Below are positions 1-57,557 of a stretch of 57,557 nt of DNA, piece after piece. Where the stretch lies: NCBI GenBank assembly GCA_024637275.1, contig JAGXFS010000063.1, forward strand, positions 1-57,557. Direction: 5' to 3'. A program made the position numbers and the translations under genes. Source of the DNA: Acidimicrobiia bacterium (GTDB taxonomy: Bacteria > Actinomycetota > Acidimicrobiia > Spongiisociales > JAENVV01). The notes under the pieces are model-generated. The model did not search any database, was not told the DNA's origin, and saw only the letters and a program-made list of their open reading frames with translations. How positions within the stretch are numbered: position 1 is the stretch's first letter; every line of letters starts with the position of its first letter.

Positions 1-417
1 GCATTGGTCGTCATGGAAGCGTCAGAAGCAGAAAAACGTGGCCTGTCGCCGCTTGGCTACTACCGGGGCATGGCCGTGGCCGGCGTCGACCCTGACGAAA
101 TGGGGATCGGGCCGGTGTTTGCGGTCCCAAAGCTCCTCGAACGTAACAACCTGACTATCGACGACATCGGACTCTGGGAACTGAACGAAGCTTTCGCCGT
201 CCAGGCGTTGTATTGCCGCGACCAACTCGGCATCGACAACGAGATATTCAACGTCAACGGCGGCGCCATCTCAATCGGCCACCCGTACGGAATGTCCGGT
301 GCCCGGATGGTCGGCCATGCCCTTCTCGAAGGCAAACGGCGTGGCGTCAAGTACGCGGTCGTAACCATGTGCGTCGGTGGCGGTATGGGCGCTGCGGGAT
401 TGTTTGAAGTCGCCTAA
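1..417 (+). CDS. acetyl-CoA C-acetyltransferase (thiolase), C-terminal fragment; the 5' end lies outside the window
   Basis: Frame 1 is open from base 1. The translation carries the thiolase C-terminal signatures [25 protein letters not shown] and [14 protein letters not shown]. Stop is TAA at 415-417. Confidence 0.88.
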
Positions 418-432
418 CGGCGCACCAACGGA

Positions 433-855
433 CTACTGGACGCAGAACTCGTTGCCTTCCGGGTCAGCGAGTACCACCCAATACTCACCGCGCTGCTCTA
501 CCGGGCCAATCGTTGAAGCTCCGGCCACGACCAGACGCGCTACTTCGGCGTTGACCATCGCCCGGCGATCATCAATGGGGACGTCATGTCCACCACCGAC
601 GTTGACATCAAGATGGAGTCGGTTCTTGGCCGTTTTACCTTCGGGCACCCGTTGAAAGAAGATGCGAGGGCGGTCTACCACCGCGCTGGCGTCGTTCCAG
701 TTTTCCTCTGGGATTTCCATTGCCGCCGCCCACTCGTCCCAGGATTCGAAACCCTCGGGCGGTGGTTGAACGGTGTAGCCCAGCGCCAGGGCCCAAAAGT
801 CGGCGAGTAAGGCCGGGTCAGTGGCATCGAACACGATTTGGATCGACGTCGCCAT
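433..855 (-). CDS. glyoxalase/VOC-family protein
   Basis: 140-aa ORF. The N-terminus (IVFDATDPALLADFWALALGY) and C-terminus (YWVVLADPEGNEFCV) resemble the paired beta-alpha-beta-beta-beta modules of glyoxalase-like proteins. Confidence 0.65.
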   Translation of the reverse strand: MATSIQIVFDATDPALLADFWALALGYTVQPPPEGFESWDEWAAAMEIPEENWNDASAVVDRPRIFFQRVPEGKTAKNRLHLDVNVGGGHDVPIDDRRAMVNAEVARLVVAGASTIGPVEQRGEYWVVLADPEGNEFCVQ

Positions 856-915
856 GATTTCCTCTCTGGTGGTCAGGCACGTTCCTGCGGCCGGGAACCC
901 TCACCCCGAGGATAG

Positions 916-3402
916 CTACTGAACGGTGAACGATCCCGTGAGGTCGTGGCCGTCCGTCTGCCATTGGCCCCAGGTCAGTTTGCTGCTAGCCCAGCCCCAG
1001 AATTTGCCTCCGGCGTCCGAGTAGACATATTTGTTGTTCTGGAACGGTCGGGGGGTCTGATTGACCACGCTGGCCGGCGCGTTACCCGACGACAGACCGT
1101 TGAGCCCTGATTGCAGGATCTGGTTACCTTCGATGACCGCACCACTCGGAATGTACAACCCGCGCGGGCCATCGAGGCTCCCGGAGTGGGTCACCAAAGC
1201 GATCCCGTCGCGATTGCCCGCGACGGTGTTGCCGGTGACGGTCGCATCCGGACCGAATATCAGGATGCCCGCTCCCAACCAGTCGGTGATAGTCGGTTCT
1301 CTGCCGTTGCCGGTCACCACGTTGTCAGCGATGGTCGACACGTAGGCGTAGTCGTGCACGATCCCGGGACGCAGATTGTCGGTGACCGTGTTGTCGGTCA
1401 CCACAGTCCGCAAGAAAGCACTCGTGAACCAAAGGCCGTACCCGTAGTTGTCATCGAGGGTGCTACCGGTCACAGTGGCGTCCGTCGTCCCGATCAGCTT
1501 GATCCCCGCCGAGTAGGTCGTGAGCTTCCTCTGATTGGCTCGCTCGATCCGGGAGTCCTCGATTCGGAAGCGAGCCGAACCCGTGACCAGGACCGCCTCT
1601 TGCTGCTGGTTCACGAACTGCGATCCCGATACGGTAACGTCGTCACCAGTCGTCTGGAACGCCAACCCGTTGTCGTGGGCTGACACATCGGTCAGTGTCC
1701 ATCCATCCCCGTATACGACGAATGCCCGGCTGTAGTTGTAGATCTCCAAACCGGTGACGCTCACGTTGGGTGCGAAGCCGGAGAAGGCTGAATCTTGCAC
1801 GCCCTGGCCGTCAAGCTTGGCGCCGGTTGCCCCGGTGAATGATTGCCCGGCTTTCGGAACCACGGTCTGCACTTGATGGACTCCCGCTTCGAGGAAGATC
1901 GCCGCTCCGGGTGGCTGGGAGTTCGCGACAGCTTGAATCGACCAGCCGACCGGCACTACGGCGTCATACCCCTTCGGAACGGTCGGGATGAATGGTGGTT
2001 CGGTCTCGGTTGGTGGCGGGGCAGGCAAGTTGAGGGCTCTGGTGAGGAACGTCGCCATCTGGGCGCGGGTTACGGGAGCTGCCGGACAATACCGGTCGTT
2101 GGTCGGAGGGTTGCAACCGAGTGTTACGCCCGACGAGGCCAAACGGTCAATCGCTGACTCAAACTCGGAGGAGTCGTCATCGACAAAGCGATCCAGAACG
2201 GTAGGAGCCGGGAACGGCACGGCCCGGGTGAGGAAGGCAGCCATTTGACCGCGGGTCACGGATCGGGCCGGGCAGAAGCGATCGTTGGTGGGCGGATTAC
2301 ACCCGTAGGTGACTCCCGAAGAAGCCAGCCGATCAATCGAGTCGGCAAAAACGGTGTCATCGTCGTCGACGAACCGATTCACAACGTCCGGCGGCGGCAA
2401 ATCGAGTGCTCTGGTCAGGAATGCCGCCATCGCCCCTCGACTCACCGGGGCCTTCGGGCAGTACTTGTCATTAGCTGGCGGGTTGCACCCATAGGTAATG
2501 CCGGCAAAGGCCAATCGTTCGATGTCCGATCGATGGACACTGTCGCCTGTGTCGGTGAACCGCGGCGCAGCCACGGTCCCACAGCCAATCCGTTCCGGGC
2601 TGAGCACCAGCTCATCGAACTGGAAGTTGAGTGGACCCGGCGCAGAAGCGGTGCCGCCGTAGTAGGTATCGAACCAGAAGCTCTTGACACCCAGGACGGC
2701 GTCGGCCGAGCCCAGGAACCGAAAGTCGTCCTTATAGAAGGCCAGCTGGTCGTCGACCCACCCTTCGAGGATGCCGTTCTTGACACCCGGAGAGTTCATC
2801 GACACGTGGCCCTCGACACAGTGCCAGGTTCCATGGGTCAGCAGGCCGGCCGAGGCGTCCCAGACGAAACTGTCGCCCGTCGAGCCAGCCTGGTCCCGGT
2901 GATATACATAGAACCCGAGGGCCGTGGTATTCGAGCGAACCGGAGTCGTCGATGGCGAGAACTGCATGCGCGCCGACCAGCCGGGGTTCGAATCAGTCGG
3001 TCTCAATCCGTTTCGGCCGCTCGACGTATACAACCCCGCCGGACCGGGAATCTTTCCTTTGCCGTAGTTCTTGAACGAGGTCGGCAAGCGGATGAAGTAG
3101 CGGTAGTAGAGCTCGTCAGGATCGCTGAGCCCTTGATCGCCGAATCGGTAGTGGGCGGCAGTCCCAAAGTGCGAACCGGCTGGTACCGACACGTTGATCG
3201 CTTTGCCGGATACCCCATCTGAAATCTGAGTAATCCGGTTCCTGCCACCGAGAACGGCGTCATACCAATCGGCCGTCCACGACGAGGGTCCCGCTTCGAA
3301 CGGCAAGACCAGGTACTCAGACCCGGCTCCGCGGGCGACGTCGACGGCGAGGATCGGGGCAAGCATGACGAGCATGCTGAGGATCAGAATGAGTTTTCTC
3401 AA
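916..3402 (-). CDS. secreted multidomain protein: polysaccharide-lyase-like N-terminal domain, 3 SLH-like repeats, C-terminal right-handed beta-helix repeats
   Basis: 828-aa ORF with a signal-peptide-like N-terminus (MRKLILILSMLVMLAPILAV). A concanavalin/PL14-like stretch is present (GWSARMQF, GFYVYH, GWVDDQLAF, FWFDTYYGG). Three about 60-aa repeats follow. The C-terminal periodic segments (VTGN, TDN, GI) are typical of pectate-lyase/NosD beta-helices. Confidence 0.75.
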   Translation of the reverse strand: MRKLILILSMLVMLAPILAVDVARGAGSEYLVLPFEAGPSSWTADWYDAVLGGRNRITQISDGVSGKAINVSVPAGSHFGTAAHYRFGDQGLSDPDELYYRYFIRLPTSFKNYGKGKIPGPAGLYTSSGRNGLRPTDSNPGWSARMQFSPSTTPVRSNTTALGFYVYHRDQAGSTGDSFVWDASAGLLTHGTWHCVEGHVSMNSPGVKNGILEGWVDDQLAFYKDDFRFLGSADAVLGVKSFWFDTYYGGTASAPGPLNFQFDELVLSPERIGCGTVAAPRFTDTGDSVHRSDIERLAFAGITYGCNPPANDKYCPKAPVSRGAMAAFLTRALDLPPPDVVNRFVDDDDTVFADSIDRLASSGVTYGCNPPTNDRFCPARSVTRGQMAAFLTRAVPFPAPTVLDRFVDDDSSEFESAIDRLASSGVTLGCNPPTNDRYCPAAPVTRAQMATFLTRALNLPAPPPTETEPPFIPTVPKGYDAVVPVGWSIQAVANSQPPGAAIFLEAGVHQVQTVVPKAGQSFTGATGAKLDGQGVQDSAFSGFAPNVSVTGLEIYNYSRAFVVYGDGWTLTDVSAHDNGLAFQTTGDDVTVSGSQFVNQQQEAVLVTGSARFRIEDSRIERANQRKLTTYSAGIKLIGTTDATVTGSTLDDNYGYGLWFTSAFLRTVVTDNTVTDNLRPGIVHDYAYVSTIADNVVTGNGREPTITDWLGAGILIFGPDATVTGNTVAGNRDGIALVTHSGSLDGPRGLYIPSGAVIEGNQILQSGLNGLSSGNAPASVVNQTPRPFQNNKYVYSDAGGKFWGWASSKLTWGQWQTDGHDLTGSFTVQ
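2023..2559 (-). repeat. three tandem SLH-like repeats with a conserved Cys pair (coding repeat inside 916..3402)
   Basis: Residues 282-460 contain three copies of F-x-D-D-x-x-x-x-F-x-x-x-I-x-R-L-A-x-x-G-[IV]-T-x-G-C-N-P-P-x-N-D-[KR]-[YF]-C-P-x3-V-[ST]-R-[GA]-x-M-A-x-F-L-T-R-A. Confidence 0.75.
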
Positions 3403-3523
3403 CGACAGACTTCCCCGTTTGCAGCGGCCCAGTCAACCATCGGACGAATTGTCCGATACCTTGATCCGCTCTCGGACCGATTCACACCTTAGAAAGCAAG
3501 GCGTCGCTACCGGAGCTCATCCC

Positions 3524-4732
3524 TCAGTCGGCCGGCGGTTCAATCTGTTCCACCCGCATCATCAAGAAGGATCGATCGGATTCGTTCATGTCGCAGTTCA
3601 GAGCTCGTTCGTACGCGGTCCTCGCTTCTTCAACCCGGCCCAGACGGCGCAGAAAGTCCGCTCTAGCCGACCAATAGAGGTGCCAATCATCCAGGCCTTC
3701 GACCGTCTCCAGCAGGTCAAGGCCGGCCTGGGGTCCTGAGACCTCAGCCTCGGCGACTGCCCGATTGACCGTGATAACTGGCGTGTCGACCAACTGCTCA
3801 AGCATCCGGTATAAAAGAACGATTTGCGGCCAGTCCGTCTCTTCGGCTGTCTTGGCGAGGCTGTGCAGCGCCGAAATCGCCGCCTGCACCTGATAGGGCC
3901 CGGCAGTCCGGCGGCGCAACGCTCCATCGACCAATTGAGCTGCCTCGGCGATCTGATCCTGATTCCACTGGCTTCGATCCTGATCGGCCAGGAGCACGAA
4001 GGACCCGTCACCTGCCTGGCGGGCGGATTGTCGCGCCGCCGTCGCCAGGCACAAAGCGAGCAAACCGAGGCACTCCGGTTCATCGGGCATCAGCTGAGCC
4101 AACATCCGGGCCAGTCGAATACCTTCATCCGCAAGATCGACCCGATCATCCCAGGACCCGAACGGGGCGTGATGACCGGTCGTGAAGATGAGGTAGATCA
4201 CGTTGAGGACTGCATCGAGACGGTCGGGCAGTTCGTGGTCCTCCGGAACTCGATACGGAATGTGGGCGGAGGCGATCTTCGATTTCGCTCGGGAAATCCG
4301 TTGACCCAGGGTCGACTCTGAGACGAGAAACGCCCTGGCAATCTCCTTGGTCGTGACGCCGCCGAGCGTCCGGAGAGACAACGCAACTCGCGACTCGGGA
4401 CTGAGGGCTGGATGACAACACGTGAAGAGCAATCGCAGTTGGTCGGTCGGTTCGGCGTCCTGATCACTCGTCAACATGCTCATGGCCTCCGCTTCCTTGG
4501 CGGCACGCTTCGACTCGCGCCGAAGCCGATCTAGGGCCTTTCGCTTCGCAACCGTGGTCAGCCAGGCCGCCGGATTGTCGGGCAGGCGATCGTCGGAGAA
4601 CTTCTCATTGGCCACCAGGAGGGCGTCCTGAAGAGCATCCTCGGCTAGATCAAACCTTCCGGTCATCCGGATGAGGGTGGCCAGAACCTGACCACCCTCA
4701 AGCCGAAGGGTTTCGGAGAGGGACCTGCTCAC
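3524..4732 (-). CDS. ECF-type RNA polymerase sigma factor with a long C-terminal extension (the type usually paired with YciI-family genes)
   Basis: Sigma region 2 (DALQDALLVANEKF) and the region 4 HTH (TTKEIARAFLVSESTLGQRISRAKSKI) are recognisable. I place the start at GTG 4732-4730, which overlaps the upstream TGA as GTGA. The 435-aa ORF in the track is probably over-extended. Confidence 0.8.
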   Translation of the reverse strand: MSRSLSETLRLEGGQVLATLIRMTGRFDLAEDALQDALLVANEKFSDDRLPDNPAAWLTTVAKRKALDRLRRESKRAAKEAEAMSMLTSDQDAEPTDQLRLLFTCCHPALSPESRVALSLRTLGGVTTKEIARAFLVSESTLGQRISRAKSKIASAHIPYRVPEDHELPDRLDAVLNVIYLIFTTGHHAPFGSWDDRVDLADEGIRLARMLAQLMPDEPECLGLLALCLATAARQSARQAGDGSFVLLADQDRSQWNQDQIAEAAQLVDGALRRRTAGPYQVQAAISALHSLAKTAEETDWPQIVLLYRMLEQLVDTPVITVNRAVAEAEVSGPQAGLDLLETVEGLDDWHLYWSARADFLRRLGRVEEARTAYERALNCDMNESDRSFLMMRVEQIEPPAD

Positions 4733-5097
4733 TCCCCGGAGAAGTCCACGACCGGGCGGACTTCTACACGCCCGTGCCAGGCACCGGGAATCTGAGATGC
4801 CCATTTGATGGCGTCGTCGAGATCGGCGCAATCGAGCAGGTAGAACCCCCCAAGGACTTCTTTGGTCTCTGCGAAAGGACCGTCAGTGGTGACCATGTCG
4901 CCACCTTTACCACCATTGACCTTGATCGTCGTGGCGGTATTGGTGTCATGGAGAGCCTCGCCACCTGCCATGACCCCGGCGGCTGTGGCCGCCTCACCAA
5001 ATTCGTTGTACTCGGCCATGACTCGTGCCCAATCTTCGGGCGTTCCCGTTCCCTGCGTCTCAGCTGGTGAATAAATGAGAGCTGCATACTTTGGCAT
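4729..5097 (-). CDS. YciI-family (DGPF domain) protein
   Basis: The sequence MPKYAALIY...GGFYLLDCADLDDAIKWASQIP is typical of YciI-like proteins. AGGAGG lies 6 nt upstream of ATG 5097, and the gene is coupled to the downstream sigma gene. Confidence 0.8.
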   Translation of the reverse strand: MPKYAALIYSPAETQGTGTPEDWARVMAEYNEFGEAATAAGVMAGGEALHDTNTATTIKVNGGKGGDMVTTDGPFAETKEVLGGFYLLDCADLDDAIKWASQIPGAWHGRVEVRPVVDFSGE

Positions 5098-5463
5098 TGC
5101 CATCCTCCTGTTTTGGCGGGTACCTTCGCCCATACAACGAATGACGCCTCACCGTTTCGACACGATGCCTCGACTCTACGCAGCGACCACTCCAACTGCT
5201 CCCCCCGGCCTCATCACCAAACGACCACCCGCCGGATAATTAGCTTGCACCATCGGTCATGGTGGGACCAAACTTCGAGCATCGGCACTTCCCGGTGCCC
5301 TGACGGAAGGAGACCTACATGTTCATGCACACTGCTGTCTCCGGCCTCGCTCCGGCTATTCACTAGCCGTTCGCCCAATCCGGGGCCGGAATCACGCACG
5401 AGGGTCGACCTCGCGCATTCACCTTGCGCCGCGCGCGCAGAACCATCACGAAAGGAGAACACG

Positions 5464-5571
5464 ATGTTTGTTCGTGTTCAGGATCTTCCGGTCTTCCAGC
5501 GGCAGCGACTGGCAGTACGTCAGCCACCGTGGGAACGACCGCGTAAGTACCAGCGCCATCGAAAACGATGA
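5464..5571 (+). CDS. possible small basic protein or leader peptide (35 aa, MFVRVQDLPVFQRQRLAVRQPPWERPRKYQRHRKR)
   Basis: AAAGGAG lies 6 nt upstream of the ATG, and the ORF is followed within 6 nt by a 14-bp GC hairpin. I recognise no family. Confidence 0.3.
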   Translation: MFVRVQDLPVFQRQRLAVRQPPWERPRKYQRHRKR

Positions 5572-5576
5572 CCAAC

Positions 5577-5609
5577 CGATGGGGCCGTCCGACCAGGACG
5601 GCCCCATCG
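5577..5609 (+). terminator. strong stem-loop (14-bp perfect stem, 5-nt loop) followed by TTT
   Basis: CGATGGGGCCGTCC-gacca-GGACGGCCCCATCG-TTT. It sits 18 nt upstream of the PPOX start codon. Confidence 0.5.
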
Positions 5610-5627
5610 TTTAACTAGAGTTCCCGC

Positions 5628-6053
5628 ATGACCTGGGATGAGTTTGTGCAAGGAGCTAGAGCCATCAGTTGGCTCGTGTACGTCGGAACGTCCCAAACGA
5701 ACGGTCGACCCCACGTCGCACCGGTCGCACCCGGGTTCACCGACAATACGATCTGGTTCGCCACCCGGACCGGCAGCCGTAAGTTTCGTAACTTGAGCGA
5801 AAACCCCCTGGCTGCTTTCCATTGGCCAGTTGGAGGGACGGAAGGACCCGGTGAGCTATTCGCTCGCGGCACGGCAAGCCTTTACACGGCGCTCGAAGAC
5901 CGTCAACGCCTGTGGTCCGCTGGCGTCCTGCCCTACGACCCCGCAGGCTTCTTTGGAAGTCCCGAAACACCGGACCTGGCCTTCGTCGAAACATCCGTGG
6001 AACACGCCTCGATTCTCGGACCGGACTTTCAGCGGCGAACATATCGCCCATGA
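5628..6053 (+). CDS. pyridoxamine 5'-phosphate oxidase (PPOX)-family flavoprotein
   Basis: 141-aa ORF. WLVYVGTSQTNGRPHVAPV...IWFATRTGSRKFRNLSENPLAAFHW matches the split-barrel PPOX fold pattern. The stop overlaps the next start as ATGA. Confidence 0.72.
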   Translation: MTWDEFVQGARAISWLVYVGTSQTNGRPHVAPVAPGFTDNTIWFATRTGSRKFRNLSENPLAAFHWPVGGTEGPGELFARGTASLYTALEDRQRLWSAGVLPYDPAGFFGSPETPDLAFVETSVEHASILGPDFQRRTYRP

Positions 6054-7453
6054 CGAGTGGCATGACCCCGGACGAATTTCGCAAACACGGCAAAGAACTT
6101 ATTGACTGGGTAGCCGACTATTACGAGCGAGTGGAGTCTCTGCCAGTGACCCCGGACGTCGAGCCGGGTGCCATTCGCGCCATGCTGCCAGAGTTCGCAC
6201 CTGAGCTTCCGGAACCATTCACCGAGGTCATCGCCGACCTTGACCGGGTTGTGATGCCTGGTATCACGCACTGGCAGTCACCCAACTGGTTTGCCTACTT
6301 CCCCGGCGACTCTTCGTTCCCTGCCATCCTCGGCGAACTCGTGTCTGCCGGGTTGGCCCAGCAAGGCATGCTCTGGTCGACCAGCCCGGCAACGACCGAA
6401 ATCGAATCGCACATGATGGATTGGCTCGTCGATCTGCTTGGCCTGCCGCAAGCCTGGAAGACCTCCGGACCAGGCGGCGGTGTCATCCAGATGAGCGCTT
6501 CGGACTCAACTCACACGGCTCTCGTGGTTGCTCGCCAGCGGGCTCAAGGAACAGCCTCCCTCGACGACATCGTGGCGTACGGATCAGCCCAAGCGCATAG
6601 CTCCATCGAAAAGGGAGCCAGGGTGGCTGGATACCGGCACTATCGCCCCATCGAAGTCGACGAACAATTCGCCTTGCGAACGGACCTACTCGAAGCCGCA
6701 ATAGCCGACGACCGGGCCGCCGGCATGCAACCAGCGTTCGTGTGTTCGGCAGTCGGTACCACGGGGACGACGGCAGTCGACCCGGTGCGAGCCATCGGCG
6801 AGATTGCCCGCCGCGAAGGCTTGTGGCATCACGTCGACGCGGCATACGCCGGGTCCGCCATGATTTGCCCGGAGTTCCGACATCATCAGGACGGACTCGA
6901 GCTTGCCGATTCCTATGTGTTCAACCCCCACAAATGGATGTTCGTGAACTTCGACGCCTCAGCGTTCTATGTCGCTGACCGGCGACCCCTCATCGAAACC
7001 CTCAGCATCTTGCCGCCATATCTCCAGGACGCCGCATCTCAATCAGGATCGGTCATCGACTACCGGGACTGGCACGTTCCTTTGGGACGAAGGTTTCGAG
7101 CTCTAAAGCTCTGGTTCACGCTGCGATCGTTTGGGGCAGAAGGCATCCGTTCGAAGATTCGGGAACATGTCGGAGCCGCCCAAGCGCTCGCCGCCCGACT
7201 CGAGGCTGATGAGCGTTTTGAATTGGTCGCACCGACGCCGTTCGCTCTGGTCAGCTTCCGGCACGTGGCGGGAGATGCCGCAACCGATCGATTGGCCGAT
7301 GCGGTGAACCGATCAGGGCGAGCCTATCTGACCGCTTCGAAGCTGCCCGATAGCTCGTCGTTTATCCGCGTCTCGGTGGGACAAACCAACACAACAGCCC
7401 GTCATGTCGAATCACTGGGCGACCTTATTGAGGAAATGTCAGACCCGGCATGA
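6050..7453 (+). CDS. aromatic-L-amino-acid decarboxylase (group II PLP-dependent decarboxylase)
   Basis: Strong resemblance to animal and plant DDC from the N-terminus (EFRKHGKELIDWVADYY, PGITHWQSPNWFAYFP, MMDWL). The PLP-lysine motif NPHKW is present. The start is placed at ATG 6050 (ATGA overlap). Confidence 0.9.
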   Translation: MTSGMTPDEFRKHGKELIDWVADYYERVESLPVTPDVEPGAIRAMLPEFAPELPEPFTEVIADLDRVVMPGITHWQSPNWFAYFPGDSSFPAILGELVSAGLAQQGMLWSTSPATTEIESHMMDWLVDLLGLPQAWKTSGPGGGVIQMSASDSTHTALVVARQRAQGTASLDDIVAYGSAQAHSSIEKGARVAGYRHYRPIEVDEQFALRTDLLEAAIADDRAAGMQPAFVCSAVGTTGTTAVDPVRAIGEIARREGLWHHVDAAYAGSAMICPEFRHHQDGLELADSYVFNPHKWMFVNFDASAFYVADRRPLIETLSILPPYLQDAASQSGSVIDYRDWHVPLGRRFRALKLWFTLRSFGAEGIRSKIREHVGAAQALAARLEADERFELVAPTPFALVSFRHVAGDAATDRLADAVNRSGRAYLTASKLPDSSSFIRVSVGQTNTTARHVESLGDLIEEMSDPA

Positions 7454-7518
7454 CCGACGTCATGCCGGGTCCATCCGGGTGATGCCCACGCGGGCATCAT
7501 GGGTGATGCCCGGAACCG

Positions 7519-7896
7519 TTAGAAGATCCAAACGGCAACAAACGCCATAGCAATGGCTAGCACTACAACGGCCGCCGTCGCCCACCAGGTCGTGCGTACC
7601 TCCGTCTGTCCGGTGAGCTTCGACCAGCGATTGCTAATCCAGGCAAACCAGGTACCAAAGATTCCGGTGGACAGCGCTGACATCCCGAGCCGCCAACCTT
7701 CACCCAGATCCTGGACTACATACTCGGTTCCGAAGAAATTGATGACGCCGTTCTCGGGAGCGAAGAACAGGTAGACGGCCATGGCCCCGATGAGGGTGGC
7801 AATAACACCGATCGTCCAATCTGTCTTGCGGTGGCCCGACGGGCCGGCAACCTCTTGTGGTCGCCGAACGTCGGGACGGTTCCGAAGCGTGGTCAT
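7519..7896 (-). CDS. hypothetical membrane protein
   Basis: 125-aa ORF with 3-4 hydrophobic helices. No family recognised. Confidence 0.5.
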   Translation of the reverse strand: MTTLRNRPDVRRPQEVAGPSGHRKTDWTIGVIATLIGAMAVYLFFAPENGVINFFGTEYVVQDLGEGWRLGMSALSTGIFGTWFAWISNRWSKLTGQTEVRTTWWATAAVVVLAIAMAFVAVWIF

Positions 7897-8019
7897 GGTC
7901 AGACCTCCCTTGTTCGAACTTCACCTTCAACTGTATGGCTTGATCCCGGTACCGAACAGGGTCCGAAGACCAATCCCGACCTGGGGCCGTCGCTAGGCTC
8001 GGCGATATTGGAGGATGTA

Positions 8020-9657
8020 GTGAAGCGCATCGGGTGGACGCTGTTCATAGCGGGCACCTTCCTGCTCGGTTCGATGACGCCGGCACTCGGGTCCGTTGAC
8101 GATCCGGGTGGAACGTTCTGGGACGACGATCGAAATATTCACGAAGCCCAGATCGAGGCCATCGCCGCCGCCGGAATCACCTTCGGTTGTGGGTCCGACC
8201 TCTATTGCCCTGACCAACCCGTCACAAGGGGCCAAATGGCCGCCTTCCTGCATCGAGGCTTCAACCTCCCCAACACCGGCGTGGATCGCTTCGCCGACGA
8301 TGACGACTCCGAGTTCGAGGCTGACATCAACGCCCTGGCCGCAGCCGGCATTACGGTTGGTTGTGCTCCGGACGCCTACTGCCCGGACCGAGCGGTCACC
8401 CGCGGCCAAATGGCTGCATTCCTCACCAGAGTGCTCGAACTCCCGCCTGGCGAAGATCGGTTTGTCGACGACGCCGACTCAGAGTTCCAAGGCAACATCA
8501 ACTCCCTCGCCATCGCGGGTATCACCGTCGGGTGCAACCAGGCGGGTGATCGATTCTGTCCCAACGATCCGGTTAAACGTGACCAGATGGCCTCGTTTCT
8601 CGCCAGGGCATTAAAGCTCACGCCGCTTGTGCCAGCCGAACGTCCCAGCTTCACGGTTGCCTTCACCGGCGACATCCTTCTCCACATGCCGGTGAACTAC
8701 GCTGCCGCCAACTACGGCAAGGACTCGGGGAAGAAGTATGACTTCGAGCCGATGTTCACCGCGATCAAACCGATTATCAGCGCAGCCGATCTGGGTATCT
8801 GTCATCTTGAGGTACCCCTGCATCCCGATTCAATCAACCTGTCGGGCTACCCGGGTTTTCAGGGTCCGGCCGAGATCGCCGACGCGATCGTCGCCGCCGG
8901 GTATGAGGGGTGTTCGGTGGCTTCCAACCATTCGTACGACCGGGGCGTAACCGGCGTTAAGAACACCCTGGACGTTATGACCTCGCGCGGGCTCGGCTAC
9001 GACGGTATGGCCTATGACGCGGCCGACCGGTTAGCGGCTCAAACGTACGAAGTGGGTGACGTGACCGTGGCGCACCTGTCCTACGCCGACTGGCTTAACG
9101 GTCTACGACTGCCGTCGGACAAACCCTGGCTGGTCAATCTCGTAAATGCGGATGTGGTCATCGCCGACGCCGACCGGGCCCGCCAGGCCGGGGCAGATGT
9201 GGTCCTGGTAAGCATTCATTGGGGAACCGAATATCGGGTAGATCCAACTGCCGCACAGGCCAGGATGGCCAACGCTCTGACGGCCGCTGCCAGCATCGAT
9301 CTCGTCGTCGGCCATCACGCACACGTGGTTCAACCCATCGGGCAGTACGGGTCGGAGTACGTCATCTACGGACTCGGAAACTCCCTGTCCAATCAATTAT
9401 GGAGCGCCCAGACCACCGACGGGCTCCTGGTGACGGTTGAGATGGCTTTACGCGATAGCGACTGGATGCCACGAGAGGTGGTCTACACCCCTACCTGGGT
9501 TCAAGCGGGAACGTACCGGATTCTTCCTGTCGTGGAAACCCTCAGATCTGGCAACATTCCGTCCACCCTGCGGAGCCAGTTGCTCGGCTCGTGGCGTCGC
9601 ACGACCGAACGAGTAGAACGCCATGGGGCTGACGTCAGGCCATCTGCCGTCCCGTAG
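8020..9657 (+). CDS. secreted protein: signal peptide, 3 SLH-like repeats, C-terminal CapA/PGA-type metallophosphatase domain
   Basis: GGAGGA lies 5 nt upstream of GTG 8020, and the N-terminus VKRIGWTLFIAGTFLLGSMTPALG looks like a signal peptide. Three SLH-like repeats follow. The CapA-family motifs are then present (FTGDILLH, ASNHSYD, HWGTEY, GHHAHVVQP). Confidence 0.8.
   Translation: MKRIGWTLFIAGTFLLGSMTPALGSVDDPGGTFWDDDRNIHEAQIEAIAAAGITFGCGSDLYCPDQPVTRGQMAAFLHRGFNLPNTGVDRFADDDDSEFEADINALAAAGITVGCAPDAYCPDRAVTRGQMAAFLTRVLELPPGEDRFVDDADSEFQGNINSLAIAGITVGCNQAGDRFCPNDPVKRDQMASFLARALKLTPLVPAERPSFTVAFTGDILLHMPVNYAAANYGKDSGKKYDFEPMFTAIKPIISAADLGICHLEVPLHPDSINLSGYPGFQGPAEIADAIVAAGYEGCSVASNHSYDRGVTGVKNTLDVMTSRGLGYDGMAYDAADRLAAQTYEVGDVTVAHLSYADWLNGLRLPSDKPWLVNLVNADVVIADADRARQAGADVVLVSIHWGTEYRVDPTAAQARMANALTAAASIDLVVGHHAHVVQPIGQYGSEYVIYGLGNSLSNQLWSAQTTDGLLVTVEMALRDSDWMPREVVYTPTWVQAGTYRILPVVETLRSGNIPSTLRSQLLGSWRRTTERVERHGADVRPSAVP
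8116..8625 (+). repeat. three tandem SLH-like repeats with a conserved Cys pair (coding repeat inside 8020..9657)
   Basis: Three copies of F-x-D-D-x-x-S-E-F-x-x-x-I-N-x-L-A-x-A-G-I-T-x-G-C-x(3-5)-[YF]-C-P-x3-V-x-R-[GD]-Q-M-A-[AS]-F-L. This is the same module as in 2023..2559. Confidence 0.75.
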
Positions 9658-9737
9658 TTGGGGTAGACGAACTCAAACCTCTGCGATCAGGGCCGATGTA
9701 GACTGATCAGCACAACAGAGATCAAGCTACCTATTTG

Positions 9738-9910
9738 AAGCGCCTGACCCCGTTACAGGGGTGACGAGGAGGAGGATCATCGAAAGTGGCCCCCAGGGGT
9801 CGCGTCGGCGGATGTTCTCCCGGCTGCTCACGGTCGTGACGTACGTGCCAAAACCCGACGGTAACGCCGGGGACAACCGCACGGCGACGTGAGGGAACCT
9901 GCAGGTTCCG
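9738..9910 (+). ncRNA. glmS ribozyme: glmS ribozyme (GlcN6P-dependent self-cleaving riboswitch)
   Basis: It lies directly upstream of glmS. The cleavage-site context A|GCGCC is at 9739|9740, followed by the conserved core blocks GUGACGAGGA (9761-9770), AUCGAA (9779-9784), GGCGGAUG (9807-9814) and CUCCCGGCUG (9817-9826). GACGGUAACGCC and a terminal hairpin GGAACC-UGCA-GGUUCC come next. GGAGGA pairs with UUCUCC as P2. Confidence 0.85.
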
Positions 9911-9947
9911 ATTTCCGGCTTGATCCGCGCCCAAGGAGACTCTGCAC

Positions 9948-11780
9948 ATGTGCGGAATAGTTGGATATGTCGGCACAAAGCCGGCCCAGTCAATACTCGT
10001 CAACGGACTCGCCCGCCTCGAATATCGCGGTTACGACTCTGCCGGAATCGCCATCATTGATGGTTCGAAGATCGGTGTCACCAAGACCGCCGGTCGGGTC
10101 GCCGATCTCATCTCGTCGATAGCGGCGGACCAGGGTTCGTATACCGGCTCGGTCGGAATCGGGCACACCCGGTGGGCCACCCACGGGGCACCCGTCACGA
10201 AGAATGCCCACCCTCACAGCGACTGCTCGCAGAATGTGGCCGTCGTTCACAACGGCATCATCGAGAATTACATGCAGTTGCGCGACGAACTGATCGCCGC
10301 CGGCCACACCTTCACGTCCGATACCGACACCGAAGTTGTGGCACATCTAGTCGAACAGATGGGCGACGAGCCACTGGAAATCATCGTTCGCAACATCATG
10401 GAAAAGGCCGAAGGCGCCCTCGCCATCGGCGTGGTCCGGGCGTCTGATCCCGATCTGATCGTGGCAGCTCGCCGGGGCAGCCCGCTCGTCATTGGGTTCG
10501 GCGACGGCGAGAGTTTCCTCGCCTCGGATATCCCCGCCATTCTCGAACACACCCGGCGCATCGCCATCGTTGGCGACGACAACGTCGTCTCGCTCACTCC
10601 TGGCGGTGTCTCCATTACCGACCTGGCGGGAAACCCCGTTGAACCGGTAGTTCGTGACATCGAATGGGATCTTGAGTCCGCCGAGCGCGGCGGGTACGAC
10701 GACTTTATGTTGAAGGAGATCTACGAACAGCCGAAAGCGCTGACAGACACCTTGGCTGGCCGCATCGACGATCACTACCGAATCCATTTACCCGAACTCG
10801 ACTTGACCCCTCGCGAAGCTCGCGCCATTGACAAGGTGTTTGTGGTGGCTTGCGGCACCTCCTATCACGCGGGACTCATGGCCAAGTATGCAATCGAGCG
10901 GTGGACCAGGCTCCCGGTTGAGATCGATATCGCCTCGGAGTTTCGCTATCGCGACCCCGTGCTCGACGACCGAACAATGGTGATCGGGATGAGCCAGTCC
11001 GGCGAAACTGCCGATACGTTGGCGGCGATCGAGTACGCCCAGGCCCAGGGTGCCTACGTCGTCGCCACGACGAACGTCGTCGACTCGTCGATGGCCCGGG
11101 TTGCCGACTCCGTCCTGTACACCCGGGCCGGTCCCGAGATCGGCGTCGCATCCACGAAGACTTTCGTGTGTCAGCTGGTCCTCATGCAGATCTTGGCCCT
11201 GTATCTAGCCCAGATCCGAGGGGCCCTCGACGGCGCCACCGTTGAAGTAATGGCCAAGTCGATCCGAGCGCTTCCCGACCAGGTCGAGAAACTGCTGGAA
11301 CGGGCCGACGACATCATGGAGCAGGCCCGCAAGTACACCGACGTCAAGGACGTGTTCTTCCTCGGCCGGGGTGTTTCCTTCCCGATCGCTCTCGAAGGTG
11401 CACTCAAGCTGAAGGAAATCGCCTACGTCCGCGCCGAGGGATATCCGGCCGGGGAAATGAAGCACGGGCCGATTGCCCTCATCGAGAAGGGTGTCCTGGT
11501 CGTTGGGGTGGCCACGAAGAGCCACCTCCATGCCAAAACTCTTTCGAATATGGAAGAGATGAAGGCCCGGGCGGCCACACTCTTCATGGTGCTGACCGAA
11601 GGTGACACCGAGGGTCAGCGCTTGGCCGACGACGTTGCCTGGGTCCCGCCGGCTCCCGAGCTCATCGCTCCGGTGACCGCCGTTATCCCACTGCAGCTCT
11701 TTGCCTACGCGATATCGAAGGCCAAAGGACTTGACGTCGACAAGCCGCGCAACCTGGCAAAAACCGTAACGGTCGAATAA
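9948..11780 (+). CDS. glmS: glutamine--fructose-6-phosphate aminotransferase (isomerizing)
   Basis: 610 aa. The N-terminal nucleophile motif MCGIVGY is present, followed by a GATase-2 domain, two SIS domains, and the C-terminus KPRNLAKTVTVE. AAGGAG lies upstream of the start. Confidence 0.97.
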   Translation: MCGIVGYVGTKPAQSILVNGLARLEYRGYDSAGIAIIDGSKIGVTKTAGRVADLISSIAADQGSYTGSVGIGHTRWATHGAPVTKNAHPHSDCSQNVAVVHNGIIENYMQLRDELIAAGHTFTSDTDTEVVAHLVEQMGDEPLEIIVRNIMEKAEGALAIGVVRASDPDLIVAARRGSPLVIGFGDGESFLASDIPAILEHTRRIAIVGDDNVVSLTPGGVSITDLAGNPVEPVVRDIEWDLESAERGGYDDFMLKEIYEQPKALTDTLAGRIDDHYRIHLPELDLTPREARAIDKVFVVACGTSYHAGLMAKYAIERWTRLPVEIDIASEFRYRDPVLDDRTMVIGMSQSGETADTLAAIEYAQAQGAYVVATTNVVDSSMARVADSVLYTRAGPEIGVASTKTFVCQLVLMQILALYLAQIRGALDGATVEVMAKSIRALPDQVEKLLERADDIMEQARKYTDVKDVFFLGRGVSFPIALEGALKLKEIAYVRAEGYPAGEMKHGPIALIEKGVLVVGVATKSHLHAKTLSNMEEMKARAATLFMVLTEGDTEGQRLADDVAWVPPAPELIAPVTAVIPLQLFAYAISKAKGLDVDKPRNLAKTVTVE

Positions 11781-11785
11781 TGGGT

Positions 11786-11818
11786 GACGGGTGGACCGGG
11801 CACTCCGGTCCACCCGTC
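11786..11818 (+). terminator. perfect 14-bp stem-loop after glmS (no U-tract)
   Basis: GACGGGTGGACCGG-gcact-CCGGTCCACCCGTC begins 6 nt after the glmS stop. Confidence 0.45.
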
Positions 11819-11842
11819 CGGACCGGTTAGGCTCGTCGAGCT

Positions 11843-13261
11843 GTGCCCCACGTCTACATCCGCTGTCCCAATCCTGCTGAGTTCGAGGCAGGGTTTACCC
11901 GCCTTCGCAACGACTTTGCCGTGCCCGAGCAGTTCCCGGCAGCAGTCATCGCTGATGCCCTACGGGCGATCGCCTCAGCAGACAACGCAACGCGTCGCGA
12001 TGACACCGACATCGAATTTATCGCCATCGATCCGGAGGGATCAAGGGACCTCGATCAGGTCTATCACGCTAAACGGCGTTCTTCGGGCTATCGGGTGCAC
12101 TACGGGATCGCCGATGTGGCGAGGTTCGTGGATCCGGGATCCGTCCTTGATAGGGAGACACGAGCCAGGGGTGTGACGTTTTACGCCCCGGACCATCACT
12201 CCCCGCTGCATCCAGAAATTCTCAGTGAAGCGAACGCCTCACTCCTCGCCGGTGAGGATCGACCGGCCGTTCTCTGGACGCTTGATCTTGACGATTCGGG
12301 CCGTTTGGTCGACGTCGGTGCCGAGCGTTCCGTGGTGCGCAATCGCGAACAACTCTCCTATCACACTGCCCAGGAACGGATTGAGTCCGGTTCGGGATCC
12401 GAATCGCTCTTGTTACTTAAAGAAATCGGCGAACTCCGGCAACACCTCGCAGCCGACAGGGGCGCGGTTTCGCTAAACCTGCCTGGCCAGGAACTGGTCA
12501 AAGTCGACGGACACTATGACATCGAGTACGACGACTTTCTTCCGGTTGAGGAATGGAACGCCCAAATTTCGCTCCTAACGGGAATGGCCGCTGCGCAAAT
12601 GATGATGGATGCCAAGGTCGGCCTGGTTCGGACCCTGCCACCTCCCGATTCCAAGACGCTGGCAACACTGCGCATGCACAGCAGGGCACTCGACGTGCCA
12701 TTCCCGGACGACCTTCCTTACGGGGATTGGGTCAGTTCGCTCGATCCAGCCATACCGGCACAGGTCGCCTTGATGACACAAGCCACCCATGGCCTGCGAG
12801 GAGCCGGGTATCAGGCCTTCGACGGGTCCGCTCCCGATCACGCCGAACACGCGGCGATCGCCGCCAACTACACCCACGTGACCGCACCACTCCGCCGGTT
12901 GGTCGATCGGTTCACCAGCGAAATAGCTGTTGCGCTTTCTGCTTCACGGCGACCTCCCGGTTGGGTGATCGAAGCCCTCCCGGAACTCCCCAAGATCATG
13001 CAGAAAGCCCGGTCTCGCGAAACTCGCTACGAGCGCGCGCTGGTCGACTTCTCCGAAACGCTCATCCTGGCGGATCGGGTTGGCGAAACGTTCGAGGCCG
13101 TCGTGGTCGATATCAACGACGACGAAGCCACCATTCAGCTCACCGAACCTGCGGTGGTCGCGACGATCGCGTCGGGATCACAGCAACTTGCCGACCGGGT
13201 ACAGATCCAATTGGAGAGCACGGACATCTATACCCGGGTCTTGTCCTTCAAGCTGGTGTGA
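11843..13261 (+). CDS. RNB-domain exoribonuclease (RNase II/R family)
   Basis: GTG start. RNB motifs are present (DLDQVYHA, HYGIADVARFV, VTFYAPDHHSPLHPE, YTHVTAPLRRLVDR), with an S1-like C-terminus. Confidence 0.85.
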   Translation: MPHVYIRCPNPAEFEAGFTRLRNDFAVPEQFPAAVIADALRAIASADNATRRDDTDIEFIAIDPEGSRDLDQVYHAKRRSSGYRVHYGIADVARFVDPGSVLDRETRARGVTFYAPDHHSPLHPEILSEANASLLAGEDRPAVLWTLDLDDSGRLVDVGAERSVVRNREQLSYHTAQERIESGSGSESLLLLKEIGELRQHLAADRGAVSLNLPGQELVKVDGHYDIEYDDFLPVEEWNAQISLLTGMAAAQMMMDAKVGLVRTLPPPDSKTLATLRMHSRALDVPFPDDLPYGDWVSSLDPAIPAQVALMTQATHGLRGAGYQAFDGSAPDHAEHAAIAANYTHVTAPLRRLVDRFTSEIAVALSASRRPPGWVIEALPELPKIMQKARSRETRYERALVDFSETLILADRVGETFEAVVVDINDDEATIQLTEPAVVATIASGSQQLADRVQIQLESTDIYTRVLSFKLV

Positions 13262-13271
13262 GGGTCTAGAC

Positions 13272-13676
13272 CTACTCAGCGCGAATGGTTAGCACCGGGC
13301 AAGGAGCTTCCATGATGATCGCCTGGGCGTTGCTCCCGAGGATCAACTTGCCGAGGCTTGATCGACGTCGCACGCCGATGACTATCAACTCCGCCTCTTC
13401 TGTTTTGGCGACCTCGACAATGTCCTCCACGGGCTTGTTGCCGAGCACCAGACCAGCGAGACGGAAGTCCTTGATCCCCTCATCTTCCAGCCGCCTCTCG
13501 ATACGCTCCCCGGCTTGCCGGTAGGCGACCACGTCTTCATCCTTGTCATGATCACCGCCGCGTGACGAATGAATAACCACTAGGCGTGCGTTGTTGCGTT
13601 TGGCCTCGGTGATTGCCCAGTTGAGGGCGGCCTGACCTTCGGACGTCAAAACATAGCCGACGACAATTGTGCCCAT
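13272..13676 (-). CDS. universal stress protein (UspA family)
   Basis: 134 aa. The sequence IVVGY...ALNWA...A..ARLVVIH...ELIVIGVRRRSSLGKLILGSNAQAIIMEAPCPVLTI is the canonical Usp pattern. Confidence 0.88.
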   Translation of the reverse strand: MGTIVVGYVLTSEGQAALNWAITEAKRNNARLVVIHSSRGGDHDKDEDVVAYRQAGERIERRLEDEGIKDFRLAGLVLGNKPVEDIVEVAKTEEAELIVIGVRRRSSLGKLILGSNAQAIIMEAPCPVLTIRAE

Positions 13677-13809
13677 GGGTGGGTACCTTTCTTAGTTCAC
13701 CTCCATTCTGCCAGCGTCAAAGCTCACTGTGATCGCTCGAACGGTTCTTTGAGCCGGATCGGCCCCGATCTTCGAGCCGGGGCGGCCCGACGAATGACAT
13801 ACTTAGGGC

Positions 13810-14460
13810 ATGAATGGGCAGGTACGCGCACACATCTACAAGCACTTCCGCGACCAAGCCGCCGCACCATCGACCGGCGACATCGCCAGCTCCCTGGGAA
13901 GGTCACACGAGGAGGTCACCGTCGCCCTTGACGAGTTGGCCGCGTCACATGCCATCGTCCTTCGGCCAGGAACTCACGACATCTGGATGGCCCATCCGTT
14001 TTCGGGCATCCCCACGGACTACACCGCAACCGTCGGCGGTAACACCTGGTACGCCAACTGCGGGTGGGACTCCATCGCCATTCTGGCGTTGCTAGGCGAT
14101 GGAACGTTCGCATCGAAGGACCCGCTAACGGACACCACCAACGAATGGACAGTGAATGACGGAGTAGTCACGCCAGCCGGAGTCGTGCACTTCCTGGTAC
14201 CGGCCCGCCAGTTCTGGGACGACATCGGGTACACCTGAAGCAATATTCTCGCCTTCCGGTCGGAAGGTGACGTACTCAGCTGGACCCGTTCACACGGCAT
14301 CGCAGTCGGCGCGATCGTTGATATGCAAACCGTTCTTCAGCTCGGCCACGACTGGTACTCGGGTCGCTTTGATCCGGCCTGGGAACGCCCGGGAGCCGAC
14401 GATATCGTCTCAATGTTCGCTGCGCTTGGCCTAACCGGCCCGTTCTGGTCGCTGAGCTAG
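13810..14460 (+). CDS. MerB-family (alkylmercury-lyase-like) protein with an in-frame UGA at codon 143; candidate selenocysteine, or alternatively a nonsense-disrupted pseudogene
   Basis: The 142-aa ORF ends at TGA 14236-14238, but the same frame continues for 73 codons to TAG 14458-14460. Both parts align to MerB. WYANCGWDSIAI matches LYAWCALDTLIF (Cys96/Asp99). PAG-x18-[TGA]-S-NILAFRS...WTRSHG matches PAG-x18-C159-C160-HVHFFAS...WASKHQG. A SECIS-like hairpin follows the TGA. Confidence 0.65.
14249..14270 (+). promoter_or_regulatory. SECIS-like RNA hairpin downstream of the in-frame UGA
   Basis: UCGCCUUCC-GGUC-GGAAGGUGA forms a 9-bp stem (one G.U) with loop GGUC. It begins 10-11 nt after UGA 14236-14238. 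Confidence 0.55.
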
Positions 14461-14529
14461 CCAAGTCCAGGATCCGTCCCGGTTTCCTTAAGCGCATTGC
14501 GTTTCCCGTCGAACGACGATAATCCCCTG

Positions 14530-15210
14530 ATGGACGCACGCATCCTTATCGTCGAAGACGATGAATCAATTCGAGAAACCACTGCCATTGGACTTCGACA
14601 GGCAGGGTTCACCGTCGCCGAAGCTGCCGATGGCCAGGAAGGCTTGGAGCTGTTCCGCGAATGGCGCCCCGACGCCATCGTGCTCGACGTCATGCTTCCG
14701 AAGCTTGACGGACTGGAAGTCTGTCGGACGATCCGCAAGGACGCCACAGTTCCCATTGTCATGCTGACCGCCCGGTCCGACACGATTGACGTCGTCGTTG
14801 GCCTCGAAGCCGGTGCCGACGACTACATCACCAAGCCCTTCGAGTTCCCGGTTCTGGTCGCTCGTCTCCGGTCAGTGCTGCGGCGATCAATCGAGACCCA
14901 CCAAACCGCACTCTTGCGACTGGGACCCCTGGCGATTGATCAGGCGGGCTATGAGGTCACCAAAAACGAAGAGCTCATCCGGTTGAGCAACACCGAATTT
15001 GAGCTGCTGGCGACCCTGGCCAGCCGCCCCAAGCAAGTGTTCACCCGTGAAATGTTGCTCGACCGCGTGTGGGGCTACGACTACCTCGGCGACTCGCGAC
15101 TGGTCGATGTGGCCGTGCAGAGGTTGCGCTCCAAGGTCGAAGACAACCCGGCCGAACCGCGTCTCATTCTGACGGTTCGAGGGGTCGGCTACCGCGCCGG
15201 CCACAGCTGA
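14530..15210 (+). CDS. mtrA: OmpR-family DNA-binding response regulator, MtrA-like
   Basis: The receiver domain (ILIVEDDESIRE, LDVMLP, ADDYITKPF) and a winged-helix C-terminus ending TVRGVGYRAG closely resemble MtrA. It is followed by a kinase and an LpqB-like lipoprotein. ATG 14530 is preferred over TTG 14497. Confidence 0.9.
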   Translation: MDARILIVEDDESIRETTAIGLRQAGFTVAEAADGQEGLELFREWRPDAIVLDVMLPKLDGLEVCRTIRKDATVPIVMLTARSDTIDVVVGLEAGADDYITKPFEFPVLVARLRSVLRRSIETHQTALLRLGPLAIDQAGYEVTKNEELIRLSNTEFELLATLASRPKQVFTREMLLDRVWGYDYLGDSRLVDVAVQRLRSKVEDNPAEPRLILTVRGVGYRAGHS

Positions 15211-16628
15211 TGCGCCGACGCATTATCGGTACCACCCTGGCTTTGGTCGGCCTCACCGCGGCGGTGTTGGCGGTAGCTGTTTGGCTGGTCGTGTCGGGTG
15301 CCCTGCGGAACCAACTGATCGACGAAGCTACCGGACGAGTGGAATTCGCCGCTGCGGTTCTTGCCCCTGCCCGGCTCGATGCCACTCCGACACTCGACGA
15401 GTTTGTCGCAGCCCAGTTCGACGCTGACCTGCGCCTCGCCGCCGATGAGGGCCTGTACGTGGACTTCGGGGAGGGCGATCCGTTTGTGTCGGGCTTTCGG
15501 TTCTCGATACCTCCCGATACACAGCTCGTAACGCCGGTGGCGGGCGGAAGACTTGCCTGGCAGTGGACGACAGTGGCCAACGAGGGCTACCTCGTGGCCG
15601 GAGCTCGCACGCCAGCAACTGGTCCCAATCTCTATTTGTTTGTCCCAACCGCCGAGCTCGATGCAACACTGGCATCGTTACGTAATGCGGCCCTCCTGGT
15701 TGGACTGGTCGTGATCGCACTCGGAGGGCTGGTCGCCAGGCGCATCGCCCGCCAAGTGCTGAGACCGGTCGGCGAAGCAGCCCACGCCGCCCGGAAAATG
15801 GCGGCTGGAGACCTCGCCACCCGGCTCGATGACGATTCGACCGACGAATTCGGCGATTGGGCTGGAGCCTTCAATCAGATGGCTGTCAGTCTCGAGGCGA
15901 CGATTGCCCAGCTGCGCGACGCCGAGGAGTTGCAGCGCCGCTTCGTCGCCGACGTGGCCCACGAACTGCGAACTCCGGTCACCGGCCTCGTCAACGAGGC
16001 TGAGCTGCTCAGACGTCAAATTGATGAACTGCCCGCCGAACTTCGGCGCGTGGCGGAACTCCTCATTCACGACGTCGGTCGATTGCGTCGATTGGTTGAC
16101 GACCTGCTCGAGATCTCCCGTCTCGATGCATCGTCCGACCCGATTCGGTCCGAGCCGTTCGACATTCGCGACTTTCTCAAGGCCCACGTCGCCGATCGCC
16201 TCCCGGCTGCGGTGCTCGCCTGCGAACCACGCAGGATCGTTACGGACCGGCGGCGGCTCGACCGGATCGTCGGCAACATCTTGGGCAATGCAGCCGTGCA
16301 TGCCAGGGGCAGCAAAGTGGACATTGAAAGCTACGTCAAAGACGGACGGCTCACAATCGCGATATCAGATCGAGGACCCGGCTACGACGGAGAACTCGAT
16401 TGGTTGTTCGGCAGATTCTCACAGGCCGACGCCTCCCGATCCGGATCCGGATCGGGCCTGGGGCTGGCGATCGCCCGGGACCATGCCCGGTCCCTCGGAG
16501 GGGATCTGACCGCCACCCGCCGGCCGGCCGGAGGACTCGCCTTCGTCGTCGAGATTCCTGTGACAGAACTGTTACCTGACAGTGAAGAAGACGTGATGTT
16601 GGTGTCGCATGATGAGGTTGAAAGTTGA
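15210..16628 (+). CDS. mtrB: sensor histidine kinase, MtrB-like (2 TM, HAMP, HisKA, HATPase)
   Basis: The start ATG overlaps the regulator stop (TGATG). The H-box FVADVAHELRTPVT and the N, G1 and G2 boxes are present (GNAAVHA, DRGPG, GSGLGLAI). Confidence 0.88.
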   Translation: MRRRIIGTTLALVGLTAAVLAVAVWLVVSGALRNQLIDEATGRVEFAAAVLAPARLDATPTLDEFVAAQFDADLRLAADEGLYVDFGEGDPFVSGFRFSIPPDTQLVTPVAGGRLAWQWTTVANEGYLVAGARTPATGPNLYLFVPTAELDATLASLRNAALLVGLVVIALGGLVARRIARQVLRPVGEAAHAARKMAAGDLATRLDDDSTDEFGDWAGAFNQMAVSLEATIAQLRDAEELQRRFVADVAHELRTPVTGLVNEAELLRRQIDELPAELRRVAELLIHDVGRLRRLVDDLLEISRLDASSDPIRSEPFDIRDFLKAHVADRLPAAVLACEPRRIVTDRRRLDRIVGNILGNAAVHARGSKVDIESYVKDGRLTIAISDRGPGYDGELDWLFGRFSQADASRSGSGSGLGLAIARDHARSLGGDLTATRRPAGGLAFVVEIPVTELLPDSEEDVMLVSHDEVES

Positions 16629-16648
16629 CCTACAAGAAGGAGTACATC

Positions 16649-18064
16649 ATGCAAAACAAATTCTCCACCACGGCCATCGCCGCTACCACCGTCGCCCTGC
16701 TCCTCCTCGGAGCTTGTGGATCTGGCGAAGTTCAGGTGGGTGGGGCGGTCACGACACCAACAGAACCGACGACTACAACAGTCGCCGGGAGCACCCCAAC
16801 GACGACGGTCTCGAACAACGGAACCAACGAAGACATGTGGCCCGTGAGCGTCTACTTCCTGGCCGACGATGCACAGTCCAAGTCCAGAACGGGACCGTTC
16901 CTCATTCCAGCCGAACGGCAGATTCCCTTCGGACCTAATCAATTGGCTGATGCCGTCACAGCGTTGCTGGCAGGGCCATCGGCATCCGAGTCGGCAGCGT
17001 CGATCAGCACAAGCGTTCCATCGAACAGCACTGTTCTCGGAGCCACCATCACCGGACTGACCTCTGCCGAGAGCGGCCAAGCACTCGGAGACGGCGTGGC
17101 CGAAATCAATTTGTCGAGCGGATTCGAGTCAGGCGGAGGGACGCTCTCCATCACAAGTCGTCTTGCCCAACTCGTCTTCACGGCCACCGACTTCGACGGA
17201 GTCAGTTCGGTTCGTCTGCTCATCGACGGCGACCCCGTCGACGTGTTCTCCAGCGAAGGGTTGGTCATCGACGGCCCGCTCACCCGTGACGATTTCGCAG
17301 ACCTCGTTCCCAACATCATGCTGGAGCTCCCCGCCACCAGCGCGGTCGTCGAGGGACCCATCTGGCTGCATGGCACGGCGGCAGTCTTCGAAGCCGTGTT
17401 CCAGGCCCGCCTCGAGGCGAATGGTGAAGTCCTCTGGGAGGGCCAGGTCACGACCACCAACGGAACCGGTTGGGGAGATTTCGACATGGGCATCCCTGCT
17501 CAGGTTTCCACAGAAACCGACGCCACGCTGACTGTCTGGGAGTACTCGGCTGAAGACGGCAGCGTCATCAACGAGCGGACCCACCAACTCACGCTCAAGC
17601 CGTGGGAAGCGGTAACCGATAAGGGTTGCCCAACCATTCCGTCGCTCGTAGCTATCGGATCGGGCGCCCTCGCATTCGGACAGGCTCAGCAAGTGGAAGA
17701 CCTCACCGGCGGCGTTGAAGTAACCATCAGCCCGGCCAACTACCTGATCGGAGCGAATGCCGTGGCCGCAGCCGCAGCCAATGGTGAACAGCCGGTCGAC
17801 GGGATCTACTTCCAGGCCAGTGGGCCGCAGGTGGGGCCGTTCCTCATTGCCGAGAACGCCCCAATCTGTTTGATCACCGCCGACGGTACCGGCGCGTTCA
17901 TCGAGGACCGTGGATACGCCGACACGGACCACGTGACCCCAACTGAATATGCGGCGATCTACGCCGACACCAACAGCGCTGATTGGTATTCAAACGGCCG
18001 GATCATCTGGTACACGCTCGACGGCAATACGATTACCTCCATCGCCGAGCAGTATCTGCCGTAA
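16649..18064 (+). CDS. lpqB: LpqB-like lipoprotein (GerMN domain plus Gmad2 Ig-like domain)
   Basis: AAGGAG lies 8 nt upstream of ATG 16649, and the lipobox is LLLGAC. A GerMN-like segment is present (VSVYF...LAGPS...RLAQLVFTATDFDGVSSVRLLIDGDPV). Its position after mtrAB matches the mtrAB-lpqB arrangement. Confidence 0.75.
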   Translation: MQNKFSTTAIAATTVALLLLGACGSGEVQVGGAVTTPTEPTTTTVAGSTPTTTVSNNGTNEDMWPVSVYFLADDAQSKSRTGPFLIPAERQIPFGPNQLADAVTALLAGPSASESAASISTSVPSNSTVLGATITGLTSAESGQALGDGVAEINLSSGFESGGGTLSITSRLAQLVFTATDFDGVSSVRLLIDGDPVDVFSSEGLVIDGPLTRDDFADLVPNIMLELPATSAVVEGPIWLHGTAAVFEAVFQARLEANGEVLWEGQVTTTNGTGWGDFDMGIPAQVSTETDATLTVWEYSAEDGSVINERTHQLTLKPWEAVTDKGCPTIPSLVAIGSGALAFGQAQQVEDLTGGVEVTISPANYLIGANAVAAAAANGEQPVDGIYFQASGPQVGPFLIAENAPICLITADGTGAFIEDRGYADTDHVTPTEYAAIYADTNSADWYSNGRIIWYTLDGNTITSIAEQYLP

Positions 18065-18090
18065 TCGGTAGAGCACATCACCCAGAAATA

Positions 18091-18156
18091 AGCGGAACCT
18101 CGGCAAGCCGAGGTTCCGCTTTTCGAGTCCGGAGGGAGTGGGGAGTTCCGGACTCG
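18091..18156 (+). terminator. two consecutive GC-rich hairpins after lpqB; the first is followed by TTTT
   Basis: Hairpin 1 is AGCGGAACCTCGG-caag-CCGAGGTTCCGCT-TTTCG (18091-18125). Hairpin 2 is CGAGTCCGGA-13 nt-TCCGGACTCG (18124-18156). Confidence 0.7.
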
Positions 18157-18261
18157 ATCAGGTACGTATGCTACTCCTAAACCGTTACTGTTGTTCACCT
18201 TTTCGAACAATCATTTGAAACCTGCAACCACTTTCCGGTGCAAAAAACTCTCCTGACAATC

Positions 18262-19851
18262 TCACTCTTGGTCGAAGATTCGTTGCAGCTCCATTCGTAG
18301 GATCTTGCCGGTGGTCGTCCTCGGAAGGTCGGCGACAAAGATCACGTGACGGGGCACCTCATGGGCCGCCAGCCGAACCCGCACATGCTGCTGAAGTTCC
18401 TCGGCCAATGGATCCGAGCTGATAAATCCCTCGTTGAGGACCACGTAGGCTGCCGGCACCTGACCGCGGATCTCATCAGGGACTCCAACGACCGCACAGA
18501 GCGCAACTGCTTCATGGCCCATCAGCGACTCCTCGATTTCACCAGGTCCGATCCGATAGCCGCCCGAAGAAATAATGTCGTCTTTCCGACTGACGAACCA
18601 CAGGTAGCCGTCGTTATCTTCGCGCCCGAGATCCCCGGTCAGCAACCATCCGTCGCGATACCTGCCTGCGGTGGCCTCCGGCTGATTCCAATACTCGATC
18701 ATCATGACTGGATCAGGAGCTCGCACGGCTAGCTCACCAACTTCCCCGACAGCCGGGGTCCCAGAGTCGTCGAGCACTACCACCTGGTGACCCGGAATTG
18801 GACGCCCCATTGATCCCGGTTTCACTGGCCACGTCGAAGCGCAGTTACCCACCACGATGTTCGCTTCGGTCTGACCGTAGCCCTCGTTGACACGCGCTCC
18901 GAGGTTGGTTTCCGCCCAGCCAAGCATCTCGGCACCGAGTGGCTCTCCGCCCGTGAAAATGGCGCGCAATTGCAGGTTCGACGACCCGGCATTAGCCGCT
19001 CGCATCATCTTGAGAGCCGTCGGAGGAAGGAAGGCACACGTGACCTGGTGTTGCACCATAAGGTCAATCGCCTCGTGCGGATCGAACCCGGGCGGAGTCG
19101 TCAGCACCGTCATACCGTGGTACCAGGCCGGGATCAGTACGTCCATGAGACCGCCGATCCAGGCCCAATCGGCTGGCGTCCAGATCACGTCGTCGGGCCG
19201 GGGGGCGTACTCGTAGAAAAGCTCGAAGGCGGGTAGATGGCCGAACAGGGTGCGATGAGCGTGCAGGGCGCCCTTGGGAGGTCCGGTGGTGCCTGAGGTG
19301 TAGATCAGAAAAGCCGGGTCCTCGGCCAATGTCGATACCGGAGGAATTGCCTCACAAGCATGCAGCTCAGGCCAGAAGTCGTCGTCCATCACCATGAGCT
19401 CAAGTCCGGGGCTGGCCTCTCGGACCTTGGCGACGTTTTCGGGGCTCACCAACGCCAGTCGGGCCCCGGCATCTTGCAGCCGGTAACCCAGGGCATCTGG
19501 GCCGAAGAGCGACGCCAACGGAAGTGAGATCGCACCTAGCTTCCACACCGCCAGATGGGAAAGGCCAGTCTCGAGTGATTGCGGGGCCACGACGCCGACG
19601 CGGTCGCCTCGACCGACTCCCCGGGCCTTGAGAGCGCCAGCCAGCTGATCGGACCAACGACTTAGTTCCGCGAACGTGGTCGTCGTGCGCCTCCCATCTC
19701 CACCAACTGTGACCAGCGCCACCGAGTCGGGCGGAGCAACGTCGGCACAGGCCGAACCCATATTGAACACATCCGGGATCTGCCACTGCATGGCCGCCAC
19801 CAGACGATCGTAGGTTGGATCGGACAGCCTCGGAATGATGGTCGGATTCAT
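18262..19851 (-). CDS. AMP-forming acyl-CoA synthetase / AMP-dependent ligase
   Basis: AMP-binding motifs are present: IYTSGTTGPPKG, GYGQTE, TGDLG and GKILR. The start is placed at the internal ATG 19851 (MNPTIIPRL). Confidence 0.88.
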   Translation of the reverse strand: MNPTIIPRLSDPTYDRLVAAMQWQIPDVFNMGSACADVAPPDSVALVTVGGDGRRTTTTFAELSRWSDQLAGALKARGVGRGDRVGVVAPQSLETGLSHLAVWKLGAISLPLASLFGPDALGYRLQDAGARLALVSPENVAKVREASPGLELMVMDDDFWPELHACEAIPPVSTLAEDPAFLIYTSGTTGPPKGALHAHRTLFGHLPAFELFYEYAPRPDDVIWTPADWAWIGGLMDVLIPAWYHGMTVLTTPPGFDPHEAIDLMVQHQVTCAFLPPTALKMMRAANAGSSNLQLRAIFTGGEPLGAEMLGWAETNLGARVNEGYGQTEANIVVGNCASTWPVKPGSMGRPIPGHQVVVLDDSGTPAVGEVGELAVRAPDPVMMIEYWNQPEATAGRYRDGWLLTGDLGREDNDGYLWFVSRKDDIISSGGYRIGPGEIEESLMGHEAVALCAVVGVPDEIRGQVPAAYVVLNEGFISSDPLAEELQQHVRVRLAAHEVPRHVIFVADLPRTTTGKILRMELQRIFDQE

Positions 19852-19931
19852 GCAACACCACCGTACCGAACCGGCCAGACGCGTGTCGTTCGGCCCTTGA
19901 CAGCACAAGCCAATTCAGCTGAGCTGAGCGT

Positions 19932-20645
19932 ATGACCGAGCCGTATGTGTATCCCCGCCCCGAGGATGCCGCCAGGTACCCGTTCGTAGAACACCGGATC
20001 GAGCAATACGACGCCGCCGAACAAAAGCTTCGCGGTGAGGCGTTCCTCCGACTGATGGAGCAGCGCCGTTCGGTTCGCACCTTCTCCGACAAAATGGTGC
20101 CCCGGGAACTTCTTGAGATGGCCATCCAGACTGCCGCGACCGCCCCGTCGGGCGCCCATATGCAACCCTGGAAGTTTGTGGTGATCGGGGACGCTGACAT
20201 CAAACGGCAGATCCGCCAGGCCGCCGAAGAAGAGGAGCGGATCAACTACGAAGGACGGATGAACGACGAGTGGCAAGAGGCGCTTGCCCACCTCGGTACA
20301 CATTGGCGGAAGGGCTACCTGGAAACGGCTCCATGGATTGTTGTGGTCTTCGAGGAGCGCTACGGCGCAACGCCCGAGGGAACCAAACAACATCACTACT
20401 ACGTGAAGGAAAGCGTTGGCATGGCGTGCGGCTTGTTTATCGCCGCGCTCCACAACATGGGCCTGGCTACCCTCCCCCACACGCCGTCGCCGATGGCATT
20501 CCTGACCAAGCTGCTCGGCCGACCCGACAACGAGCGACCGTTCGTGCTCTTTCCCGTGGGCTACCCCACCACCGATGCCCAGGTTCCGGTTCTCGACCGA
20601 AAACCGCTTGGCGACGTCATGATCTGCGTTCCCCCGAAAGCCTGA
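19932..20645 (+). CDS. iodotyrosine-deiodinase-like flavin (nitroreductase-superfamily) protein
   Basis: Near-colinear similarity to animal IYD: RRSVRTFSDK, TAPSGAHMQPWKFVVI, EEEERINYEGRM, HWRKGYLETAPWIVVVF, HYYVKESVGMACG, LLGRP, LFPVGYP, VPVLDRKPL. Confidence 0.8.
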   Translation: MTEPYVYPRPEDAARYPFVEHRIEQYDAAEQKLRGEAFLRLMEQRRSVRTFSDKMVPRELLEMAIQTAATAPSGAHMQPWKFVVIGDADIKRQIRQAAEEEERINYEGRMNDEWQEALAHLGTHWRKGYLETAPWIVVVFEERYGATPEGTKQHHYYVKESVGMACGLFIAALHNMGLATLPHTPSPMAFLTKLLGRPDNERPFVLFPVGYPTTDAQVPVLDRKPLGDVMICVPPKA

Positions 20646-20733
20646 TCGACCGCCACGATGATCCGATCGCCAAACCCAAGTTTGCTGCTACGCGCAAAGG
20701 TCTAGTCTTGCCACAACACCACGCGGAGGCGCT

Positions 20734-22188
20734 ATGACCACCATGCTCAATACGCTCATCGACGAAGGTAAGACTGGACTGTTCATCGGGGGGGAATGGC
20801 AAGACGGGTCGAGCTTGATTGATGTCATCGACCCGGCAACCGAAGACCTGCTCGCCGCCGTCGGAGCGGCCAACGCGGTCGAAGCCAATCAAGCACTCGA
20901 TGCCGCCGCCGATGCGGCCAAGTCATGGGCCGCCACGGCTCCCCGCCAGCGTGGTGAGATCCTCCGCAAGACCTTCGAACTAATGATCGAACACGAAGAG
21001 GCCATCGCCGAGCTGATCGTCCTCGAAAACGGCAAAGCCTTCCCCGATGCGCTCGGGGAAACCCGCTACGCCGCCGAGTTCTTCCGCTGGTTCTCCGAAG
21101 AGGCCGTCCGGGTCGGCGGCGAAGTCCGACTGGCACCTGGTGGCGACAAGCGCATCATGACGATGTCCCAGCCGGTTGGTATCAGCGTCCTCATCACGCC
21201 GTGGAACTTCCCGGCCGCGATGGCCACACGCAAACTCGGGCCAGCGCTAGCCGCCGGATGCACGACCATCCTCAAACCTGCCTCGGACACTCCGCTGACG
21301 ACTCTGGCGATCGTCCACCTCATGCAACAGGCCGGGTTGCCCGCTGGTGTGGTGAACATCATGAGCGCACGCGGATCGTCCGATGCCGTCGACACGCTTC
21401 TATCCGATTCTCGAGTTCGCAAACTGTCGTTCACCGGTTCAACCGCCGTCGGCCGGATGCTGCTCGCCAAGGCAGCTGATCAGGTTCTCAAGACCTCAAT
21501 GGAGCTGGGTGGTAACGCACCGTTTATCGTCTTCGACGACGCCGACATCGACGACGCCATCGCCGGAGCGATGGTCGCCAAGATGCGCAATGCCGGCGAA
21601 GCCTGCACCGCCGCCAACCGGATCATGGTGCATGAGTCGGTCGCCAAGGAATTCACCGACAAGCTCAGCTCTGCCATGTCGTCGCTGAAAATGGGTCCCG
21701 GTATCGACCGATCAACTCAGGTGGGCCCGATGGTCAACCGCAAGAGCCGCGACGAAATCGCCGAACTGGTCGAACTCGCCACGAACGACGGTGCCAAGGT
21801 GGTCACTGGTGGCACGATCCCGGATCACAAGGGCTTTTTCTACGCACCAACCGTGCTCAACAACGTGCAGCCCGGCGACGCCATCTTGAAGACCGAGATC
21901 TTCGGGCCGGTGGCGCCGGTCGTCACCTTCAACACCGAGGAAGAAGCCATCACCATGGCCAACGACACCGAGTACGGCCTCATCTCATACATCTACACGA
22001 ATGATCTGAGTAAGGGTCTGCGAGTCAGCGAGGCTATGGAGAGCGGAATGGTTGGCCTCAACCGTGGGCTGGTTTCGGACCCGGCGGCTCCGTTCGGCGG
22101 ATTCAAACAATCCGGGGTCGGGCGTGAAGGCGGATTCGAGGGGATCCACGAATTCCTCGAAACCAAGTACATCGCCCTGAACTGGTAG
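20734..22188 (+). CDS. gabD: NAD(P)-dependent succinate-semialdehyde dehydrogenase (aldehyde dehydrogenase family)
   Basis: 484 aa. The ALDH Glu motif MELGGNAP and the Cys motif NAGEACTAANR are present, and the overall pattern is GabD-like (LITPWNFP, EIFGPV, EYGL). Confidence 0.85.
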   Translation: MTTMLNTLIDEGKTGLFIGGEWQDGSSLIDVIDPATEDLLAAVGAANAVEANQALDAAADAAKSWAATAPRQRGEILRKTFELMIEHEEAIAELIVLENGKAFPDALGETRYAAEFFRWFSEEAVRVGGEVRLAPGGDKRIMTMSQPVGISVLITPWNFPAAMATRKLGPALAAGCTTILKPASDTPLTTLAIVHLMQQAGLPAGVVNIMSARGSSDAVDTLLSDSRVRKLSFTGSTAVGRMLLAKAADQVLKTSMELGGNAPFIVFDDADIDDAIAGAMVAKMRNAGEACTAANRIMVHESVAKEFTDKLSSAMSSLKMGPGIDRSTQVGPMVNRKSRDEIAELVELATNDGAKVVTGGTIPDHKGFFYAPTVLNNVQPGDAILKTEIFGPVAPVVTFNTEEEAITMANDTEYGLISYIYTNDLSKGLRVSEAMESGMVGLNRGLVSDPAAPFGGFKQSGVGREGGFEGIHEFLETKYIALNW

Positions 22189-22193
22189 GTCGG

Positions 22194-22802
22194 TCAGTCC
22201 TCGGAGCTTTCGAGGTCAGTCCTGAGAGCCGCCCAAACGTGCTGGTCGATCCACTCGCCGTACTTGTACGCCGAGCCGCGGCGGATGCCCTCCGGCTCAA
22301 ATCCGACCTTTCTCAGTACGGCCGAACTGGCAGGGTTGGTCGTAAAGGCGCACGCCTCGATACGCGATAAGTTCAGGACTCCGAATCCATGATTGACGAC
22401 AGCCCGGACCGCATCGGTCATGAAGCCCTGGCCCCAGAACGCCTCACCCAGCCAGTAGCCGAGACTGGCCACCCCGGCCTGGTCACCCGGAGTCAGTCCT
22501 ATCGCGCCCATCACCAGCGGACCGTTTCGGACGATGGGATCACGCTGAATGATCACCCAGTGATGTCCGCCATCGTTGAAGTCGTTCGAGGCGTACTTAT
22601 CGCACCAGGCCGAGATCTCGTCGACATCGATCGGACCGTTCCACAAGAGCTTGGATGTGACCGACTGGCCGCCCGGGCCATACGTCATGGCGAACAAGGC
22701 TTTCGCAACTTGCTCGGTCGGCATCTCAATCAAAAGACGCCTGGTTGTAATCGGAATCGCAGCTGTCCCTAACGCGGGACCCGTGCCTACCAGTCGGGCC
22801 AT
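22194..22802 (-). CDS. GNAT-family N-acetyltransferase (RimJ/RimL-like)
   Basis: ITTRRLLIE at the N-terminus, then GYWLGEAFWGQGFMTDAVRAVVNHGF and NPASSAVLRKVGFEPEG. The start is uncertain (ORF open to 22850). Confidence 0.75.
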   Translation of the reverse strand: MARLVGTGPALGTAAIPITTRRLLIEMPTEQVAKALFAMTYGPGGQSVTSKLLWNGPIDVDEISAWCDKYASNDFNDGGHHWVIIQRDPIVRNGPLVMGAIGLTPGDQAGVASLGYWLGEAFWGQGFMTDAVRAVVNHGFGVLNLSRIEACAFTTNPASSAVLRKVGFEPEGIRRGSAYKYGEWIDQHVWAALRTDLESSED

Positions 22803-22877
22803 GGGTCGAAGCATAGGTTGAGTCGTTACCTGCATGACTGCCAATTCCAATCGTTTGCAGCTGGTGCGTTCACTCGT

Positions 22878-23114
22878 TCAGTCAACTATACGGTCTGTAG
22901 CTGTGTCGCGAACAATCGTGATCCATCTGCGACAACCATAGAGATGGAACCAGGCTTCTGGCACCGGGCCTTCCGGATTGGTGTGGTTGAACGCCCGATC
23001 AAGATTGCGCTCCGCCGGGTCAGCGATCGTGGCGGGGACGTCGAGTACCTCGCCGTAGACGTATTCCTCGAGCGGTCGGGTGCCGCAATGTTCGCAGGTA
23101 ATACGAATACTCAT
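22878..23114 (-). CDS. soxD: sarcosine oxidase delta-subunit family protein
   Basis: 78 aa. The pattern C-x2-CG...EY.YGGE...NP.G...E.W.H..GCRRW....RDT is characteristic of SoxD. The start overlaps the soxB stop (TGATG). Confidence 0.85.
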   Translation of the reverse strand: MSIRITCEHCGTRPLEEYVYGEVLDVPATIADPAERNLDRAFNHTNPEGPVPEAWFHLYGCRRWITIVRDTATDRIVD

Positions 23115-24325
23115 CAGTGGGTCCCCGACGAGCTACGGTCAGCGAGCGTACGGTCGTTGCGGAATCGATCGAGCGAAAACGGAGCGATGAGTTCGGGCGT
23201 TCGACCGGTCGCGATGAGTTCGGCCATCGCCTCTCCCCCGGCCGGGATGGCTTTGAAACCCCACGTACCCCAGCCGGTCGTGATGAGCAAACCGTCGACA
23301 GGGGTCCTGCCCATGATCGGCGTGTAGTCAGGTGACATGTCGCAAATGCCCGTCCATTGGCGAAGGATCCGCAGGTCGCGCATGAATGGCAGGAACATCT
23401 GAATGTTGTGCGCGATCGAAGAAAGGAAATGATGACCGGAGCGGTATGAGTAGCTGGGCTGCTGATCGATGTGGGCACCCGCCAACATTTCGCCGCGGGC
23501 GGTCTGGCTCACGTAGAACCCAAGATCAAGCGACGAGGCGATCGGATCGAACTTGCGCTCGTAATGGTTCGTGACGAATGCCTGAAGCGGATGGGTTCGG
23601 ATCGGAATCCGCAGCCCGGCCATGTCCATAATACGAGTTACGTGACCCCCCACCGCCGACACCACCACCGGGGCCGAGATGTCACCATGATTGGTCCGCA
23701 CCCCGACCACCCGGTCGCCGTCCCGGATGAGATCGATCACTTCGGTGCGTTGGAGCACGTCGACGCCGTGACGCATGGCTCCTTCGGCGAGCGCCCAATT
23801 GACCCGGTCGTGGCGGGCGGTGGAGGCAGCCGCCTGATAGGACGCACCGAGAACCGGATACTTGCCGCCGCCCACATTGAGGTCGATCTCGGGGGCAATC
23901 TCGGTGATCTCTTCTGGGGTGAGAAACTCTGTGTTGACACCATTGGCCTGATTGATGAACGAGCGGGCTCGCTCCTGGCGAAGCCCGGCTTCGGTGTGGA
24001 CTGTCCAGAGGATGCCCTTCTGCTTATGCATGATCCAGCGATCGGTTTCTTCTTCAAGTCTCTGATACAGCTCTACCGACCGCTGATAGAACCGGATCGA
24101 TTCGGGCACGCCGTAGTTCGAGCGAATGACGGTGGTGTTACGACCGCTATTGCCGCCGCCGATGTACTTACGTTCCAGAACCGCCACGTTGGTGATCCCA
24201 TGTCGGGTGGCCAGGTGATAGGCCGTCGACAGGCCGTGGCCACCGCCACCGATGATCACCACGTCATAGGTGGGTTTCTGTTCGCCCCAGGTCAACCGAA
24301 CTTTGCGTTCGAGGAACTCGTTCAT
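23114..24325 (-). CDS. soxB: sarcosine oxidase beta-subunit-like FAD-dependent oxidoreductase
   Basis: The start at ATG 24325 gives MNEFLERKVRLTWGEQKPTYDVVIIGGGGHGLSTAYHLA, a dinucleotide-binding fold of the DAO family. ATGA overlap with the upstream gene. Confidence 0.85.
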   Translation of the reverse strand: MNEFLERKVRLTWGEQKPTYDVVIIGGGGHGLSTAYHLATRHGITNVAVLERKYIGGGNSGRNTTVIRSNYGVPESIRFYQRSVELYQRLEEETDRWIMHKQKGILWTVHTEAGLRQERARSFINQANGVNTEFLTPEEITEIAPEIDLNVGGGKYPVLGASYQAAASTARHDRVNWALAEGAMRHGVDVLQRTEVIDLIRDGDRVVGVRTNHGDISAPVVVSAVGGHVTRIMDMAGLRIPIRTHPLQAFVTNHYERKFDPIASSLDLGFYVSQTARGEMLAGAHIDQQPSYSYRSGHHFLSSIAHNIQMFLPFMRDLRILRQWTGICDMSPDYTPIMGRTPVDGLLITTGWGTWGFKAIPAGGEAMAELIATGRTPELIAPFSLDRFRNDRTLADRSSSGTH

Positions 24326-24711
24326 GCCGACCACTCCTGTGGGGTCCGCTCGACGAAGTCGGCGGTGAGGGCAGTCGGGAATACGAACAACGTCCGTTCC
24401 TCGGTCAGCCAAAGCTTGACGGGTAGATGGGCGATGGCGCCCTGAGCAAAGGCGGGTCGGACCGATGGTCGCGGCCAGGAGCAACTCGCCTGCAGATACG
24501 CTTCGGACGGCGCACGGTTCACCCATACACCGCTCCAGCCGGCATCCTCACGGACAATCGCGTGTAGATCGTCGACCTGAACAGTGCCGCCACCAATCAC
24601 CATCGCGTCATCCGGTGCGGTTCGCAGAACAATCGAGCCGGACGGAAATGTCGCCCGATCAAGCGAGTCGGGAGCTGCAACCACACGGGTGACGGCGAGG
24701 ACTTCAAGCAC
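24322..24711 (-). CDS. small subunit, possibly sarcosine oxidase gamma-like
   Basis: 129-aa ORF with a GTG start, translationally coupled between the alpha-like and beta-like genes. The assignment rests on position only and sequence similarity is not verified. Confidence 0.4.
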   Translation of the reverse strand: MLEVLAVTRVVAAPDSLDRATFPSGSIVLRTAPDDAMVIGGGTVQVDDLHAIVREDAGWSGVWVNRAPSEAYLQASCSWPRPSVRPAFAQGAIAHLPVKLWLTEERTLFVFPTALTADFVERTPQEWSA

Positions 24712-26896
24712 GGGCCTTCACCCCTTCCGGGTCATAGAACGGCATCGGAACCCGGGTTGCGGTCGTCCCATCAATCTCGACGTCGCCGGGAAGCTGCCCG
24801 TCAGACCCGTGGTAAAGCCACGCCATCGATATCCCGTGGCCAAGCGTCGGCGACCAGCCCGCCGAAGTGACATACCCGCAGTATTCACCGTTGCTATAGA
24901 GCAACGCACCGTCGACGGTGGGACGCTCGGTGCGGAAACCCACCAGCAGCCGATCGAGCGGGATCTCATTGGTGCGGACAACGGAAGGCCTGCCGAGAAA
25001 ATCGGTTGGTTTGTCGATCTTGCAGGCCCATTCATGCTGAATCCGGCGCGGGGTGGAGTCGAAATCGGTATCGATGCCCACAAGAATGTGGCCCTTCTCC
25101 AGTCTCAGCAATTGCAGAGCTTCGAGACCATGGGGATAGATACCGAACTCGCCACCGAGATCGAGCAACGACCTCCAGAGTTCAACCGATCGGTCGATCG
25201 CGTGATGCAGCTCGAACGACAACTCGCCGGTGAAGCTGAGGCGGAAGACCTTGCACGGAACACCAGCGACTTGAACGTCGGCATGACCCATATACGGGGG
25301 CGGATCGACCACCCCGGCCTTCGCCAAAAGTTCTTTCGCGAGCGGGCCCGTCACATTGATGGCGGCGAGCGACATGGACTGGTTGAGCATCCGGACGTCG
25401 TACTTCGATCCCCAGTCACGCATCCACATTTCGGCGTGGCTGGCACCACCCGACGTGAACGTCAAGGAAAAGGTTCCATCCGCTTCACGACTGACGAGTC
25501 CATCGTCGAAGACGTAGCCTCGCTCGTTGAGCATGAGCACGTAGCGAGATCGTCCGGATTCGATCGTCGAAATGTTGGTTGGATAGATGTATTCAAGGAA
25601 GGATTCGGCGTCGGGACCTGACACGATCATCTTGCCGAGCGTCGAGACGTCGCCGATCGACACTCGCTCGCGGACTGCTTCGTATTCGGCACCCAGTTCG
25701 CCATACGTCCACGGTCGCCACCATCCTCCGATCCGATCCATCGTGGCCCCGAGGGCCAGATGCTCACCGTGCAGAGGCGTACGCGGGACCGGTCGGTCGT
25801 ACTCACCTGCCGACATCTCGCCAATGGTCAACTGACGGGCCACCGGCCTTGCCGTGAACGGTGGTTGCAGCGCGGCTCCCCGATCAGCCAGAAAACTTCG
25901 GAGGTATGGCATGCACGCCATGCCCTGGCAGGTACCGGTCCCCGCCAAAGTGGCTCTCTTGACGAGTTCGATCTCATGAAACCCTCGGTCCCACACCGCC
26001 TGGAGATCATCGACATCGACGTTGTTACACGGGCAGATCACCCCTTCGCTCGGACAGGGAGGCACGGTTGCGTCGCGCCCGGCGTCCCCGACGACGCTGA
26101 CCGCCAGGCCGTTTCCCATCCGGGCCAATCCGTCGCGGGGATAGATCCCAAGGTTCAACACCGCGGTGTCGCAGGGAGTTCGCTCCTCGCCGCTCTCGGT
26201 TCTCGTGACGACGGCAGCCAGTCGGCCATCGACGCCTTCGAATCTGACGAGCGTTCCTTCCACGACCTCGCAGTCAAGATCGTTGGGTGGTTTTCCGACC
26301 GCCACGGTGACGCCAAGACCCACGCCTTGGGCGACGAGGCGAAGGGCCGCCCGACCGGTGACGATGCCAACAAGATCATTGCCGGGGCACGCCGGCTGAA
26401 GCTCAGCTGCACCGGTTGCGACGACAATCTCTTCGCAGTCAACGTGAATGATGCGCTCGGGGGTTCGGGCGATGACCATTGGTCCGTCGTAGATCCCGAT
26501 CACCTCCTCGCCGCGATTCGCATCGAAGGACTCGACCATGCGGCCGGAGGTCGTAGCCCGGTCGGAAGCTTCCCGGCCGCTCTCGCCCTGGCCGATCACC
26601 ACCACGTCACATTGCCGGTATTCGATGGGCGGCGCGCCGTAGCCCCGATCAGGCGGCAGCGGGGGGTAGTCGTCGATCGGATGTGGTTGCACCTTCAGGT
26701 TCTCGTGCGGTGCGGTTTGGCAGGTTCGTACGTACGAGATGCCGTCGATGGTGGCGACGCAATGGGGACAATCGCCCTCGCAACAGAGAGCACCGCCGCC
26801 CGCCGGGTATATGCCGGCGCGAACCAGGGCGGTGAGCACGGAGTCGCCGTCGATGAACGCCACGTCGGTCCCGGCAAAGTCGAACATCTGAGACAT
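24704..26896 (-). CDS. soxA: sarcosine oxidase alpha-subunit-like protein (Cys-rich N-terminus, nucleotide-binding domain, GcvT-type folate-binding C-terminal domain)
   Basis: The start is placed at ATG 26896 (MSQMFDF). The N-terminus is Cys-rich (CCEGDCPHC...TC). Also present are VVVIGQGESG, CPCNNV...GTCQGMAC, and a GcvT-like C-terminal half (TPLHGEH...FELHH...GYVTSAGWSPTLG). Confidence 0.8.
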   Translation of the reverse strand: MSQMFDFAGTDVAFIDGDSVLTALVRAGIYPAGGGALCCEGDCPHCVATIDGISYVRTCQTAPHENLKVQPHPIDDYPPLPPDRGYGAPPIEYRQCDVVVIGQGESGREASDRATTSGRMVESFDANRGEEVIGIYDGPMVIARTPERIIHVDCEEIVVATGAAELQPACPGNDLVGIVTGRAALRLVAQGVGLGVTVAVGKPPNDLDCEVVEGTLVRFEGVDGRLAAVVTRTESGEERTPCDTAVLNLGIYPRDGLARMGNGLAVSVVGDAGRDATVPPCPSEGVICPCNNVDVDDLQAVWDRGFHEIELVKRATLAGTGTCQGMACMPYLRSFLADRGAALQPPFTARPVARQLTIGEMSAGEYDRPVPRTPLHGEHLALGATMDRIGGWWRPWTYGELGAEYEAVRERVSIGDVSTLGKMIVSGPDAESFLEYIYPTNISTIESGRSRYVLMLNERGYVFDDGLVSREADGTFSLTFTSGGASHAEMWMRDWGSKYDVRMLNQSMSLAAINVTGPLAKELLAKAGVVDPPPYMGHADVQVAGVPCKVFRLSFTGELSFELHHAIDRSVELWRSLLDLGGEFGIYPHGLEALQLLRLEKGHILVGIDTDFDSTPRRIQHEWACKIDKPTDFLGRPSVVRTNEIPLDRLLVGFRTERPTVDGALLYSNGEYCGYVTSAGWSPTLGHGISMAWLYHGSDGQLPGDVEIDGTTATRVPMPFYDPEGVKARA

Positions 26897-26956
26897 CGGG
26901 CCTGAGCGTAGTGTCCGCCTCCCCCGGATCCAGCCCGAAGGCGCGCCTTTATGGCA

Positions 26957-27038
26957 AACCCTGGGTTCAACCCTGGGTTGTTCTTGGGGCCCCAACACCC
27001 GATATCGGGCGTACGAACCCAGGGTTCAACCCTGGGTT
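26957..27038. promoter_or_regulatory. array of four 11-bp palindromic boxes AACCCWGGGTT (two tandem pairs) in the divergent soxA / sigma-factor intergenic region
   Basis: The pairs are AACCCTGGGTT-C-AACCCTGGGTT (26957-26979) and AACCCAGGGTT-C-AACCCTGGGTT (27016-27038). The palindromes GGGGCCCC and CCCGATATCGGG lie between them. Confidence 0.55.
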
Positions 27039-27106
27039 CCAGCGTTCGGAGGTTTTTGGGGAGGGCGAGGGGTTCTAGGCTGCGGGTCACGATGGGCGGG
27101 AATACG

Positions 27107-27133
27107 GGAACCAACAAGCAAACCGATGCGTCT
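27107..27133 (+). promoter_or_regulatory. ECF-type promoter (GGAAC-N17-CGTCT) upstream of the sigma-factor gene
   Basis: GGAAC is at 27107-27111, followed by a 17-nt spacer and CGTCT at 27129-27133. This is about 10 nt upstream of ATG 27143 and is consistent with autoregulation and a near-leaderless mRNA. Confidence 0.45.
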
Positions 27134-27142
27134 GGTTCTCGT

Positions 27143-27643
27143 ATGGAGGGAACCGTGACAGTCGAACAGGGCATCTCGCTGAGCTCTTTTGAAGAGTTCT
27201 ACAACGCGAAGCGTCCTCATTTGGTGCGCACCCTGGTGATCGTTCTTGGAAACCGGGAATTGGGTATTGAGGCGGCCGACGAAGCTATGACCCGCGCCTA
27301 TCAGCGCTGGGCCGACGTGCAGACCTATGACAACCCGGGAGGGTGGGTCTATCGAGTCGCCATGAACTGGGCTCGCACCAAGCTACGCCGATCCAAGCGA
27401 GAGCTGCCTTCGGTCTACGTCACGGACAAACCCCATATTGAAGATCCGCAGTTCGAGCCAAAGCTCGATGCGGCTTTGGCGGAGTTGCCGGAGAAATACC
27501 GGGCGCCAGTCGTATTGCGGTACTACATGGACTGGTCCATGGAGGAAATCTCCGATTCGCTCGGGATTCCCAAAGGTACCGTTAAAAGCCGAATCCATCG
27601 GGGTGTCGCCGCACTCCAGAAATCCCTTGGAGAAGCAACGTGA
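27143..27643 (+). CDS. ECF RNA polymerase sigma factor (sigma-70 group 4)
   Basis: Region 2 (FEEFYNAKRPHLVRTLV...EAADEAMTRAYQRW) and region 4 (RYYMDWSMEEISDSLGIPKGTVKSRIHRG) are recognisable. The start could be ATG 27143 or GTG 27155. The 230-aa ORF in the track runs through the repeat boxes and is over-extended. Confidence 0.82.
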   Translation: MEGTVTVEQGISLSSFEEFYNAKRPHLVRTLVIVLGNRELGIEAADEAMTRAYQRWADVQTYDNPGGWVYRVAMNWARTKLRRSKRELPSVYVTDKPHIEDPQFEPKLDAALAELPEKYRAPVVLRYYMDWSMEEISDSLGIPKGTVKSRIHRGVAALQKSLGEAT

Positions 27644-28152
27644 ATGAAACCGACTTCGAGACGCGCCTGCGCGGCCATCTGGCCGCCAAGGCGAGTCTCA
27701 TCGAAGTTCCCGACCACAAATTTGTGCAAACCAAAGTCGTCCCTTTTCAACCGCGCCGAAACCGATTCAACAATCTCGTGATGGCCGCCGCCGGGGTGGC
27801 CGTGGTCGCGATGCTCGGATTCGGCGTCCTGCAAGTGACCGGCGTAGGTTCTGAACTAGGAATCATCCCGACCAAACACGACCGGTGCCAGATCACGATC
27901 ATCCCCGGCCAGGAGGGCTATTGGCTAACGGCCAGCACCGCCGAGGCCCGCGTCGGGCCCTACGGCGCCAACGTCGGCCAAACGGTCACCGTTGAAGGAG
28001 GCTTGCCCCTCATGATTGAGGTGTTCGACTCTCCGCAAGCTACCGACGCCATCGCTGCGAACACCATCGACACAGCAGACAAAGACTGTGATTTCGGGGT
28101 CACCGTCTCCGACGGACCTGCCGGCTTTCAGATCGACGTCGCTCAGCGCTAG
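27640..28152 (+). CDS. putative anti-sigma factor (single-pass membrane protein)
   Basis: The GTG start overlaps the sigma stop (GTGA). There is one TM helix (LVMAAAGVAVVAMLGFGVLQV) and an extracytoplasmic C-terminal domain. The assignment is by context. Confidence 0.5.
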   Translation: MNETDFETRLRGHLAAKASLIEVPDHKFVQTKVVPFQPRRNRFNNLVMAAAGVAVVAMLGFGVLQVTGVGSELGIIPTKHDRCQITIIPGQEGYWLTASTAEARVGPYGANVGQTVTVEGGLPLMIEVFDSPQATDAIAANTIDTADKDCDFGVTVSDGPAGFQIDVAQR

Positions 28153-28197
28153 TCATCCGCGCGAGCCCGCTTGCGAGGGGCCTATCCTTAGGCCCGC

Positions 28198-29958
28198 ATG
28201 AACGTCCTAACTCACCTCTCTGACATCTTCGGCGCGGCATTTTCCGCGCAGGGACTCGATCCTTCCCTTGGCGAGGTCGTGGTTTCTGCGCGTCCCGACC
28301 TGGGGCAGTTCCAATGCAACGGCGCGCTCCCGGCCGCCAAGCAAGCCGGTCGCAACCCTCGCGAGATTGCCCAAGCGATCGTCTACGCCGTTGAAGTTCG
28401 GCCCGAATTCGCCGCGCTGAGCCTGGCCGGACCCGGGTTCATCAACATCGCGCTGACCGACGATGCGCTGACGAGCTATGCCAGCGCCATGCGCAACAAT
28501 CGCCTCGGTATCGACCCGGTTGGTGATCCCAAACGAGTGCTGGTGGACTATGGCGGCCCCAATGTTGCCAAAGACATGCACGTGGGACACTTGCGCGCGA
28601 CGATCATCGGCGACTCGCTCGCCCGAATTGGAAAGTTCGTCGGCCACGACGTCCTCGGCGATGCCCACTTCGGTGACTGGGGAACGCAGATGGGACAGGT
28701 CATCATCGGCATCCAGGAACGGATACCCGACCTCCCCTATTTCGACCAGGCGATCACCGACGGCTACCCCGATGTCTCCCCGGTTTCCATGGCCGACCTC
28801 CAGGAGATCTACCCGGACATTTCGGGGCGCGCCAATACCGACCCCGCCATTGCCGAAGCCGCTCGACTCGCCACCGTAGAACTTCAGCAGGGACGGCCAG
28901 GGTATCTGGCCCTCTGGAAACACCTCGTCAATGTTTCCCAAGCCTCCCAGCGGGCAGACTTTCATGATCTCGGTGTGGAATTCGACCTCTGGTACGGAGA
29001 AGCCACGGTTCACGAACTCATCGATCCACTCATCGAGCGGCTCAAATCAACCGGAGTCGCCACCCAATCAAAGGGTGCGCTCGTCATTGACGTGGCCGAG
29101 CCAGACGACAAGATGGACATCCCCCCACTCCTGCTACTCAAGGGCGATGGCGCCTACCTGTATACGACCACAGACGTCGCCACGTTGCAGATGCGGATGG
29201 ACGAGATGCAACGCCAGGAGCTTCTGTACGTCGTCGACGCTCGCCAGGCGCTGCACTTTGAACAGGTCTTTCGGGCCGGACGCAAAGCGGGGATCGTACC
29301 CGACGACGTAGTGCTGGAACACATCAAATTTGGAACCATGAACGGACCAGACGGCAAGCCGTTCCAGACTCGTAAGGGCGGAGTCGTCAAGCTCCGCGAC
29401 CTCATCGACATGGTGACCGATGCCGGCCTGGAACGGCTCGCCGAATCGAAGTTCACGGACTATTCAGAGGAAGAACGGGTCGAGATCGCCCGGCTCGTGG
29501 GACTCGCCGCCCTGAAGTTTGGTGAGCTATCAAACCACCGGCAATCGGACTACCTTTTCGACCTCGAACGGTTCACCAGCCTGATCGGCAAAACCGGTCC
29601 GTACCTTCAGTACGCGGTCGTGCGAACCCAGTCGATTCTGCGAGAAGCCAGGGAGGCCGGCTGGGAACCGGCCAATCTGATCGAGCCGACCGTCGATACG
29701 GAACGGCGTCTGATGCTCGAACTGCTTCGCACCCCCGACGTGATCACCCGGGCATGGTCCACCAGGGCGCCGAATCACATCGCCGAGTTCGCCTACGAAC
29801 TAGCCCAACAGTTCAACCGTTTCTACGAGGAGTGCCATATCCTCAGCGAACCGGACGAGGCCCGAAAAGCGTCGTGGTTGGGTCTAGTTGATTTGACAGG
29901 TCGAACACTGACACTCCTACTCGACCTGCTCGGAATCGACGTACCCGAACACATGTAG
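28198..29958 (+). CDS. argS: arginine--tRNA ligase
   Basis: 586 aa. It has the N-terminal Arg-tRNA synthetase add-on domain, the class I HIGH motif (PNVAKDMHVGHLR) and the DALR anticodon-binding C-terminus ending in M. Confidence 0.93.
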   Translation: MNVLTHLSDIFGAAFSAQGLDPSLGEVVVSARPDLGQFQCNGALPAAKQAGRNPREIAQAIVYAVEVRPEFAALSLAGPGFINIALTDDALTSYASAMRNNRLGIDPVGDPKRVLVDYGGPNVAKDMHVGHLRATIIGDSLARIGKFVGHDVLGDAHFGDWGTQMGQVIIGIQERIPDLPYFDQAITDGYPDVSPVSMADLQEIYPDISGRANTDPAIAEAARLATVELQQGRPGYLALWKHLVNVSQASQRADFHDLGVEFDLWYGEATVHELIDPLIERLKSTGVATQSKGALVIDVAEPDDKMDIPPLLLLKGDGAYLYTTTDVATLQMRMDEMQRQELLYVVDARQALHFEQVFRAGRKAGIVPDDVVLEHIKFGTMNGPDGKPFQTRKGGVVKLRDLIDMVTDAGLERLAESKFTDYSEEERVEIARLVGLAALKFGELSNHRQSDYLFDLERFTSLIGKTGPYLQYAVVRTQSILREAREAGWEPANLIEPTVDTERRLMLELLRTPDVITRAWSTRAPNHIAEFAYELAQQFNRFYEECHILSEPDEARKASWLGLVDLTGRTLTLLLDLLGIDVPEHM

Positions 29959-29984
29959 GTAGTGACATCGGTTTAGCCATAGAA

Positions 29985-30012
29985 AAAGGCCCGGGCATCG
30001 CCCGGGCCTTTC
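29985..30012. terminator. bidirectional intrinsic terminator between convergent argS and the repeat-protein gene
   Basis: AAAAAGGCCCGGGC-atc-GCCCGGGCCTTTC forms a 9-bp GC stem flanked by an A-tract and a T-tract. Confidence 0.75.
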
Positions 30013-30030
30013 AATTCGTTTCAGGCAGAA

Positions 30031-30843
30031 TTACTGGCCCTTGACGACAACCTTCACACCATCAACGGTCGTGCCGAGCACACCGGTTACTGCGTTCACG
30101 GCCGACTCGCCGATATTGCCAGCAGCTTCCATGGCGCCAGTTGCGGCAGCCGAAGCAGCGTCCTCGACACCGAGTCCGACCTCCTTGGCCGCACCAATCG
30201 CAGCAGAGATAGTCGTGCGAGTTACTTCGGCAATATCGCCGCCGACCTCACCGACACCACGGACTGCACCACGAGCAGTGTTCGAAATCGCCCCGAGCAC
30301 ATCGCCACCGGTATCGGAAGCACCCTTGACGGCACCCTGAACGGTTCCGGTCACGGCGCCAATCAAGTCACCACCAACCTCTGACGTACCTGTCACTACT
30401 GACTTGGCGAGGGTGAAAGCAGCGTCGGTAGCCGACATGCCTACATCCTTGGCGCCAGCCATGACACCCTGAGCCGTACCGCTGGCTACCTTCGTGAGGT
30501 CTCCACCGATTTCGGATGTGCCCTTGATGGCTGCCCGAACAATGTCGCTGATCGTGCCGGCAGTGACCGTGGCCACTTCGCCAACCGTGCCAACAAGACC
30601 GAGCACTACACCCTTGGCGACCTTGAGAATTCCGTCACCGATCTGGTCGACGGCGCTCAAAGCGCCGGAAACGACATCACCAATCGCATCGGTACCGCCG
30701 TGGATGATGCCACCAGCGCCCTTCAACACGTTGACCGTCGTGTCCTTGATCTCGCCGACAGTCGTGTCGGCCACCGTGCCGGCACCCTTGACGGTTCCGA
30801 CGATCGAGTCACGTACCTTCGTTCCAATTTCACCGAGCTTCAT
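30031..30843 (-). CDS. Gly/Ala/Val/Thr-rich protein composed of about 24 consecutive 11-residue repeats; function unknown
   Basis: GAAGGAGG lies upstream of the ATG. The 270-aa product has no Cys, Trp, Tyr or Pro and no signal peptide. The 22-mer unit is xGxxE[VI]GGDxx-xxxxxTxxGAV, for example KGTSEIGGDLTKVASGTAQGVM and TGTSEVGGDLIGAVTGTVQGAV. Confidence 0.7.
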   Translation of the reverse strand: MKLGEIGTKVRDSIVGTVKGAGTVADTTVGEIKDTTVNVLKGAGGIIHGGTDAIGDVVSGALSAVDQIGDGILKVAKGVVLGLVGTVGEVATVTAGTISDIVRAAIKGTSEIGGDLTKVASGTAQGVMAGAKDVGMSATDAAFTLAKSVVTGTSEVGGDLIGAVTGTVQGAVKGASDTGGDVLGAISNTARGAVRGVGEVGGDIAEVTRTTISAAIGAAKEVGLGVEDAASAAATGAMEAAGNIGESAVNAVTGVLGTTVDGVKVVVKGQ

Positions 30844-30948
30844 ATTGGCCTCCTTCAGTTGACCGAGCTGATGTATACCGCTCTGACCCTGAACGCTGCG
30901 AAAAGTTCTTAGCGCTCGAAAAAATTTTTGAACGGGCCGCCGGTCGGG

Positions 30949-31884
30949 TTACCAGCTGCCTACCACTCTATTCAGCGCCTTCCTACCGACCGCGGCAAAC
31001 GCCGGGTCGTCGGCAAGGCCTGTGAGTAGTAGCACGGCCCCAAAATAGATCGCCCACCCCCGTGCCCGCAACCACGTCTCGGCTGACGCCTCACCGTACG
31101 CCTGGCGAAACTCGTTGATTTGTTGCGGTTCGAAGAGCATCCACGCCACAGCCAGGTCCGTCGCCGGGTCGCCAGCACACATGTCACCCCAATCAATCAC
31201 CATGACCACTTCGCCCTCTTCCACGATGAGGTTCTTGGGATGGAGATCTCCGTGAATCCAGGTTCCCGGTGCGGCGTTGGTGGCCCGACACGCCGACTTC
31301 CACAAGTCAAGAACGTCGGCATGGGCAACGGTCAGACCGGCCTCTCGGGCATACACCGCCTCCAAGCGCTCCTCCACAGCCTCGGTGCGCTCCACCAGTG
31401 GCCCGCCTCTCCACGGGTTGATCGGCGCTTCAGCTGGCGGGACCTGGGCGTGCAGGGCGGCCAGAAACCTGGCCATCTTGCCCGCACTGGTTGGATTCAG
31501 TTCACCCGACGCGGCGGTGGATCCGGTCGCCCAATTCACGACACTCCAATCAAAGGGATAGCCGAGGCCCGGGGTACCGTTGAACAACGGTACCGGCACC
31601 CGGATCGGGAGCCCGGCGGCCAGGCCGGGAAGCCAGCGCTGCTCATTGGTGAGGTTGGGGGCGGCCACATCGCGCCGGGGCAACCGCACCGCAAGTTCGT
31701 CGCCGAGTCGGTACATTTCGTTGTCCCAACCAGTCGCTACCTTCGACAGCGGTAGGCCCGCCAGTTCGGGACACTGCGAACGTAGCAAGCCCGCGATGAG
31801 CTCGACATCTATCGCGACGGTGGCGGCGGGAGTGGCAGATCTCCGTCCGATGAGACCCGATGATTCCTCGGGACGTTGAGTCAC
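30949..31884 (-). CDS. aminoglycoside/choline-kinase-type phosphotransferase (APH family)
   Basis: GWDNEMYRLG, the Brenner motif IHGDLHPKNLIV and VIDWGDMCAGDP are present. The GTG start overlaps the upstream stop (GTGA). Confidence 0.82.
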   Translation of the reverse strand: MTQRPEESSGLIGRRSATPAATVAIDVELIAGLLRSQCPELAGLPLSKVATGWDNEMYRLGDELAVRLPRRDVAAPNLTNEQRWLPGLAAGLPIRVPVPLFNGTPGLGYPFDWSVVNWATGSTAASGELNPTSAGKMARFLAALHAQVPPAEAPINPWRGGPLVERTEAVEERLEAVYAREAGLTVAHADVLDLWKSACRATNAAPGTWIHGDLHPKNLIVEEGEVVMVIDWGDMCAGDPATDLAVAWMLFEPQQINEFRQAYGEASAETWLRARGWAIYFGAVLLLTGLADDPAFAAVGRKALNRVVGSW

Positions 31885-32771
31885 GAAGCCGCGACTGCCA
31901 GGTCGGCGAGGGCGAATCCACCGGCGATTCCTGATCTGTCGCCGAGACCAGGAGCCACAACGAATCCTTCGGCACCATGCTCTGGCAAACCCGGATAGCC
32001 TGCCAACGTTCGAACCAGCGCCGACCTGACTGCCGGGTGGAAGCCTTCGATCTGTGAGACGCCGCCACCGACGATGATCCGCTCGGGAGCCAACGTGAAC
32101 ACGATTGCTCGAAGTCCCTCGGCCACATAGAAGGCCTCCATATCCGAGGCCGATCGTCGGAGGGCTGGAGCCAATCGACGGGGCTCATCGCCCCACCGTG
32201 CCGAGATGGCCGGTCCGGATGCGAGCCCCTCAAAGCAGTCGCCGTGAAACGGGCACAAACCGGCGAACCCGTCGTCCGGATGGCGGGTGACCGCAACATG
32301 GCCGATTTCAGGGTGAACCAATCCGTGGAGTGGCCGGCCGTCTACGACGACTCCGCCTCCGATCCCGGTACCAACCGTCAGGTACACAAAGGAGGTCAGT
32401 CCGACTGCCGCCCCCCATCGACCCTCTCCCAACGCCGCGCCGTTGACATCGGTATCGATCCCGACAGGTACACCGAGAGCTTCGCCTAGGGCACCGGAGA
32501 GATCGGTGTTGGACCAACCGGCCTTCGGAGTAGAAGTGATGGAGCCGAAGTTGGAACGACTCGGGCGCAACTCCAACGGACCAAAGGAAGCCACACCGAG
32601 TGAGTCGATTGCGGGCTGGTTGCGGAAGAATTCTATGACCCGGCCAAGCGTTTCGGATGGCGAGGTCGTCTCGATTCGGGTTTCCGAGACAAGATCATCC
32701 GGACCGGTGCCGACGGCGCAGACCCACTTGGTCCCACCCGCCTCTATTGATCCCTGTAAAGCCCCAGCCAC
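31881..32771 (-). CDS. ROK-family sugar kinase (fructokinase/glucokinase-like)
   Basis: IEAGGTKW at the N-terminus, TVGTGIGGG, and the Zn motif HPEIGH...CPFHGDCFEG. Confidence 0.85.
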   Translation of the reverse strand: MAGALQGSIEAGGTKWVCAVGTGPDDLVSETRIETTSPSETLGRVIEFFRNQPAIDSLGVASFGPLELRPSRSNFGSITSTPKAGWSNTDLSGALGEALGVPVGIDTDVNGAALGEGRWGAAVGLTSFVYLTVGTGIGGGVVVDGRPLHGLVHPEIGHVAVTRHPDDGFAGLCPFHGDCFEGLASGPAISARWGDEPRRLAPALRRSASDMEAFYVAEGLRAIVFTLAPERIIVGGGVSQIEGFHPAVRSALVRTLAGYPGLPEHGAEGFVVAPGLGDRSGIAGGFALADLAVAAS

Positions 32772-32881
32772 ATTCCGGATTCAAGGGCGGCACCCAGGCA
32801 TTGTCAAGACAATCAGCGGGGAGATCCCGTCGGGCCAAAAAATGGTCGACGTTGCCCTCTCGACGCACGTAGCCTGCTCTC

Positions 32882-34654
32882 ATGAACCCCGAAGAGACCG
32901 CCGAGAAGTCGCGCCTCAACCTCGACGTGCTCCGCCCCTACCTGGCGACCCGCCGGGGATGGTTCGCGCTCGCCGCGCTCTCCATCATTATCGGGGTTGG
33001 GCTTGAGCTGTGGATCCCTCAGATCCTGGCGGATTTCATCGACGAAGCCTTCGGTGACGTGCCGCTTAGTCAACTGGTCCGCCTCGCCACCATCTATATT
33101 GCCGCCGGGGTCGGCGCCCAGCTCATGTCGATTGCATCACGATACGTAGGGACGGCGATCGGTTGGTCCGTTGCCAACGACCTACGCATCGATGCCACCC
33201 GGCACGTCGCTTCGCTCGACCTCGACTATCACACACATACCAGTGCCGGGGCCCTCATCGAACGGGTCGACGGGGACATCGACGCGGTCGCCAAGATGTT
33301 CTCCCACTTCGCGGTCCAGGTGATCTCGGGGATCCTGCTGCTCGGCGGCATATTCGTCTTGACCTTCCGCGAGAACGTTTTGGCGGGATGGACCGTGGTC
33401 ATCTTCTCCGGGTTCGTAGTGCTCGCCATGTATTTGCTGCGCGGGTTCGCGGTGGCGGCGACCAAAGCCGAACGCGGAACGTCGGCCGAGTTGTATGGCT
33501 TCATCGAGGAACGTCTGGCGGCCATCGAAGACATCCGCGCCAACGGTGCCGGTGACCACGTTATGACAACCTTCGAAACGGTGATGCGCCGCTATTACAC
33601 GCGCTCAGTGAGTGCCTGGATAAAGCGCTCGGTCATTTGGACCACTTCTATCGGCATGTTCTCCCTCGGCACCCTGCTGGCACTGGCCGTTGGTGCTTAC
33701 CTCGTCTTTCAGGGGCAAATCACCTACGGCGTGGCGTTTCTCATCATCCAGTACATGTCGAAATTGGAAGGGCCGATTGAAGAAATCACCGATCAAATGC
33801 AGGAAGTCCAGAAAGCGGCCGCCGGACTGGGCCGGCTTCGAGAACTATTCAACCGCCAGCCAACGGTGCCTCGAGTAGGCACTTCTTCGCTGTCAACAGA
33901 CCCCCTCGAGGTCGAGTTTGCATCAGTCACGTTCGCCTATGACTCCGAGCCGGTTCTCGACGATGTTTCGTTCCGGATCGCGCCCGGCACGCACATCGGG
34001 TTGCTCGGTAGGACCGGTAGCGGCAAGAGCACGATTACCAAACTGATCGCCCGTTTCTACGATGCGTCGTCGGGCACCGTCCTTCTCGACGGGCGTCCCA
34101 TCGCTGACATCGAAGAAGCGTCGCTGCGGGCCCGGGTCGCCATGATCACCCAGGACGTGCAGCTCTTCGAAGGGTCCGTCCGCGACAACGTCGCCATGTT
34201 CGTTCCAGACCACGATGACGCGCTGATCGAGAACGCACTGAACGAGATCGGACTCGGCCAATGGCTCGCGTCTTTGCCAGAAGGCATCGACACCCATCTC
34301 GACACGGCCGGCAAGGGGCTGTCATCGGGTGAAGCCCAGTTGGTCGCACTGGCCAGGGCCTATCTCCTCGACCCCGGCCTCGTCATTCTCGACGAACCGT
34401 CGTCGCGGGTGGATCCGGCTACCGAAATCGTGCTCTCGGCCGCCCTCGACCGGCTGATCCAAGGGCGGACCGCCATCATCATCGCCCATCGTTTGGCAAC
34501 GGTGGCGCATGTCGACGAGATCATGGTTCTCGAGCACGGCCGGGTCGTCGAGCACGGCCGGCGGGCAGACCTGGCGGCTAGCCCAGATTCACTATTCGCG
34601 CACCTTCTTGAAACGGCCAAAGACGGTTTAATCCGGGACGAGGTGCAGCTATGA
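32882..34654 (+). CDS. ABC exporter, fused permease/ATPase subunit (heterodimer partner 1)
   Basis: It has a six-helix TMD. Walker A is GRTGSGKST, the signature is LSSGEAQ, and Walker B is LVILDEPSS. Confidence 0.88.
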   Translation: MNPEETAEKSRLNLDVLRPYLATRRGWFALAALSIIIGVGLELWIPQILADFIDEAFGDVPLSQLVRLATIYIAAGVGAQLMSIASRYVGTAIGWSVANDLRIDATRHVASLDLDYHTHTSAGALIERVDGDIDAVAKMFSHFAVQVISGILLLGGIFVLTFRENVLAGWTVVIFSGFVVLAMYLLRGFAVAATKAERGTSAELYGFIEERLAAIEDIRANGAGDHVMTTFETVMRRYYTRSVSAWIKRSVIWTTSIGMFSLGTLLALAVGAYLVFQGQITYGVAFLIIQYMSKLEGPIEEITDQMQEVQKAAAGLGRLRELFNRQPTVPRVGTSSLSTDPLEVEFASVTFAYDSEPVLDDVSFRIAPGTHIGLLGRTGSGKSTITKLIARFYDASSGTVLLDGRPIADIEEASLRARVAMITQDVQLFEGSVRDNVAMFVPDHDDALIENALNEIGLGQWLASLPEGIDTHLDTAGKGLSSGEAQLVALARAYLLDPGLVILDEPSSRVDPATEIVLSAALDRLIQGRTAIIIAHRLATVAHVDEIMVLEHGRVVEHGRRADLAASPDSLFAHLLETAKDGLIRDEVQL

Positions 34655-36402
34655 ACCCGTTCCCGGTTGCCTGGAGAATCTCAAAACCGTGGCCGTTCAT
34701 GTTCTGGATCAATGTCTTCCTCTGGGCGGGCTTTCACATCTTCCCGGTCATCATCGGGGTCATGGTGGGGCGGGTGTTCGACGCGCTCGACCAGGGTGAC
34801 CAGAACCTGGCCATCACGGCCCTGTGGATCTATCTAGCCGTCATCATTGGCCGACTGGTGTTGTTTCAGTCGAGCATTCTTTCCTACTCGCGCCTGTGGC
34901 ATCGCATGATCCTGCTCGTCCGCCGAAATCTGCTCGACTATCTGATGCGCGCCCCCGGGTCACGGGTCCTGCCGATGAGTACCGGAGCGGCCGTCTCGAC
35001 CTTCCGCGAGGACTCCGATCAACTCGTCGACTACGTAGAGAACCTGCTCGACTTCTTCGGTCTGGCTGGCTTCCTCGCGACGTCGATCTGGATCATGCGT
35101 TCCATATCGCCGACCCTGACCATGTGGGCGATCCTGCCGATGATCGGGGCGTTCATCGCCACCCGCGCCCTGTCAGGTCGCATCAAGATGTACCGGGAAC
35201 GCCTGCGAACATCGACTGAATCGGTGACCGGCTTCATTGGCGACTTCTTCACCGCCATCGAATCGGTGAAGGCAACCGGAACCTCTGGCCCGATGATTGA
35301 CCACCTCGCCGAACTCAACGAAGATCGCCAGCGGTCGGCATTGCGCGACACGTTCCTCGATCAGCTGGTGCGCTCGCTCAATCGCAATATGGCCAACATC
35401 TCGACCGGCCTCGTATTGCTGGCCGGGGGCTCACTCATTCAGGCCGGCCAGATCAGCATCGGGGACCTCACTGTCTTTCTCATTTATATCCCCCGTATGA
35501 CCGGCTACATGGCGTGGGGCGGCCAAATGCTCGCCCAACACTTCCGCGCCCGGGTGGCTGTTACCCGGATGATGCGCCTCATGGTCGACGCGCCAATCAC
35601 CCAGATCACCGATCCAGCGCCACTGTGGCAGGACGGCCAGCCACCGGCGCCCGCGCCAGCTGTGCTCTCTCCTGAACGTCGATTGCGTCGACTGACGGTG
35701 ACCGACCTGAGCTTCGGCTTCCCCGACGGCGACGCCCAGGGGATTCGGGAAGTCTCGTTCACGCTCGATCGAGGCTCGTTCACGGTGGTCACCGGACGGA
35801 TTGGGTCGGGCAAGACCACTCTGGTCCGGGTGTTGTTGGGGTTGCTACCGCGCGATAGTGGCGAAATTCGCTGGAACGACGAGCTCATTCGGGACCCGAG
35901 TTCGTTCCTCGTTCCGCCCCGCTCCGCCTACACACCCCAGGTGCCTCGACTCGTGTCCGACACGCTCGTGTCGAATATCACCATGGGGCGCTCCCTGGAC
36001 GAGAGCACGCTCGGCGAGGTGATCGACCTCGCCAGGATGACGACGGACCTCGGCCAACTCGAATCGGGCCTTGACACGGTGGTTGGTACGCGAGGTGCCC
36101 GCCTGAGTGGTGGCCAGGTTCAGCGCTCGGCCGCAGCTCGAATGTTCGCCACCAACGCCGACCTATTGGTCTTCGACGACTTGTCGTCGGCGCTCGACGT
36201 TCGGACCGAAGCCGAGTTGTGGAAGAGGCTATTCGAGCTGCGAGACGCGACCTGCCTGGTGGTTTCGCATCGACATCCTGCGCTACAACGTGCCGATCAG
36301 ATCATTCTCATGAAGGACGGGCGGGTCGATGACACCGGAACGCTGCAAGAATTGCTTGGTCGCAACGAAGAAATGCGGGCCCTCTGGGAGGAAACCAACT
36401 GA
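34651..36402 (+). CDS. ABC exporter, fused permease/ATPase subunit (heterodimer partner 2)
   Basis: ATGA overlap with the previous gene. Walker A is GRIGSGKTT, the signature is LSGGQVQR, and Walker B is LLVFDDLSS. Confidence 0.88.
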   Translation: MNPFPVAWRISKPWPFMFWINVFLWAGFHIFPVIIGVMVGRVFDALDQGDQNLAITALWIYLAVIIGRLVLFQSSILSYSRLWHRMILLVRRNLLDYLMRAPGSRVLPMSTGAAVSTFREDSDQLVDYVENLLDFFGLAGFLATSIWIMRSISPTLTMWAILPMIGAFIATRALSGRIKMYRERLRTSTESVTGFIGDFFTAIESVKATGTSGPMIDHLAELNEDRQRSALRDTFLDQLVRSLNRNMANISTGLVLLAGGSLIQAGQISIGDLTVFLIYIPRMTGYMAWGGQMLAQHFRARVAVTRMMRLMVDAPITQITDPAPLWQDGQPPAPAPAVLSPERRLRRLTVTDLSFGFPDGDAQGIREVSFTLDRGSFTVVTGRIGSGKTTLVRVLLGLLPRDSGEIRWNDELIRDPSSFLVPPRSAYTPQVPRLVSDTLVSNITMGRSLDESTLGEVIDLARMTTDLGQLESGLDTVVGTRGARLSGGQVQRSAAARMFATNADLLVFDDLSSALDVRTEAELWKRLFELRDATCLVVSHRHPALQRADQIILMKDGRVDDTGTLQELLGRNEEMRALWEETN

Positions 36403-36408
36403 GCCGGC

Positions 36409-37893
36409 TCAGGGAACGTAGCGGGGATGGCGACGATTGCGGTTGGCCGCGATCCGGGCGTCGGACAGTACGCCTCTCAACAGTCCAAGCGGGATAAGGC
36501 CAAGCAGTCCGAATCCCAAACCAATCGCAACGGCCGAAGCGAAGCCGTCAGCCAGCGCGGCCGCGCCAGCGGCGTCGGCGACTTCACTTCCCGCCAACAG
36601 GCCCCGCACGGCTTCGACATCGCCGAGCCGTTGGGCAACAACAAAAAGAATGACTGCGCCACCGGTGGCTGCCCCCATCGTGAATCCCAGGTTCCGGTAG
36701 AACTGATGAGCGGCCGTCGCTCGACCGCTCTCCTCCACCGCGGTGACGGACTGGAGAAGGGTCAACCCGGCGTTGGTGGCCATACCCAGGCCGGACCCAA
36801 CCAGCGTCATCGCCGCGAACACGAACGGCAGCGGCGCATCCAGCCAAGCCAGCAGTGCCACGGAGGCCAACCCGACGAGATTCAACGCAAACCCGGTCAC
36901 CATGGTCGAAGTTTCGGCCCAACGATCGAGCATCCGGCTGGAAGCATTGGAGCCAATCGTCCAGCCCACAACGAAGAAGACCACCGCCCAACCGGTCAAG
37001 CTTTGGCTGCCCCCTCTCGCCCCACGCACATAGAGCGTGAAGAAGGATTCGGCGGCTATCCCACCCGCCAACAACAGGCTGATCGACCAGGCGAGGAGCC
37101 CGAAGGGTGGATCCACCAAATGGCGGCGTTTCATCACGGGTGCTCCGTGACGTTTTGCATGCCAAAGGTACAGGGCACCGACGACCAACGCTCCTCCAAA
37201 CAGGAAACCCGAACGGCTGTCGAAAGCGTTCACGGCAAACAGCAGCAACAGGTTGAACACAAACACGATCGCCAGGCCCACCAGGTCAAGTCGACGGTCC
37301 GAACGTTCCCCTGCCGGACCAGGCATGACCCGCCATCCGGCAGCCAGCGATATCAGGCCAAACGGGACATTCACGAAGAAGATCCAATGCCATGAGGCAA
37401 ACGACAGAAGGAACGCGGCCAACGCCGGACCGGCGACACCCATAACCCCCCAGACGGTCGAGTTGGCCGCAAACGCTCTTCCCACCAGATGCTTCGGGAA
37501 GAGCAGGTTCACGCCGGCCAACCCGACGGCAATGACGCCGCCACCACCTGTTCCCTGCACGACCCGCGCCGCAATGAGCAACGGCATCGAGGTCGCCAAG
37601 CCGCCGATCAGCGAACCAACGACAAACGCCACGACTGAGACCCGGAAGATCGTTCGCAGGCCGACCGAGTCAATCAGGGCACCCGACACTACGGTCGCCA
37701 CGCCCGCCATGAGTAAGTAGATGGTGATCACCCAGGGAAGCAGTTCAAGGTTCCCAAGATCCGCTGCCAGATTCGGCAAGGCGGCTGACACACCGAGAGA
37801 ATTGAATGCCGACAGTCCGACCAGCGTAAAGATGGCCACCGAAGCGGGAAGCAGTTCGGGCGACAGGACGCTCGATGGTTTGGACTCGTTCAC
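36409..37893 (-). CDS. MFS transporter (DHA2/EmrB-like, about 14 TM helices)
   Basis: 494 aa with a highly hydrophobic repeating helix pattern. The MFS motif region is LIDSVGLRTIF. Confidence 0.8.
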   Translation of the reverse strand: MNESKPSSVLSPELLPASVAIFTLVGLSAFNSLGVSAALPNLAADLGNLELLPWVITIYLLMAGVATVVSGALIDSVGLRTIFRVSVVAFVVGSLIGGLATSMPLLIAARVVQGTGGGGVIAVGLAGVNLLFPKHLVGRAFAANSTVWGVMGVAGPALAAFLLSFASWHWIFFVNVPFGLISLAAGWRVMPGPAGERSDRRLDLVGLAIVFVFNLLLLFAVNAFDSRSGFLFGGALVVGALYLWHAKRHGAPVMKRRHLVDPPFGLLAWSISLLLAGGIAAESFFTLYVRGARGGSQSLTGWAVVFFVVGWTIGSNASSRMLDRWAETSTMVTGFALNLVGLASVALLAWLDAPLPFVFAAMTLVGSGLGMATNAGLTLLQSVTAVEESGRATAAHQFYRNLGFTMGAATGGAVILFVVAQRLGDVEAVRGLLAGSEVADAAGAAALADGFASAVAIGLGFGLLGLIPLGLLRGVLSDARIAANRNRRHPRYVP

Positions 37894-37902
37894 TCGAACA
37901 GC

Positions 37903-38361
37903 CTAGGCCCGGTGATAGGGGTGTCCTGACCGGATCATCTCGGCTCTGTAAAGCTGTTCGAGTAGGACGAGCCGGGCCAGTTCATGGGGCAAGGTGAGAT
38001 CGGACAACCGCCAGATTTCGTCAGCACGATCGAGCAGGTCGCGACTGTGACCGTCGGCCCCGCCGATCAAGAAGCTAAGTCTCGACACCGCTTGTGTTTC
38101 ATTAGCGCCGATGACCTGTGCCAGGTGCTCGGACCCGAAGCGTTTCCCGCGTTCGTCGAGAGCGACGACCCGGCCATCGGCTTGCTCCAGGAGGCTTGCC
38201 GACTCGCCAGCCTTGCGTCTGTCGGTATCGCGATCCTTGCCGTCTTTGATCTCGAGGACTTCAACAGTCGTGACGCGTTGCAGCCTATCCAAGTAGAAGG
38301 CACAGCCTTCTGCATAGAAGCCGCGCTTGATCTGGCCGACTGCGACGATCCGGTACCTCAC
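37903..38361 (-). CDS. rlmH: 23S rRNA (pseudouridine1915-N3)-methyltransferase
   Basis: 152 aa of SPOUT fold: MRYRIVAVG, LDERGK, FLIGGADG, LSDLTLPHELARLVLLEQLYRA. Confidence 0.88.
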   Translation of the reverse strand: MRYRIVAVGQIKRGFYAEGCAFYLDRLQRVTTVEVLEIKDGKDRDTDRRKAGESASLLEQADGRVVALDERGKRFGSEHLAQVIGANETQAVSRLSFLIGGADGHSRDLLDRADEIWRLSDLTLPHELARLVLLEQLYRAEMIRSGHPYHRA

Positions 38362-38403
38362 AGGCGCCAGGCTACCGGCGGCGAGCCATCCGGTGAAGTA
38401 CGG

Positions 38404-39501
38404 CTAGAGGTTCCCGCGCTCGGCCTGATCGCGTTCTATGGCCTCGAACAACGCCTTGAAGTTTCCAACCCCGAACCCGCGCGAGCCGTGCCGTTCAATC
38501 ACTTCGTAGAAGACGGTGGGTCGGTCTTGTACAGCCTTGGTGAAGATCTGCAGCAGATAGCCCTCGTCGTCCTGGTCCACGAGAACCCCGAGCTCTTGGA
38601 GCGTGTCGAGGTCCGCATCGATGGTGGTCCAATCGAGACGCTCACGCAGGTCTTCGTAGTACGTGGCCGGTGTCGAAAGAAACCGCACGCCGTTGGCGCG
38701 CATCCGTCGGACCGTTTCCACGATATCGTCTGTCGCCAGGGCCATATGTTGCACGCCTGCCGAGCCGTAGAAGTCCAGATACTCCTCGATCTGGCTCTTC
38801 TTCTTTCCCGCAGCGGGTTCGTTGATCGGCAACTTGATCCGACCGTCCCCATCCCACAGGACCTTGGACATCAACGCGGTGTAGTCGGTGGCGATCGCCT
38901 CGTCGTCGAAGTGGTGGAGTTGCGTGAAGCCCATTATGTCGGCGTAGTACTTGGCCCATCGATCCATCTGGCCGAGTTCGACGTTACACACCACGTGGTC
39001 AACGAACTGCAAACCAGTCGCCTCTGCCGGGACCTGATGGTTCGTGGGGTGGTATCCGGGCGCATAGACACCTGAATAGTTCGACCGGTCGACGAAAGTG
39101 TGGATCGTGTCGCCATACGCGGTGATGGATGCTCGTACGATCTTGCCGTGATCGTCCTCGTCGACGTACGGCTCGGCCAGCGCCTGAGCGCCCCGCTGCA
39201 CAGCAACTGCAAAGGCCTCTTCGGCGTTGGGCACCAAAAAAGCCACATCCTTGACCCCGTCCCCGTGCGTGGCCTGGTGCCGAACGATTGGCGAGTCGGG
39301 GCCAAGTCCGCCGGTGACTACGAAACGGATGCCGCCCTGCTCGAGCACATACGAACACCGATCGCGAATCCCGTGTTCAGGTCCGGCGTAGGCGGTCACA
39401 TCAAATCCGAACGCCGTTCGGTAGTAGTGGGCGGCCTGGCGAGCGTTCCCCACGTAGAACTCAATGGCGTCGTAACCGAGAATGGGCATGAGGTCAGTCA
39501 C
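38404..39501 (-). CDS. hppD: 4-hydroxyphenylpyruvate dioxygenase
   Basis: 365 aa. The two-barrel VOC fold carries HPPD motifs (VDHVVCNVE, INEPA, SQIEEYL, GVQHMAL, QIFTK, FYEVIER, GFGVGNFKALFEAIE). Confidence 0.93.
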   Translation of the reverse strand: MTDLMPILGYDAIEFYVGNARQAAHYYRTAFGFDVTAYAGPEHGIRDRCSYVLEQGGIRFVVTGGLGPDSPIVRHQATHGDGVKDVAFLVPNAEEAFAVAVQRGAQALAEPYVDEDDHGKIVRASITAYGDTIHTFVDRSNYSGVYAPGYHPTNHQVPAEATGLQFVDHVVCNVELGQMDRWAKYYADIMGFTQLHHFDDEAIATDYTALMSKVLWDGDGRIKLPINEPAAGKKKSQIEEYLDFYGSAGVQHMALATDDIVETVRRMRANGVRFLSTPATYYEDLRERLDWTTIDADLDTLQELGVLVDQDDEGYLLQIFTKAVQDRPTVFYEVIERHGSRGFGVGNFKALFEAIERDQAERGNL

Positions 39502-39618
39502 GAGTGAGGCCTTTCAGTGACGGGTCTGTAACCCGATTAATAGCCTCCCTCCCAAACTTGCGCAACAGCACGCCATAAGGCGAGGCATTTTGTATAGTTC
39601 GAAGGCTAAGATCGCCAC

Positions 39619-40113
39619 ATGGATTCGCAATCTGTACATAAGGTCGATCACCTCGATCAGCAGCTCGTGGAGTTGCTGGCGGCCGAACCGCGGCTAGCGG
39701 TCCTGGAGATGTCCCGACGCCTCGGGGTGGCCAGGGCCACAGTCCAAAGCCGCCTCGACAAACTCATCCACTCGGGAGTCATCACCGGCTTCGGACCCGA
39801 CCTCGAACCGAAGGCTCTCGGCTATGCAGTCACGGCGTTTTGTACCATCGAAATGACCCAGGGCAGGATCAGCGAAGTAGTAGAACCCCTCCGGGCTATC
39901 CCCGAGGTCGTTGAAGTGCATTCGATCGCCGGACAAGGCGACCTATTCCTGAGAATCGTTGCGCAATCCAACGATCATCTGATGGCAGTCCTTGAGACGA
40001 TCCTCCAGATCCCGCAAGTCGACCGTACATCAACGGCCATCGCCCTGGCCTGCCAGATCCCCTACCGAACGATCCCGCTTCTCGCCGGGGTTCGGGTCGG
40101 TTCTATCGTCTAG
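39619..40113 (+). CDS. Lrp/AsnC-family transcriptional regulator
   Basis: It has an N-terminal HTH (LDQQLVELLAAEPRLAVLEMSRRLGVARATVQSRLDKL) and a C-terminal RAM domain. It is divergent from hppD, which is a common arrangement. Confidence 0.88.
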   Translation: MDSQSVHKVDHLDQQLVELLAAEPRLAVLEMSRRLGVARATVQSRLDKLIHSGVITGFGPDLEPKALGYAVTAFCTIEMTQGRISEVVEPLRAIPEVVEVHSIAGQGDLFLRIVAQSNDHLMAVLETILQIPQVDRTSTAIALACQIPYRTIPLLAGVRVGSIV

Positions 40114-40117
40114 CTCA

Positions 40118-40291
40118 TCAGACTTTCGATTTTGCCGGTCCGCTGAACAGAATGGCGATACCTGCCAGGATGACGAGCGCTGGCCAGAAGAACCTCCCCT
40201 GGAGGACAATCCACCCAATGGCATCGGCGAAATAGGCGGCTCCGATCACAAAGAAAGCGCCTCCCGTGATAAAGGCTCCTGGGCTTTTCAT
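40118..40291 (-). CDS. small membrane protein (57 aa, two TM helices), not in the supplied ORF track
   Basis: The product is MKSPGAFITGGAFFVIGAAYFADAIGWIVLQGRFFWPALVILAGIAILFSGPAKSKV. The ATG overlaps the stop of the upstream LiaF-like gene (ATGA). It is shorter than the track's length cutoff. Confidence 0.55.
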   Translation of the reverse strand: MKSPGAFITGGAFFVIGAAYFADAIGWIVLQGRFFWPALVILAGIAILFSGPAKSKV

Positions 40292-40926
40292 CGTTGAATC
40301 TCCAGTTCTCCAATACCGAGTTCTGCGTTGATATGAATTGTCGGGCCAGGTCCAGCCCAGGTCCGGTCAAGGGACAATCCGACACCGTCGATCGTCCGGT
40401 TAAACACGACAAGCTTTCCGATGCCAGTTTCGGCATGCACCACAACTTTGGCGTCGCGAGGAACGATGATTCGGGCCGCCCCTACGCCCATGGTGAGCGA
40501 TACCGTCTGATCGTCGACGAAGGGGACCGTCCCCAGGTCAAGCAAGAAGTCGCCCATGCCATGTTCGTAGACCTCGCTCACGTCTGCGACAGCCGTAGGT
40601 GCTTCGCTCACCTGGCCAATTCCGCTCCACGGTCCGATGAACGAAACTGCTCCTGAGATGACCGTTGCGATGGTCAAAAGCACTCCGATGGTGACCAATC
40701 CGCCAACGTCCTGACGCCGGGCCCCGAACATGACTCCGAGACCCACCAACATCAGGGCAGCAGGAAGCAACAAACCCCAGGCAACGATGGCATCGGTCGT
40801 CAAGTCGACCATCCACCCGATACCTACCAGCACAACCAAAGCGCCGGTTATGAGCCGGCCTATTGCCATAGGCGGCGGGATCGGCAAAGGCGGCGTGACT
40901 ACCGGCCGATCTTCCAAGCCAATCAT
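40288..40926 (-). CDS. LiaF-like membrane protein (cell-wall-stress response, DUF2154-type C-terminal domain)
   Basis: The start ATG 40926 overlaps the PspC-gene stop (ATGA). The N-terminal half has TM helices. The C-terminal beta-rich domain carries GDFLLDLG, GVGAARIIVP and GIGELEI, as in LiaF/YvqF. Confidence 0.68.
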   Translation of the reverse strand: MIGLEDRPVVTPPLPIPPPMAIGRLITGALVVLVGIGWMVDLTTDAIVAWGLLLPAALMLVGLGVMFGARRQDVGGLVTIGVLLTIATVISGAVSFIGPWSGIGQVSEAPTAVADVSEVYEHGMGDFLLDLGTVPFVDDQTVSLTMGVGAARIIVPRDAKVVVHAETGIGKLVVFNRTIDGVGLSLDRTWAGPGPTIHINAELGIGELEIQR

Positions 40927-41342
40927 TTCCGACCTCCCAACATGATGAAGGCGCCAATTGCCACAAGCCCGAGCGGCCACAGGTATTCGGACAGGCCGGG
41001 CACGAACTCGGATATGAGTAGAACCGAGCCGACCGCGATGACCGTGGCACCAATGATGACCCGGCCAGCGATATTCGTGCCGCCAGGAACCGGACCAAGC
41101 ACGTCGGTTGGTTGCTCTTCAGGAATCGCAATCCAAGCGATCACGTAGAGCAACACGCCGGAACCTCCTGACAATGCCAGCAACACGAAGGCAATCCGGA
41201 GGATGACCGGATCAATTCCCAGGTAGCGGCCCAAACCGCCAGCCACACCCGCGACCACCTTGTCCGAAGTACTTCTCCTGACCCGGACAGGCTGGTGCTG
41301 CTGAGGCTCGCGAGTGTCCATCTCAAGGGCCATAAGAACCAT
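40923..41342 (-). CDS. PspC-domain membrane protein
   Basis: RRSTSDKVVAGVAGGLGRYLGIDPVILRIAFVLLAL...LLYVIAWIAIPEE is the canonical PspC domain. Confidence 0.88.
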   Translation of the reverse strand: MVLMALEMDTREPQQHQPVRVRRSTSDKVVAGVAGGLGRYLGIDPVILRIAFVLLALSGGSGVLLYVIAWIAIPEEQPTDVLGPVPGGTNIAGRVIIGATVIAVGSVLLISEFVPGLSEYLWPLGLVAIGAFIMLGGRK

Positions 41343-41438
41343 CCTTTCTCGTCAACCTCTACGGTACGGCCAACCAGCCACCGACCCCAGATGCCATTAG
41401 TCCGCGATCTACCCACGCTCGCCGAACGCTTCCCCGGG

Positions 41439-42332
41439 TCAGATAGCGCCGCTTCCCAGCTTTCGACGCGGAGTTCCAACCGCCAGCACTCCGGCAAGGG
41501 TGAGCAGACCGCCCACCGCAATCGACGGCGTTACGAGCTCACCGAGCAGGACGACGCCACCGACCAGACCGACCAGCGGAGCCAGGTACCCGGTGAGGGC
41601 CACCACCGTCGCTGACACGTGTTTGATGGCGTAGAGCGTGGCCACGAACGGCAGCAGGGTCGAGCCGAGCCCCAGCGCCACCAGCAGCGGCCAGTAGTTG
41701 GTCGGGACACTGGTTGGACGCACGCCACCAACGCTGAGACCGACGACAGCCACCACCACCAACCCGGATAAGAACATGGGGATGGCGAGCTCCGCGGTGG
41801 TGTGCATGGGAGCGAACTGACGACTGATGACACCCGACAACGACCCGGACACCACTCCACCGAAGGCGAGTCCAGCTCCGGCCAGGGCGTTCCCACCTTC
41901 GGCCAGTCCACTGTCTCCCGAGGCGACAATGACCAGGGTGCCAGCCACGCCGAGCACCAATCCGATGACTTGAGATCTCCGCAGTGTCTCCGACAAGAAG
42001 GCCCTGGCCAGGACAGCCGTAACAACCGGAGTGAGCGTTATCACGAGGGACTCAAATCCGGCAGAGATGTAATTGAGTGATCCGATGAAGAGCATCGGGG
42101 CGATCCCGATCCGCAACAGCCCGATCACCGAACCGCGCCGCCAAGCCTCCGCACCGATCTTCGTACGTACCACAAGACCGTAGGCAACGACTGCCATCGT
42201 CGCGAAGAGGACGCGAAATACGACCACTGTGAACGTGGAAGCCCCGGCTATGAAGAGAGCCCGCACCCCGACGCCGGCCAGGCCCCATCCCAGCGATGCG
42301 GCGCCCAGAGCAGCGACAGACCGCGAGTGCAT
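41439..42332 (-). CDS. EamA/DMT-family transporter
   Basis: 297 aa with ten predicted helices arranged as two EamA repeats. Confidence 0.78.
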   Translation of the reverse strand: MHSRSVAALGAASLGWGLAGVGVRALFIAGASTFTVVVFRVLFATMAVVAYGLVVRTKIGAEAWRRGSVIGLLRIGIAPMLFIGSLNYISAGFESLVITLTPVVTAVLARAFLSETLRRSQVIGLVLGVAGTLVIVASGDSGLAEGGNALAGAGLAFGGVVSGSLSGVISRQFAPMHTTAELAIPMFLSGLVVVAVVGLSVGGVRPTSVPTNYWPLLVALGLGSTLLPFVATLYAIKHVSATVVALTGYLAPLVGLVGGVVLLGELVTPSIAVGGLLTLAGVLAVGTPRRKLGSGAI

Positions 42333-42565
42333 CCGGCCACGCTAGACCAAATTCGACGAATTTATCCTAAAGTCGATGGGGTCGGATGCCGATACTGGGG
42401 TAAGCAAGCTTCTCAGCGAAGGATGCGGCGGAGATCCCCTTCTCTCGTTGCCTATCCCTTTGCAGAGACTTATGAAGAGGCTCCTTCGGGGGCCTCTTCG
42501 CATTTGGGAATGCCTCACTACCGACGTAGGTTGATTGCTGAGAGCAACCAACCGAAGGATTTTGT

Positions 42566-42940
42566 ATGAACGTCGCACTATGGGTCGTTGCTGGCCTACT
42601 CGCCGCAATATTCTTGATAGCCGGCATGATGAAGATGACGCAAGCCAAAGAGAAACTCGCTGCGAGCATGGGATGGGTCGAACACTACGAACCTCGGCAA
42701 ATCAAGCTGATCGGTCTCCTCGAAACCCTGGCAGCCATCGGGTTGATCGTGCCGGCTTTGACTGGGATCCTCCCGATCTTGACGCCACTGGCCGCCATCG
42801 GGATTGCCCTGGTCATGGTCGGCGCAATGGCCCGCCATTTGAGCCGCGGAAACGAAACCCCGATGGTCGCCATGAACATGGCGTTCCTTCTCATGGCCCT
42901 GTTCGTGGCCTGGGGCCGATTCGGCGACTACGCCTTCTGA
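42566..42940 (+). CDS. DoxX-family membrane protein
   Basis: 124 aa with 4 TM helices. The N-terminus (LWVVAGLLAAIFLIAGMMKM) and KLIGLLETLAAIGLIVP match the DoxX-like pattern. Confidence 0.7.
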   Translation: MNVALWVVAGLLAAIFLIAGMMKMTQAKEKLAASMGWVEHYEPRQIKLIGLLETLAAIGLIVPALTGILPILTPLAAIGIALVMVGAMARHLSRGNETPMVAMNMAFLLMALFVAWGRFGDYAF

Positions 42941-42993
42941 TCCACCCTCGATCGGCATTCTGATCGTTGATCGATAGGTCGTAGTCTGACCAC

Positions 42994-43362
42994 ATGAAAC
43001 GACTCGTTATCTTGCTGGCCATTGTGGCCAGCGCCTGTGGGGGGACCGAGACTTCACCGATTGTCTCGCTGGGCGTCGAAGACTTGCTCGTCGCCGGCGA
43101 GGAATCGTACGTCCGGTTCTGCGCAGCGTGCCACGGGCCAGACCTGCGTGGGACCACGCTAGGGCCATCGTTTCTGTCGATTATCTACGAACCGAACCAT
43201 CACGCCGACTTTGCATTCGCCAGTGCCGCCAAGAACGGCGTGCCCGCCCACCATTGGACCTTCGGGGACATGCCGGCGATACCCGGGATTTCTGATGACG
43301 AGATCGCAGCAGTAACCGCCTATGTGCGGAGCGTTCAAGAGGCCGAGGGCTTCGACGAGTGA
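42994..43362 (+). CDS. c-type cytochrome lipoprotein
   Basis: The lipobox is LAIVASAC. A single heme-binding motif CAACH is present, with a distal Met region (FGDMPA). Confidence 0.82.
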   Translation: MKRLVILLAIVASACGGTETSPIVSLGVEDLLVAGEESYVRFCAACHGPDLRGTTLGPSFLSIIYEPNHHADFAFASAAKNGVPAHHWTFGDMPAIPGISDDEIAAVTAYVRSVQEAEGFDE

Positions 43363-43411
43363 CCGCGACCTCGGATGATTCATTCGTGCGGGCACCTGAG
43401 GCATCGTCAGC

Positions 43412-43804
43412 ATGATCTCCCTAGATCCTGAGATCGCGGCCTGGTTATACGCCGGGCTGGCGAGTCTGGCCGTTCTATTTCAACTCGCCTTGGCCTTCGG
43501 CGCTCCTTGGGGAGCGGTCGCGATGGGCGGCCGATATCCGGGTTCGTTTCCCCACCACATGCGTGGCGCCGCCGTCGTACAAGCGGTGGTCATCGGAGCG
43601 ATGGCTGGCGTCGTTCTGGTTCGAGCCGGGTTGGTGATATCGCCCTGGTTCGACCTTACGACAACTCTGGTGTGGGTGGTCGTTGCATTCGCCGTTCTAA
43701 GTGTGGTGCTCAACCTCACGACACCGAGCAAGTGGGAACGTCGAGTGTGGGGACCGGTCACCGTGCTGATGCTGATCAGCAGTATCGCGGTGGCGACCGC
43801 CTAA
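43412..43804 (+). CDS. hypothetical membrane protein
   Basis: 130-aa ORF with four hydrophobic helices. No family recognised. Confidence 0.5.
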   Translation: MISLDPEIAAWLYAGLASLAVLFQLALAFGAPWGAVAMGGRYPGSFPHHMRGAAVVQAVVIGAMAGVVLVRAGLVISPWFDLTTTLVWVVVAFAVLSVVLNLTTPSKWERRVWGPVTVLMLISSIAVATA

Positions 43805-43852
43805 ACGAGTGTGCATCCGCCCTCGAGATACCGCACCGTAAGCACACTCGTT
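43804..43852. repeat. 11-bp inverted repeat between convergent genes (possible terminator structure)
   Basis: AACGAGTGTGC-27 nt-GCACACTCGTT. Confidence 0.3.
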
Positions 43853-43890
43853 GTGTAGCGGTGGTGATCGCCGAGGTCGCTACCGGGCGA

Positions 43891-45306
43891 CTAGGGCGCT
43901 GGGTGCCGGGTGAGGTCGGCAAACAGCGTGTACTCAGGGAGAAAATTCATCTCTATTCGTCCAGTCGCGCCGGCACGGTGCTTGGCGACGATGACCTCGG
44001 CCAGTCCCTTGCTCTCGATCGCCTCAGGGTTGTAGTACTCATCGCGGTAAATGAACATCACGATGTCAGCGTCCTGCTCGATCGCGCCTGACTCACGGAG
44101 GTCGCCGAGGCGGGGGCGCTTGTCCTCACGAGCTTCTAGCCCACGGTTGAGCTGAGAGACGGCCAACACGGGGCATTCCAGCTCGCGCGCCAGGTTCTTG
44201 AGGTTACGGCTGATCTCGGCGATCTCTTGCTGGCGGTTCTCACGATTACGACCCTGCATGAGCTGGAGGTAGTCGAGCACCACCAGATCCAGTCGCCCTT
44301 TCTGACGCTTGAGCCGGCGACATTTGGCTCGCACGTCCGTAACGGTCGTGTACGAACTGTCATCCACAAAGATGGGCGCCGGATAGAGGCGACTCGCCGC
44401 GTTCGTGACCTTCTGCCACATCTCAACAGACAGCTGACCGGCTCGTAGCTTCATGGAATCGACCCGGCCCATTGAGCAGAGGATTCTTTGGATGATCTCG
44501 TCCTTGCCCATCTCCAAGGAGAACATGGCAACGACCCCGCCGTTGACGGCCACGTTGGTAGCAATGTTCAGCGCGATCGCACTCTTACCCATGGCGGGTC
44601 GAGCGGCAATGACGATCAGATTGGCAGGTTGGAAGCCGGCCAACATGCCGTCGAGGTCTCGGAAACCGGTCGAGAGACCGGTGATCTGGCCGGCGTTGGC
44701 TTCGAGGGCCTCGATCTGCTCGAGGGCTGGCTTGAGCATCGTGGACAGCTCGAGCAGCCCGTCGCCGACCCGACGTTCGGCAACACCCAGCACCGTTTGT
44801 TCGGCGTTATCGATGACGTAGTCGAGTTCCTCATCCGTTTGGTGGGCAAGGTTGGTGATCTCGCCACCCGCTCGAATCAGGCTCCTCCGCAGGGCACTGT
44901 CCTCGACGATATCGGCGTAATAGTCGACCCGCGATGCCACCGGGACCGCGTTCTGCAGTCGAGCAATAAAGGCCGGGCCGCCAATCTTGTCCAGTTCGTC
45001 TTTGCGGCGAAGCTGATCGGTAACGGTGACGGCATCGATCGGCTGGCTCGTGTTGTACAACTCGACCATGGCCTCGTAGATGGCCTGGTAGGCAGGAACA
45101 TAGAAGTCGTACGGCGACAGACGGTCGATGACCGTATTGGCCGCGTCCGACGAGAGCAACATGGCACCGAGTACCGACTCTTCGGCATCGGCATTGTGAG
45201 GTGGGACTCGGACGCCGCCGGGGCGTGCTCCGCCGCGCGGTTGAAAATCCGGCGCCGGCGGCGCGTACGAGTCATCGGGTGGCTCGTGTGCGCCGCCGTC
45301 CGCCAT
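43891..45306 (-). CDS. dnaB: replicative DNA helicase
   Basis: 471 aa. The N-terminal domain (PPHNADAEESVLGAMLL), Walker A (ARPAMGKSA), Walker B (LVVLDYLQLM) and SQLNR are present. There is no intein insertion. Confidence 0.95.
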   Translation of the reverse strand: MADGGAHEPPDDSYAPPAPDFQPRGGARPGGVRVPPHNADAEESVLGAMLLSSDAANTVIDRLSPYDFYVPAYQAIYEAMVELYNTSQPIDAVTVTDQLRRKDELDKIGGPAFIARLQNAVPVASRVDYYADIVEDSALRRSLIRAGGEITNLAHQTDEELDYVIDNAEQTVLGVAERRVGDGLLELSTMLKPALEQIEALEANAGQITGLSTGFRDLDGMLAGFQPANLIVIAARPAMGKSAIALNIATNVAVNGGVVAMFSLEMGKDEIIQRILCSMGRVDSMKLRAGQLSVEMWQKVTNAASRLYPAPIFVDDSSYTTVTDVRAKCRRLKRQKGRLDLVVLDYLQLMQGRNRENRQQEIAEISRNLKNLARELECPVLAVSQLNRGLEAREDKRPRLGDLRESGAIEQDADIVMFIYRDEYYNPEAIESKGLAEVIVAKHRAGATGRIEMNFLPEYTLFADLTRHPAP

Positions 45307-45312
45307 TACGGC

Positions 45313-45759
45313 CTACGCCGGGATAACGTCGAGGATCAACACAAACTGCACGTCCTTGTGCAGTTTGATTGGCACTTCATGGAGTCCGATGCTCTTGATC
45401 GGTTTGTCGAGGCTGATCGCATGACGATCCAGTGCCACGCCGGAGAACTTCTGCACGCCTTCAACGATGTCGCTGACACCGATCGAACCAAACAACTTGC
45501 CTTCGTCGCCAGCCTGGGCACCGATCACAATGCGGGTTCCGACCAACGATGAAGCAATCGCTTCGGCTTCTTGATGGGCCTTGCGAGACGATTCGTCGCG
45601 GGCTTCTTTCAAAGCCGTTGCGTGCTTGAGCGCTCCGCCGGTCGCCTTGATGGCAACGTGGCGCGGAAGCAAGTAGTTGCGCGCATATCCGTCGGCGACG
45701 TCGACGATATCGCCTTCGACTCCGAGACCATCTACTTCTGCTGTCAGTATCAGCTTCAT
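45313..45759 (-). CDS. rplI: 50S ribosomal protein L9
   Basis: [33 protein letters not shown] is the canonical bL9 N-terminus. Confidence 0.95.
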   Translation of the reverse strand: MKLILTAEVDGLGVEGDIVDVADGYARNYLLPRHVAIKATGGALKHATALKEARDESSRKAHQEAEAIASSLVGTRIVIGAQAGDEGKLFGSIGVSDIVEGVQKFSGVALDRHAISLDKPIKSIGLHEVPIKLHKDVQFVLILDVIPA

Positions 45760-46013
45760 TAGCGGTTGATGTACGGAAGTAGGGCCATCTCACGAGCGTT
45801 CTTGATGGCCATGGCCACCTCACGCTGGTGTCGGGCGCAGTTCCCGGTCACGCGGCGAGCGCGGATCTTGGAACGGTCGGATACGTAACGACGCAGCACC
45901 GAGACTTCTTTGTAGTCAATGGTGGCTCGCTTGTCCGTGCAGAACGCACAGACCTTTTTCTTCATTTTTCGGCCGGAATCATTCCGACGCTTTTTTCGTG
46001 GCTGCTGAGCCAT
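45759..46013 (-). CDS. rpsR: 30S ribosomal protein S18
   Basis: CAFCTDK...IDYK....[42 protein letters not shown]. Confidence 0.95.
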
Positions 46014-46037
46014 GTGTGTCTCCTAAATTCTTGAGCG

Positions 46038-46490
46038 CTAGAACGGCGCTTCGTCTGGTCCGAAATCTTCTCGGGCTACCGGAGCGGCTGGAAGGCCTCC
46101 GGCATCCGATCCTCCGCCAAAGTCGCCGCCGCCCGTTCTGGCTGCTTTGGTGACCGAGGCCGATGCCCAGCGAAGGCTGGGGCCGATTTCGTCAATGCGG
46201 AGCTCAACAACTGACCGCTTGTCGCCCTCGGGCGTTTCCCAGCTGCGCTGCTCGAGGCTACCGGTCACGATGACCCGGGTCCCCTTGGTGAGTGACTCCG
46301 AGGCGTGCTCGGCGGCTTCGCGCCACAGGGTTCCGCCGAAGTACGACGTTTCTTCTTGCCATTCGTTCTGCTGGTCGCGCCAGCGGCGATTCACGGCGAT
46401 ACGAATCTTGGCCATGGCGATTCCCGACTGCGTGAAGCGCAGTTCGGGGTCTTCAACCAGGTTGCCGATAACTGTTACGGTGTTCGTCAT
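46038..46490 (-). CDS. ssb: single-stranded DNA-binding protein
   Basis: The start is placed at ATG 46490 (MTNTVTVIGNLVEDPELRFT). It has an OB fold, a Gly-rich tail and an acidic tip (DFGPDEAPF). Confidence 0.93.
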   Translation of the reverse strand: MTNTVTVIGNLVEDPELRFTQSGIAMAKIRIAVNRRWRDQQNEWQEETSYFGGTLWREAAEHASESLTKGTRVIVTGSLEQRSWETPEGDKRSVVELRIDEIGPSLRWASASVTKAARTGGGDFGGGSDAGGLPAAPVAREDFGPDEAPF

Positions 46491-46567
46491 TGATCCCTCT
46501 CCTGGGTCGTCTCGTTCGTCACATCCCGCCGTTACTTGAAGTATCCGGGTCGGATGTGACAAAAAGG

Positions 46568-46858
46568 TCAGTCTTCTAGTCGGATGACCTTGTGCCGGAT
46601 GACCGCGTCAGATAGGCGAAGGGCCCGGTCGAGTTCATCGATCGCCACCGTGTTGTCGGTTTTGAACGTCACCAGCGAGTAATAGCCCTCGTTCATGTGA
46701 TTGATCTCGTAGGCAAAGCGACGCTTGCCCCAAAAGTCCTGTTCAGATACCTCAGCGCCTCGAGCTTCGAGCAAGGCTGCGATCTCTTTGACCTTGCCTT
46801 GCGCGTCGGGCTCTTGGAGGTCAGGACGATGAATCGTCATGACTTCATAGTTATTCAA
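46568..46858 (-). CDS. rpsF: 30S ribosomal protein S6
   Basis: TTG start, 6 nt after AGGAGG. NNYEVMTIHRPDL aligns to the bS6 N-terminus (RHYEIVFMVHPD). Confidence 0.92.
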   Translation of the reverse strand: MNNYEVMTIHRPDLQEPDAQGKVKEIAALLEARGAEVSEQDFWGKRRFAYEINHMNEGYYSLVTFKTDNTVAIDELDRALRLSDAVIRHKVIRLED

Positions 46859-47063
46859 TATCTACCTCCTATGGACATTCGCTCTAGCGAATGGCTCCAC
46901 CACGTTGATGGAGCAGGATGTACACCGTGATCGGTGCGAGGGCACCCGGATGGGTGCCGGTCTGTGAGTGTAAACGAGCAGGCTGCCGCGAGCTAACTGA
47001 GATCCTGGTCAGTTTTCGCGCGACGTCCCACCAGGTGCGTCCTCCCCGTGTAGCGTGAAGCTC

Positions 47064-47414
47064 ATGAGCGGCAAGAAGAAACCTAATGACGGCGACCGCG
47101 GCTGGAACTGGGCCTACCTCATCCCCATCATGGCTCTGATGATTCCGATTGTGGCGATAACCGGGTTGAACCTGACCGAGGTGCTTACGAGCGTGATGGC
47201 TGCCGTGGTAGCCGCTATCGCGGCGGGAACCGTCGCCGGCCGCTACTTACTCGGGTACCGACATGAATTGCGTATGACCGAGCTTGAGGCTCAACGCGAA
47301 CTGACCGCGTTGGAATCGCGCCAACTCACGGAAGCCCAGCGTCTGCTCGATCTCGACGACCGCCTCGACGAGCTACGGCCGTCCCCCGAGACCAATCCAC
47401 CAGCTGGGGTGTAG
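47064..47414 (+). CDS. hypothetical membrane protein with a C-terminal coiled-coil segment
   Basis: Two TM helices are followed by ELRMTELEAQRELTALESRQLTEAQRLLDLDDRLDEL. The start could be ATG 47064 or GTG 47055. Confidence 0.5.
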   Translation: MSGKKKPNDGDRGWNWAYLIPIMALMIPIVAITGLNLTEVLTSVMAAVVAAIAAGTVAGRYLLGYRHELRMTELEAQRELTALESRQLTEAQRLLDLDDRLDELRPSPETNPPAGV

Positions 47415-47423
47415 CCGGTCGGC

Positions 47424-48611
47424 ATGAGCAGGTTTACCGATCACCTCGCTGAAGAATTGGCCGCGGTGCAAGCCGACGGCCTTGAGAAGCACGAGCGACT
47501 CATCACGTCCCCGCAAGGAGCCAAGGTCACCCTCAGCAGTGGCCAGGAGGTCATCAATCTCTGCGCCAACAACTACCTGGGCTTGGCCAACGACCCGAGC
47601 TTGATCGAAGCCGCTCATGATGCCCTCGATGCGTACGGGTACGGCATGGCGTCGGTCCGCTTCATTTGCGGGACGCAGGACATTCACACGGCACTCGAAT
47701 CGCGTCTTTCGGCATTCCTCAAAACCGACGACACGATCTTGTACTCATCGTGCTTCGACGCCAACACCGGTTTGTTCGAAACGCTGCTTGGCGAAGAGGA
47801 TGCCATCATCTCGGATACGCTCAACCACGCCTCGATCATCGACGGCGTCCGGCTGTGCAAGGCCAAACGGTTTCGGTACGCCAACAACGACCTGGCCGAC
47901 CTAGAAGCCCAATTGAAGGCCGCCGGGGACGCCCGATTCCGGATGATTGCCACCGATGGGGTCTTCTCAATGGATGGCATCATTGCCAACCTTCCGGGTA
48001 TCTGTGACCTCGCCGAAGCGTACGACGCCATGGTATTCGTGGACGACTCACATGCGGTGGGATTTGTTGGCGACCACGGCGGCGGAACCCCTGATTACTG
48101 GGGGGTGGAGGACCGGGTTGCGATCCGAACCGGTACCCTCGGGAAGGCGCTTGGTGGCGCCTCCGGCGGCTACACGAGCGGTCCACAAGCGGTCATCTCG
48201 TGGCTCCGACAGCGTTCTCGTCCCTACCTCTTCTCGAATTCACTGGCCCCGACCATCGTGGCGACTTCAATGAGGGCCCTCGACCTGATCGAGAACGGGG
48301 CAGCCTTGCGCGATCGCCTCACCGACAATGGCGCCTATTTTCGGTCCGCCATGGGAGATGCCGGCTTCCGTCTCGCCGGGGCAGATCATCCGATCATTCC
48401 CGTGATGCTCGGCGATGCAAAGCTGGCCGGTGAAATGGCCGACCGGATGCTGGACCTCGGCGTCTATGTAACCGCGTTTTCCTTCCCGGTCGTACCAAGG
48501 GGCGAAGCGAGAATCCGCACCCAGATGTCAGCTGCGCACACGAAGGATCACCTCGACCAGGCTATCGGGGCGTTCGTGCAGGTCGGCAAGGACCTGGAGC
48601 TGATTCCGTGA
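47424..48611 (+). CDS. kbl: glycine C-acetyltransferase (2-amino-3-ketobutyrate CoA ligase)
   Basis: 395 aa. It belongs to the alpha-oxoamine synthase family (NNYLGL, DDSHAVG, the PLP-Lys region TLGKALGG). It is coupled to tdh. Confidence 0.92.
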
Positions 48612-49633
48612 AGGCGATCATCAAACCGGGTGCCGGCCCCGGGCTTGAACTCACCGATGTCCCTACACCCGCATATGGCCCGAATGATGTGCTCATCGAA
48701 ATCCAGCAGGCCTCGATCTGCGGGACCGACCTACACATCGAAAGCTGGGACGAATGGGCGGCTTCCACGATCCCGGTGGGTATGGTCGTTGGACATGAAT
48801 ATATGGGAGCCGTGGCCGCGGTCGGATCCGAGGTCACGGGCATCTCAGTCGGGCAGCGTGTGTCTGGCGAAGGCCACATCACCTGCGGTACGTGTCGTAA
48901 TTGTCGCGCCGGTCAACGCCACCATTGCCGGAACACCATCGGGGTCGGCGTCAACCGGGCCGGGGCGTTCGCCGAGTTCCTGACCATCCCGGCCGTCAAC
49001 GTATTCCCGATCCCCGACGACATCGGCGATGACGTCGCAACGATCCTCGACCCGCTCGGGAACGCCACCCACACTGCTCTCAGGTTCGCCCTGGTCGGGG
49101 AGGACGTTCTGATAACTGGTGCCGGCCCCATCGGCCTGATGGCCGGGGCCATTGCCAACCGGGTCGGAGCCCGTCACGTGGTGATCACGGACGTCAACGA
49201 CTACCGACTCAAGTTGGCGAGCGAGTTAGGCATCGCCAGGACTGTTCGAGCTGACCAGGAGACCCTCGAAGACGTCATGGCCGATATGGGGATGATCGAG
49301 GGGTTCGATGTCGGCATGGAGATGTCCGGCAACCCGCTGGCCCTCAATGACATGCTCCACGTGATGAACCACGGCGGCAGAGTCGCCTTGCTCGGCATAC
49401 CTCCCTCGGAAGCGCCAATCGACTGGAACGACATCATCTTCAAAGGACTCACCATGCAGGGCATCTACGGTCGACGCATGTTCGAGACGTGGTACCAGAT
49501 GACCGCCTTGCTGCAGGGTGGTCTCGACGTCAGCCCGGTTGTCACCCACCACTTCCCCTTCGAAGAGTGGGGGGCGGCGTTCGCCACGGCCAGGTCTGCG
49601 GAAGCCGGCAAGGTCATCCTGACCGGTTGGTGA
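48608..49633 (+). CDS. tdh: L-threonine 3-dehydrogenase
   Basis: GTGA overlap with kbl. It is a Zn-ADH: GHEYMG, the structural Zn cluster [15 protein letters not shown], and GAGPIGLMA. Confidence 0.92.
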
Positions 49634-49692
49634 CGCCAGCACAGGGACGGTTGATCACTTAAGAGCCACCCAGCATCGGCCGATACTGAGGC

Positions 49693-51150
49693 ATGAACCC
49701 TGGAGTGTCGCCCGGCGCTCCCACGCCTCGACCGTCTCGCTCCTGGATCGTCCTGGTACTCCTATTGGCGACTTTCTCCGTGGCGTCCGTTGTCGCAGCC
49801 GTGGCCATCAACAACGAAGCGCAGCGCCCAATCGGTGAGGGTGAGCTGTTTCTTTTGGACGGCCAGACTGTCGCCGCGGCGTTGAACGGGACCACCGTCG
49901 AGACGAACGATCTCCGCCGGCTACGCAACGATCTCACCATCGAGGCCGTGAGCCTGGTGGGATCAGACGGGATCATTATCGCGTCAACGGCACCCACCTT
50001 GGAAGGATCGGTACCGTCAAGCCCCCTCATGGTGGGTTTCTCCAGTGGGGGCCGATTCGGAGCGATTGCGGTACCAGCCACCGAGCCCATCACCGTCGAC
50101 GGTGTTGTCGAGTGGGAACCGGGCGACATCGTGTACGAGGTCATCCAACCTCTGGACAATGGTCAAGCGGCGCTACTCACCTACGACATCTCCGAACTCT
50201 TGGCCCGCCGCAGCGCGATTGGCGGCGTCCCGGTTTTGTCCCTCCAGCTCACCGGGCTAGCCGTATTTCTACTCTTGGGTTCCATCCTCCTCTTCGTTGC
50301 ACGTGGTCGGGCCGCCCGCACGTACCGCGAGTTCGCCCTACAAGCCGAGTACCTTCATCGCGAGTCGGAGGTCCTCACGGCTCACAATCATGAACTCGAT
50401 GCCGCTCGACGCCGCGCCGAACATGCGTACGAGTTGGCCGAAGAGAAAAATCGGATTCGGTCTGAGTTCGTTCTGATGATCAATCACGAATTGCGAACTC
50501 CGCTGACCGGAGTCGTGACCGGTGCCGAACTGCTGCGCTCCGAAGGCGCTGTCTCGGATGGCGTCTGGCTTGAGATCCTCGACAACGTGCTCGCTGATGG
50601 GCGGCGACTGTCCGAAATGATCGACCAAATCCTGGCGGTGGCCCGCATCGAGAACGGGGCCCTCTTCTTCGAACTCCACGAAACGACGACGGACGAGATC
50701 GTCGATCGACTCAAGCGTTCCAGACCCAGGTTCAAGATCGAGGCGGAAAACGATCCCGATCAGATCACCCTGCAAACCGATCCGACCAGCGTCGTCAACC
50801 TCATCCGGTCGCTGGCTAACAATGCCTACACCCATGGCGCCACCCACGTCACGGTTCGTACGGGTCGCCACCTGCCTTTCGAACCGCTACTGGAAGTGGG
50901 CGAGCGACCAACCGACGCCGTCTACTTCCTCGTCGAGGACGACGGTCCGGGAATCGACGAGGAGTTCTTGCCCCGCGCCTTCGAGAAGTTCGAAAAGCAG
51001 AGTCGCAGTTCGGGTACCGGCCTCGGCCTATACATAGCCCGAATGATGGCGGACGCTCTCGACGGGTCCCTTATCGTTTCGACGTCCCCTGCCGGAACGA
51101 TCCTGGCCATCGCGCTCCCGGCGGCCCGAACCAGGGTGGCGGCCACATGA
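49693..51150 (+). CDS. sensor histidine kinase (no adjacent response regulator)
   Basis: The domain order is TM helix, about 150-aa extracytoplasmic domain, second TM helix, coiled coil, H-box (MINHELRTPLTG), then HATPase (NNAYTHG, DDGPGI, GTGLGLYI). Confidence 0.85.
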   Translation: MNPGVSPGAPTPRPSRSWIVLVLLLATFSVASVVAAVAINNEAQRPIGEGELFLLDGQTVAAALNGTTVETNDLRRLRNDLTIEAVSLVGSDGIIIASTAPTLEGSVPSSPLMVGFSSGGRFGAIAVPATEPITVDGVVEWEPGDIVYEVIQPLDNGQAALLTYDISELLARRSAIGGVPVLSLQLTGLAVFLLLGSILLFVARGRAARTYREFALQAEYLHRESEVLTAHNHELDAARRRAEHAYELAEEKNRIRSEFVLMINHELRTPLTGVVTGAELLRSEGAVSDGVWLEILDNVLADGRRLSEMIDQILAVARIENGALFFELHETTTDEIVDRLKRSRPRFKIEAENDPDQITLQTDPTSVVNLIRSLANNAYTHGATHVTVRTGRHLPFEPLLEVGERPTDAVYFLVEDDGPGIDEEFLPRAFEKFEKQSRSSGTGLGLYIARMMADALDGSLIVSTSPAGTILAIALPAARTRVAAT

Positions 51151-51521
51151 GGAAGGCACTCGTCACTTTCATGATTCTGACAGCTTCGTGCGGCGCCCCG
51201 GCTTCGGCAGAAACCGGGCCGGCTGTCGACCTGCGCGAGTTTTCGATCAGTGCCGAAGGTCCATTCGAGTCAGGGGTCAACCAGATCTCCGTCACGAACG
51301 CCGGGGAGTTCGGTCACACCCTGGTGATAGCCGACAGGTCCGGTGTGGTGGTTGACGCCACCCCGCTGATCGCCGGAGGCGAGACTCTGCTCTTCGTTGT
51401 TTACCTCGAGCCTGGTACCTACGAGTTCAGCTGTCGTATCGTCGTTCAGGTAGACGATGGGACCCTTGTCGACCACTATCACGAAGGTATGACGACCACA
51501 GTGAAGGTCGGTAACGCTTAG
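51147..51521 (+). CDS. cupredoxin-like lipoprotein
   Basis: ATGA overlap with the kinase gene. The lipobox is LTASCG. Candidate type-1 copper ligands are His (GHTL), Cys (YEFSC), and His and Met (DHYHEGM). Confidence 0.6.
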   Translation: MRKALVTFMILTASCGAPASAETGPAVDLREFSISAEGPFESGVNQISVTNAGEFGHTLVIADRSGVVVDATPLIAGGETLLFVVYLEPGTYEFSCRIVVQVDDGTLVDHYHEGMTTTVKVGNA

Positions 51522-52615
51522 GGCCTAATCGGATTGGTCGTCACGTCGATCGAGCAGCCACCATCGGCGTAGAGAATCGTGAAGTCTACGTCTAGCCCTT
51601 CTTGGGCCACATACTGTTCTGAACACTCCGTCCCGATTCGTTCCAGCTCGTCACAGAAGTCGGCTTCGCACTCTTCTTCGCAGCCGTCGCAAATGGCGAT
51701 GTAGCCAGTGATGGTGACCGTGTCGCCAGTGAACGACTGGTACCAGGTTGGGTCATCTGACCAGTTCGCAGCTTCGACGAGCAATGCCCCGGCATTGGAG
51801 CCACTCCAACCGAACACATTCGCCGTCCCTGGGGGCGGGGCTTCTCCCGAGAGATGCACGCTGAGTTCACTGGCCCGGATAGGGATCGGCCACTCCTTCT
51901 CTGTTGCAGGACTGGTCGAGTCATCCACAAGGATTCGATCACCCAGTGGGCCAGTCAACGACACGACGACCGGAAAGGCCGGGTTGCCCGGACAGTCGGC
52001 AATACCTGCAACCGGTTCAATCAGCACCAGGATGTGAACCCGGTCGCCGGTTTCCATGACTGAGGTCCGGACCTCGCGGCCTTCGGGCGGCTCACCGTTG
52101 GCACAGTTTCGTTCGGTAGCCAGCACGGTCACGTGACGAGCGGCGGAATCGTGTGGGTTGGCCGGATCCAGTTCGAAGGTGGCCGTGCCGTAGCCTTCAA
52201 CTACTGGTTCGATCCGGCACTCGCCCCACCCGGTCGCTCGCCACTCGCCGTCAACCATCTCAAAAGCTACGTCTCCGTATCTTTCTTCTTCTTTGTCGAC
52301 GCCAAGAAGCACCAGCGTGGTTTCGGTTTCAGAGGCGATCCGCCAGCCCAACGAATCCCACCACTCACTCGAGGCTTCGAACTCTTCAAGCGCCTCCTCT
52401 TGCATCATCGAGGCGATGTTCCCGTCGAAACGTCGGAAGGCAGAGACTTGGTCCGGTTCGTCGAGGTCGACCTGGCCGCACCGGTAGGCAACATCGATCG
52501 GCGGCACAGAGCTAGTAGTCGGCGAACCCGCCACGTCGATCGGCACAGGAGCGTCGGCGATCGGTTCAGCGCACGCGCTGACAGCCAGCACGATCGCTAT
52601 GAGTACGAGGCGCAC
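51518..52615 (-). CDS. hypothetical lipoprotein with a Cys-rich C-terminal region
   Basis: The lipobox is LAVSAC. The 365-aa product has a C-terminal CDGCEEECEADFC...C...C pattern. No family recognised. Confidence 0.55.
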   Translation of the reverse strand: MRLVLIAIVLAVSACAEPIADAPVPIDVAGSPTTSSVPPIDVAYRCGQVDLDEPDQVSAFRRFDGNIASMMQEEALEEFEASSEWWDSLGWRIASETETTLVLLGVDKEEERYGDVAFEMVDGEWRATGWGECRIEPVVEGYGTATFELDPANPHDSAARHVTVLATERNCANGEPPEGREVRTSVMETGDRVHILVLIEPVAGIADCPGNPAFPVVVSLTGPLGDRILVDDSTSPATEKEWPIPIRASELSVHLSGEAPPPGTANVFGWSGSNAGALLVEAANWSDDPTWYQSFTGDTVTITGYIAICDGCEEECEADFCDELERIGTECSEQYVAQEGLDVDFTILYADGGCSIDVTTNPIRP

Positions 52616-52678
52616 AGGCGCTCCTCCTCCGTCGGGTACGCGTTTGACGTATGGCCCGGCCCGTCGGGTTCCCGCCCG

Positions 52679-53263
52679 TCACTGGGTCCGGATTCCGGCC
52701 TTTTTCATTTCCTCGACCGCGTCGGTGCCGTGATGGGGCTCAAGATTAACGGGCGCGGTGAGATGTACCGGAGCCGCAGTGGGCCAGTCCTCGCCAGCGG
52801 CGTCAAGGGCCGTCGCCTTCACGCAGTAATCGAGCGCTAACCCGATGACGACCACCGATCTGATCCCATGCCGCCGCAACAAGGCAGTTAACTCGGTGGG
52901 AATGGTCTCACCGGTCGTCGGGTCGCGCATCGTGAAGCCGGAGTAGCCGTCTTCGCCGTTGACACCCTTACGAACTGTCGGCCCGGCCACGATCAATTGG
53001 GGATGGAACTCCGCCCCCCAGGTGTCGGCGACGCAATGCACCGGCCAAACACCCCCGTCTTTGGCGAAGTGGGGGGTGGACTCGGGGTGCCAATCCTGGG
53101 TGTAGACCACAAAGGCGCTGGCCGCCGCGGCGTGAATAATCTCCGCGTTGATAAGTCCCACCAGGGCGTCGCCGCCTGCCACAAACAGGCTGCCGACCGG
53201 ATCGGCGAAATCGTTTTGCATGTCTACGACGATCAGAGCGGTGTGCTGGCCATAGGTGGTCAT
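52679..53263 (-). CDS. pncA: nicotinamidase/pyrazinamidase (isochorismatase family)
   Basis: ALIVVDMQNDFADP, YTQDWHP, RKG and LDYCV supply the catalytic Asp/Lys/Cys triad and the metal-binding site. Confidence 0.88.
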   Translation of the reverse strand: MTTYGQHTALIVVDMQNDFADPVGSLFVAGGDALVGLINAEIIHAAAASAFVVYTQDWHPESTPHFAKDGGVWPVHCVADTWGAEFHPQLIVAGPTVRKGVNGEDGYSGFTMRDPTTGETIPTELTALLRRHGIRSVVVIGLALDYCVKATALDAAGEDWPTAAPVHLTAPVNLEPHHGTDAVEEMKKAGIRTQ

Positions 53264-53272
53264 AGCCCGATC

Positions 53273-54001
53273 CTACGTCGTCGGGCCATCCCCGTCCTGG
53301 TAGAGGTCGATGGAAGCGGCTTCCCAGGCATGAATCAGTCCGGGCAAGTTCGTGCGAGCGACGAGCGGTCCCCGTTCTCCTGCCTTCAGCTTCAAGTCCC
53401 GTTGCCGTTTCAGCCAGATGATCCCGTCCCGGTCGCTGTCCGTCGCTCGTCGCGGTATCTCCTGGGCCACCAACAGGATCGGGTGGTGATTGCGAGCCGC
53501 GAGAACGTCCAGCGCATCGGCATGCGCGCCTATCAACTCGCTCGGCGTCGCCCCCGATAGCCCGTTGGTCAAGACATACGGAGGCAGCGGAGATATGTCG
53601 TTGTTGCGAGTCACCAGAACCTGACCACCGGGGAACACGCTCGTCACGTGAAGAATGGCATCCGTGACCGTCGCGTACGCAAGTGCATCCGGGGAGATCA
53701 GCAGAGACGAAACGACCGTCGCTCGACCAACGACAAATGTCTTCGCTCCAACCGACCTGAGCCCGTTAGCGAGAAACTCTTCCTGGAAAGGCTCAGCGTT
53801 CTTCATGACCAGACGGGCCGCGGCGATCTGGACTTTGTCCGGATCGAGGCTCATCAGCCGACGCGACCCTGCTATCGGTCGGCGAAGCAAGCCGATCAGG
53901 ACGATTGGTATCAGCACGATGGCCTGCCACACGCTGCCCGTCGCTTGCAAGATCAGCAGGCCCATTGCCAGCCCTACGACGGCCAGGTCGGCGAGAACCA
54001 T
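53273..54001 (-). CDS. hypothetical membrane-anchored protein
   Basis: 242-aa ORF with two N-terminal TM helices. No family recognised. Confidence 0.5.
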   Translation of the reverse strand: MVLADLAVVGLAMGLLILQATGSVWQAIVLIPIVLIGLLRRPIAGSRRLMSLDPDKVQIAAARLVMKNAEPFQEEFLANGLRSVGAKTFVVGRATVVSSLLISPDALAYATVTDAILHVTSVFPGGQVLVTRNNDISPLPPYVLTNGLSGATPSELIGAHADALDVLAARNHHPILLVAQEIPRRATDSDRDGIIWLKRQRDLKLKAGERGPLVARTNLPGLIHAWEAASIDLYQDGDGPTT

Positions 54002-54204
54002 CTACTAAGTGGGTGAATCCACGTCAAAGCGCTGAAGCAAAAACCGAGCGCAACTACTGATGCCGCTACATCCCCCCTGCCTGCGCGGACCGCCAGGCCG
54101 GCGACGAAGAGTCCTGCGAGGGCTATGACGAAGCCGAGGGTCCGAACGAGCCAGACCATTGGCCGGGTGAAAGTCGGGAGCGGCGGATATTTGGTGCGTG
54201 TCAT
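53974..54204 (-). CDS. possible small membrane protein
   Basis: Two hydrophobic helices. The start is taken at the internal ATG 54204. It overlaps the next gene by 28 nt, so the call is weak. Confidence 0.3.
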   Translation of the reverse strand: MTRTKYPPLPTFTRPMVWLVRTLGFVIALAGLFVAGLAVRAGRGDVAASVVALGFCFSALTWIHPLSRWFSPTWPS

Positions 54205-54298
54205 GGGTCGTCCATTATGCGACACGCGCGGAACGCTTGTCGGACGTGAGAGTGAGGCCGCCCCCACCACGCCTCATGGGGCCAGTAACATTGCACTC

Positions 54299-55822
54299 GT
54301 GCTTGCCAACGGGTTCCTTTTTACCGACCACTACCAACTGTCGATGGCCCAGCTCTATTTTCACATGGGCCTACACGAGCGACGGTCGCAGTTCGACTAC
54401 TTCTTCCGTTCCTATCCCAGCTACGGCACCCACCAGGCCGGGTACGCCATCGCCGCCGGACTCGAACCGCTGCTCGATTGGATGGCAGATGCGCGCTTCG
54501 GGACTGATGAGGCGGCGGCACTTGGCAAGTTCCAAACCTCGAAAGGGCAGCCTGAGTTTCGTCCTAACTTCATCGAGTGGCTAACTGATGCTGGGTCGTT
54601 CGGCTCCGTTTCGTTGTGGGCGGTTCCTGAAGGTCGCGTCATCCATCCCAACACTCCGCTGGCCGTGGTCGAAGCACCGCTCGCCATCGCCCAAATCCTT
54701 GAGACGCCGCTTCTCAACCACCTCAACTTCGCGTCGCTGATTGCCAGCAAAGCATCGCGGGTCGTCGAGGCGGCCAGCGGCGGGTCCGTACTCGAGTTCG
54801 GAATGCGGCGGGCGCCAGCATGGGGCGCTAACACGGCTTCGCGAGCATCGCTCATCGGTGGAGCTGAAGCGTCGTCGAACGTGGGGATGAGCATCGACCT
54901 CGGCTACGAGTCGCGCGGCACCCACGCCCATTCCATGGTTCAGGTATTTATGGCGATAGCCGGGGGCGAGCTAGAAGCATTCCGGGCCTATGCCGATCTC
55001 TACCCTGACGACACGACGCTCCTCGTCGATACGGTCGATACGTTGGAGTCTGGTGTTCCCAACGCCATTCGGGTATTCGAAGAACTTCGAGCGAAAGGCC
55101 ACGAACCAAAGGGCATTCGGCTCGACTCGGGCGACCTCGCCCACCTATCAGTACGTTCCGCCCAGATGCTTAATGGTGCCGGATTCGAAAACGTCAAGAT
55201 CGTCCTCTCCAGCCAGCTCGACGAACTAACCATCTGGCAGATTCGCAATCAGATCCTCGAGGAAGCGCCGCGATACGACGTCGACCCCGCCCGGGTGTTG
55301 CGGCGACTCGTCTACGGCGTTGGCTCGAAGATGGTCACCTCCGAGGGCGACTCGAGTTTCGATGGCGTCTACAAGACGGTTGCCGTTGAGGACGATGACG
55401 GGGATTGGCAACCAGCCATCAAGATCTCGGATTCACCGGCCAAGATCCAGAACCCGGGTCGCAAGGGGCTGTGGCGCATTTACGATCGCCGTGGGATTGC
55501 CACTGCCGACCTCGTATCACTCAACGGCGAGGAAATCGCCGCCCCCGTCACCCTTATCCACCCGACCCAACCCGGCGTAAGCCGGACCCTTACCGGGCCC
55601 GAGATCAGCCGGATCGAACCCTTGCTTGTCAAGGTCCTTGACGACGGGAAGCGGGTCGGCAACCTCGGAGGGATCGAAAAGGCTCGCGCAAGACGAATTG
55701 CGGATCTCCAGCAGCTCGACCCCGGGGTTCGCCGACTGGTCAACCCGCACACCTATCACGTGTCGATTACGCCCCAGCTATCCGAACTCAAGAACACGAT
55801 GATCCAATCGTTCCGAGCCTGA
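54299..55822 (+). CDS. pncB: nicotinate phosphoribosyltransferase
   Basis: LFTDHYQLSMAQLYF at the N-terminus, then EFGMRRA and GTHAHS. The start is uncertain: GTG 54299 is preferred, and the ORF is open to 54125. Confidence 0.85.
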   Translation: MLANGFLFTDHYQLSMAQLYFHMGLHERRSQFDYFFRSYPSYGTHQAGYAIAAGLEPLLDWMADARFGTDEAAALGKFQTSKGQPEFRPNFIEWLTDAGSFGSVSLWAVPEGRVIHPNTPLAVVEAPLAIAQILETPLLNHLNFASLIASKASRVVEAASGGSVLEFGMRRAPAWGANTASRASLIGGAEASSNVGMSIDLGYESRGTHAHSMVQVFMAIAGGELEAFRAYADLYPDDTTLLVDTVDTLESGVPNAIRVFEELRAKGHEPKGIRLDSGDLAHLSVRSAQMLNGAGFENVKIVLSSQLDELTIWQIRNQILEEAPRYDVDPARVLRRLVYGVGSKMVTSEGDSSFDGVYKTVAVEDDDGDWQPAIKISDSPAKIQNPGRKGLWRIYDRRGIATADLVSLNGEEIAAPVTLIHPTQPGVSRTLTGPEISRIEPLLVKVLDDGKRVGNLGGIEKARARRIADLQQLDPGVRRLVNPHTYHVSITPQLSELKNTMIQSFRA

Positions 55823-55856
55823 GCGCCCAGGACGAACGTATACGCGGCTGGGCGAG

Positions 55857-57557
55857 CTACTCCCCCAAGTCAACCGTTACGTCTTGAGAGCCGAAAGTAC
55901 CGCTGACCCGCAGGGTGACGGGACCGGTAGGCGATTCCCAGCGTTCAGTCGACGGATCCCACCACCGTAGCGTCTCCCGCGAGATGAGGACCTGGCCGCT
56001 GACCGCTTCATTGGCGGGGACCTTCAGCTTCTGAAATCCAACCAGCTTGCGTTCAATTCCGGCCACGTCGAGAAGAAAGATCTGCACGACCTCGGTTCCC
56101 GGTCGCTCGGCGGTGTTCTCGACTTGGACGGTTACAACCAGCTCACCGACCAAGGCCTCGACCGCCAAATTGGTCATCCGAAAGGATGCGTATGACAGTC
56201 CGTGACCGAACGGGAACAAAGGAGTGAGACCGAGCCGGTCGAATCCGCGATAGCCGACGTAGACGCCTTCGCCGTACCGGACGACCCCGGCTTCTCCTGG
56301 ATAGTTGAGCAATCCAGGATGCTGGCGAGAATCGCAAGGAAACGTGACCGGCAGGCGACCACCCGGATCGACCGCACCATAAAGCACGTCGGCCACTGCA
56401 TGCCCAATCTCTTGCCCTCCGTACCAGATGTGAAGAATCGCAGCGACGTCGTTGCGCCATGGCATTTCGACAGCCGACCCGGCCACCACGACTACGACAG
56501 TATTGGGCTGAACGGCAGCCACCGCCTGAACCAACTCGTTCTGTCGTCCTGGCAACAGCAAATCGGGCCGGTCGAAGCCCTCACTTTCCCATTCGGGAGT
56601 GAGTCCAACGACGACGACTGCGACGTCACAGTCCTCGGCAACCGCCACGGCGTCGGCGACAGGATCTGCCGGGCCCGGCACTTCACAGCCGATCCCCACC
56701 CAGCGCCACCGGTCACCTGGAGTCGTCGAATATTCGATCGTCAAGTCGACCACGTCTCCCGCCTGCAGGTCGAAATCCCAACCATGGGGTCCAACGCCCT
56801 CGAGCGCGCTCAAGGCATCAACGACGACTTCTTGGTTAGCAGTGACTCGCAGGCTCCCGCCTGCCGAAGCAGCGAAGGTATGAACTCCATCGAGCGTGGC
56901 CTCGAACTGCCCGCTCATGCGCACAGAGAACTGGTCGTGGTCAACCCAAGCATCTCCTCCACCAAAGAACGCAAGAAATGACTTGTTGGTCGTAACTGTC
57001 CGAACCGGCGGCTCCGCCCAGTCCGGGTTGTCGAAGTACTCGACGAGGAACCCGGGCGAACCGTCGGCGTGACTAACGCTGGTCGTTGGAAGCGGTGGCG
57101 GGTTCTTCCACGTCGGGGGTCCTGGCGACCAGGTGACCAAGGAGCTATCTCCAAGTGCTGAATTGATGCCTTCAAGGATGGACACAACTCGATGAGGATT
57201 CACCGACGAGCTTCCCCCTCCTTGATGGGGAGTTTCACCGGCCAGGTCACCGATCAGGGCGACCTTCATATTCCGGTTCAACGGTAGGACACCATCGTTC
57301 TTGAGGAGCACTGCGGACTCGGCTGCTACCCGCCGGACCAAGGCACGATCCTCTGGGCGTTCCAGCGCCTGTTCGGCTTCCGGGACCTTGGATCCGCGAC
57401 CACCGGTTCTCTCTATCAAAGTGAGCAGTCGCTCGACTTTTCGATCCACGTCGCTGGCTTGAATCGCATCCGACTCCAGCGCCGATTCGACTTCCTGAGC
57501 AGCCATCCATCGACCCGGCCCTGGCATTTCCAGGTCGAGGCCCGATGCGATAACGCC
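55857..57557 (-). CDS. GH3-family beta-glucosidase with a PA14 insertion; the N-terminus lies outside the window
   Basis: The frame stays open to the window edge (GVIASGLDLEMPGPG). It has a GH3 C-terminal alpha/beta sandwich, a PA14-like segment (GFLVEYFDNPDW...FSVRMSGQF) and a C-terminal Fn3-like domain (EVVQIFL...LVGFQKL). Confidence 0.85.
   Translation of the reverse strand, partial: GVIASGLDLEMPGPGRWMAAQEVESALESDAIQASDVDRKVERLLTLIERTGGRGSKVPEAEQALERPEDRALVRRVAAESAVLLKNDGVLPLNRNMKVALIGDLAGETPHQGGGSSSVNPHRVVSILEGINSALGDSSLVTWSPGPPTWKNPPPLPTTSVSHADGSPGFLVEYFDNPDWAEPPVRTVTTNKSFLAFFGGGDAWVDHDQFSVRMSGQFEATLDGVHTFAASAGGSLRVTANQEVVVDALSALEGVGPHGWDFDLQAGDVVDLTIEYSTTPGDRWRWVGIGCEVPGPADPVADAVAVAEDCDVAVVVVGLTPEWESEGFDRPDLLLPGRQNELVQAVAAVQPNTVVVVVAGSAVEMPWRNDVAAILHIWYGGQEIGHAVADVLYGAVDPGGRLPVTFPCDSRQHPGLLNYPGEAGVVRYGEGVYVGYRGFDRLGLTPLFPFGHGLSYASFRMTNLAVEALVGELVVTVQVENTAERPGTEVVQIFLLDVAGIERKLVGFQKLKVPANEAVSGQVLISRETLRWWDPSTERWESPTGPVTLRVSGTFGSQDVTVDLGE

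Follow-up and report, generated by a model that had tools for sequence, protein, structure and literature searches.

The window analysed here is an isolated contig of 57,557 nucleotides (57.6 kb) from an Acidimicrobiia bacterium. On its forward strand an open reading frame of 142 codons (13810-14238) ends at a TGA, beyond which the same frame stays open for a further 73 codons, up to a TAG. The first-pass annotation had pointed this out, and rechecking of the sequence gave the same result. Of 112 mechanically listed read-through TGA candidates in the window, only the one at 14236 is flanked on either side by coding-like frames and also has a SECIS-like hairpin. Read as a single gene, the locus has the following features.

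13810..14460, + strand: complete gene, 216 codons and a stop, with ATG at 13810, an in-frame UGA as codon 143 and TAG at 14458-14460; predicted MerB-superfamily product of ~24 kDa.
13810..13998, + strand: N-terminal region of ~63 residues, three helices, predicted to be winged-helix-like from the secondary structure of a homologue model and weak structural matches.
13999..14358, + strand: Pfam MerB (PF03243) domain, residues 64-183, crossing the UGA (E 1.3e-20, 74.1 bits, cut-off 27).
14059..14061, + strand: TGC, Cys84, equivalent to MerB Cys96 (first metal ligand) in the HMMER alignment; TGA in a putative double-Sec sub-clade.
14068..14070, + strand: GAC, Asp87, equivalent to MerB Asp99 (proton donor) in the HMMER alignment.
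14236..14238, + strand: in-frame UGA, predicted selenocysteine 143, equivalent to MerB Cys159 (second metal ligand) from the HMMER alignment and homologue codons.
14239..14457, + strand: 73 codons 3' of the UGA, probable C-terminal third of the MerB fold, from homologue frames, dN/dS and structural alignments.
14249..14270, + strand: SECIS-like hairpin, stem 14249-14257 / 14262-14270, apical loop GGUC 14258-14261.
14251-14257 / 14262-14268, + strand: family-conserved 7-bp core of the hairpin, overlapping the codons for A-F-R-S-E-G.

The match to PF03243 is a single stretch that passes through codon 143 at 74 bits against a cut-off of 27. The first-pass annotation had aligned the two halves of the gene to MerB by eye, with the TGA in the column of the second catalytic cysteine. 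The alignment was reproduced by HMMER, with PF03243 as well as with MerB and MerB2 sequences from the PDB. In the phmmer alignments to the PDB proteins Cys84 corresponds to Cys96, Asp87 to Asp99 and codon 143 (TGA) to Cys159, and the TGA keeps this last position in the HMMER profile alignment and in a structure model. The triad is conserved among 81 sequences (C84 in 80/81, D87 in 81/81 and U143 in 79/81). Conserved positions in the 73-residue C-terminal part include AFRSE, W158, G167, W182-Y183, R186 and F212-W213.

For a homologue available at full length (P0022, with 42% identity to the window protein) AlphaFold2 gave a model with a pLDDT of 90.1 and a pTM of 0.88. In the PDB this model has significant structural matches only to 11 chains of MerB or MerB2 (E 1.5e-9 to 2.8e-6), with TM scores of 0.59-0.71 over ~190 aligned columns. 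Since these alignments cover the part that follows the UGA, the 73 downstream residues belong to the fold. The N-terminal ~60-63 residues of the model gave weak structural matches to winged helix-turn-helix metalloregulators, and some homologues have precomputed Pfam matches to GntR, MarR or HTH_20. On the PF03243 score, which is above the gathering threshold, and the MerB fold predicted for the homologue, the window gene is assigned to the MerB superfamily, and a MerB-like enzymatic function may be inferred for its product.

A search of 5.8 billion proteins yielded 484 relatives. Among the best 120 of these almost all are 142-145 residues long and cover 64-66% of the query, which indicates that they are cut at the same codon. 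DNA was fetched for 84 loci from genomes and metagenome-assembled genomes, and 82 sequences (81 loci and the window) could be evaluated. Of the 82, 80 have TGA as the codon at the UGA position, whereas L061 (JBGTNX01) has TGC and L003 (CAZFAF01) has TGG. The C-terminal part continues without a gap or a change of frame in each of the 81 fetched loci as well as in the window, extends for 70-75 codons and ends near a conserved FWSL motif. Thus, on the question of whether orthologues end at the TGA, the answer is that they do not. The nearest relative of the window protein, with 87% amino-acid identity, is from another Acidimicrobiia locus (L005). The carriers belong to at least eight phyla and comprise Acidimicrobiia, Acidobacteriota, Gemmatimonadota, Thermoleophilia, NC10/Methylomirabilota, Chloroflexota, Verrucomicrobiota and Proteobacteria; named ones include Verrucomicrobiales, Desulfatibacillum and Geomonas. 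Examples with the TGA form are Geomonas sp. RF6 (CP087999, near 1,804,311; predicted peptide across the UGA IAFT-U-ANIAAFR), an NC10 bacterium (OY970067.1) and a member of the Longimicrobiales (OX639991.1). Vicinamibacteria OZ246946.1 and Longimicrobiales OX638356.1 and OZ242028.1 are further complete or nearly complete genomes in which the gene occurs. The motif at the UGA is T-U-S in the window protein and T-U-[A/G/S/R] across homologues, a family represented by 215 species-level genomes and hundreds of protein clusters.

The TGC-bearing orthologue, L061, is one continuous open reading frame that is 80% identical to a TGA form (L064). Searching with the 73 C-terminal residues gave only seven short fragments when a word index was used. 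An exhaustive HMMER search with the same piece recovered many orphan ORFs of 45-95 residues, which are this piece mis-called, and ~15 full-length relatives with 24-37% identity, most of them having Cys in the UGA column. Judged by their sequences, the TGA forms and the Cys forms are a classical Sec/Cys pair. Three long proteins (P0124, P0144 and P0160) with 7-8 repeated matches to the C-terminal query were taken as spurious; P0124 has no meaningful domains.

Pairwise dN/dS, which had been proposed as a test of the codons downstream of the UGA, is 0.04-0.35 for 72 of these codons compared to 0.11-0.37 upstream. These are not neutral values, and the downstream codons are estimated to be under purifying selection like those upstream. 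Residues directly after the TGA are conserved among homologues. An ATG, GTG or TTG occurs within eight codons after the TGA in only 13 of 79 loci, and hence there is no conserved site for a restart of translation.

The hairpin described in the first-pass annotation, 9 bp with a GGUC loop and beginning 10-11 nt after the TGA, is present and is also predicted by RNAfold. The stem is separated from the TGA by 10 nt and the loop by 19 nt, one pair is G.U (14251:14268), and the minimum free energy is ~ -16 kcal/mol. Bacterial SECIS elements have been described as having a loop of 3-9 nt, a stem of 4-16 bp, 16-37 nt between UGA and loop, a minimum free energy of -7.5 kcal/mol or lower, and a G in the first two loop positions followed by G/U (PMC13188914). 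With a 4-nt loop, 9 bp of which 7 are conserved, a distance of 19 nt and the free energy just given, the window hairpin lies within all of these published constraints. As a single sequence it is not beyond chance. The 60-nt fold has z = -1.0, with 29 of 200 shuffles folding as well, and an equally good hairpin within the same constraints follows 17 of the 1,786 TGA triplets of the window (~1%). Taken alone, the window hairpin is only suggestive, and it is the comparative data that carry the case. Rfam covers bacterial SECIS elements poorly. No SECIS family was matched in a scan of the window at gathering thresholds or in a permissive scan of 14150-14350; a match to RF01843 in the permissive scan (15.6 bits, E 0.63) was attributed to chance.

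The comparative data come from 81 sequences aligned without gaps in codon register over 48 nt counted from the TGA. Almost no variation is seen in the core, TTCCGGTCGGA, and the 7-bp stem (columns 16-22 / 27-33) is conserved together with the GGUC loop. In the true register 80.8% of cells are paired, whereas slid registers reach 60.5% at most. Covariation scores 0.207 compared to at most 0.095 in slid registers and 0.128 +/- 0.008 in shuffled alignments, and none of 500 shuffles equalled it. Pair 17:32 occurs as C-G (46 sequences), G-C (17) and U-A (two); at the protein level the swap appears as a reciprocal exchange of A-FRSE-G and G-FRSE-A. Within this peptide the choice among synonymous codons is restricted: the Arg codon is CGG in 77 of 78 loci (33% background) and the Ser codon TCG in 77 of 77 (40% background), with P values that treat the sequences as independent. 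It had also been asked whether the hairpin is restricted to TGA forms. It is present, with covariation, in essentially all of these and missing from all four Cys forms for which DNA was obtained (L061, L129, L131 and L132), two of which read TTCCGCTCGGAC, with both loop and stem broken. The hairpin is, as far as these alignments can tell, under selection as an RNA structure in the Sec forms and lost in the Cys forms.

Neither the window nor any of the first 84 loci scanned gave a tRNA-Sec with ARAGORN, and Pfam searches of the window ORFs detected no selA, selB or selD. Comparison of E. coli SelA, SelB and SelD by tblastn with 842 kb of window and flanks gave a single lead, a GTPase on the edge of locus L034, which we take from its N-terminal motif to be LepA/EF4-like and not SelB. 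A complete Sec apparatus is reported for all 84 complete genomes of the Actinomarinales, an order of Acidimicrobiia (bioRxiv 10.64898/2026.04.03.716425), and the source organism of the window is presumably Sec-competent.

In the window the gene lies among genes for a universal stress protein (Usp), an OmpR-type regulator, a histidine kinase and RNase II. The earlier statement that merA, merR, merT and merP are not nearby holds: Pfam found none of them among the ORFs scanned in the 57.6-kb window, and no mer gene recurs as a neighbour in the 81 loci. Clustering of 450 flanking ORFs from these loci gave no family present in more than 10 of the 81, only generic ABC exporters (10 loci) and synteny among close relatives. 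The gene is thus stand-alone, with neither mer nor SAO partners nearby.

A Sec-containing MerB-like protein has been described previously. SaoL (NCBIfam NF040728) is an organometallic lyase of this kind (Haft & Gwadz 2022, bioRxiv 10.1101/2022.07.06.499078), and two selenoproteome reviews (PMC9312934, PMC13188914) list no other MerB-like protein. Both SaoL and the window protein belong to the PF03243 superfamily, have Sec, in the window protein predicted, at the position of MerB Cys159 and keep the equivalents of Cys96 and Asp99. In both genes the UGA is taken as a stop by gene callers and is followed by a C-terminal extension that bears homology. Apart from these shared traits the two are distinct. 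The window protein does not match the SaoL model at E <= 1, and with that model the scores of its relatives, 19-35 bits, lie under the cut-off of 140. The dipeptide at the metal site of SaoL is C-U, in contrast to T-U-S in the window protein, and the C-terminus lies ~50 residues from the UGA in SaoL compared to 73 in the window protein. SaoL is encoded in a nine-gene SAO neighbourhood with an ABC importer, an efflux pump and 8Fe-9S proteins, which the window gene lacks. Its hosts are Clostridia, spirochaetes and deltaproteobacterial anaerobes, whereas the window family is found mainly in Acidimicrobiia, Acidobacteriota, Gemmatimonadota, Thermoleophilia, NC10 and Chloroflexota. Identity with SaoL is ruled out by model score, motif, UGA position, neighbourhood and host phyla, and the failure of the model, motif and gene-neighbourhood tests places the window protein on a separate branch of the MerB superfamily.

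MerB and MerB2 (EC 4.99.1.2; PDB 3F0O, 3F0P, 5C17) share with the window protein the fold, as predicted, and the active-site columns Cys96, Asp99 and Cys159. The window protein differs in being only 18-20% identical, in having a predicted Sec for Cys159 and in lacking Cys160, and its gene is chromosomal and stand-alone, outside a merA/R/T/P context. Assignment to MerB proper was rejected, because the scores of 25.4 bits against 193 (NF009710) and 17.1 against 200 (NF033555) are far below the curated equivalog cut-offs. The RNA element can be compared to the bSECIS of the E. coli fdhF type. Both lie within the ORF as a stem-loop immediately 3' of the UGA, with a UGA-to-loop distance within 16-37 nt and a small loop at the apex that has a G followed by G/U among its first bases, and the GGUC of the window hairpin may resemble the fdhF loop AGGUCU. 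In contrast to the fdhF type, the stem in the window family is short and perfect, the loop is the 4-nt GGUC and there is no bulged U. The near invariance of the hairpin across phyla is attributable to its superimposition on the conserved peptide A/G-F-R-S-E.

Taken together, these findings indicate that UGA143 is decoded as selenocysteine within a single MerB-fold protein, a reading to which we assign a probability of about 0.87. The candidate selenocysteine-containing MerB homologue of the first-pass annotation is thus backed by codon conservation, dN/dS, covariation in the hairpin and a MerB profile and fold that extend across the UGA. In the mechanism proposed, the hairpin at 14249-14270 would recruit SelB with Sec-tRNA(Sec) while the ribosome sits on the UGA, and translation would then run on through the 73 further codons to give the 216-residue protein. 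Sec143 would replace the metal ligand Cys159 and be placed with Cys84 and Asp87. By analogy with MerB, the Cys84 thiolate and the Sec143 selenolate would bind the soft metal of an organometallic substrate, and Asp87 would protonate the leaving carbon, with the result that the carbon-metal bond is broken. A selenolate, being more acidic and more nucleophilic, would be expected to speed the attack; it may also hold Hg(II) more tightly, which would bear on product release. Selone mimics of MerB cleave Hg-C bonds faster than thiones (PMC11639659), and for this reason a selenolate should accelerate chemistry of the Hg-C type. Candidate substrates are methylmercury, other organomercurials or another organometal.

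Other explanations of the in-frame TGA have been considered. That the UGA is recoded with help from the hairpin to a residue other than Sec, either Cys supplied through a system resembling tRNA(Sec) or SelB, or Trp or Cys inserted by near-cognate read-through that the structure downstream stimulates, is unlikely. Sec is documented at the same position in SaoL, and loop sequence and spacing fit the SelB-type bSECIS consensus. Insertion of Trp would destroy the metal-ligand site; were Cys inserted, TGC or TGT should often replace TGA, and this was seen in only one of 82 close homologues. Such recoding would be compatible with the failure to see Sec machinery in the window or flanks, with the tolerance of Cys at the UGA position in homologues and with the retention of the hairpin in two TGG (Trp) forms, and SECIS-directed decoding is known to be flexible (PMC10778597). 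It is less likely still that the TGA is a true stop, giving either a 142-residue product or a split MerB made of polypeptides of 142 and ~70 residues. Every standard gene caller does return a protein of 142-145 residues, often with a separate downstream ORF of 45-95 residues, and termination always competes with Sec insertion. Against this stand the zero-gap, same-frame downstream part in every fetched locus and in the window, the lack of a conserved start codon, the conservation of residues after the TGA, and the continuous ORF of the Cys orthologue L061. In a product of 142 residues a third of the fold would also be missing, together with the second metal ligand.

The first-pass annotation had left the choice between local recoding and a Cys-to-stop mutation. 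Conserved TGA, dN/dS and hairpin favour recoding; the mutation did not survive comparison. A single-base change (TGC or TGT to TGA) would suffice to produce a recent pseudogene from a decaying MerB-like gene, and there is no surrounding mer operon. The same TGA is found, however, in 80 of 82 sequences from at least eight phyla, with purifying selection on both sides and a co-conserved hairpin, and neither dN/dS near 1 nor downstream frameshifts were seen. These comparative data refute the pseudogene and leave it with almost no probability. Use of genetic code 4 or 25, which read UGA as sense, can be regarded as equally remote. Some database proteins (P0019, P0027) have been called with W at the UGA position, but where such calls were examined the DNA has TGA, and those genes end at a TGA at the homologous C-terminus. 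The ordinary use of TGA as a stop in the window, noted at the outset, was borne out by the count: TGA terminates 29 of its 55 long ORFs, which excludes codes 4 and 25 there.

Related to P0027 there is a sister sub-clade of ~30 metagenome loci with TGA at both the Cys96 and the Cys159 columns. At the homologous C-terminus the reading frames of these loci close with a normal stop codon, which is often TGA. Each TGA at the two Cys columns has a separate hairpin. The first hairpin has a long stem, with -20 to -28 kcal/mol (z = -4.2 in L004) and compensatory changes between subgroups. Two TGG forms keep the hairpin, L003 with 6/7 core pairs and L130 with a perfect 9 bp. A recent mutation or an error in sequencing may account for the TGG, as may the decoding of a sense codon as Sec, for which there is precedent (PMC10778597).

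Selenocysteine at a MerB-like site is known in principle from SaoL. A description of the T-U-[S/A/G] clade was not found in the literature and curated models searched, and the family is apparently distinct, undescribed and mis-annotated in the databases searched. Decoding of UGA143 as Sec could then have a wider meaning, which we advance tentatively, at somewhat less than even odds: a large, phylum-spanning, undescribed selenoprotein family would constitute a third MerB branch, neither MerB nor SaoL, in which selenium ligates the metal, with a sister sub-clade in which both ligands are encoded by UGA, each with its own SECIS, and with a few members that may insert Sec at UGG. Considered with SaoL, this suggests that Sec has been recruited to the MerB metal site more than once. 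The presence of one selenolate at this site, and of two in the sister clade, would be a natural experiment on selenium-assisted cleavage of carbon-metal bonds. If the reading is true and the substrates are organomercurials, there would be selenium-dependent demethylation outside mer operons in abundant soil, sediment and aquatic bacteria; were the substrate methylmercury, the family would be relevant to environmental mercury cycling outside these operons. It would add a selenoprotein to phyla rarely covered by selenoproteome surveys (Acidimicrobiia, Acidobacteriota, Gemmatimonadota, Thermoleophilia and NC10), hosts that sit uneasily with the view of bacterial selenoproteins as mainly proteins of anaerobic metabolism.

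With respect to annotation, every database entry of the family that was examined is truncated at the UGA or mistranslated with W, and the C-terminal third of the genes is left as "intergenic" or as an orphan mini-ORF. An example is RefSeq WP_230997545.1, which is annotated as a 145-residue "alkylmercury lyase family protein" and comes from Geomonas sp. RF6, a cultured carrier that is open to direct tests.

A sister sub-clade of the gene under study, found in metagenome loci, has TGA at both of the columns that hold the metal ligands in MerB, Cys96 and Cys159. The loci are as follows.

L004, 549-551 and 738-740: the two TGAs of one double-TGA locus
L085-L116 and L121: further double-TGA loci from metagenomes

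Identity to the database protein P0027 ranges from 51 to 97% across this sub-clade. Each of the two TGAs is followed by a hairpin of its own. The one after the first TGA is a long stem in which compensatory changes occur, with folding energies of -20 to -28 kcal/mol. The frame is closed at the homologous C-terminus by a normal stop, which is often itself TGA. Judged from these sequences, the sub-clade is a candidate for a MerB-like enzyme with two selenocysteines. Its members in the protein databases are either cut at the first TGA or carry W under code 4.

In two other homologues the predicted selenocysteine column is occupied by TGG, a Trp codon, with the SECIS-like hairpin retained.

L003, 4436-4470: TGG form keeping 6 of the 7 core pairs of the hairpin
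L130, gene 255-950, TGG at codon 144: hairpin with all 9 bp of its stem intact and the loop GGUC

These could reflect a recent change from UGA to UGG, a sequencing error, or selenocysteine insertion at a sense codon. L133, the third TGG form, is devoid of both the hairpin and the first Cys.

Public annotations leave the C-terminal 73 codons of the gene in an unannotated gap that follows a 145-residue call (RefSeq WP_230997545.1), as in the following loci.

L001 (Geomonas sp. RF6, CP087999), 3439-3657: C-terminal part left unannotated
L002, 3439-3657: C-terminal part left unannotated

Many metagenome pipelines present it as an orphan ORF of 45–95 residues. When this 73-residue part alone was used as a HMMER query, 7–8 separate stretches were matched in each of three long proteins, P0124 (943 aa), P0144 (1258 aa) and P0160 (1087 aa). 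Since a Pfam scan of P0124 gave no meaningful domain, these matches are probably compositional or spurious.

Other features of the window bear on its hairpins and on the chromosomal setting of the gene.

5569-5620, 7429-7500 and 29963-30023: three strong hairpins (9-14 bp stems) directly after or around gene ends
9728-9893, + strand: glmS ribozyme/riboswitch RF00234 (76.7 bits, E 6.7e-16)
9948-11780: glmS gene (GATase and SIS domains), directly downstream of the RF00234 element
43891-46858, - strand: ribosomal protein S6, SSB, ribosomal protein L9 and DnaB block

The strong hairpins look like intrinsic terminators, and they explain several of the 17 TGA triplets in the window whose downstream hairpin is no worse than that at 14236. 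The RF00234 element immediately 5′ of glmS is the expected arrangement. From the S6-SSB-L9-DnaB block, and from argS and glmS at other positions in the window, it is clear that the contig belongs to the core chromosome and is not a mobile element, which fits the location of the gene at 13810-14460 outside any mer transposon.
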